Shown: piece after piece, positions 1 through 36,158 of the stretch
How positions within the stretch are numbered: the stretch's first letter is position 1
How the letters are laid out: every line of letters begins with the position of its first letter
IMG/VR virus record: IMGVR_UViG_3300022697_000054
Coordinates: 1 to 36,158 of that record
DNA length: 36,158 bases
Reading direction: 5' to 3' (one strand)
Source: a virus
Lineage: Duplodnaviria > Caudoviricetes
Program-made: the position numbers and the translations under genes
Notes under the pieces: model-generated
Database searches by the model: none
What the model was told of the DNA's origin: nothing
The model's input: only the letters and a program-made list of their open reading frames with translations

Positions 1-99
1 AAATTCTTACTGACGCATCCATTATTGCACCCGCTCAATCGCTATCATTTCCAGCGTCCGCTTTCTTGCATCGACATCTATTACATCTCTAATATCAAA
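1..99. repeat. Terminal direct repeat, copy 1 (circular assembly overlap)
   Basis: 1-99 is identical to 36060-36158; gene order (head closure then HK97 gp10) is continuous across the junction. Confidence 0.95.
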
Positions 100-423
100 T
101 ACGCGGGAGTCATAACTGATGCGATGTTTCGGCGTAATGCCCGATTGATACCGAATCCGAAATTTATGGGTAACATCCGCATGGACGCTTTTTGCGGTAA
201 AATATTCTCTGCCGCTTATCGGAATAACATCAGCCCAATAGGTACCTGTCGTAGTACCTACAGTTAATTCCACGCCCGCTTCTGTTGTTAACGTAACACC
301 GGCCTCAGTCGCTAATAACGCGCCCTGATAAGCACTCCATGTTTCCGCAGGTTCACCATAAGCGTCCCGCGTTTCCATCACGGCTTCGATGGTAATACGC
401 TTGCGTAGTCTGCCGGCTCTCAT
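22..423 (-). CDS. Head-closure (stopper) protein, SPP1 gp16/HK97 gp7-like, with a ~25-aa insertion
   Basis: MRAGRLRKRITIE...WADVIPISGRE...FRIRY...RVFDIRDV family pattern; follows head-tail connector. Confidence 0.88.
   Translation of the reverse strand: MRAGRLRKRITIEAVMETRDAYGEPAETWSAYQGALLATEAGVTLTTEAGVELTVGTTTGTYWADVIPISGREYFTAKSVHADVTHKFRIRYQSGITPKHRISYDSRVFDIRDVIDVDARKRTLEMIAIERVQ
262..318 (-). repeat. 57-bp repeat copy 1 encoding LLATEAGVTLTTEAGVELT
   Basis: 51/57 identical to 29924-29980; peptide identical. Confidence 0.95.
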
Positions 424-995
424 AATACTGCCACCTGATACGCCCTTAATAATGTTTCAATCGTCATCGGCAAATCACTTACTGACGTGCCGACAATCAC
501 CTGCTCCCTGTTTTCGTATAAATGCCCAATGAGTAATTTCATACCCTGAATTATCTGTTCTGGGATATCAGATACAGCCGAACCGTAGCCCGCGATAAAC
601 GTAATCTTGACCGCGTTTGCAACTGCGCGGGTGGATGGGAAGCTCTGTTGATACGCTAATATTATCTTGCCGGGGTCGGCATACGCATCAACTGTATAGA
701 CAGACGATGCAAGCGTTTGAGTAACTCCATCGGTATCAACATATGTTATCGCGCTTACCGATTGTATCGGAGCTTTCGGCATTGAAATGCCAACGGACGG
801 GAACGCGTCAAGATACAAATCCCAAGTCTGAGTTATAAGCGCGCGGCGCAAAAAGTTTTCCGCATATACACGCGCCGCTTTTACAATCGCATCTATATAC
901 GCATCATCGTCAGATGTATCTATCCGCAAATGCGTTTTTGCATCCGCTGTAGATATAGGCTCAATCGCAGGCGCGGTATTTAAAACAAGTGACAT
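420..995 (-). CDS. Head-tail connector (gp6-like, phiE125 gp8 family)
   Basis: EPIS...AKTHLRID...AENFLRRALITQTW...AGYG...LLIGHLYENRE. Confidence 0.9.
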   Translation of the reverse strand: MSLVLNTAPAIEPISTADAKTHLRIDTSDDDAYIDAIVKAARVYAENFLRRALITQTWDLYLDAFPSVGISMPKAPIQSVSAITYVDTDGVTQTLASSVYTVDAYADPGKIILAYQQSFPSTRAVANAVKITFIAGYGSAVSDIPEQIIQGMKLLIGHLYENREQVIVGTSVSDLPMTIETLLRAYQVAVL

Positions 996-1174
996 TATTT
1001 ACCCTTTTTTGCCGGAGCCTTTTTTGCCGCTTTCGCAGGAGGAGCCTTTGCATATTCGGCGTACCCGCCGTCAACCAGCCCTTTCGCTTCATCGTCAGGC
1101 AATTCGATAACGCATCCGGGGCCGCAATTACCACGCGGCCCGGCGTAGATTGTTTTAAGTTTCACTTCAACCAT
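995..1174 (-). CDS. Small 59-aa protein with K/A/P-rich tail (MVEVKLKTIYAGPRG...AKKAPAKKGK)
   Basis: Read manually; AAGGA RBS upstream; TAATG overlap with the connector start; usual slot after capsid/decoration genes. Confidence 0.75.
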   Translation of the reverse strand: MVEVKLKTIYAGPRGNCGPGCVIELPDDEAKGLVDGGYAEYAKAPPAKAAKKAPAKKGK

Positions 1175-1191
1175 TTCAAAATCCTTTCTTT

Positions 1192-1219
1192 AAAAAAGAG
1201 GGGGCGGTTAAGCCCCCTC
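1192..1219 (-). terminator. Rho-independent terminator after the decoration gene
   Basis: Minus strand GAGGGGGC-TTAACC-GCCCCCTC-TTTTTT. Confidence 0.8.
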
Positions 1220-1228
1220 AATTAATCG

Positions 1229-1600
1229 TTAAACGGGAGCTTTTATAGGCGCACCGCGTACAATAACAGCACCGTAAACCGCGCCGGTAGTCGTACCGGA
1301 TACAGTAGACACAACGCGCACATATCGCTTGATGCCGATATATCCTACGCGCTGAATTACGTTACTGGCAATCGCCGCGAACGACCCCACAAGATCAGCA
1401 GTCGCTACGTCCGTAAACGTAGAGTTATCTGCCGACTCCTGAAGTTTCGGCGTATGTGTGCCGTCCGTGCGGGTGCCGGGATGTACTACAGCCATTACAC
1501 CGTTATACCCGGAGAGATCAACCCCTGTACCGTTTTTTGTAGCAGTTATTGCCGCAGGAGCTATGCTCTGAACGACATCGACATTGTTTTTTATATCCAT
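1229..1600 (-). CDS. Capsid decoration/cement protein (beta-sandwich)
   Basis: Directly after major capsid gene; GVDLSGY...KLQESADNSTFTDV...KRYVRV; GGAG RBS. Confidence 0.7.
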   Translation of the reverse strand: MDIKNNVDVVQSIAPAAITATKNGTGVDLSGYNGVMAVVHPGTRTDGTHTPKLQESADNSTFTDVATADLVGSFAAIASNVIQRVGYIGIKRYVRVVSTVSGTTTGAVYGAVIVRGAPIKAPV

Positions 1601-1615
1601 GTTTTCTCCTTTCGT

Positions 1616-1638
1616 AAAAGCGGGGGCATATTGCCCCC
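1616..1638 (-). terminator. Weak terminator/hairpin after the capsid gene
   Basis: Minus strand GGGGGCAATATGCCCCCGCTTTT. Confidence 0.5.
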
Positions 1639-1646
1639 ATTATTGG

Positions 1647-2855
1647 TTAATTGGTTTTGAGTCTTGCGAACGCCGCTTCGAGAACCGGCATTCCATCGGT
1701 CTCTTTCCGGCCGATGTAGCCGTGCTGGTTATTCGCCGCGTAGAGTTCGTTCAGCACCTGCACCTCCATGTTGAGCGAATCGGCAATATGGTAGTAAGAA
1801 AAATCGCCAAACATCCCGACATAAAGACCGGTCGTAAATGTATTCGGTACATACTCGGATTCGTTAATCGGATGATTAAGGAGCCGGTCGGGATCACCCG
1901 CCGCCAGTCCAACCTGCCAGAGATACTGGTTGTTTGAGTCTTTCAATTTAGAAACAATTTTTATACCGTCTCTATGGAAGAGCCATTCAGCCGCCCGGCG
2001 ATACGCGGCAGTAAGAGCGTACTTTGCATCGCGCAATGCATCGGCAGTAATAGAAGTCGTACTGCCGGAGCTGGTATCACGGCTGATAGAGATACCATTT
2101 GCTGAAGCTGTGAACAGGCCAAGCGGCTGTTTTGCGCCGTTGCCTGATATGAATCCCTTCTCTTCCGACACTGCGAATTTATACGCAAGCCGGTCGCGCA
2201 CTATCGAATCGATCGCAGTCGCGGCGGAACGAACGAGCTTCCGTGAAACTTTTATGAGTTTGGAAAGCGCGTGCGGATTCAATTCCCTGTTTCCAAAACT
2301 CATTGTGGAATCCTCGGTGACTGTACCGATTTCTGCCGTCCAGTCGGCATCCGCCGGGTCGGCTTCAAGAGTCGGTACACCAAGCGATCCTTTAACACCA
2401 GAAATTACAGTAGCCTTCTGTCTGATAAACACAAGATTGTCGAGAGCTTTGAGAAGCCCCGTGGCAAATTCTTTCGGAACGGTGTACCCGCCAGCAGTGT
2501 CAACATCAGTCTGCAAAGCCGCAAACAACGCGGCACCGTCACCGCCCGGCTTCCCGTTCACTAACAAATGACGAAATGCGCCCATGAGTTTTTCGGCATC
2601 TTTCGATTCCGGCTTTTTGGCATCGCCCGCAATCTGCTTTGCAATAACAGTCTGCGCAACCTCCCGCTCAAGATTAGCGAGACTTTCAGCCTGTGTTATT
2701 CTGTCTTTCAGTTCGGCCTGATCGGTCATAGCCTTGTCGTAATTAGTCTGCTCTTCGGCTGTAAGAGCGCGACCTTCGCTTTCGGCCTTTTCGAGTATCA
2801 CCCGCGCTTGGGCAATAGTTTTGCCGCGCTGGTCTCTCAGTTCCTTTGTATCCAT
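1647..2855 (-). CDS. Major capsid protein, HK97 family, with N-terminal coiled-coil delta domain
   Basis: AGGYTVP, GNGAKQPLG, KLKDSNNQYLWQ, FGDFSYY motifs; AGGAG RBS. Confidence 0.97.
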   Translation of the reverse strand: MDTKELRDQRGKTIAQARVILEKAESEGRALTAEEQTNYDKAMTDQAELKDRITQAESLANLEREVAQTVIAKQIAGDAKKPESKDAEKLMGAFRHLLVNGKPGGDGAALFAALQTDVDTAGGYTVPKEFATGLLKALDNLVFIRQKATVISGVKGSLGVPTLEADPADADWTAEIGTVTEDSTMSFGNRELNPHALSKLIKVSRKLVRSAATAIDSIVRDRLAYKFAVSEEKGFISGNGAKQPLGLFTASANGISISRDTSSGSTTSITADALRDAKYALTAAYRRAAEWLFHRDGIKIVSKLKDSNNQYLWQVGLAAGDPDRLLNHPINESEYVPNTFTTGLYVGMFGDFSYYHIADSLNMEVQVLNELYAANNQHGYIGRKETDGMPVLEAAFARLKTN

Positions 2856-2944
2856 GTTTTCTCCTTTGTTAAAAATTATTACCGTTAGTTAATCCATGCG
2901 TTCCACTGAACGCTTTAAAAAGATTGAAACGCTCCATTGAGTTT

Positions 2945-3700
2945 TCAATCATCTAACTCTGCCATTGCAAGTTTCTGTTTCAATATCGAAAGGGGCAGAC
3001 CGTTAACCGAAGATTCTTTTATCAATGAATCGGCAAGTTTTGCTTCATCAATATGAATTTCAGTGACCGGGTATTTCGCCAGCACTTCGGGGACGTGCTT
3101 GTAACCGAACGCTTTCAGTTTTTCTGCGCTTGCGGCCATGCGAGACGATGTACCGGTAACAGCAGTTGCAAATCCCGCGTCAACAGCTTCCTGAGCCGTG
3201 TACCACGTTTCAGCCGTCATAGCGGCCGCTATATCCGATTCGGAAAGCGCGCTCCGCGTTTGATATGTTGCTACTATTCCGGCCTTTGCTTTATCCATCA
3301 TATCGGCCTCGGTGCGCAGATCGACCGCGCTACCCATAACGACCGTCCACGGGTCGTGAATCATCATCAGCGCATTTTCCGCAATGCTTATCGTGTCGCC
3401 TGCCATAGCGATTACCGAAGCGATGGAAAGAGCCATACCGTCAACCTCAACATTTATAGTTGCCGGATGTTTGACAAGTGAGTTATAAATAGCTACTCCA
3501 TCAAATACCTGCCCGCCCGGAGAATTGATGCGAACGGTGATATTTTTAACACCTTTCAGTTTGTTTAAATCTTCAGCAAACGCTTTTGCGCTTACGCCCG
3601 TACCCGTCCACGGGTCAAACCCGACAGGCTCATAAATCAGTATTTCAGCGGTATCAGCCGCCGCCAGCATTTCATATCCCTTGCCAGTAATTTTTTTCAT
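2945..3700 (-). CDS. ClpP-like head maturation protease
   Basis: INSPGG, VDGMALSIASVI, MMIHDPW, AETWYTAQEAVDAGF; GGAGG RBS. Confidence 0.95.
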   Translation of the reverse strand: MKKITGKGYEMLAAADTAEILIYEPVGFDPWTGTGVSAKAFAEDLNKLKGVKNITVRINSPGGQVFDGVAIYNSLVKHPATINVEVDGMALSIASVIAMAGDTISIAENALMMIHDPWTVVMGSAVDLRTEADMMDKAKAGIVATYQTRSALSESDIAAAMTAETWYTAQEAVDAGFATAVTGTSSRMAASAEKLKAFGYKHVPEVLAKYPVTEIHIDEAKLADSLIKESSVNGLPLSILKQKLAMAELDD

Positions 3701-3708
3701 ATCGCCTC

Positions 3709-4458
3709 CTATCCGGCCAACGCCAGCATTTCAGTAATGTTATTTAATTTATTATCGTAATTAGTAACAACCTCCATCGTTGCAACCATGATCGTTGCAG
3801 CGTTAATCGTGGATGTTTTGAGCTGTCCATTTTTAGCGGCGTCGTCAAATAGTGTTTGATTATCGATAACCTTTTTTGCGAAAAAGAAATCCGCTGATAT
3901 CGAACCGAGCTTGCCGGAGACCGCGTCAATATCTTCCGAAGTTTTAGGCGCTAATATCAAGAAATTTCCGCTGCCACTATATTTAGAAAAAACAGCCATG
4001 GGATCATCGTTTACGAGAGTTGTTTTTTTCAGTGATGCTTTTTGCGTCGGCAATGCGCGTAAAACCTTTTCGGCAGATTCCCCGTTTTTCAGAAGGTCGA
4101 AAAGAGGCGTGGCTTCCGGGTCTTTCTGTTTTATGGAAAAATGTTTGAGGTAGAAAAAACTATAAAAGAAATCCGCGCCGTCTGTTGCATTTATCGAAAC
4201 AACCTTATCGAACGTCTCCTGCGAGCCAACCCAGTCGAACCCTTTTAATGCGGCCTTATCCGAACCTGATAGATTCTGGATAAACGACAAAAGGATGAAA
4301 GATGTCTCATCGAACAGATTTACAATATGTTCTTTCGGTGGCTTCTTCGCAAGAAATAGTGCGGCGGTTCCATTGTCGGCAAACGGCTCGACAATCCGCG
4401 TATATTTCGGCGCGTGTTCAAAAATAGTTTTTGCGATTCCGAGCGATTTATATCCCAT
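3709..4458 (-). CDS. Degenerate Dam/D12-class N6-adenine methyltransferase-like protein, probably inactive
   Basis: GYKSL..IFEHAPKYTRIVEPFADNG resembles GGK...EPFxGxG; FFYSFFYL and C-terminal EVVTNY; no DPPY; ATG 4458 overlaps the portal 3' end. Confidence 0.65.
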   Translation of the reverse strand: MGYKSLGIAKTIFEHAPKYTRIVEPFADNGTAALFLAKKPPKEHIVNLFDETSFILLSFIQNLSGSDKAALKGFDWVGSQETFDKVVSINATDGADFFYSFFYLKHFSIKQKDPEATPLFDLLKNGESAEKVLRALPTQKASLKKTTLVNDDPMAVFSKYSGSGNFLILAPKTSEDIDAVSGKLGSISADFFFAKKVIDNQTLFDDAAKNGQLKTSTINAATIMVATMEVVTNYDNKLNNITEMLALAG

Positions 4459-6070
4459 CAGCCCCGCCCAATTCCAATAACGCCGCAAAACGTGCGACTT
4501 CGTTAATGTCAGTCAATACCGCATCCGCCCTCACTCGATCAAAATATTCCTTAACAATATCCCCCCGCAAAGCCAGCGCATCCGCTACGAGACCGATGTG
4601 TTTTGCGTAAAAATCTTTCAGCCAGCCGACAAGCTCTATTCCGTCTAAGCGGGCGCGGGCGGCATTTACTGCTTTGGATTCCTTTGTTGCCAATAGCGCG
4701 GCGGCGTTTTTAAGGGCTTTCGCGCCTCGGCTTTTTGTAACTGGGGCGGCAAACTCAAGAGCGGGAATCTCGCTCGAAGGTTTAAATATCGCATTACCTT
4801 CGGGTATCGGCTCCAGCCCTAGTTCTGCGCGCTTTTCGTTAACCGTCATTACATCGGAGTCAAGAGGTTGTTTTGCTCCGAGCGCATCGGCTGACTGCAT
4901 GTTAAGCGGGATCAGATATACATCGCCACCATTAATCGGATTCATATTTTCCTTTTTTCTGATATCGTTCGCAGAAAGCCAACCATCATTTCGTCCTTTA
5001 GAATAAGCTTCATATCGGCTTTTTACATCGCCGCGCAAAAGACCATCCACAACAAACGCAACAAATAAAGTTGCGCGCTGTTTTTCTGTTAAAATATCGC
5101 GCCTCAAAGCCTGCTCGATTCGTACAAGCCATGGTCTGATTGTATGCACTACGAAATCAATCGACTGTTGCTCTATGTTTGAAAAAGCGGACTTCGTTAA
5201 ATCGCCTATCATGTGCGGCGGGACTCGGAATATTCGCGCAATATCCGCAACCTGAAATCCGCGCAATTCTAAAAACTGCGAATCTTTATTACTGATACCA
5301 ATTTCTTTGTAAGTTATTCCCTGCTCTAATACTGCGGTTTTATGTTTATTTACGCCTGCCTGCGCGGCTTGCCACGATTCTTTAAATCTTTCAATCGATT
5401 CTTTATCTTTAAATGTTCCGGGATGTAAAAGAATCCCGCCCGGCTTCGCATCGTTTTTGAAAAACCGACCGGCGTATTTTTCAACCGCCATGCTCAACCC
5501 GATTGTTTCAGCGGCCTGCGTGATGCGACTTTCGCCTACGATTCCATCTGATGAAAAATCGCGCCAATGAAGCATTTCATTCTGCAATATCACACGTGCG
5601 CCACCGGTTGCGGGTTGGTAATAATATGCTATCCGTCCGTCAGGCGCACGGAATGGGCGTACTCTATCCGGGTTCAGTGGTATCAATTCCGATACCCCGC
5701 GCCCCGGCGTTGAGAATATTTCAGCATACGCATTGCCCCGTAATACCATATGACCCACCATCATTTCGCGGAACTCAAACGACGTTTGCCAACGGTTCGG
5801 CTGGTCATGTAGCAATGTATAGAGTGGCAAATCGAATGCCCGCGCCTTGCCGCCGCCTTTTGTTCTGCGATATAAAAACAACGGCAAACTCGCAATCGTC
5901 TCAGATATAACCCGCACCGCCGCCATGACCGCCGTGCATTTCATGGCATTATCTGGCGTTACGGATTCGCCGGATTCAGTTTCATCACCGCCGAACCAGC
6001 TTGCTATTAGCGGGTCTTTCGCCGTGCGCGAACCCCACTTTTCAGCATTGAATAATTTAAAAACGCTCAT
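4448..6070 (-). CDS. Portal protein, HK97 family, with C-terminal extension
   Basis: AVMAAVRVISETIASLP, RGNAYAEI, DSQFLE, IARIFRVPPHMIG, SNIEQQ. Confidence 0.97.
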   Translation of the reverse strand: MSVFKLFNAEKWGSRTAKDPLIASWFGGDETESGESVTPDNAMKCTAVMAAVRVISETIASLPLFLYRRTKGGGKARAFDLPLYTLLHDQPNRWQTSFEFREMMVGHMVLRGNAYAEIFSTPGRGVSELIPLNPDRVRPFRAPDGRIAYYYQPATGGARVILQNEMLHWRDFSSDGIVGESRITQAAETIGLSMAVEKYAGRFFKNDAKPGGILLHPGTFKDKESIERFKESWQAAQAGVNKHKTAVLEQGITYKEIGISNKDSQFLELRGFQVADIARIFRVPPHMIGDLTKSAFSNIEQQSIDFVVHTIRPWLVRIEQALRRDILTEKQRATLFVAFVVDGLLRGDVKSRYEAYSKGRNDGWLSANDIRKKENMNPINGGDVYLIPLNMQSADALGAKQPLDSDVMTVNEKRAELGLEPIPEGNAIFKPSSEIPALEFAAPVTKSRGAKALKNAAALLATKESKAVNAARARLDGIELVGWLKDFYAKHIGLVADALALRGDIVKEYFDRVRADAVLTDINEVARFAALLELGGADGI

Positions 6071-6213
6071 TGACTTCCCCGCATGCCGACGATAATGAAA
6101 AAGAATCCTGGCACTATCAATGCCGCAGGCTCATAAATCAAAAACGAACCGGCCGATAACAAACCAAGCCCGACGAGAAAAAGCAGGTCGTACCCATCTA
6201 TATTATTTTTCAT
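6067..6213 (-). CDS. Small 48-aa two-TM membrane protein
   Basis: MKNNIDGYDLLFLVGLGLLSAGSFLIYEPAALIVPGFFFIIVGMRGSQ; ATGA overlaps on both sides; common between TerL and portal in HK97-like phages. Confidence 0.8.
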   Translation of the reverse strand: MKNNIDGYDLLFLVGLGLLSAGSFLIYEPAALIVPGFFFIIVGMRGSQ

Positions 6214-7874
6214 ACCGTCAATATTCCTCGCTCCGCGTAAGCATCTTGCTCTTCTTTCGGCTGTACCATCGCCCTACCCAGAGCCATTATCATTGCAACA
6301 ACACCATCTATTTTTTCCGCGCTGGACGGTTTGTCTGGTTTCATATTCCCTGCCGGGTCGAGTTTCACACTGATATTGCTCATCATCCATCGCAATACAG
6401 GATTCCCGTTGTGATGAATCTCTTTTGCGAGTATCAATTTTTCCAGCTCCTTCGTCGGTGCGGCCATACTGTAAAACCCCTGCCCGAACGGAACCATCGT
6501 TAATCCTTCATCTGCAAGGTCAACAGATAATTGACCTGCAAACATCCGGTCAAACGCTATCTCTTGAATTTCATATTCACCAGCAAGGTCGATTATGTGT
6601 TGATATATATGGTTATAATCCGTTGTATTGCCCGGCGTAGTATGTATATATCCCTGCTCTATCCAGCGGTCATACGGGACGCGGGATTCTTTTATGCGGT
6701 CATAAATATTATCTTCCGGCATCCAGAAAAACGGCTTAACATCAAACCCGTTATCGTTCGGGAATAAAAGAGTCAGGGCAGACAAATCTTTATTACTGCC
6801 AAGATCAAGCCCACCGAAACACACACGCGGTAAATTATAATCTGCCGTTTCGACTTTGCAGTTATCCCAAACCTGAATGTCAATCCAGCGGACTTCCTGC
6901 TCTGTCCATTCCGAAAGATGTTTATTTCTAAATGCGTTTTGCGCGGCCGGGATGTTTTCAGCTTTTCGCGCCTTGCGCCGTAAATCTTCCAGCTTCACCG
7001 AAACGCCAAGATTCGGGTTCGCTTTTATCCATACCGCTTCATCGCGCCAGTCGTCGCCTTCGTCAATCGTGGCGATGAAAACAAAATAAGAATCGTCGTC
7101 TATAATTCCCTCAAGAATTTTTTGACCGTATTCTCTCTGTTCTAAACAGACGTTATGCTTACCATGCCCCGCAGTCGTAATTGCAAGGATCATCGGCTGG
7201 CGGCGTGAACCCGTTGCCGTCTCTATGACATCCCAGATTTCACGGCTCTTATGCGCATGGAGTTCGTCAATTATTGCCCCGTGTATATTTAGACCGTCCA
7301 TTGAATTCGAGTCAGATGAAAGCGGCTCGAACTTTGACGCGGTATCCGCAATGTGCAAATTGAACCGAAAAACATTTATGCGCGATTTCAAAGCCGGGGA
7401 TGATTTAACCATCCTTTCAGCTTCGCTGTGAGTTATCCGCGCCTGCTCTTTTTTTGTGGCCGCTGAGTAAACCTCCGCGCCCGCTTCGCCGTCCGCGAAA
7501 AATAAATACAATCCGATACCGGCAAGAAATGTTGATTTACCGTTTTTGCGCGCAAGCTCTTGATACGCGATTCGGAACCGCCGAAGCCCATCCATTTTAT
7601 ACCAACCAAACAGATTCCATAAAATAAATTCCTGCCACGGCGAAAGATTAAAAAATTGGCCAGCCCATTCGCCCTTCGAGTGCTTCAAAAACTGAAAGAA
7701 ATTTATCGCATGTTGAGCCTTATCTTCATTGAAAACAAGCGCGCGTTTTTTAGCTGTTTTGACATCATGGAAATATCGCGTAACTGCGAGCTTGACCCAC
7801 TTGCACGCAACTATCCGACCAGCGCGGACATCTTCCGCGTACTGAATAGCCGGATGGTTATTTTTTCGCGCCAT
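6210..7874 (-). CDS. terL: Terminase large subunit (Terminase_1 type)
   Basis: Walker A ARKNGKST, Walker B IIDELHAH, ITTAG, GGLDLG, EKIDGVVA. Confidence 0.98.
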   Translation of the reverse strand: MARKNNHPAIQYAEDVRAGRIVACKWVKLAVTRYFHDVKTAKKRALVFNEDKAQHAINFFQFLKHSKGEWAGQFFNLSPWQEFILWNLFGWYKMDGLRRFRIAYQELARKNGKSTFLAGIGLYLFFADGEAGAEVYSAATKKEQARITHSEAERMVKSSPALKSRINVFRFNLHIADTASKFEPLSSDSNSMDGLNIHGAIIDELHAHKSREIWDVIETATGSRRQPMILAITTAGHGKHNVCLEQREYGQKILEGIIDDDSYFVFIATIDEGDDWRDEAVWIKANPNLGVSVKLEDLRRKARKAENIPAAQNAFRNKHLSEWTEQEVRWIDIQVWDNCKVETADYNLPRVCFGGLDLGSNKDLSALTLLFPNDNGFDVKPFFWMPEDNIYDRIKESRVPYDRWIEQGYIHTTPGNTTDYNHIYQHIIDLAGEYEIQEIAFDRMFAGQLSVDLADEGLTMVPFGQGFYSMAAPTKELEKLILAKEIHHNGNPVLRWMMSNISVKLDPAGNMKPDKPSSAEKIDGVVAMIMALGRAMVQPKEEQDAYAERGILTV

Positions 7875-8271
7875 TTAAAAACGCCTCCATTGGGTCTTTT
7901 TTGTCTTTAGGAATTACGCTTATCCGTGTCCGGCTGGAAGGATCAAGGCCGAACGAAGCCGCAAGACCGCGAAGCTGTGCTAGCATATTCCCGGTAGGCA
8001 CGTTCCCGCGCTTGAATTCTTTCCGGCAATGAGCCGCAAGGTTGCAATACATCTCAAGCGCAGTTCTATCCACCTCAGTCAATACACCAGCCGCTAACAA
8101 CCGAGGTGCTATAAATTTCCATTCTTTTAATGCTTCACCCTTCATCCCCTTGGGCGGTTCAACCGAGGCCGCCGTGAATTCAGGTTCAGACTTCCGCTTT
8201 TCCATGCGCGCATTTCGCCCCGTCCCATGTAGCACATGAAGTTTCGTTGCCTTCGGTGGTCTACCTGCCAT
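7858..8271 (-). CDS. terS: Terminase small subunit, P27 family
   Basis: GRPPKAT...L.G; EW..IAP.L...GVLTEVD..AL..YC; FGLDPSSRTRI. Confidence 0.92.
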   Translation of the reverse strand: MAGRPPKATKLHVLHGTGRNARMEKRKSEPEFTAASVEPPKGMKGEALKEWKFIAPRLLAAGVLTEVDRTALEMYCNLAAHCRKEFKRGNVPTGNMLAQLRGLAASFGLDPSSRTRISVIPKDKKDPMEAFLNGAKK

Positions 8272-8279
8272 TTTCCTAT

Positions 8280-8380
8280 AATCTCCAGATGTTCATTTTG
8301 GCTTTGTGTACAGAACCTTTATCGTTCGCCTCTTTCATCGCCAGAATACAGAGATTGCACCCGGCATACCCATATTCGAC
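8280..8380 (-). other. Probable cos/packaging initiation region
   Basis: Position between HNH and TerS as in HK97-type cos phages; GGGTGCAATCTCT resembles sequence typical of this interval; exact cut site not determinable. Confidence 0.35.
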
Positions 8381-8458
8381 CGCCATTACGTTGTTTCTCG
8401 CTACTTCTACGCGCATCTCCTACACTACCGTAACACTCGTCTCCAATATCACGGGGTT

Positions 8459-8863
8459 TCATCGTAATTCATTACCACTACCGTGACACTTTCCTTTTTT
8501 GCGCCATGTGCTACCCTCTTCGCCGGATTTACGGCTGTGGCATGGAGCGCATAAGCTCTGTAGATTCATATCGTCTAAATCCGCGCCTCCGTGCCGAATC
8601 GGTACGATGTGATCAACTGTATCAGCAGACGTGATTATCCCTCTGCGTCCGCAACTGCGGCATAACGGCTCTCTTGTGAGGTGATATTGCCTCACTTTAC
8701 GCCATTTACTCGATGAATAGAACATATCGTTACGTGCGGGGTCTGCCCTACGTTCTTTATTGTAACGATTCATTACTTCTTTTTTATGTTTCTCGCAGTA
8801 TCGCTCATGCGTCAAAGCCGGGCATCCAAAATATCTACACGGTCTCGCTAATGCTCTCGCCAT
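8459..8863 (-). CDS. HNH endonuclease, packaging-associated (HK97 gp74-like)
   Basis: EPLCRSC...VDHIVP...NLQSLCAPCHSRK; upstream of TerS. Confidence 0.92.
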   Translation of the reverse strand: MARALARPCRYFGCPALTHERYCEKHKKEVMNRYNKERRADPARNDMFYSSSKWRKVRQYHLTREPLCRSCGRRGIITSADTVDHIVPIRHGGADLDDMNLQSLCAPCHSRKSGEEGSTWRKKGKCHGSGNELR

Positions 8864-9231
8864 TATTTTTTCCCCAACCCCTTCACGACGTGCGCCAAGA
8901 AATAAAACGCCAAGATGATACTAAACGGCTCGTTCACGTTCTCGGATATGACGTTAAATACGTATTTCGCCAGATCGTCTCCGTGCCATGCCTTCGCTAT
9001 CACGCCTACGATTATCAGTAAACACCACAAACTCGTTACTATCAGAGCGATTATCCGCCGTGCGATGCTTTGATATTGTGTAGCTTTAACGTATTCGAGC
9101 GTCCAATCGAGTACTTTTTTTTGCGCATCGGACTTCTCTTCATCCGTGAATATCGCTTTATCCACGCCCGCCGACACTTTGTCGATAACATTGTTTACGT
9201 TACCGCCCGTTATCCAGCTCCAGATTCCCAT
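8863..9231 (-). CDS. Holin (3TM/GTA-holin-like)
   Basis: VDKAIFTDEEK motif plus hydrophobic helices; adjacent to endolysin; ATG at 9231. Confidence 0.7.
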   Translation of the reverse strand: MGIWSWITGGNVNNVIDKVSAGVDKAIFTDEEKSDAQKKVLDWTLEYVKATQYQSIARRIIALIVTSLWCLLIIVGVIAKAWHGDDLAKYVFNVISENVNEPFSIILAFYFLAHVVKGLGKK

Positions 9232-9232
9232 T

Positions 9233-9640
9233 TCAATAACTCCACATCGCCGATTGTTTACTAGTGTCAACGTCAATATGGAGGAAGTACGGCTGTCCAT
9301 GCCGAGCTGATACGCCAATTCGCTCAAATCCCGCCTGTAATGCGGACACAACGTATAAAAGCATCGCTCCCGCACTGGAGACTTTCAGATCAACCGCATA
9401 ACCGCCAAGATGTGAGCTGGTCGGGCTTCCCCCAACAGCCTTATTGTGTTCGGGGCAACGGATTCCGCTATTGATTACCAGCCCTTGCTCACTACCTCCC
9501 GCAAGCATAACTGATTGATTTAAGATATCGCGCATGGCTTCAAGCCTCTCTACCAATCTCACATCCGGCTCAACAACCGCTACGCAGTCCGGCTCATTAC
9601 ATTTGCACGCAAATTCTGAATTTTTAAAATGTTCGCTCAT
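9233..9640 (-). CDS. Endolysin, peptidase M15A family
   Basis: HF...EFACKC, INSGIRCPEHN..VGG, SSHLGGYAVD, FLHID. Confidence 0.92.
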   Translation of the reverse strand: MSEHFKNSEFACKCNEPDCVAVVEPDVRLVERLEAMRDILNQSVMLAGGSEQGLVINSGIRCPEHNKAVGGSPTSSHLGGYAVDLKVSSAGAMLLYVVSALQAGFERIGVSARHGQPYFLHIDVDTSKQSAMWSY

Positions 9641-10014
9641 CGCTTAAACCTGAAACAAATAACTGAGAACACCCACGCTGGCACGACTTTGCCCCGCTGG
9701 AATATCGCTATCGGTATCCGCGCAAGGAATTTCGCGCCGTGAGAATTCGGGCACATCTTCTGAATCTGGGTTATCGGGTTAGCATTCATGTCAAATACAG
9801 CGTCAACAGAAGCCCGCATCGCGTCCACGCCGGGCGGGAAAGGCTTTTCGGGGAGTAGAATTATAAAAGCTGGCTCGACTGTATAAATGCGGATATCTCC
9901 GGGGTCGGCGTATGCCATTGAAAACAATGAGCATAGCAATATTACCGCGCACAAAGCCGATTTCATGCCACGATTTAACCACAAATGTAATGTTTCGTCA
10001 ACCAAAAATTTCAT
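9637..10014 (-). CDS. Hypothetical exported protein (signal peptide); start 10014 or 9966
   Basis: MKSALCAVILLCSLFSMAYA/DPG signal-like segment; ATGA overlap with endolysin. Confidence 0.55.
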   Translation of the reverse strand: MKFLVDETLHLWLNRGMKSALCAVILLCSLFSMAYADPGDIRIYTVEPAFIILLPEKPFPPGVDAMRASVDAVFDMNANPITQIQKMCPNSHGAKFLARIPIAIFQRGKVVPAWVFSVICFRFKR

Positions 10015-10060
10015 TTCGTTACATCGGTTTAATAAATCATTACTGAATAAATACCGCACC

Positions 10061-10089
10061 GGCATTGTAGCGGAAATGCCTCACGTCAA
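10061..10089 (-). promoter_or_regulatory. Candidate late promoter with overlapping palindrome
   Basis: Minus strand TTGACG-14 nt-TACAAT; GGCATT-N8-AATGCC at 10061-10080. Confidence 0.45.
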
Positions 10090-10102
10090 TAATGTGTTGA
10101 TA
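10090..10102 (-). promoter_or_regulatory. IHF-binding site
   Basis: TATCAACACATTA matches WATCAANNNNTTR exactly; ~40 bp upstream of a -24 element. Confidence 0.55.
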
Positions 10103-10140
10103 TTAGCGGGCTTCGTGAATGTTTGGGATTATGAGCAGTT

Positions 10141-10156
10141 TGGCACGGAGTGTGCA
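10141..10156 (+). promoter_or_regulatory. Sigma54-type -24/-12 promoter, copy 1
   Basis: TGGCACG-GAGT-GTGCA; GG-N10-GC spacing. Confidence 0.65.
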
Positions 10157-10198
10157 ATATATAAGTGTATGATTAACAATTTGAAAGAGGAAAAGAAG

Positions 10199-10384
10199 AT
10201 GACAAAAATAACAGAAGCTGTAATAGCGAATATAGAGACGGCAAAGGAAACATTCATCGCGGCACTCAAACCGATGCTTCACACATCAGTGATTGAAGCG
10301 AAAACGGACATTCAGCGGGCAATGCGGACTATTGAAGAGATCGCAAGAGTGGCTAAAACAACAGCAAAAGGACTCGACTACTAA
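10199..10384 (+). CDS. Hypothetical helical early protein (61 aa, MTKITEAV)
   Basis: GAGG RBS; ATG follows the duplicated promoter cassette. Confidence 0.7.
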   Translation: MTKITEAVIANIETAKETFIAALKPMLHTSVIEAKTDIQRAMRTIEEIARVAKTTAKGLDY

Positions 10385-10420
10385 CTGACAAGACATTTCA
10401 GCCAGGAAGGAAGGAATAAG

Positions 10421-10633
10421 ATGAAAACTTTGAATTATCGACATTCGCTCGAAACAATGAGAGGTGAGATAAAAAGTCGAACTGAAGGGAAGGAAGAAAT
10501 CATGTTTTTCGCACAGGCTGGTAAGCACGTATTTAATATCATCGAAAAATACGACGACTTCGCAGACGCAAAACGAACGTGCGGCGTGTTTTATAACGAA
10601 ACAGACCTGGCAGAATACATCAATTCACTCTAA
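10421..10633 (+). CDS. Hypothetical protein
   Basis: AAGGA RBS, ORF track. Confidence 0.65.
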   Translation: MKTLNYRHSLETMRGEIKSRTEGKEEIMFFAQAGKHVFNIIEKYDDFADAKRTCGVFYNETDLAEYINSL

Positions 10634-10761
10634 AAAAAGGGGCTTAAGGTGAAACGAATTAGTTGCAATCTCGGCGAAACAGTATTACATAATCAGATTC
10701 ATAATTCATTTGTAATTACCCGCAAATCTCTTGACGACGTAGTATGTGCGATGGAAGTGTT

Positions 10762-10777
10762 CGGCACGGAGCGTGCA
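10762..10777 (+). promoter_or_regulatory. Sigma54-type -24/-12 promoter, copy 2
   Basis: CGGCACG-GAGC-GTGCA; part of a ~65-bp imperfect repeat with 10138-10201. Confidence 0.6.
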
Positions 10778-10819
10778 ATATATAATGGCATGATTAACAA
10801 TTCAAAAGAGGGAAAGAAA

Positions 10820-10996
10820 ATGGATAAAATGCAGGGGCACATCAAATCGGCTATTAAGCATCTGACCGAAGCGAAAAGAGGGTTAAAACATGCTGATTGG
10901 GAGACTAAGAAGATTATACGCGAAGCATTAGCGAATGCTAATCATGCGTTAATCGCTGTCGAAGTCGATATACAAACGAAAGCCGATGACATCTAA
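10820..10996 (+). CDS. Hypothetical helical early protein (58 aa, MDKMQGH)
   Basis: GAGGG RBS; same leader as the 10199 gene. Confidence 0.7.
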   Translation: MDKMQGHIKSAIKHLTEAKRGLKHADWETKKIIREALANANHALIAVEVDIQTKADDI

Positions 10997-11156
10997 TAAT
11001 CTCGACAAGGCAATCCGCAAGCTGGCCGCTTCGGCGCGAGGGTCGTTCCGCATCGAGGTCGAATCGTACCCGGACGGCTGGATAGTCTGCATGGAAACGT
11101 ATGAAGCAGGACTACATCAGTATAAATCTGTAATCGTGAAAAGGGAGGAGAAATGA
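10986..11156 (+). CDS. Hypothetical 56-aa protein (MTSNNLDKAI...)
   Basis: Read manually; ATGA overlap with the next gene. Confidence 0.55.
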   Translation: MTSNNLDKAIRKLAASARGSFRIEVESYPDGWIVCMETYEAGLHQYKSVIVKREEK

Positions 11157-11806
11157 AACTCTACAATCGAACGAAATGTCCGGATGAACTTTTGGAATCA
11201 ATCATCAAGAAAGCGGCAAAACATCTGAGAGTCAAAACAACGGGGAAAGGCTATACATCTCATTATTTGGGCGGTGGAACGGTTACATGGCCACCGCTTA
11301 CCGTGATTGTCAATAGCAGTCGTAAAATCAGCGGGGTGGCTTATGAAGCCGGTGAATACCTGCTGGTCAAAGAACTCAATCGGGGGTTGCGCCTCCAGAC
11401 AGGCAATCCAGTCATTGTAATCCGGATGCCTGATAGAGAACCCGTGAGCTGGTGGTACACCGATGCACGGATAGACGCTAATAAACGCCTGTCTGACAAT
11501 GAGAAAGCCACCGAAAAACAGCGCATGGCGAAATGGCGGATTGACTACCCGTTAAACAGAGCGGAATACTTTATTGATGTGATGATTCACGAACTTGCTC
11601 ACGTCAAGCAGTATCAGGAAAAAGCGAAATTCAAAGAACACAGAACCGCTTCCGGCAGGCAAATAAAATGGGCGGCGCGGCCGGTCGAGATTGATGCCGA
11701 AGATCGTAAGGATAAGATTCTGGAACGTACTAACTGGGATGATGCAATTCTCGAACTGGCTGAATATCTCGAAAGCACTTGGAACCGGAAAGCCAATATC
11801 AATTAG
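11153..11806 (+). CDS. Putative zincin-like metallopeptidase
   Basis: MIHELAHVKQY (HExxH) and downstream PVEIDA; GGAGG RBS. Confidence 0.7.
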   Translation: MKLYNRTKCPDELLESIIKKAAKHLRVKTTGKGYTSHYLGGGTVTWPPLTVIVNSSRKISGVAYEAGEYLLVKELNRGLRLQTGNPVIVIRMPDREPVSWWYTDARIDANKRLSDNEKATEKQRMAKWRIDYPLNRAEYFIDVMIHELAHVKQYQEKAKFKEHRTASGRQIKWAARPVEIDAEDRKDKILERTNWDDAILELAEYLESTWNRKANIN

Positions 11807-11824
11807 CAGAAAAAGGGAGGAAAA

Positions 11825-12085
11825 ATGAAAATCTCAAAAGCACCGTGGAAAATTGTGTATGAGGATAAAAATACAGCACCTTTAAAAGATGCTAATGGAA
11901 AAACGATTAACAGATTATACATAGATACAAAAGAACATATAGCAAATGCGACTTTGATTGTAAATGCCCCTGAATTGTTGGATGCTTGTAAATCGGTTAT
12001 TTGTTCTCCCATTATGCCATATTTTATATCGCTCATAATATCACCTTCGCTTTCGATAAATGCTTTAATCGTTTATGCCATTTAG
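11825..12085 (+). CDS. 'KAPW...NA.LI..APEL' family phage protein, paralog 1
   Basis: ISKAPW and ANATLIVNAPELL; GGAGG RBS. Confidence 0.7.
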   Translation: MKISKAPWKIVYEDKNTAPLKDANGKTINRLYIDTKEHIANATLIVNAPELLDACKSVICSPIMPYFISLIISPSLSINALIVYAI

Positions 12086-12452
12086 CGTTATCGCTGTTGA
12101 ATTTCTCAAGCTCTTCGGGAGTCCTCGAACGCTTTTCCGGCAACTCCCGCTTGCGCCGTTCGGCCTCCATCGCTTCGATATAGCGTATCTGCATTGGGAT
12201 AGCCACTTTTTTAACCATCGCACCGAAACTGCCCTTATCCGGTGTGAGATAGTACCGGATATCATCATCGTACTGATGCTCGATGATGTATTGCACGGCC
12301 TTAAAATACACCACTGGGAACAATCCCTTAACGATGTCATACCAAACCCCTTGCGTTATCTCATCCGGGGGCTCCTTCGGGCGCAGGTTCGCCGCCCACT
12401 TCGCCAACCCTATCCGAAATTCGGCTTTAGAGAGTCGCTGAACAGTCATCAT
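12033..12452 (-). CDS. Hypothetical protein, possible helicase loader/inhibitor
   Basis: Directly downstream of and coupled to the initiator; function inferred from position only. Confidence 0.55.
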   Translation of the reverse strand: MMTVQRLSKAEFRIGLAKWAANLRPKEPPDEITQGVWYDIVKGLFPVVYFKAVQYIIEHQYDDDIRYYLTPDKGSFGAMVKKVAIPMQIRYIEAMEAERRKRELPEKRSRTPEELEKFNSDNAKWHKRLKHLSKAKVIL

Positions 12453-13432
12453 TTCACATCCTCGCTTAATTCTACGGGTGCTGGAAAGGTTTTTGGGGGG
12501 GTGGGTATAGCAATCCCTACTCCATGCCCAGGATTACCGTTAAATCGCTCAATTTTATCCGGCGTTACATCAACCACGACCGGCGAACCGCCCAAAATCT
12601 TCTCCGCTACGCTTTGCTTACGAGCCGCGTCTGGTTCCCCAACATAACTTGCAAAATGTTTTTTACAGAAAAGAGTTTCGGGGCGAAGAAATGGAGCCAT
12701 TTTCCGGTCATCGCCCCATTGTGCCACTTTGCGATTAATTACAATTAAAAAATCCTGCAAAATAAACCCTTCCGCCAGCCGAGCTATTATTTTTTTCCGG
12801 GTATCTTCGGTCGATGCCCGATAATGGCTCCCTGATTTTGCGTTTAAATGCAAAATGATTTGTGAAACTATTTCTGCTTGTTGGCTTAAAGAAGATTTAT
12901 CTTTTAAAGACTTCTTAGATTCTTTTTTAAGAATTATATCTTTACCCTTAACCTTACCCGTTCCCTTTCCCTTTCCCGGAGCCATTCCATACCCATTAGA
13001 ATGGGTATCCATACCCATTAGATACCCATTAGATACCCTTTCAATATCAGGATATTTTTTCATAAACTCTTGATAAAATGGATGTTCGGCGTACCTTCGC
13101 ACCGCTTTAAAAACACCCTTTGCCTGCTTTTCTGATATGTTTTCGGTCTTTAAATACTGGTGTTTTACATGATTTATGACCCAAACAAGAGAAATGTCAG
13201 GATCAAACATGATTTTGTTTTGCTCTACTAAATACTGCAAAGCGGTTAAGATTTTCGGTTCAGGGATACCTAATTGGTATGCTATTAAGCCCGTATCAAT
13301 TTCATACATAGCGGATATATTTTTATTATCATTTGTCCATAAATACGGGAAAATGATTTTTATTTCGGGGGGGGATTCCCGGAACCATCGCTCCGACCAA
13401 AGGCCGGTGTAAAAGTCAACGTACACCGGCAT
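12449..13432 (-). CDS. Replication initiator (lambda O-like architecture) with conserved phage C-terminal (Phg_2220_C-like) domain
   Basis: N-terminal HTH-like region, GKGKG linker, HLNAKSG...ARLAEG...W...FLRPETLF; internal iterons; TGATG coupling at 13432. Confidence 0.85.
   Translation of the reverse strand: MPVYVDFYTGLWSERWFRESPPEIKIIFPYLWTNDNKNISAMYEIDTGLIAYQLGIPEPKILTALQYLVEQNKIMFDPDISLVWVINHVKHQYLKTENISEKQAKGVFKAVRRYAEHPFYQEFMKKYPDIERVSNGYLMGMDTHSNGYGMAPGKGKGTGKVKGKDIILKKESKKSLKDKSSLSQQAEIVSQIILHLNAKSGSHYRASTEDTRKKIIARLAEGFILQDFLIVINRKVAQWGDDRKMAPFLRPETLFCKKHFASYVGEPDAARKQSVAEKILGGSPVVVDVTPDKIERFNGNPGHGVGIAIPTPPKTFPAPVELSEDVK
12890..13040. repeat. Probable replication origin: TACCCATTAGA iterons plus AT-rich tract
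   Basis: TACCCATTAGA at 12990, 13012 and 13023, partial at 13034, inverted ATGGGTAT at 13001; AT-rich 12890-12945. Confidence 0.75.
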
Positions 13433-13899
13433 CAGATTACCATTTCGATTTTTACAACGTCTGCCACCCACAACGCGACTTTACATATTGCCAACGCGGG
13501 CGAATCTGCTACCGCATGCTGGGTTAGTGTATTCACTAAAGAGACATGGGCAGTATAAGATTCGTCTGCAACCACATACTGCAAACCTATTTTTTCAACA
13601 TTAGCTATTTCTGCTATTTTCCTCCATACATCCATAGCATCGGTCATATTACTCCCCCAATATGGGATGTCTTCACAATCTTTAAACCAGTCCGGCTGTG
13701 GTAATTTTTTACCGGTTGCTGGATCATATTTATTGTAATATTCGCCCTCAAAACTCTGACCCCACGGTGCCCTGACAATCCAAATATCATCTTTGCTTTT
13801 ATAATACGACCATCCCATTATTTTTTCTGCCACCCACGCATCCATACAGCGGGACACTTGATGTTGTGATAATTCTGTTTTACAAGTAGGGCAGTTCAT
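13432..13899 (-). CDS. Phage ABA-sandwich domain (BC1872-like) protein
   Basis: DAWVAEKIMGW...PYW....DAMDVW...PALAICKVAL. Confidence 0.75.
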   Translation of the reverse strand: MNCPTCKTELSQHQVSRCMDAWVAEKIMGWSYYKSKDDIWIVRAPWGQSFEGEYYNKYDPATGKKLPQPDWFKDCEDIPYWGSNMTDAMDVWRKIAEIANVEKIGLQYVVADESYTAHVSLVNTLTQHAVADSPALAICKVALWVADVVKIEMVI

Positions 13900-14150
13900 G
13901 TTTCCATTTCTTCAATCAACCGCTCAAGATACCAGCGCGCTTTTTTTAAATCTTCGGTGCCGCCTTTCTTACGGAACCGCCAGACGTATTTAACGATGTT
14001 GCCGTGCAGGTAGCTTGTAAAATCATCAACCTGCGCTTCAATGGCCTCTATGCACTCTATTTTGCCCATATAATGAGCCGGGTGGTTTATGTTGTCAGCG
14101 TACTTTTGCAATGTTTCGGCTTCGGAAATACCGGGGTGTTTATCTTTCAT
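13896..14150 (-). CDS. DUF3310 family protein (T7 gp1.7/SaV-like)
   Basis: DNINHPAHY, IECIEAI, GNIVKYVWR, KGGTEDLKKARWYL. Confidence 0.9.
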   Translation of the reverse strand: MKDKHPGISEAETLQKYADNINHPAHYMGKIECIEAIEAQVDDFTSYLHGNIVKYVWRFRKKGGTEDLKKARWYLERLIEEMET

Positions 14151-14290
14151 ACGCTATCCGAAAACCGAGCCGGGGAGTTTGGGCATGGTGAAATGGTATA
14201 TAACAGACACCCGCGCCCCCCGGCCGAATCATTAGATAGTTTGCGTTATATACCATGCGATAATTATATTTATTCCAAATCATTTGTCAA
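14140..14290 (-). promoter_or_regulatory. Leader element A: sigma70 promoter, pseudoknot and 38-aa uORF (14256-14140)
   Basis: TTGACA-16-TATAAT; 14245-14256 pairs with 14193-14204; 14218-14224 pairs with 14169-14175. Confidence 0.7.
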
Positions 14291-14509
14291 CTGCCATTTT
14301 TCCGCCGTCCGCTTATTGAAAAACCTGCGCCACAAATACGAGCGCGTAACAGATACCGCCGTGAATATTATCGTTATCCAAAATGAATCGTTTACGGTTG
14401 TGTGGAATCCGAACGCAGGGAGTACGGTCAATGCCATAATCCACGCAATGAGAAAGCCGGAACCTACGTTCAGGAATATCTCTAATGCGGATTCTTTATG
14501 AGTTTGCAT
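14270..14509 (-). CDS. Small two-TM phage membrane protein
   Basis: Q...ESALE..LNVGSGF...FTAVSVTRSYLWRRFFN, a recurrent phage family. Confidence 0.75.
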   Translation of the reverse strand: MQTHKESALEIFLNVGSGFLIAWIMALTVLPAFGFHTTVNDSFWITIIFTAVSVTRSYLWRRFFNKRTAEKWQLTNDLE

Positions 14510-14978
14510 CGCCGAGTGGTTTTAAATGACAGAATTTTGGGAAGCCGTCATCTTCCAATTTTTCGATGAATTCTCCCTCATATTTACACCACGGTTTACC
14601 GCCCGGCCTATTCACGTTTTTTATGTCGTTATAAGGACAGTACAGATTGTTGCAATGTGTTACATGGATAACTCGCCCATCCCGCATTTTATCTCCTGCA
14701 ACCTCGTGCAATAGATTCCGCTCCCATTTGTCCGCCAGTTTGCAAAGTTTTGACAACTCGATAAAAAAAGCGTTACCGACAGAGCAGGGAATAGAATCCT
14801 GCCCTTCTATAAATATTGACAAAGCTATCGGCGCATATTTAGCGACCAATTTTGTGTTTTTCAATTGTTCGTCAGGCTCCTCTTGCGTTGCGACTGCAAT
14901 CATCATCATTGCCTGCGCCTTGATGCGCTTGTAGTTTTCTTCGTTTTTTTCGCTGAATGTTTTCATAATTTTACTCAT
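14496..14978 (-). CDS. Hypothetical protein with C-terminal Cys4 domain
   Basis: ORF track; C..CPY...C...FPKFCHL. Confidence 0.7.
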   Translation of the reverse strand: MSKIMKTFSEKNEENYKRIKAQAMMMIAVATQEEPDEQLKNTKLVAKYAPIALSIFIEGQDSIPCSVGNAFFIELSKLCKLADKWERNLLHEVAGDKMRDGRVIHVTHCNNLYCPYNDIKNVNRPGGKPWCKYEGEFIEKLEDDGFPKFCHLKPLGDANS

Positions 14979-15646
14979 TTTTGATAATCTCTCATCAATT
15001 CCATGAATTTCTTTTTTGCTTCGGGGTTGGTGTCTATTTCCTTCCGTGATTCGATATCGAGAATTATCTTGAGAATTGATGATGTGCGATTTTTTGAATC
15101 CATAAGCCCATAGCGAGGAATCTTCCGGCAGATTTCGAGTGAGAATTTACTGCCCATTATATATTTCTGAAACTCCGGCTCATGGCATAACTGAATCGCC
15201 GACTGGCATAGCGACCCAACGCTCCAGTGTTTTTTCTCGGCGGTGGGAGTTTCATTTTTGATTATCACGGTCGGGACTGATACGGCTGGCGGTATGGACG
15301 GTAAATCATCTACGGTAGATGCTGTGGTTTCCATTGTTGAGGGGATAGGCGCAGGTTTTGGCAGGCGTTGGCAGTGCGGTTGAAACGACTCCTGCTGTGC
15401 TTCATAGTCCTGCCCGGACACGGTTGTTACAAGAAAATGCCCCGCTAATATCATCCCGTCCGTTCGAGCTTCGGCGAATAAATCCCATGCCTCTTTCGTA
15501 ATTTCAAACGATACCCGCCGGACGGCACCCTCTTTTTTGTTTTTGCGAAACTGCGGGTTTGGGTTTGATAACACAAGCTCGAACTCATAACCGGGAGTGT
15601 CGAGAGGATTAACTGTTAGTACACTTGCAGGGTTGTCTCTATTCAT
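14975..15646 (-). CDS. Hypothetical protein (start 15646 or 15661)
   Basis: Long ORF coupled to its neighbours; C-terminal IESRKEIDTNPEA. Confidence 0.7.
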   Translation of the reverse strand: MNRDNPASVLTVNPLDTPGYEFELVLSNPNPQFRKNKKEGAVRRVSFEITKEAWDLFAEARTDGMILAGHFLVTTVSGQDYEAQQESFQPHCQRLPKPAPIPSTMETTASTVDDLPSIPPAVSVPTVIIKNETPTAEKKHWSVGSLCQSAIQLCHEPEFQKYIMGSKFSLEICRKIPRYGLMDSKNRTSSILKIILDIESRKEIDTNPEAKKKFMELMRDYQK

Positions 15647-16007
15647 AATATTTGCCTTCAATCAATGGATGGCGCCCTATTATGCGGGACTGCCCCCCTA
15701 CTACGCCTAACTGAAATTTGAGTGTTAGCCAGCCGACATGAGACATCAGTAATAACCGTTCTGCTTCCCGCTTCGGGAAGAACCCGAGGTTTAAAAAACA
15801 GCCGGAGAGGAATTTTTCATCTGTCGCGCATAACTGGGAGGCTCCATAAACGCCCGTTTCGAGTCTTAATATCGGCCTTGTCGAAAATTTTGCGGTTTTG
15901 ACTTTCACAGGCGGATAATAAATATCTACCCCATACCCGTAATGAAATTTGCGGGGGTGTGGCGCAGTTGCAATGAGAGAATCGCCGAGTTTAGTTTTAC
16001 ATTCCAT
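15639..16007 (-). CDS. Hypothetical protein
   Basis: GGAGG RBS; first gene of the leftward operon. Confidence 0.55.
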   Translation of the reverse strand: MECKTKLGDSLIATAPHPRKFHYGYGVDIYYPPVKVKTAKFSTRPILRLETGVYGASQLCATDEKFLSGCFLNLGFFPKREAERLLLMSHVGWLTLKFQLGVVGGQSRIIGRHPLIEGKYYE

Positions 16008-16152
16008 AAAGCCTCCACGAAAATCGAACCGAGGGAGTCAGTGTTTTTGAAATGGTAATCGCAAGACGCACATCATCCCCCGGCCAGATTTTTAAAACTT
16101 CATTTACGATTACCATACCAATAAGTAAATCATAGTTAATGGTTAATGTCAA
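15997..16152 (-). promoter_or_regulatory. Leader element B: sigma70 promoter, pseudoknot and 39-aa uORF (16116-15997)
   Basis: TTGACA-17-TTTACT with extended TG; 16104-16116 pairs with 16052-16064; 16076-16085 pairs with 16027-16036. Confidence 0.65.
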
Positions 16153-16180
16153 TCTAAAAATTATGTGCTATTATGAAAAA

Positions 16181-16233
16181 GCCGGGTAAGTGTTCAGGGC
16201 TTTTGTCGGTTCGATTCCGGCACCCGGCATCCA
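16181..16233 (+). ncRNA. Armless tRNA-like RNA (acceptor stem and T-arm only)
   Basis: GCCGGGT/ACCCGGC 7-bp stem, GTCGG-TTCGATT-CCGGC T-arm, 3' ATCCA; TGC-TATTAT extended -10 six nt upstream. Confidence 0.65.
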
Positions 16234-16252
16234 CCTCTATCAACTACTAATT

Positions 16253-16281
16253 TATTACTAATATCTACTAGATTAGTAATA
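16253..16281. promoter_or_regulatory. Operator-like inverted repeat between divergent promoters
   Basis: TATTACTAAT-N9-ATTAGTAATA with extra TACTA repeats. Confidence 0.5.
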
Positions 16282-16311
16282 CGCTTGCAAAAAGTTTTTT
16301 AATTTTTTTTG

Positions 16312-16484
16312 TTGACTCGCTTTTGGAAGTGTGTATGATGACGGTTATGAAGCTACTACATCATATCCAAACGGCCTTTAGCGGGTGCGAAAATCCCTTG
16401 TGTAGTAGCTTCGTTTTTTCAAACCCGCTTATAAATCCTCCCGCTCATATTATCCCCCTCATGGGCGGGGGGAGATTTAAATGA
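16312..16484 (+). promoter_or_regulatory. Leader element C: sigma70 promoter, pseudoknot and 45-aa uORF (16347-16484)
   Basis: TTGACT-16-TATGAT; 16349-16360 pairs with 16401-16412; 16380-16386 pairs with 16423-16429; ATGA overlap with the HNH gene. Confidence 0.68.
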
Positions 16485-16984
16485 CAATGAAAATCCCATT
16501 GACGCAAGGAAAGTTTGCGCTTATAGATGATGAAGATTACGACTTGGTGATCAGTTATTCATGGCACACACAGAAAGACATAAATAATTTTTATGCGGTT
16601 ACAACTACTACTAGGGTGCAGGGCAAGCGAACAACAATCTATATGCACAGATTGATTATGAACGCAAGAAGTGGATTACAGGTTGATCATATAAATCATA
16701 ACGGCCTCGATAACCGCCGTGAAAATCTACGATTATGCACACGCACTGAGAACTGTAGAAACCGACGAAAATATATTCGGGGTTCATCAATATATAAAGG
16801 GGTGTCTTGGTATACTCATTATAAAAAATGGCGAGCCCGAATCGAATGTGAGGGGAAACAGCTCCATCTTGGTTGGTTCAGCGATGAAGTAGAAGCGGCT
16901 GAGGTATACGATAAAGCCGCATTAAAATTATTTGGTGAATTCGCACATTTAAATTTCAATGTAAATGAGAAGTGCAATGTTTAA
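16481..16984 (+). CDS. HNH endonuclease with AP2 domain (free-standing homing-type)
   Basis: IPLTQGKFALIDDED, YMHRLI, VDHINHNGLDNRRENLR, YKGV, HLGWF...AAEVYDKAA..LFGEFA. Confidence 0.95.
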   Translation: MTMKIPLTQGKFALIDDEDYDLVISYSWHTQKDINNFYAVTTTTRVQGKRTTIYMHRLIMNARSGLQVDHINHNGLDNRRENLRLCTRTENCRNRRKYIRGSSIYKGVSWYTHYKKWRARIECEGKQLHLGWFSDEVEAAEVYDKAALKLFGEFAHLNFNVNEKCNV

Positions 16985-17015
16985 CAACGCTGGCGGTAGT
17001 AGTCAGCTATTTATG

Positions 17016-17083
17016 AGCGAGGCTTTAAGGTGGGCGGCATTTTATTAACCGCGCCGGTTACGGGAGCCGCCCGCCGCTTCGCT
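17016..17083 (+). other. Long GC-rich stem-loop upstream of an RBS
   Basis: AGCGAGGC/GCTTCGCT, GGTGGGCGGC/GCCGCCCGCC, TAACCG/CGGTTA. Confidence 0.55.
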
Positions 17084-17094
17084 ATGGAGGAGAT

Positions 17095-17313
17095 ATGCTA
17101 AAAGATGAGATTAAGAAACAATTACAACGAGTGCTAGCTCTCGCGTATGCGACTGGCCGCCATGACGGCGAAAATAAAATACTTGATGATTGGAGTAAGG
17201 CATTACCTGTCAATTTACACCCGAAAGGATCCATCACAAATACTGCGCCAATATTCAGAATATTGGAGATTGAAGATAAAGTTCTTAACAAACTGATAGA
17301 CGAAATAGAATGA
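17095..17313 (+). CDS. Hypothetical protein
   Basis: GGAGG RBS. Confidence 0.7.
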   Translation: MLKDEIKKQLQRVLALAYATGRHDGENKILDDWSKALPVNLHPKGSITNTAPIFRILEIEDKVLNKLIDEIE

Positions 17314-17378
17314 ACATTTTAATAGCGTGGCTACTGGCTAACGTAATAATAACCGCTTTTTTATTGGGGTGTAAATGA
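17310..17378 (+). CDS. 22-aa hydrophobic peptide MNILIAWLLANVIITAFLLGCK
   Basis: ATGA overlaps on both sides. Confidence 0.45.
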   Translation: MNILIAWLLANVIITAFLLGCK

Positions 17379-17653
17379 TGGGTAGTGGAATCTCAAAAGC
17401 ACCGTGGACTGTCGGGGACAATAAATATATATATGATGCGAATGGGGAAAATATCGCGTATATAGTACAGCCGAAAAAAAACGCCCGCCTGATAGCCGCC
17501 GCACCGGAACTGCTGGATATGCTCGAAACTATAGAGAATGATGCCGGCACCGTGCCCGTATGGTTGTGGAATAAAATTCAGGACGCAATCGCCAAAGCTG
17601 GCGGCAGAGATAAACCGAAATTACCGATAGACCCGAAAAACCCATACAAATAG
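17375..17653 (+). CDS. 'KAPW...NARLIAAAPEL' family phage protein, paralog 2
   Basis: ISKAPW, NARLIAAAPELL, AIAKAGG. Confidence 0.8.
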   Translation: MMGSGISKAPWTVGDNKYIYDANGENIAYIVQPKKNARLIAAAPELLDMLETIENDAGTVPVWLWNKIQDAIAKAGGRDKPKLPIDPKNPYK

Positions 17654-17659
17654 GAGTAA

Positions 17660-18424
17660 ATGATGGAAACCGAACTTAAAGTAGTGCAATGGTATTCCGA
17701 AGAGCGAAGCGAAGAGATTGACGAGATAACCAAAGCTTTAGCAAAAGTGCAGGGCGCGCTGGAGGGGGCGAACAAGGATGCAAAAGTTGGTTACGACACA
17801 AAAAAAGGCGGCGCGGTAAAATTTAAATATGCCGACCTGAAATCGGTATGGGAAGTTCTACGCAAGCCATTATCCGAAAACGCACTTGCGGTATTTCAAA
17901 CAATAAATGCTGGGTATCTATCTACCACGCTCGCACATGAATCCGGCCAATGGTTCAGAAGTAGCTATAAACTGCCCGCATACAGCACAATGCAGGCCTT
18001 GGGGAGCTTGATTACATATATGCGGAGATACCAACTTCAGTCGCTCACTGGTGTTTACGGCGAAGATGATGACGGACAGGCAGCAACTGCTAACAGCCCC
18101 GACGCCCCGATTGACGAAAAGACCGGTAAACCAAAAACGCTCCCGAAACGCCCGGATGATTTAAAAGAACGGTTGCGGTTGCATGATGCGGTTAAAGCTC
18201 GGCTGGGTGATTTTAGGGCGGCGTTCCCCGACAAGGCTCCGGCAATCGAGGATTTTCTCAAAAAAGATCATTCGCCAGAGATTTACCAACAGACGATTAA
18301 CAAGATGGACAGGGCTATAGCGGGGGTGGACGCACAGCGGGATACGCTCGAGTTGACCGTTGTTGAAGGCGAAGTAATGGATAAAGACAACCCGGATTCG
18401 CCGGATTATGACCCGTTTGGGTAG
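17660..18424 (+). CDS. erf: ERF-family single-strand annealing recombinase
   Basis: ALAKVQ, FKYADL, TTLAHESGQW, QALGSLITYMRRY, EDDDG. Confidence 0.92.
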   Translation: MMETELKVVQWYSEERSEEIDEITKALAKVQGALEGANKDAKVGYDTKKGGAVKFKYADLKSVWEVLRKPLSENALAVFQTINAGYLSTTLAHESGQWFRSSYKLPAYSTMQALGSLITYMRRYQLQSLTGVYGEDDDGQAATANSPDAPIDEKTGKPKTLPKRPDDLKERLRLHDAVKARLGDFRAAFPDKAPAIEDFLKKDHSPEIYQQTINKMDRAIAGVDAQRDTLELTVVEGEVMDKDNPDSPDYDPFG

Positions 18425-18432
18425 GAGGTAAA

Positions 18433-19161
18433 ATGAACGCAAATTTTGAAACAGTTATCGCCGAGGCGACGGCAGGTATCAATCCTCTTACAACTGAGAT
18501 AAACGACATGGTGATTTTATCTGCCGAAGATCGCGCGGATACGGCTGAAATGATTACGCAATGCAAGCGGATTGAAAAGCAGTTAAAGGCAGTTAAAGCC
18601 GAGTTTATCAAACCGCTGAAAGACCGTGTAAAGAGTATGGAGATTGCGATTAAGCCGTTTGAGATTCAGTTAAAGGCCAATATCGCCAGCATCAAAAAAG
18701 CAAACGAGCGGTGGGACGTGAAACTGCTCGAAGCTGAACGCGCGAGAAAAGAGGAGTTTGAGACCGAGCAGAAGCGGAAAGCCGATGAGGCTCTTAAGAA
18801 GGTTATCAAAGCGAAGAAAGCGGGACAGGAAGCCGCAAAAGCCGATTTAAAGGCATTAACCCCGCAGGCGTACAAGTCCGAAGTAGCAACCCATGAAACA
18901 ACGGCAGGCAATTCCACGGCCCGGCTGGTGGATAAATGGCGCATCATCCTGCCGGACGGTAGCGAGTGGGATAAGAAGAGCCGGTTAAACGCATTGCAGT
19001 TTTTTGAGGGTGGTGCTCAAGGCTTGGCAGTGGGTTGGGGAATAACACAATATTTGCAGGTTGATGCAGTGGCAATAAACGAAGCATTTAAAAAAGGCGA
19101 ACGGAATCATCTTCCGCATTTCGTAGAAGTTTATCAAGGCACAAGGGAGGTAGTGAGATGA
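18433..19161 (+). CDS. Coiled-coil protein (possibly Gp157/Gam-like)
   Basis: Long K/E/A-rich coiled coil between ERF and SSB; GGAGG RBS. Confidence 0.6.
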   Translation: MNANFETVIAEATAGINPLTTEINDMVILSAEDRADTAEMITQCKRIEKQLKAVKAEFIKPLKDRVKSMEIAIKPFEIQLKANIASIKKANERWDVKLLEAERARKEEFETEQKRKADEALKKVIKAKKAGQEAAKADLKALTPQAYKSEVATHETTAGNSTARLVDKWRIILPDGSEWDKKSRLNALQFFEGGAQGLAVGWGITQYLQVDAVAINEAFKKGERNHLPHFVEVYQGTREVVR

Positions 19162-19496
19162 ATAAAGCATTTATTTCAGGACGATTAACCCGCAAGCCGG
19201 AGCTTCGCTACACTGGTTCCGAGAAGGCAGTCTGCAATCTAAACATTGCCAACAATGACAAGAAAGACGAACCGCTTTTTATAGATTGTGTCGCATGGGA
19301 GGAGCAAGCCGAAGCCTGCGCCAAATATCTTGACAAAGGGTCAAAGGTACTCATTGATGGTTCTCTCAACATCCGCACATGGGAGAAGGACGGCGTCAAG
19401 CGAAAGACCGCGGAGATTAAGGCGCATCGGGTGGAGTTCTTGGACACGCCTAACAGTAAGACCCCTCCTGATGCTGATGACGGGGTGCCGTTCTAG
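19158..19496 (+). CDS. ssb: Single-stranded DNA-binding protein
   Basis: MNKAFISGRLTRKPELRYT, CVAW..QAE, KGSKVLIDG, acidic DDGVPF tail. Confidence 0.97.
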   Translation: MNKAFISGRLTRKPELRYTGSEKAVCNLNIANNDKKDEPLFIDCVAWEEQAEACAKYLDKGSKVLIDGSLNIRTWEKDGVKRKTAEIKAHRVEFLDTPNSKTPPDADDGVPF

Positions 19497-19618
19497 TGGA
19501 ACGCTTCATACGATTTTTAATCAAGCGGTTTCTGCCGGGGTTCCATTTGCGGAGAAATCCGTTGTCTGGGAAAATGCGCCGTCCGAAACCGTGGCCGAAA
19601 CCACCCGCGCCGGGCAGT
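19496..19618 (+). ncRNA. Candidate structured RNA downstream of ssb
   Basis: GTGGAAC/GTTCCAT, GCGGA-GAAA-TCCGT, GTGG-CCGAAA-CCAC and CCGAAACC twice. Confidence 0.35.
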
Positions 19619-19631
19619 AAGGGTAAGGGGC

Positions 19632-19886
19632 ATGAATAAGCGATGCGAGAACTGCGGATGGTGGAAGCAGGAAAACAAGTAGTGCGATTATTTAGAGGAA
19701 GCTGCTACAGCTAACGAATCCTGCCCTCAATTTGAAGATATAGACGAAGCCCGTGAAGAAGTATTGAGAGAGGAAGAATCCGATAGAATGACAGATTTGG
19801 AGTTTGAAAAGTATTTTAATTTTTATCTGGACTCATATCTTGAGAAACAGGAAAAGAGAATATTGCAAACAAGGGAGAATAGATAA
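19632..19886 (+). pseudogene. Cys4 zinc-binding ORF interrupted by an in-frame TAG (19680-19682)
   Basis: MNKRCENCGWWKQENK*CDYLEE...SCPQFE...; frame runs to a TAATG overlap with the next gene. Confidence 0.65.
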
Positions 19887-20179
19887 TGAGTATTTCAAAA
19901 GCACCGTGGAAAATCAAGATGAATTGGCAAATAAAAGATGCCGAAGGGATGAGTGTAGCTGAAGTGCTTTATCGTATGGACGGGACTCATGACCAAAACG
20001 CCCGTATCATAACGGCCGCGCCGGAACTGCTGAGGGCGTTGAAGGAGATTCAGCTAAAAATAGAGAATCAACATGATAATAGACGCTTTTCTGACACAGT
20101 GGGAATTTTGAGGAATTTAATTGATGTTGACATTTGGCCGGTGGCTGAGAAAGCAATCGCCAAAGCGGAGGGAAAATGA
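19886..20179 (+). CDS. 'KAPW...NAR.I.AAPEL' family phage protein, paralog 3
   Basis: ISKAPW, NARIITAAPELL, AIAKAEG. Confidence 0.8.
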   Translation: MSISKAPWKIKMNWQIKDAEGMSVAEVLYRMDGTHDQNARIITAAPELLRALKEIQLKIENQHDNRRFSDTVGILRNLIDVDIWPVAEKAIAKAEGK

Positions 20180-20349
20180 ACTGCTCAAAGTGTGGTAAGG
20201 AATTAACGCACGGCGACCATGTGTTAGAAGTCGGCAGGGGATTTGTGGACAACACAACGGTATTTATCGAAAGGTCAGAAGCCGTGCTTTGCGATAACTG
20301 CGAAGAAGAGGTTATGCCCGCGTTCTGGGCTGATGTAAATGAAGATTGA
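20176..20349 (+). CDS. 57-aa zinc-ribbon protein (CSKC...CDNC)
   Basis: Read manually; GGAGG RBS; ATGA overlap. Confidence 0.7.
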   Translation: MNCSKCGKELTHGDHVLEVGRGFVDNTTVFIERSEAVLCDNCEEEVMPAFWADVNED

Positions 20350-21019
20350 AAAGCTGGATTGGCGAGAATATGTGGGGAATCTTCCCGATGCGAGCGTAGA
20401 TATGTTTTGTACCGACCCGCCGTATTGGACTTTGAACAAGTGGCGGGAGATAGGCACTACTACACGGCTCGGTGGGCATAAGGACGCTGATAAGCGCAAT
20501 AAAAGCAAATGGTTTGAAACGATAGACTCAAACGACCTATGGGAACTGATGAACGAAATATGGCGCGTTCTCAAAAACAATTCACACGCTTATATCTTCT
20601 GCGATGCGGAGACGCTTCGGTACGTTCTTTCATATGGCGATGATATGGACTGGCGGAAAGTAAAACCCCTGATATGGGATAAAGTTGCGCAGGGAATGGG
20701 ATATACCTACCGATGCAGGCATGAGTTTATTGTATTCATGGAGAAGGGAAATCGTCAATTAAACAGCCGCTCCATTCCCGATATTCTGACAGTAAAAAGA
20801 ATTTCGGACGGCTACCCCACCGAAAAGCCGGTTGATCTCATGGAAATATTGATTACGCAGTCTACAAAAGCCGGAGAGCTTGTCTGCGACCCGTTCTTCG
20901 GAAGCGGAAGCGTTGCTGTAGCCTGCCAGAATCTGAACCGGCATTTCACGGGTTGCGATATATCAGAAGCGGCGCATGAATATTTAAACGACCGCATGAA
21001 ACAGGGAGTGCTTTTGTAA
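20339..21019 (+). CDS. DNA methyltransferase, N6-A/N4-C beta class
   Basis: TDPPY precedes YPTEKP and DPFFGSGS; intact motifs. Confidence 0.93.
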   Translation: MKIEKLDWREYVGNLPDASVDMFCTDPPYWTLNKWREIGTTTRLGGHKDADKRNKSKWFETIDSNDLWELMNEIWRVLKNNSHAYIFCDAETLRYVLSYGDDMDWRKVKPLIWDKVAQGMGYTYRCRHEFIVFMEKGNRQLNSRSIPDILTVKRISDGYPTEKPVDLMEILITQSTKAGELVCDPFFGSGSVAVACQNLNRHFTGCDISEAAHEYLNDRMKQGVLL

Positions 21020-21024
21020 AATGT

Positions 21025-21122
21025 GGCGATGTAGCTCAAATGGCAGAGCGGTCGGGGAGCGCACAAGGGAAAGTTTTTTCCTTGTCTCCGGGAGTGTGTC
21101 GGTTCAAGCCCGACCATCGCCA
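21025..21122 (+). ncRNA. tRNA-like RNA with elongated non-canonical anticodon arm (pseudo-tRNA)
   Basis: Acceptor GGCGATG/CATCGCC, D-arm GCTC/GAGC, T-arm GTCGG-TTCAAGC-CCGAC; central GGAG..ACAAGG/CCTTGT-CTCC hairpin. Confidence 0.72.
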
Positions 21123-21155
21123 ACATTACTGAAAAGATGAAGAAAGAGGTTGAAG

Positions 21156-21458
21156 ATGAAAGTAATTAAGATTGATAGGTGTGCTGAATACGGTACTACG
21201 AGCGGGTGCCTTTGCTATGATAGTAGACAATGGATTGATGGTGCTTACATAGATAAACCCGGTTGTTTCAAAACAGAAAAATCTATTTCAGACATGGGGA
21301 AAATGATAGATGGCTTCCCGGAACAATGTCCGCTGGAGGATAATAAAGATACCAGCGACTTTGGCAATACCATTCTCTCTATCATCAATGGGGCTACGGA
21401 GTATAACTGGCATGATGTTCTCAATGAGATTAAACATCTTATATATAATCGGGATTAA
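21156..21458 (+). CDS. Hypothetical protein with Cys4 domain (start 21150 or 21156)
   Basis: C...C...C...FPEQCPL; GAGG RBS. Confidence 0.7.
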   Translation: MKVIKIDRCAEYGTTSGCLCYDSRQWIDGAYIDKPGCFKTEKSISDMGKMIDGFPEQCPLEDNKDTSDFGNTILSIINGATEYNWHDVLNEIKHLIYNRD

Positions 21459-21478
21459 AAGAAGTCCATGCTTTTGTA

Positions 21479-21679
21479 ATGCAAATGATAATAATCATAC
21501 TAGGTAACGGCATGGAGGTCGAGGGCGACTGTTGTTGTGGCCATGTCGAAATAACCGGACTGCTGTACGGTGGTGAGCGAACTCCGTTTAACGTACACGA
21601 TATCGAGAAGCGGTTTCAGATCGAATATGTCCGGGCAGTCTGCGCACGGATAAACGCCGAAAGCGGGAACGATGATTGA
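21479..21679 (+). CDS. Hypothetical protein
   Basis: ORF track; start uncertain. Confidence 0.45.
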   Translation: MQMIIIILGNGMEVEGDCCCGHVEITGLLYGGERTPFNVHDIEKRFQIEYVRAVCARINAESGNDD

Positions 21680-21797
21680 TTATCTGTTGTATCTGCACGA
21701 TTCCGCAGGCATACCTGCGAACCCGCTTAACGGGCTGTATCTTGTGGCGTTAGTGTTGACTGGCTGGCTGATTATGAGGTTTGCGCGGTGTGGATAA
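21672..21797 (+). CDS. 41-aa single-TM protein
   Basis: MIDYLL...GLYLVALVLTGWLIMRFARCG; overlaps both neighbours. Confidence 0.45.
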   Translation: MIDYLLYLHDSAGIPANPLNGLYLVALVLTGWLIMRFARCG

Positions 21798-21978
21798 TCC
21801 CAAAGAATTTAACACTATCGAATTATGCGCCGGATACGCTGGAATATCCCTCGGACTTAAACGAGTTATCCCAAATCTGCGCGTTATCGCTTACAGCGAG
21901 ATCGAAGCATTCGCCTGCGCGAACTTGGTCTCGAAGATGGAAGCGTGGCGAACTCTCTACGGAAGATTAAATGAATAA
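21781..21978 (+). pseudogene. N-terminal remnant of a C5-cytosine methyltransferase, with overlapping alternate-frame ORF 21788-21970
   Basis: IELCAGYAGISLGL...IAYSEIE (motifs I-II); ends before the catalytic PCQ motif. Confidence 0.75.
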
Positions 21979-22144
21979 ACCCACGCCCGCACAAATAGAC
22001 CGGCTCCGTGAACTGGCGATGATGCACAACAAACCGCGCTGGTATAGAAATTCGATAGTCCGGGCGGTTAAGCGGGAAGGGTTTACCCGGAAACAGGCGG
22101 CGGAGTTGATAAACGATTTGGAAATTAATATGGAGGCGGTATGA
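21971..22144 (+). CDS. 57-aa hypothetical protein (PTPAQI..L...TRKQAAELI)
   Basis: Read manually; ATGA overlap with the next gene. Confidence 0.65.
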   Translation: MNKPTPAQIDRLRELAMMHNKPRWYRNSIVRAVKREGFTRKQAAELINDLEINMEAV

Positions 22145-22698
22145 AAGATAAACCAATAATTTTTAACGGTCACAGTGTCCGGGCGATATTGGCAGGCATC
22201 AAAACGCAGACCAGGCGGATTATTAAACCACAGCCGGACGCAGAAGGTATCTGCTATGACATGGAGCGACAGGGATATTACGACACATCCGGTAGGCTAT
22301 ATAAATGTCCTTACGAAATCGGGCAGAAATTATGGGTTAGAGAGACGTGGTATTCCCCACCGCGCCCGTTGGCTGATTGTCTAGGATATGCCGCATTGGG
22401 TGAACACCCTATCCGCCAACCTTATCGTGTGCGTTCACCAATCCATTTAACCCGCCATGATTCCCGCATCACTCTTGAGATAACGGATATTCGGGCGCAA
22501 CAGATTCAGGATATCACAGAAGATGATGCGAAAGCGGAGGGTGCAGTGGTAAGCGATGCAGTAGAATTAGCCGACGGGGCGCCATGCTACACAGCCGATT
22601 TTCGGCGTATCTGGGAACGCATATATGGAATTGATAACCCGAAATCATGGAAGTCGAATCCGTGGGTTTGGGCGGTAATATTTGAGAGGGTGGCATGA
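22141..22698 (+). CDS. ASCH/PUA-like phage protein
   Basis: PIIFN...VRAIL.G.KTQTRR, LWVRETW, SRITLEIT, DAKAEG, NPWVWAV.F. Confidence 0.8.
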   Translation: MKDKPIIFNGHSVRAILAGIKTQTRRIIKPQPDAEGICYDMERQGYYDTSGRLYKCPYEIGQKLWVRETWYSPPRPLADCLGYAALGEHPIRQPYRVRSPIHLTRHDSRITLEITDIRAQQIQDITEDDAKAEGAVVSDAVELADGAPCYTADFRRIWERIYGIDNPKSWKSNPWVWAVIFERVA

Positions 22699-22913
22699 TC
22701 AAGCGCGGCGATAGAGTTATCTGCAAAGGGGTTCCGGCACCGGTTGGGCTGGTTCTCCGAGTATCTCCCAAAGGCAAATATCACGGGCATACAGGGTGGG
22801 CTGATGTTAGATGGCAGGGGTGGGTCGTAGAGTTTGTTGGAAGCGAATACTTTCGAGTATTCAGACAGTGGTCTAAACGGATGCCGTTAGCGTCGATTGC
22901 GTGGCTGATATGA
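22695..22913 (+). CDS. Hypothetical protein (SH3-like pattern)
   Basis: KRGDRV...G.V...ADVRW; coupled to neighbours. Confidence 0.6.
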   Translation: MIKRGDRVICKGVPAPVGLVLRVSPKGKYHGHTGWADVRWQGWVVEFVGSEYFRVFRQWSKRMPLASIAWLI

Positions 22914-23041
22914 AAAGACTTATCTGCTGGCTATTCGGGCATAGGTGGGAGGTGGTTAAGATACCGTTTTCTCCTAAATCATCAGCATGGTGTAGATGCT
23001 CTAAATGTGGCAAAACAATGTTGAGGGGGTTAGGTCTCTAA
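22910..23041 (+). CDS. 43-aa DUF1660-like zinc protein
   Basis: LICWLFGHRW...CSKCG; ATGA and TAATG coupling. Confidence 0.7.
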   Translation: MKRLICWLFGHRWEVVKIPFSPKSSAWCRCSKCGKTMLRGLGL

Positions 23042-23403
23042 TGTCAGAGCATTTAGAACAGGTAGCGTTATTCGATTATGCAGGGCATAAATGGTGGGGC
23101 GAAATGATGTTTGCCATACCGAACGGCGGGAACAGACATATCGTAACGGCCAAAAAGCTGAAGGCTGAAGGTGTTAAATCGGGTGTGCCGGATATTTTTC
23201 TTGCTATTCCTAAGTGGACGCTATCCCCAAACCGCCATATTATTTACACGGGGCTGTTTATTGAAATGAAGTTCGGTAAAAATAAACTTTCCGAGAATCA
23301 GAGAGGATGGGTTGCCCGGCTGAAATATAAAGAATACCGGGTCGCCGTCTGCTACGGTTTCGATGAAGCGAAAAAAGTGATTGAACAGTATTTGGAGGGA
23401 TGA
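23041..23403 (+). CDS. VRR-NUC domain nuclease
   Basis: EHLEQ, FAIPNGG.R, GVKSGVPD, LFIEMK, LSENQ..W. Confidence 0.92.
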   Translation: MSEHLEQVALFDYAGHKWWGEMMFAIPNGGNRHIVTAKKLKAEGVKSGVPDIFLAIPKWTLSPNRHIIYTGLFIEMKFGKNKLSENQRGWVARLKYKEYRVAVCYGFDEAKKVIEQYLEG

Positions 23404-23573
23404 TGGATAATTTATATTGCTCAACATGGTATGCGGTTTTAGCATCGGGGTTCTGTTTGCTGGTTGGGATTAAATGGATTTACACCAAGAAATATGACTC
23501 CGATAAAGCCTTTATAGGTATTTTGTTTTGGGTAATAAGTGATTTGTTTTTGCAAATATGGGAGTTGCAATGA
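23400..23573 (+). CDS. 57-aa two-TM membrane protein
   Basis: Read manually; GGAGG upstream; overlaps both neighbours. Confidence 0.55.
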   Translation: MMDNLYCSTWYAVLASGFCLLVGIKWIYTKKYDSDKAFIGILFWVISDLFLQIWELQ

Positions 23574-23782
23574 TGTTAGATTTTTTGAAAGACGAAATAT
23601 GGCTGGTTACGTTCTTCGGGGCGCATAATGGGAGCATCAGAGCGTTGTGCGAATGTACTCACGGGCAACGGCGCATCAGGAATGACATAATTATGACCGG
23701 CTACAAACGCGAAGAACTGGCAAAGCGCGCATGGAAACGATTTGCTAAAAAACACGGGATTACGAATTGGGAGTTTGTGTGA
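23570..23782 (+). CDS. Hypothetical protein
   Basis: ORF track; GGAG RBS. Confidence 0.6.
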   Translation: MMLDFLKDEIWLVTFFGAHNGSIRALCECTHGQRRIRNDIIMTGYKREELAKRAWKRFAKKHGITNWEFV

Positions 23783-23964
23783 TGAAAGTTAAAGAATTGA
23801 TTGAAAAACTGAAAACGATGGAGCCTGAATTAGATGTGTATATTGCCGGCGACCCGGAGGAAGATTTTGAATATTGGACGTTACACACGGCAAGGCAAAT
23901 CGCCATTGATCTCCCAGATGAAGATTTGATCGAAGAGCCGGTTGTTGTTCTGGAGAGAACCTGA
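23782..23964 (+). CDS. 'MKVKELIEKL' family small acidic phage protein
   Basis: MKVKELIEKLKTMEPELDV; TGATG coupling. Confidence 0.75.
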   Translation: MKVKELIEKLKTMEPELDVYIAGDPEEDFEYWTLHTARQIAIDLPDEDLIEEPVVVLERT

Positions 23965-24311
23965 TGAAAGCTAAGGGCAGGATGCTGGCGAGGATAGCTC
24001 ACGAGTGCAACGGTTGTTATTACTTCAAAACTGTTAACGTTGCCAATGTTGCTGAGATTGGCACTTGCCACAAATACCAGCAAGTCTTATATCATACATT
24101 GCGACTCACAAAGTGCGTAAGAGATTACCCCAACGGCTTCGCGTTTATAGCTGTGGAGGCTGATAAGCAAGCTGAGATTGAGCGGAGGGTTGGTCAAAAA
24201 GTTATGGAATGGATGGGGCAATATTCCACAGGCGCGGGCACTATATGGCCGTGGACTAAAATATCTGCACTGTTAGAGGATGCAACAAAAGAGGTCGAAG
24301 ATGAAATATAA
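23964..24311 (+). CDS. Hypothetical Cys-containing protein
   Basis: ORF track; TGATG coupling. Confidence 0.65.
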   Translation: MKAKGRMLARIAHECNGCYYFKTVNVANVAEIGTCHKYQQVLYHTLRLTKCVRDYPNGFAFIAVEADKQAEIERRVGQKVMEWMGQYSTGAGTIWPWTKISALLEDATKEVEDEI

Positions 24312-24672
24312 TCCCGCACATCCCAAGCCTACGCGCAAAAAAAAGCGTAACGTGCGCGTTCATACGGTAGCGGAAGATGCTCACATGGCGGCGGTTGCGG
24401 AATTGGGGTGTTGGTCTGATAGGAAAACCCTTCATAATTGGGGGTATTCTAAACTTGGGGTTGTTTTGCATCACACAACATTTTTCAAGCGAAACAATTT
24501 TATGGTTATCCCATTAACGCCCAAAAATCATTACTACAGGCATAATGATAAACGCACATGGATAGATTTTCACGGTACCGAGCAGGAAATCCTCTGTGAG
24601 ATTTATGATGAACTCGATAAACAAGGAAAGCTCTGCAAGGAAGCCCGCGAAATATGGGAGGGGTTAATCTAG
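24301..24672 (+). CDS. Ref-like (recombination enhancement, HNH-fold) protein, divergent
   Basis: AE..HMAAVAELGC, LHH, VIPL...H, GTEQEIL. Confidence 0.6.
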   Translation: MKYNPAHPKPTRKKKRNVRVHTVAEDAHMAAVAELGCWSDRKTLHNWGYSKLGVVLHHTTFFKRNNFMVIPLTPKNHYYRHNDKRTWIDFHGTEQEILCEIYDELDKQGKLCKEAREIWEGLI

Positions 24673-24687
24673 CTTGTTATTAGCAGA

Positions 24688-25083
24688 CTATAGCGATTCC
24701 AAAAATTTCCTTGCCTGCCGTTTATCAACCATGCCCCAATATTGGGTTGTCAATACATATACCAATATTCCGACTGGTGTTCTGACGCCCTCTTTGAGTT
24801 CGGCTTTAATCTGCGCTCTCCATGCGGGTTTTTCTTCAATCCAGCGGAATTTTTTCGATATGAAATAAAGGATGAACCAAATCGCTTCGGCTCCGAGACC
24901 GCCCAGAACAGACCACAAAAAAGACTGTGTCATAATCCCGGTAAGCGTTACCCCACCGATAAACCATAACCCCTGTCGCAATCGGTGGACGTTCTCATGG
25001 GCGGCCTCAATTACTGACGTTCCACTTTTTCGCAAAAATATAAACGGGAAAATAGCGAAACTACGTTTAATATTTAATATCAT
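24688..25083 (-). CDS. Membrane protein with HExxH motif (putative metallopeptidase)
   Basis: AAHENVHRLRQ followed by two TM segments; ATGA overlap. Confidence 0.55.
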   Translation of the reverse strand: MILNIKRSFAIFPFIFLRKSGTSVIEAAHENVHRLRQGLWFIGGVTLTGIMTQSFLWSVLGGLGAEAIWFILYFISKKFRWIEEKPAWRAQIKAELKEGVRTPVGILVYVLTTQYWGMVDKRQARKFLESL

Positions 25084-25403
25084 TTTATGCCTTTCAGAGT
25101 CGCCAGCCATGCGGCCGCGCCAGTCGCCACCGCCGCCGCGATGCGGGAGACAAGTTTAATCTGCCGCATATTTTTATCCGCTGTATCAACCCGACCATTC
25201 AGATTTTTCAGATCGGCCACAACGGTTTTCATCTCCCCCGCCACCGCCGCCGCCACCTCGCACCCGCGCTTTTTTATTTCATCCATAATGATTTTATTAT
25301 CGCGTGTCATATCCCGTGTCTCATAAACCGATTCGGATAATTTATCGAGTGACGATTTGATCTCGTGAAGCATCGGGTCGGCGGCGCGGCGATTATTTTC
25401 CAT
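25080..25403 (-). CDS. Coiled-coil protein with C-terminal TM (XhlA/holin-like)
   Basis: Heptad pattern then IAAAVATGAAAWLA. Confidence 0.6.
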   Translation of the reverse strand: MENNRRAADPMLHEIKSSLDKLSESVYETRDMTRDNKIIMDEIKKRGCEVAAAVAGEMKTVVADLKNLNGRVDTADKNMRQIKLVSRIAAAVATGAAAWLATLKGIK

Positions 25404-25405
25404 CG

Positions 25406-25555
25406 TTACGCAAAAGCTCCAATCAGTTCTGGCGGTGTCTGTTGGCCGATGACGTTGCCGGCAGGGTCTTTTGCCATCTTATCGGGAAATTTCGCTTTCA
25501 GCTCCGCAATCAGAGCGGTTGTATCAGGGCAGTAAGTGATTAAATCCATGTACAT
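25406..25555 (-). CDS. 49-aa fibre-associated protein, possibly internally deleted
   Basis: AAGGAG RBS; MYMDLITYCPDT...TPPELIGAFA. Confidence 0.55.
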   Translation of the reverse strand: MYMDLITYCPDTTALIAELKAKFPDKMAKDPAGNVIGQQTPPELIGAFA

Positions 25556-25566
25556 TTCTATCTCCT

Positions 25567-27135
25567 TTACGGCGTGGTTAAAATAGCCATTTCGGCGTCT
25601 GAAGGGCATCTGTCATATCGCAACAGTCTGCCCATGTGTCCGTATGTAGGGCGAGAGGTTGAAGAATTCATCAGATAAATTTTGTTTTTATCTGTTATCG
25701 TTGTTGTCCCTTGAGTCGAGGAACTGGCAGTATTTGTGCCGTTCACCCAGAGTTTCAGCGTAGTCCCATCGAAAGAAATTCCCACTCGATAAGCCGTTTT
25801 CGGCGTGAACTCCGCAGAAGGCGAAGAGAGGTCGATAAAATGCCCTGAGTCAACCGAAACCTGTGCCCTAAATCTATCTGAAGAACCGCCAAACAAGAAC
25901 TGGTCGAAGATTGTTGGGCCTTGCAGTATCGTATCGAACCCACCTACGATACCGTCATAATCGAAGTCCAAGATTATCGCTCTTGGTTGGCTGTAGCCCG
26001 CCACGTTACCCGAAGTATCAATCCTGTTATCATCGGCGGCACGGGTAATTGATGTAGTCGTCGTCGGGATGTAAGACGATACGAACGGTGCATCTTCTAT
26101 CTGCGCGCCCCACACCCATACGCCTTTTGTAACATCACCGAGGTAATCGGCTATAACGCCATCGCCGGTAGTTACTCTAACGACCATCTGCTGGGCGCCG
26201 GTCTCAGCGCGCTCGAACTCACATCGGTAAAATCCGTTTTCCAGCAATGTTATTTTACCAACAGAACCTACGCTCTCGGTGCCTATCGCTCCCGCGCCGG
26301 AGAGATTGTACCAAACTGCTTTCGATGAGCCACCGGCGGGCTCAATAGATATCCATGTTCGACTTTTACCCTTAAGGTCGATTGAACAAGCAATTTTTCC
26401 GCTGGATACAGTAGCATTTTGGTAAAAAAGATGCTGTGCTGTAACAGCGGTCTCAAGCAGTAAATCAGCGGTTACGTTGCCGTCCGGCGCGGTCGTATCA
26501 TTAGCCGTAGGGGTGAGATTGCTTTTAGCCCATGCCGCGTTCGTGAAATCTTCGGAATAGAGAAATAGATTCGTTCCCGCACCTTCAAGTTTAACCTGTA
26601 TTTCACCATTCGCACCGCGCTCCCGGCGAAGCTCGTTTATCGCCGCACTCGTTACCAGCCCAGTGGTAGCATCTCTGTAAGTAGCCGTGGAAGCTCTTAA
26701 AACAAACTGCGCACCGGAAAGAGCCAGCTCATCATCAGCAGACCGCATAGGTACATAAACCTTCGGGTCATGTTTATCTGCCAGCCGCCATGCCTTGAAT
26801 TCTGCCGACTTTTCGACTACTTCCACGCTTGAGTTAAGCGAAGCATAGCCGCTCGCAACGCCTTTATTTGCGGTCGCTTCTTTCAGATCGAGCGCGGTCT
26901 GTTGTGCGGTTGATACCGGCTTATTCGCATCGGATGTATTATCTACATTCGAGAGTCCCACATCAGATTTTGCGAGAGTAACTACGCCCGTCTTGGACGC
27001 AACGCTCGTTACGGGTGCGAGATTCGCAATCTGTTGTGTCGTTAATTTTATCGTCGCGCTGGATTGAACCGCCGCTACCGGCTCGGTGCCGTCCGGCGTA
27101 ATGCCCGCTGTTAGATCACTAATTTTTACTGACAT
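25567..27135 (-). CDS. Fibre/spike protein with carbohydrate-binding and LamG/concanavalin-like domains
   Basis: N-terminal VKISDL; VGLSNVDNTSDANKPVSTAQ; TNLFLYSE; WGAQIE...SSYIPT...TRAAD; KLWVNG. Confidence 0.85.
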   Translation of the reverse strand: MSVKISDLTAGITPDGTEPVAAVQSSATIKLTTQQIANLAPVTSVASKTGVVTLAKSDVGLSNVDNTSDANKPVSTAQQTALDLKEATANKGVASGYASLNSSVEVVEKSAEFKAWRLADKHDPKVYVPMRSADDELALSGAQFVLRASTATYRDATTGLVTSAAINELRRERGANGEIQVKLEGAGTNLFLYSEDFTNAAWAKSNLTPTANDTTAPDGNVTADLLLETAVTAQHLFYQNATVSSGKIACSIDLKGKSRTWISIEPAGGSSKAVWYNLSGAGAIGTESVGSVGKITLLENGFYRCEFERAETGAQQMVVRVTTGDGVIADYLGDVTKGVWVWGAQIEDAPFVSSYIPTTTTSITRAADDNRIDTSGNVAGYSQPRAIILDFDYDGIVGGFDTILQGPTIFDQFLFGGSSDRFRAQVSVDSGHFIDLSSPSAEFTPKTAYRVGISFDGTTLKLWVNGTNTASSSTQGTTTITDKNKIYLMNSSTSRPTYGHMGRLLRYDRCPSDAEMAILTTP

Positions 27136-27170
27136 ATTAAATCTCCTTTTTGATTATATTATACATACCA

Positions 27171-27869
27171 TTATGCTATTCGTGAACCATCGAATGAACC
27201 GATAATAGCAGAACTAGCACCTTGATTATGATAAGTAAAAAATTCAAAATAATCCGTGCTCCCGTTAGCATCAACAACAGCGGTTACAGATATAGATTGT
27301 CCTGATGCCACAATCTGATTTTCTAATAGCCGACCACCGGAACCATTTTTATATAAACGGATTTTTCCTATAAAATTTCCAGATGCAAAATAACTAACAA
27401 ACGCTGTTAACAAATATTTGCCCGCCACGGTCGGGGTAAATCTATAATTCGTAACAGCGTCATAATCTGAATTCGTGTCAAATACTTCAGACATAAAAGC
27501 CACTTTTGTCCATGCAGCATTCGGTATTGATTGGGTTCCGCTAACATCTGCGCTTAAACTAGGCCATGCTGAGCCTGCTAATGTTACTGCACTTGGCACA
27601 ATCGCCCCAGTAAATCCAGCCGATGTAAAGAACCCGACACTACTACCACCACAATAAACGTCTATTTTATTCGCGGAAGGGTTACTGATATATGTATCCA
27701 AATCATCGCGCCATGTAACGCCCGCACCCGTAACGCCGGTACCAACAATCACCTGCGAAAAATCACCTACGCTGTCTCGATTGTATTGAGTGTTATCAAA
27801 CACATTATCGAAATGCCCCTTTTTCGTCGGGTCTCCGATTGATACCGGGTTGCTATTAGTCCATGCCAT
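27171..27869 (-). CDS. Short tail fibre with C1q/TNF-like C-terminal domain
   Basis: Q.IPNAAWTKVAF..EVFDT...RFTPTVAGKY...DYFE. Confidence 0.8.
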   Translation of the reverse strand: MAWTNSNPVSIGDPTKKGHFDNVFDNTQYNRDSVGDFSQVIVGTGVTGAGVTWRDDLDTYISNPSANKIDVYCGGSSVGFFTSAGFTGAIVPSAVTLAGSAWPSLSADVSGTQSIPNAAWTKVAFMSEVFDTNSDYDAVTNYRFTPTVAGKYLLTAFVSYFASGNFIGKIRLYKNGSGGRLLENQIVASGQSISVTAVVDANGSTDYFEFFTYHNQGASSAIIGSFDGSRIA

Positions 27870-27873
27870 AATT

Positions 27874-28197
27874 CTATCCTTTCAGCAGTTCTTTAATGCG
27901 CGCCCGCGTGTTTATCTGCTTCATGTTAGCAAGTTCCGTTTGTTTAATGCTATCCATTTCAAACTCTTTTAAATCATCCTGAAACGCGGATTCTGAAAGT
28001 ACGTCAACCATCGGCGTATCAGGATTGACCGGAAATATTAAAGCACCTTCGCCGACCGGCACTATCCACCGCCACGCCTGCCCGTTCAGGCAGTGGAAAA
28101 ACGATTTATCCCAATCGGCATTTTTAAATAGCGGAATTATGCGCGCCCACGAAACCCGCTTATGTTTTTCTTCTTTTAAAATATCCTTAATTTGCAT
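27874..28197 (-). CDS. Hypothetical tail-region protein
   Basis: AGGAG RBS; ORF track. Confidence 0.7.
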   Translation of the reverse strand: MQIKDILKEEKHKRVSWARIIPLFKNADWDKSFFHCLNGQAWRWIVPVGEGALIFPVNPDTPMVDVLSESAFQDDLKEFEMDSIKQTELANMKQINTRARIKELLKG

Positions 28198-28216
28198 ATA
28201 TTCTCCTTTATGAAAT

Positions 28217-30229
28217 TTACCACCAAACCGATTTATTTACAGATGTGGCATCCGCAGGGTCGGCTCTTCCTACGCTGTCAGTCCAGAATCCCTGCGATTG
28301 TTTTTGCACATCCGTTGCCGATGTATAAACCGGCGCACCGGTGTCAGTCCAGAATCCTATCCGTTCGCTAATACCATGAAGATCGTTAGCCTCAAACTCT
28401 ATGCCCATTTCACGCGATAGGTTTTTTGAAATACCGGTAAGAATAAAAACACGGCTGGCGTATCCCGCACTTTCTTTAAATGGAGCGCGGGAACTTGTCA
28501 AACGTATTTGATGACCTAAATCAATTTGGGCAAGCTGAAATTTCGTCTTTCCAGATACGCGCAAAAACGGCGAACTCCGCAAAAGCAATTCACGTTGCGC
28601 AAGGATAATCGCATCAGATTGATTATCCAAATATGTATCAATCGTTTTTGATTTTTTGCGATCGTATTTATTTAAAGCATCGCTATCAGTCTGTTGTGTG
28701 TATGTGTAACTCCCTTTTGCGTAATCATAAGAATACCCAATCCGCATAATTGAACTGTATGTAGACGTATCCAAATTCGCGCGCAATGAAAGCAAGTCCG
28801 ATCTATCTATCATCGGTGCCGTGGAATCTATGACCGGATTCAAAACTTCGTACTCGAATTGTCCGCTTCGATTAACGTAGAACCGCGCTAAATCAGAACG
28901 GCAAATTTTATCTATTACATCAATCGTTCTTTCGACTTTATTGAGATATATCGCGCCAGTGAAAACACTATCTGTTTTTGAGGTTGCGAATATTGGTAAA
29001 TTTAAATCGGCATCAACAAAACTATTATGTGTCTGTAAAATATCTTTTACATAATCAGAGAAAAAAGTCATCTGGGTACTGTCAGCATTCTTAACGCCTT
29101 TGAACGCCGCCCGGATGAGCGTTTGGCCATTCGTGTAGCCGTTGGTAGTGAAGTCCACAATAAATGTAGCGAGCGTTAAATCAACCGTACCGTATTGGTC
29201 TGCACCTCCACCACTTGATACGGTAGCCCATGTTATACCCCCGTCATGGCTTACCTGAACCCCATCAAGTGAAAATATCGCGTGGTCGCATATTTTATAC
29301 TGAACTTTATTTGTCGCGTAGGATTCGTTTATCGCAGTTACGATAGGTGCGGTAGACGATGTGAACGTGCCCCATGCGAGCGGGATAGGGTTACCTATGC
29401 TTGACGCGTCCATATTCGGATAGGTAGAAGTATCAAAAAGGTTGTCGGGGAAACTTCTCAATAATTCAAGCTGGCTATCTTTAAGCCGGAAATTCACGCG
29501 GGTTTCATCCCATTCTTTATCTTGCATCCGTCCTGTAAAAGCCGGGTCGTATTCGCTAAACGGTAAATCTTCACCGCCGAAATAAATTTTAATCGGCTGA
29601 TTAAACCATAGGAACTTATCTAATATCACGTTCCAGTATCCATCGTTATTCGCCATTACGATCGTACCCGTAGTCGTTACCGCATAACCGGAATGCAGGT
29701 GCATCGACTCAAACCGCACCGAAGGAACTTCTAACAAATACGGCTCCCAATAAACATTATTTAATGCTATGCCTTCGGTCGCAAAATACATATTGAACGA
29801 TGCTTTTAAAACACTTGTTACAACCGTAGGATCGCCGCCGACGTTCACATAAAGCAACCCGTTATCAATATCATGCCAGTATGAATTCGCGGCCGCTTGA
29901 ACATTAGCGATAGACGATCCCGTAGTTAATTCTACGCCTGCCTCGGTCGTTAGCGTAACACCGGCCTCAGTCGCTAATAACGTATTGTTAAGCGTTAGCG
30001 ATGTTCCGTCCGCTTTGATACCTGTTATCGCTTTCCGAATCGTTACTACATCCCCGGACGTAAGCGTTACGGATTCATTTAAATATGAAATTCTCCACAC
30101 ATCCGTATTCGGTGATGATTCCTGCACCCACGCGAACGGCTGTAAATCTTCCGCCGGGGTTAATTGTGCGAGAATAATCTTATGTGTATTCGGAGTTGCT
30201 ATTAGCGAAGCAAACGTAGTTATACTCAC
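28217..30229 (-). CDS. Tail-tip hub/baseplate protein
   Basis: 670 aa, second gene after tape measure; GNPIPLAWG; beta-rich. Confidence 0.75.
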   Translation of the reverse strand: MSITTFASLIATPNTHKIILAQLTPAEDLQPFAWVQESSPNTDVWRISYLNESVTLTSGDVVTIRKAITGIKADGTSLTLNNTLLATEAGVTLTTEAGVELTTGSSIANVQAAANSYWHDIDNGLLYVNVGGDPTVVTSVLKASFNMYFATEGIALNNVYWEPYLLEVPSVRFESMHLHSGYAVTTTGTIVMANNDGYWNVILDKFLWFNQPIKIYFGGEDLPFSEYDPAFTGRMQDKEWDETRVNFRLKDSQLELLRSFPDNLFDTSTYPNMDASSIGNPIPLAWGTFTSSTAPIVTAINESYATNKVQYKICDHAIFSLDGVQVSHDGGITWATVSSGGGADQYGTVDLTLATFIVDFTTNGYTNGQTLIRAAFKGVKNADSTQMTFFSDYVKDILQTHNSFVDADLNLPIFATSKTDSVFTGAIYLNKVERTIDVIDKICRSDLARFYVNRSGQFEYEVLNPVIDSTAPMIDRSDLLSLRANLDTSTYSSIMRIGYSYDYAKGSYTYTQQTDSDALNKYDRKKSKTIDTYLDNQSDAIILAQRELLLRSSPFLRVSGKTKFQLAQIDLGHQIRLTSSRAPFKESAGYASRVFILTGISKNLSREMGIEFEANDLHGISERIGFWTDTGAPVYTSATDVQKQSQGFWTDSVGRADPADATSVNKSVWW
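29924..29980 (-). repeat. 57-bp repeat copy 2 encoding LLATEAGVTLTTEAGVELT
   Basis: Matches 262-318 at 51/57. Confidence 0.95.
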
Positions 30230-30990
30230 AATAATTCCTCGAAGTTCAAGACAAATGAATATCTTTCACCGTTCACGGTTTTCAATGAATGCAGAATCTC
30301 TTTTATATCCGGCAATCGTCCGTAGTATGTAGTTGCATTGATTGTTGACGTAGACGTAGTGTCTACGGTTAATACAATCGCTTGATGCGTAAGAATCGTT
30401 TCAAACATTGTTACCCAATTATCGCGGTCAGTTGCCGTGATGTGCGAAAACGTAAGGGCTATTTCATGGTAATAATTCTTTACATCTGAATGGATTTGAC
30501 CGCCGATTGACTGGCTGGACGTTGCAAGGTCAACAATCCGATTACTGTAAGAGCCGATATCAAAACTCTTCGCAGGCTGGAAATAAGAGCCTAACATGAC
30601 CCGCCCTAACGATATATAAGTCCCGGTAGTGTTGGTCATTAGTATCCGCCAATAGCGGTACGTTTGTGCCGTCATGTAATGGAAAAGATTCGTAGCGTTA
30701 TAAGTGAGCGTGATATCCACCGACGGCGTACCCCAAGAATCGGTAGCGTTTCCTTGCAGTTTATACGTCCCGCCGGACTGGAAATTATGGTTCATAATCG
30801 CCAGCATCGTTACCGATTGAGCCGAGCCTAAATCAATCACCACCCACTCGCTCGTAAGCCCGGTTGTGCGGTATTCTTTTGTTCTGAATTCGTGTTGGAT
30901 ATTGGAAACGGGAAAAGCCGCGTCCTCGCTGTTTTTTGTAAGCGTTGCAGTTTTCGCTAAATCAATATAAAGGATTCTTGGAGTTGTCAT
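30226..30990 (-). CDS. Distal tail protein with discoidin-like domain
   Basis: FPVSNIQ, EWVVIDLGSAQ, YRYWRI; follows tape measure. Confidence 0.75.
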   Translation of the reverse strand: MTTPRILYIDLAKTATLTKNSEDAAFPVSNIQHEFRTKEYRTTGLTSEWVVIDLGSAQSVTMLAIMNHNFQSGGTYKLQGNATDSWGTPSVDITLTYNATNLFHYMTAQTYRYWRILMTNTTGTYISLGRVMLGSYFQPAKSFDIGSYSNRIVDLATSSQSIGGQIHSDVKNYYHEIALTFSHITATDRDNWVTMFETILTHQAIVLTVDTTSTSTINATTYYGRLPDIKEILHSLKTVNGERYSFVLNFEELL

Positions 30991-33584
30991 GCTAATATCA
31001 CCGAGCTATCGAGTTTTAAGTTTCCGTCTCTGGACATATCCGCTAATGCCCGCGCAAGTATTTTTCCATCCATAACCAGATTTATTTGTAACGGTTGCAT
31101 CGGTGCGCGGGAAGTATCGCCTGTTATTTTTACCGGGATATTTCGCCCGCCGGATAATGGTACTATGGCTTCCGGCCCCGCTTCGCCGACACCAACGACC
31201 TGCGGTTGATTAACAACGCCACCTGATGCGAACCAGTTTAGCGGATTTAAATCAGAACGTCCGATATCACTTACTGCCTTACCGATAGTATTACCTACAT
31301 TGCCGATGCCCTTTGTGATTTCATTTAATGCGTTTGTTTGTGACAATAATGCTATTGCCGCCACCGCCGCGCCTACCGGATGAGCCGCCAGAAACGCGCT
31401 AATACCGCCACCGCCGAATACCGTTGTCTCTGCGCCTACTGCTCCCGTTACTGATGCGGGAAATAAGGAACTGCCTACTGCACCGCCCACCGCCGCGCCA
31501 GTCGCGCCCGAAACCGCCCCCGATAACGCCGACCCGCCGATGCCCTGAATACCAATCGGTAAATTAAGTAGCCCCGAAACTACCCAATTCGCTAACATTT
31601 CTGCAATCATATTTACCCATATATCAATTATCGCTTGACCCATTGATCGGAACGCATCGGGTACCGATTCAATATCACCTTTGATTAAATCTACAAAGCC
31701 GGACTTGAAGCCATCTCGCATAGCAAACGCCGTTGCCTTACTGCCTTTAAGCATAAGCTCTTGTGAGTTCTCAAATTCTATTTGCGCTTCAACCAGCCCG
31801 GCTTTAAACGCCTGTAACCGCGTAACCTCTTGGTCTTTAACCGCCGCGTGGAATTTTCGTAATGCCGCTATCCGCTGTGCGTATGTTGATTCCTCGTCAT
31901 CAATAATTCCCTGTAATCCTATAAACGATATTGTGCGGCGGGTTTTTGTAGACTTCTTTTCTGCCTCGATTCCTGCTTTAATGGTTTTTTTAATCGAGGC
32001 TAATTCTGACTTGTTATCAGCGGCTTTAAACGCTTCGAGTGAGTTTTTACCATCTTCCAGCGTTGCGAAAAACCTAGAAAGTTTTTTATCTATTTCATCG
32101 AAATCCTTCCCGAAATCTTTAACTGATGAACCAAGCCCAGAGATAGAATCTGCGCCTACCGATTTAATCGCTTCGATTTCGGCCTGTAGTTTTATGCGCT
32201 GGATTTTTATAAGCGCGACATTTGTAGCCGCGAACCCACCGAAATCACCCGGCAGTTTTGCAAACGCTTCGTTTACTGTCTGCGCGGCTGAAAGGATAAG
32301 ATCGAAACCTTCCGATGTGGTAAGCACCATCGCATCAATGCCAACACGAACGCCCGCTATTCCAATTTTTACACCGTCAAAAGACTTCGCAAATATTGCT
32401 ACGCCAGCCGCGCCTATTTCCAGCCCGCCGATAAGCACCGTATCAATCGCTTTTGTCATCGCAATAGCGTTGTCTTTATTGTTTATAAATTCCCCGGCCA
32501 ATTCGCGTAGCGTAGGCGTTAATGATTGGCCAATAGCTATTTTGCTTTCTTCATAAATACTGTTCAGCTTTTTCAAATCGCCGGCAAAATTGTCTTGTCG
32601 GATTCGCGCTTGCTCATACGCGATATTCGTCCCGGTAAGTTTTTCGGTAAACGTATCTATCGAGTCGGCTTCTTTAATAAGCGCATTGGCCGCCAATATC
32701 GCTCTATTACCGAATAGTGACGCTTTCTCGGAAGTAGTTAAATGTGCCGCCGCAAGATTTTTAATCGCTTTTGTAAGCCCCACAACTTCGGGATTGAATT
32801 CATCGCGGCTTTGAGTAGCTAGCCGGATTAAAAGAGTTTTCAATCCCGTCCCGGCTTCTTCCGCTTTCAATGAAACTTTTGCCATTGTTTGAATAGCGGC
32901 GTTCGTTTCCTCAAAAGAAATTCCCATATTCGCCGCGACTGTGCCAGCTTTTTGCATTGCTACCGCCGTGTCGGAAATTTCAGACGCGCCGAATTTAGAA
33001 CCTGCCGCAAGGACGTTTATAAAGCGTCCAGCTTGGTCTGCGCCCGCACTGAATTGATTTAATGCAGAACCAACAGCAATCGCCGCATCGGTCAAATCTA
33101 GCCCCGATGCCTCCGCAAGAGTTATCGTCTCTTTCGTAACCTGCTTCAGAGCGGCGGCATTCTCTAATAAATCCGGCTTCGCGGACGCGACAAGTTTAAA
33201 CGCAAGTGCGGCTTGCGTTGCTGTGAGCGTAGTCGATGCGCCGAATTCCCGCGCACTATTAGAGAGGAACTTCAGGTCTTTACCTGTCGCTCCGGTGATC
33301 GCGGAAAGTTCGCTTACAGCCGCTCCGAATTCAGCTGATGCCCCCACGCTCTTTTTCGCAATGAGCGCAAGTCCGCCCCCAATCGCAACGGACGCAATGG
33401 AAATCCCCCGCGCAGTATCACGCGCCGCCCTGCCGATTTTTCGGAAATCCTTCTCGACCTTGCGTAACTGTTTCTTGCTCCGGCGAGAGAATATAGCTAT
33501 GGAGCCGGACGCGCCTTTCAGCTCCCGCGAAAAGCGGGATGTGTTGAGTAATAGCTCAACAAATACAGACCCGATGCTAGCCAT
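30987..33584 (-). CDS. Tail tape measure protein (TP901-family core)
   Basis: LSAITGATG, LAEASG, INVLAAG, AGTGLK; Ala/Gly-rich; FASGGVV..P...GEAGPEAIVPL. Confidence 0.95.
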   Translation of the reverse strand: MASIGSVFVELLLNTSRFSRELKGASGSIAIFSRRSKKQLRKVEKDFRKIGRAARDTARGISIASVAIGGGLALIAKKSVGASAEFGAAVSELSAITGATGKDLKFLSNSAREFGASTTLTATQAALAFKLVASAKPDLLENAAALKQVTKETITLAEASGLDLTDAAIAVGSALNQFSAGADQAGRFINVLAAGSKFGASEISDTAVAMQKAGTVAANMGISFEETNAAIQTMAKVSLKAEEAGTGLKTLLIRLATQSRDEFNPEVVGLTKAIKNLAAAHLTTSEKASLFGNRAILAANALIKEADSIDTFTEKLTGTNIAYEQARIRQDNFAGDLKKLNSIYEESKIAIGQSLTPTLRELAGEFINNKDNAIAMTKAIDTVLIGGLEIGAAGVAIFAKSFDGVKIGIAGVRVGIDAMVLTTSEGFDLILSAAQTVNEAFAKLPGDFGGFAATNVALIKIQRIKLQAEIEAIKSVGADSISGLGSSVKDFGKDFDEIDKKLSRFFATLEDGKNSLEAFKAADNKSELASIKKTIKAGIEAEKKSTKTRRTISFIGLQGIIDDEESTYAQRIAALRKFHAAVKDQEVTRLQAFKAGLVEAQIEFENSQELMLKGSKATAFAMRDGFKSGFVDLIKGDIESVPDAFRSMGQAIIDIWVNMIAEMLANWVVSGLLNLPIGIQGIGGSALSGAVSGATGAAVGGAVGSSLFPASVTGAVGAETTVFGGGGISAFLAAHPVGAAVAAIALLSQTNALNEITKGIGNVGNTIGKAVSDIGRSDLNPLNWFASGGVVNQPQVVGVGEAGPEAIVPLSGGRNIPVKITGDTSRAPMQPLQINLVMDGKILARALADMSRDGNLKLDSSVILA

Positions 33585-33783
33585 TACGCGCTTGTCTCGC
33601 TTTCATCGTAGCCTCATTCTGCAAATCTCTCACTGTCCGTTCCTCATTTTCGATCTGGAAAAACGCTATCCATTCCGTCAATTCGCGGCTGTCTAAATTT
33701 TTCAATAATTGCCCGACCGTCATCCCCAATTCCCGCGCTAATTGGAAGAGGAACCTTCGCTGTGGCCGGGCGTTGAGTTTTTT
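33577..33783 (-). CDS. Tail assembly chaperone GT, -1 frameshift extension
   Basis: -1 frame after A AAA AAC reads LNARPQRRFLFQLARELGMTVGQLL...SRELTEWIAFF...NG*. Confidence 0.85.
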   Translation of the reverse strand, partial: KKLNARPQRRFLFQLARELGMTVGQLLKNLDSRELTEWIAFFQIENEERTVRDLQNEATMKARQARNG

Positions 33784-34121
33784 ACCATTTCCTCAAGTTC
33801 CGCAGGGGTAAGAGCATTCAGACTGCGAGCGGCTTCAAACACGCGGGATAAAGCTGTCGCGCTTTTCTTGCCGAGAGCCTCAATATCTTCTACAGTAAAA
33901 ATGAGATTGCCGCTTTTGTTAACAATCGTTAATGCCGCAAGCCGGGCGCGAAGATTTTCCATATTGGTTTCTTCACGCCCGACATACAAATCAGTTTCCC
34001 ACCTGTCCCTGCAAACCCCGGACATAACGCTTACGCGCACCGTGCCACCCCACTCCGGCACTTCCACATCTTTAAAAACGAGGTCGTCTGCTTTTAGAAT
34101 ATCATTCTTACCAAGTAGCAT
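33738..34121 (-). CDS. Tail assembly chaperone G
   Basis: DILKADD...VEVPEWGG.V.V..MSG..RD; ends VKNS at the slippery site. Confidence 0.9.
   Translation of the reverse strand: MLLGKNDILKADDLVFKDVEVPEWGGTVRVSVMSGVCRDRWETDLYVGREETNMENLRARLAALTIVNKSGNLIFTVEDIEALGKKSATALSRVFEAARSLNALTPAELEEMVKNSTPGHSEGSSSN
33777..33783 (-). promoter_or_regulatory. -1 programmed frameshift slippery heptamer A AAA AAC
   Basis: X XXY YYZ in the G frame, between tail tube and tape measure genes. Confidence 0.85.
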
Positions 34122-34130
34122 CAGACCTCC

Positions 34131-34541
34131 TTACGCCGTGGCTCTGGAAATATCGCCTGCAGATTTAAACGTGGCGTTAGTTGTCGCCAAATCGCCAACA
34201 GAATTTCCGAGCGGTGAATAAGCGTCCATTACAACAAGACCCGTATAGTTCGGATTCGATGTAGATACCGCCCCAGCGTCCGGGCGCAGTATAATCGTAA
34301 AAGCCGCCGCACCGATAAGCGGAAACAGTGTCGCATCAACCGAACTTGTAGCAAAGTCCTGCACAAACTCAACATCGGCAGACCAGCTTTTAAGTCCGGC
34401 GATATTGATCTCCGTGTTATCGCTCATTGATGTTGAGTCCTCCAGCTTCGCGCCGACATCGAGTTTGACGCTCTTAACGTGATCCGAGAGATCAACCCCA
34501 TTTATGCTTACAAAAGCATTTTTTAAAATCGAAATACCCAT
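34131..34541 (-). CDS. Major tail tube protein
   Basis: INGVDLSDHVKSV, IAGLKSWS, STSNPNYTG; precedes the chaperones. Confidence 0.85.
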   Translation of the reverse strand: MGISILKNAFVSINGVDLSDHVKSVKLDVGAKLEDSTSMSDNTEINIAGLKSWSADVEFVQDFATSSVDATLFPLIGAAAFTIILRPDAGAVSTSNPNYTGLVVMDAYSPLGNSVGDLATTNATFKSAGDISRATA

Positions 34542-34561
34542 TTAATTAAACTCCTTTCTGT

Positions 34562-35272
34562 TTATAAAATTCCTACGTTTACAATGAAATCGAAAGACGG
34601 CGAAGTGCCGCCAATCGTAAAATCAACTCTGTACCAGTCGTCAGTTATCGCACCGGCAAGCTCTTTCCATTCGCTCGTAATCCCGGTTGCCTGCGTGAAG
34701 GTTATCCGTGAAACAGGCGAAGTGAAACCGCTTGCGGTATCGCTTTGTATAACTACGTCAAGTGTCGGTGACGTGCCGGACACGGTTGTAACGTGCATCG
34801 AAGCGTAAAGAGTTTGAGCCGCTGATACCGCGCCTAATTGCCGTGCCGTACCGCTTGCGCTCGCTGTTTTTGCCGCGTTTAAAAGAATCGTACCTTTATA
34901 AAATGCGTTGCCTTTTCCCGACACGGAAAATTTAAACGTATCGCCTACTGAACCGCCGGGCGAATAAGCCGCGTGCGCCGCTTTAATCGAAAAAGCGTCT
35001 TCGCCTTCCGCGCCTGTATCGGCGGATAGAGTAGCCGCCACATCTGCAAGTGAGAGATTTGCAAAAAATTCCGAGTCCGGTGTAGCATCCCAAAAACCTT
35101 CGTAAGCGAATCCAGCGGTTTTTAAGCCTGCCAGATTTATTTCCGTCACGTCTGCAAGCGATGTTGAATCCTGCATATTTGCGCCTAAATCCAGTCCCGC
35201 CGCTGATAGTCGGTTTGAAAATTCATAACTGCCGACCCATACCTTGCGTTGTTTAACAATCTGTAATCCCAT
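34562..35272 (-). CDS. Tail-tube paralog with C-terminal beta-sandwich domain
   Basis: Shares DSTS..D.TEIN.AGLK and YSP.G.SVGD with 34131-34541; ~110 extra residues. Confidence 0.7.
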   Translation of the reverse strand: MGLQIVKQRKVWVGSYEFSNRLSAAGLDLGANMQDSTSLADVTEINLAGLKTAGFAYEGFWDATPDSEFFANLSLADVAATLSADTGAEGEDAFSIKAAHAAYSPGGSVGDTFKFSVSGKGNAFYKGTILLNAAKTASASGTARQLGAVSAAQTLYASMHVTTVSGTSPTLDVVIQSDTASGFTSPVSRITFTQATGITSEWKELAGAITDDWYRVDFTIGGTSPSFDFIVNVGIL

Positions 35273-35287
35273 GAGTCACCTCCTTTT

Positions 35288-35674
35288 TTATTCCTCAAAA
35301 GTTATCTTATAATCTTGTATGACAAAAGTCTTTTTTACTTCAGGGTCATACTGTTCTATATCCATTTCAATAAATGAATCTTGTATTACTACCGTTGCTT
35401 CCGTGCCGCTCCATCGCTGTAATGCCGCCCGCACCTGCTCTCCGACATCCTTTGCGGATGAATAACTATCAGCAAACGATGATATTCTTACCCGTGCCGT
35501 TGCGAGTCCGGGGTCGGAACCCATCGCGGACTCTCTTGTTTTTGAAACGATCTGATAAACAACCGCAGGCATCGTGGAGTCCTGCGGCAGTTTAAGCGGA
35601 TATATTCTTGTCGATATAAGCGCGGATAATCCCGCGTATCCATCGAGCCTGCTTGTAATGGCCTTTTCAATCAT
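35288..35674 (-). CDS. Tail terminator/completion protein (DUF3168-like)
   Basis: RIYPLKLPQ...PAVVYQ...VRAAL. Confidence 0.85.
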   Translation of the reverse strand: MIEKAITSRLDGYAGLSALISTRIYPLKLPQDSTMPAVVYQIVSKTRESAMGSDPGLATARVRISSFADSYSSAKDVGEQVRAALQRWSGTEATVVIQDSFIEMDIEQYDPEVKKTFVIQDYKITFEE

Positions 35675-36081
35675 CGGAAACTTTCTCTTTCAATAAGCTG
35701 ATGTATTTCCTCTTTTACTTTTTCAACAACCTCTTTTTGTGTGCTTTCAACGGCGGGAGTTATAAACGGATGTGCGGCGCGTGTTATTGTGCCGAACTCC
35801 AGGAAATGTGCATACCACGCGCCTTTAAGATCGCTTCGCTTTTTCCCGCGCTTAACGCCAACCTGCAATTCGATTTTGCCCTTGTCTTTTATAGCCATTA
35901 CGCCTATCGCTCTTTTTAGCCTGCCTGTTTTTGTAGGCGCATTTTCCCGCGCTTGCTTAACGATAATCTTCGCCCCGGCGCGTAAAGCCTGCATACCGAG
36001 CTTACGTTCTACACGCAAATCCAATTTGCGCAGATTAGCCGCAACTTCTTTTAACCCCGAAATTCTTACTGACGCATCCAT
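35671..36081 (-). CDS. HK97 gp10-family tail component
   Basis: ALRAGAK, APTKTGRLK..I, WYAHFLEFGT, AHPFITPA. Confidence 0.92.
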   Translation of the reverse strand: MDASVRISGLKEVAANLRKLDLRVERKLGMQALRAGAKIIVKQARENAPTKTGRLKRAIGVMAIKDKGKIELQVGVKRGKKRSDLKGAWYAHFLEFGTITRAAHPFITPAVESTQKEVVEKVKEEIHQLIERESFR

Positions 36082-36158
36082 TATTGCACCCGCTCAATCG
36101 CTATCATTTCCAGCGTCCGCTTTCTTGCATCGACATCTATTACATCTCTAATATCAAA
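36060..36158. repeat. Terminal direct repeat, copy 2
   Basis: Identical to 1-99. Confidence 0.95.

What the first reader, a model, noticed from the sequence alone, without database searches (positions are those of the whole stretch)
262..318. Portable 19-aa 'TEAG' peptide inserted into both the neck stopper and the tail-tip hub: a candidate plug-in fibre docking tag
Seen: LLATEAGVTLTTEAGVELT occurs identically in two unrelated virion proteins, the head-closure protein (262-318) and the 670-aa hub (29924-29980). The two 57-bp copies differ at 6 positions and all 6 are synonymous, which points to selection on the peptide rather than the DNA. From family knowledge: in the stopper it interrupts the normally short ETW...WA.V.P segment, so it looks like a loop insertion. 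Inference: it is a beta-hairpin adaptor that recruits one partner at two virion sites. The best candidate partner is the N-terminal VKISDL...VQSSATIKLT module of the 522-aa fibre, which would then decorate both neck and tail tip. I recall L.TE.G..L.TE.G motifs near KIS[DEQ]L-starting fibres in other phages but cannot verify this here.
Basis: partly seen in the sequence, partly recalled or inferred. Interest (0 to 1): 0.82.

Follow-up and report, generated by a model that had tools for sequence, protein, structure and literature searches.

The report
Portable fibre-docking tag on phage virions
A phage carries the same short three-repeat peptide inserted in its neck protein and its likely tail-tip hub, and across many phages this peptide travels with a small fibre-start domain that it is predicted to plug into, so one host-binding fibre is likely mounted at both ends of the tail by a movable tag with a matched-residue code.

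Summary
Observation confirmed (minus strand). The 19-aa peptide is part of a 27-aa insertion in the head-closure protein and a 23-aa insertion in the hub; no homolog has it at these sites. A second assembly holds both copies. The motif occurs in about 1,100 viral stretches, in unrelated virion proteins. When C-terminal, the next gene starts with the KIS-x-L cap in 39 of 52 loci. In one nozzle family, caps accompany the long loop in 17 of 44 loci and the short loop in 0 of 36, across repeated gains or losses. A complex model puts one tag across three caps (0.73; best control 0.02). A predicted contact co-varies: Arg-type tags go with Glu21 caps (67 of 67), Leu-type never (0 of 60). The 3:1 principle is known (fibre attachment loops of Pa223, Pa193, E217, P7-1), but I found no description of this portable family or its code. 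Binding and two-site decoration remain untested. The scan noted similar plugs on other DNA before.

The parts
22..423 (-). Head-closure (stopper, Hc1/gp16-like) protein, 133 aa
   Evidence: PF05521 E 8e-28, phrog_25; model matches SPP1 gp16 7z4w, SF1141, RcGTA stopper
247..327 (-). 27-aa insertion in the stopper (residues 33-59) that carries the tag
   Evidence: absent in 15 of 15 aligned homologs; only the window's own protein has it among 162 Hc1 proteins; low pLDDT alone, residues 31-42 under 50
262..318 (-). Tag copy 1: three 8-residue units with L37, L45, L53
28217..30229 (-). 670-aa likely tail-tip hub (Tal-like), after tape measure and Dit-like genes
   Evidence: gene order; phrog_8917 unknown function; Atlas lead PF13550 in 20% of one cluster; assignment inferred
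29924..29980 (-). Tag copy 2 (residues 84-102), in a net 23-aa insertion
   Evidence: absent in 6 of 6 homologs and in 13 of 13 related loci
25567..27135 (-). 522-aa fibre: N-terminal cap, shaft, RcGTA head-fibre-like domain (140-371), LamG domain (417-515)
   Evidence: 6tb9 Rcc01080 E 2e-26; PF13385; tail fibre PHROGs
27025..27135 (-). KIS-x-L cap (fibre residues 1-37), the only one in the genome; predicted partner of the tag; Ala at position 21 fits a Leu-type tag
   Evidence: 39.5 bits, single hit of the cap profile in the window
27171..27869 (-). 232-aa C1q-like fibre whose N-terminal motif recurs beside tag-less hub relatives; likely the ancestral tip fibre, not a cap protein

Best explanation
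The peptide is a portable insertion that likely acts as a fibre-docking tag: its three 8-residue units are predicted to bind the three subunits of the KIS-x-L cap at the start of the likely trimeric 522-aa fibre, one tag per trimer, so the fibre would decorate both the neck and the tail tip. Shown: the insertions, the spread of the motif over unrelated virion proteins, its genetic coupling to the cap, and residue co-variation. Predicted: the 3:1 interface, with cap V3/K4/I5, L8, residue 21 and T28 meeting each unit. Inferred: up to six fibres at a hexameric stopper and up to three at a trimeric hub; outward exposure of both loops; tag and fibre gained together, with one tag copied from the other inside this genome; a role in first, reversible binding to surface polysaccharide.
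For: Insertions. Spread: about 1,100 Leu-type and 270 Arg-type viral stretches in 52 sequence clusters of in-frame hits, a few of them chance frames, including Hc2 and Hc3 head closures, central fibre J, baseplate wedges and sheath-related proteins. Adjacency: cap within 250 nt downstream of a C-terminal tag in 39 of 52 Leu-type and 28 of 33 Arg-type loci. Family control, loci chosen on the nozzle only: cap in 17 of 44 long-loop and 0 of 36 short-loop loci, 7 of 8 versus 0 of 13 with at least 8 kb upstream; at least 7 loop changes forced on the tree, and in 7 independent pairs the cap goes the same way in 5.8 and the other way in 0.0 (median p 0.03). Hub relatives: no tag and no cap in 13 of 13 loci, 5 with 1.8 kb or more downstream. 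Model: score 0.73, best of 3 controls 0.02; the mark was reached by 116 of 157 solved complexes and 2 of 215 mismatched pairs (counts hold only roughly here); runs agree in at least 85% of contacts, partner pLDDT at least 71. Co-variation at the predicted contact cap-21 with tag-L45: Glu in 67 of 67 Arg-tag loci, 0 of 60 Leu-tag loci; 24 of 24 versus 0 of 45 after de-duplication; the Arg set was fetched after the idea arose and was not in the alignments given to the model.
Against: No experiment or structure shows binding. The model used a 32-aa stopper fragment, not the assembled ring, and the hub copy was not modelled. A single origin of the Arg/Glu class is not rejected (10 changes on the best tree, but p-AU 0.38 and no starred branch), so the co-variation may be shared descent. 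13 of 52 and 5 of 33 C-terminal tags lack an adjacent cap hit. From the cap side, only 24 of 80 long loci had a Leu-profile tag hit and 25 of 120 an adjacent one; looser tags are visible by eye, but many caps have none next door. Brucella phage Pr has a nozzle tag and no cap hit above 4.3 bits genome-wide; its ORF28 and the Tb fibre begin with a segment that resembles a cap only by eye. No other Hc1 protein among 161 has a tag at this loop site.
Confidence: 0.8

Rival explanations
1. The tag binds the cap, but only the hub copy is used; the stopper copy is a recent, tolerated duplicate that is buried or unoccupied.
For: 27 identical coding nucleotides suggest recent copying; unique at this loop site among 162 Hc1 proteins; exposure in the ring was not modelled.
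Against: All 6 differences are synonymous; another Hc1 stopper (P0106) ends in a clear three-unit tag and two more (P0052, P0138) end in looser ones; Hc2 and Hc3 head closures carry tags repeatedly; the model that passed used the stopper copy.
Confidence: 0.12
2. Tag and cap travel together as a recombination cassette (end of one gene plus start of the next) without touching; the peptide has another job, such as metal binding through its acidic turns or binding another partner.
For: Most adjacent pairs are tightly linked DNA; one origin of the Arg/Glu class is not excluded.
Against: Coupling holds when the cap gene is 2-9 kb from an internal tag, including the Arg-Glu match (L372, L378, L386, L398); specific model with clean controls.
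Confidence: 0.06
3. One copy is an assembly artefact or a chance match.
For: No reads were available; the second contig may come from related material.
Against: The copies differ at 6 sites, both keep the frame, and a separate assembly has both.
Confidence: 0.02

Closest known systems
Fibre attachment loop (FAL) of Pseudomonas phages Pa223 (bioRxiv 10.1101/2025.06.11.659172, section 9 read), Pa193 (PMC11456595), E217 (PMC10329688), P7-1 (PMC13338283) (passages read)
   Same: One loop of a virion scaffold protein binds the N-terminal tip of a trimeric fibre 3:1; in Pa223 three periodic Trp (363, 370, 377) form a pseudo-threefold plug; P7-1 has two loops for two fibres.
   Different: No sequence match: neither profile hits the Pakpunavirus PAK_P1 proteins. 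Period 8 with T-E-x-G turns. The papers describe each FAL within one baseplate or hub protein; this tag is mobile across unrelated proteins, sits in a siphophage stopper and shows two residue-matched classes.
RcGTA head spike fibre Rcc01080 (PDB 6tb9; PMC7296036, passages read)
   Same: Homologous domain (fibre 140-371, E 2e-26); a repeated short peptide bridges a symmetry mismatch.
   Different: There the fibre is a monomer whose own five-repeat N-terminus binds a pentamer; this fibre lacks that N-terminus and starts with the cap.
Bead domains of Milano and 7-7-1 short tail fibres (8fqc, 9rkv) and crAss001 gp22 residues 28-56 (7qoj)
   Same: Weakly similar small trimer-fibre domain (Foldseek E about 1, prob 0.82 and 0.66; VIA Z 2.6, rmsd 4.5, 40 aligned; HMM E 0.4).
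   Different: There the domain is internal and attachment is by other N-terminal parts (PMC10811340, PMC12796354, PMC10172136); the matches are leads only.
phi92/phAPEC8 arm plus endosialidase (PMC13450770, abstract and section 9 read)
   Same: In phAPEC8 the gene before the endosialidase ends in a tag-like peptide and the endosialidase starts with a weak cap-like segment (8.1 bits); phi92 fibre I is an arm with the endosialidase proposed at its tip.
   Different: That joint was not resolved or described at residue level in the section read.

Membership tests
Fibre attachment loop (3:1 fibre dock) | A single loop or terminus on a virion scaffold protein, outside the core fold | tested here: met
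Fibre attachment loop (3:1 fibre dock) | Three periodic hydrophobic residues | tested here: met
   L37, L45, L53; third position L/I/F in 103 of 110 tags
Fibre attachment loop (3:1 fibre dock) | Binds the N-terminal tip of a fibre trimer in the virion | tested here: inconclusive
   Model supports it (0.73 against 0.02) and co-variation agrees; not shown by experiment
Fibre attachment loop (3:1 fibre dock) | Sequence homology to the Pakpunavirus loops and fibre starts | tested here: not met
   No hit at 0 bits in four PAK_P1 proteins, used as a stand-in for P7-1; Pa223, E217 and Pa193 were tested only through PDB profile searches
Head completion protein PF05521 (Hc1) | Profile above cut-off and gp16-like fold | tested here: met
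   97.6 bits against cut-off 25
Mtd_N cap PF18454 | Pfam match of the fibre N-terminal domain | tested here: not met
   0 of 49 caps at E up to 1; remote kinship is not excluded
RcGTA head spike fibre | Homologous binding domain | tested here: met
RcGTA head spike fibre | N-terminal alternating Leu-Gly five-repeat | tested here: not met
   The fibre starts with the cap; repeat as described in PMC7296036
Tal/hub tail-tip protein | gp27-like hub fold | tested here: inconclusive
   No Pfam or PDB sequence hit; gene order and an Atlas lead only; not folded

The most novel reading that the evidence does not exclude
A widespread, undescribed plug-and-socket system: a 24-residue three-repeat tag can be dropped into almost any virion protein (neck, nozzle, hub, wedge, small vertex adaptors) to recruit any fibre that starts with the 37-residue cap, and it exists in at least two mutually exclusive classes (Leu with Pro/Val/Ala; Arg with Glu) that would let a virion address different fibres to different sites. 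This phage gained the fibre and tagged two sites with it.
Probability: 0.55. Interest if true: 0.85.

Novelty: new variant of a known kind. Interest (0 to 1): 0.72.

Why it matters
It gives a sequence rule for where flexible, usually unresolved receptor-binding fibres attach on a virion, and shows how a phage can gain a fibre, or move it to a new site, by inserting about 70 nt. The Arg/Glu switch is a sharp, directly testable specificity code, with cultured examples (Shewanella phage S0112, phAPEC8, DSL-LC05). If orthogonal, the pair is a natural 1:3 display tag.

Tried and rejected
Core-fold reading: rejected. Misassembly: unlikely; no sequencing run was listed. PDB sequence searches with stopper, hub, cap profile and tag profile found no solved tag-cap pair (the tag profile hit only designed beta-trefoils at E above 0.3). 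Fold searches with the 44-aa cap gave only weak rows; absence there is no evidence of a new fold. Pfam has no family for tag or cap. Tree of caps could not show several origins of the Arg/Glu class. Cellular genomes: of 80 loci examined, 49 had the motif in frame and 7 of those a cap; many others look like chance matches. Literature: nine searches (docking motif; crassvirus tail hub; symmetry mismatch with three repeats; Milano; LxTE/TExG/TEDG/KISEL/KISQL; tailspike with C-terminal motif; fiber attachment loop; Rcc01080; siphophage neck fibres) showed no description of this motif family in the listings or passages seen; the library lacks most subscription papers and I opened no supplements, which may hold alignments. 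Passages of the Avs-1 (PMC13612043), A1002 (PMC13730344) and TspA (10.64898/2026.07.19.739414) papers describe other attachments.

Full report
Setting. The window is a circular 36-kb siphophage-type genome (99-nt terminal overlap; virus record with direct terminal repeats) with HK97-like head genes, Hc1 stopper, neck, tail tube, tape measure, Dit-like, hub and fibre genes on the minus strand.

Observation. The 19-aa peptide is in the stopper (262-318, residues 36-54) and the 670-aa hub (29924-29980, residues 84-102), both on the minus strand, with six differences, all synonymous. They cluster in codons 10-16 while the first nine codons are identical, so one copy was probably made or partly overwritten from the other recently, with the peptide held constant (inference). 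A second assembly (L358) carries both copies.

Insertions. In the stopper it lies in a 27-aa insertion between the ETW and WA.V segments, absent in 15 of 15 homologs and in all 161 other Hc1 proteins checked at this site. The folded model keeps the gp16 barrel and leaves the insert poorly ordered. The insert precedes the strand that leads to the tunnel helix of SPP1 gp16 (PMC9701221, passages), so it is not the channel plug; that it faces outward is inferred. In the hub it is a net 23-aa insertion absent in 6 of 6 homologs and 13 of 13 related loci.

A portable family. L.TE.G..L.TE.G occurs in an estimated 1,100 IMG/VR stretches. In the 120 loci fetched it sits at termini or in loops of unrelated proteins; 39 cluster representatives scanned include Hc3 nozzle, Hc2 head closure, central fibre J, baseplate wedges, sheath stabiliser and collagen-like fibres. 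A third hydrophobic residue follows 8 positions on (L/I/F in 103 of 110), so the unit is a triple 8-residue repeat. One other Hc1 stopper has a clear C-terminal tag and two have looser ones: necks have been tagged more than once.

Coupling to the cap. A profile built from 49 KIS-type fibre starts (two of 50 candidates dropped as unrelated, the window's own added) finds a cap in 47 of 80 long tag loci, and directly after 39 of 52 C-terminal tags. For an unbiased control I fetched 80 long loci by a nozzle motif alone. The nozzle loop is either short or long, usually with tag units; caps occur in 17 of 44 long-loop and 0 of 36 short-loop loci. On a tree of the 39 loci with at least 4 kb upstream, the loop changes at least 7 times and independent pairs agree (5.8 same, 0.0 opposite of 7; median p 0.03). 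Against: from the cap side only 24 of 80 long loci had a hit to the strict Leu-type tag profile, and Brucella phage Pr has a tag without a scoring cap. The window has exactly one cap, on the 522-aa fibre, and tag-less hub relatives have none (5 of 13 with useful downstream length).

Model. Three copies of fibre 1-44 with stopper 27-58 scored 0.73, best of 3 controls 0.02; the mark was reached by 116 of 157 solved complexes and 2 of 215 mismatched pairs, counts that hold only roughly here; runs agree in at least 85% of contacts and partner pLDDT is at least 71. Cap V3/K4/I5 of subunits 1, 2 and 3 meet tag L37-T39, V43-E48 and E52-L53 in turn, an 8-residue register shift per subunit; L8, residue 21 and T28 of neighbouring subunits complete each pocket. 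This supports binding and does not show it.

A residue code. The model pairs cap residue 21 with tag L45. In cap-selected loci I noticed tags with Arg in place of Leu next to caps with Glu21 and then tested this on a new scan for Arg-type tags (about 270 stretches). Of 118 loci with the tag in frame, 67 had a cap and all 67 have Glu21; of 117 Leu-type loci, 60 had a cap and none has Glu21 (Pro 35, Val 14, Ala 7, Leu 3, Gly 1); 24 of 24 versus 0 of 45 after de-duplication at 80%. The match holds for caps 6-9 kb from an internal tag and in cultured phage S0112. The window's pair, Leu tag and Ala21, fits. With column 21 removed, 9 of 69 caps have their nearest neighbour in the other class and the best tree needs 10 changes, but one origin is not rejected (p-AU 0.38). 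The Arg pattern also fixed neighbouring Ile and Asp, so other positions may contribute.

Mechanism. Most likely each stopper and hub subunit shows a flexible tag that folds into the threefold tip of a fibre trimer, giving up to six neck fibres and three tip fibres (stoichiometry from family knowledge, inferred). The fibre carries an RcGTA head-fibre-like domain and a LamG domain; RcGTA head fibres bind the host capsule (PMC7296036, passages), so a role in first polysaccharide attachment is likely.

What is known. The 3:1 pseudo-threefold dock is described as the fibre attachment loop in Pa223, Pa193, E217 and P7-1. The tag works like one, by prediction, but shows no sequence link to the Pakpunavirus loops or to any PDB chain. 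I found no account of this family, its mobility or its two classes in nine literature searches (listed under Tried and rejected); supplements were not opened. Earlier AI notes of this scan describe three-repeat plugs on other genomes (e1-8116588, e1-10211375, e1-8104076, e1-5586407). They show no sequences, so I could not check that they are the same family; I reuse the three-unit plug wording of the first and count none as evidence.

Verdict. New variant of a known kind; interest 0.72. Open: direct binding, occupancy of the neck copy, and whether the two classes are truly orthogonal.

Noticed in passing
window 28217-28370 (-), hub C-terminus; 27171-27869 (-): The hub ends in two GFW.D-type repeats conserved in its family, and hub relatives are usually followed by a gene starting like the 232-aa C1q-like protein (..NP..VG..TKK..FD): possibly a second, older tag-and-fibre pair.
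   Followed up: partly
L030, L091, L248, L269, L283, L284, L480:8317-8475: Proteins of about 50 aa with an alternating hydrophobic-Gly stretch near the N-terminus, like the RcGTA head-fibre pentamer-binding repeat, and a C-terminal tag: candidate five-fold-to-three-fold adaptors for capsid vertices (9 of 69 short tag ORF calls matched a strict pattern; some of the 69 are internal starts).
   Followed up: partly
L019, L040, L042: Cap preceded by a signal-peptide-like N-terminus (judged by eye) in the gene after the tag.
   Followed up: no
L479:12359-17286 and 8375-9474 (phAPEC8): Two tag-like C-termini each followed by a cap-like start, one on the endosialidase; may explain the unresolved arm-tailspike joint of phi92-like phages.
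   Followed up: partly
window 1229-1600 (-): 123-aa gene after the capsid gene with a weak Bbp16 match (below cut-off); possible cement or spike-base protein.
   Followed up: no
window 3709-4488 (-): 259-aa ORF between portal and protease with a methyltransferase-like N-terminal motif (recalled label); only phrog_13242, unknown function.
   Followed up: partly
window 34131-35272 (-): Two consecutive major-tail-protein-like genes (236 and 136 aa).
   Followed up: no
window 10138-10209 and 10759-10830; 11824, 17383, 19885; 17478 and 19995: A 72-nt repeat ending in a ribosome site and start codon, and shared short gene starts among small plus-strand ORFs: likely promoter cassettes and paralogous early genes.
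   Followed up: no
L047/L062, L073/L080, L388, L396: Other genomes with two separately tagged proteins within one locus.
   Followed up: no
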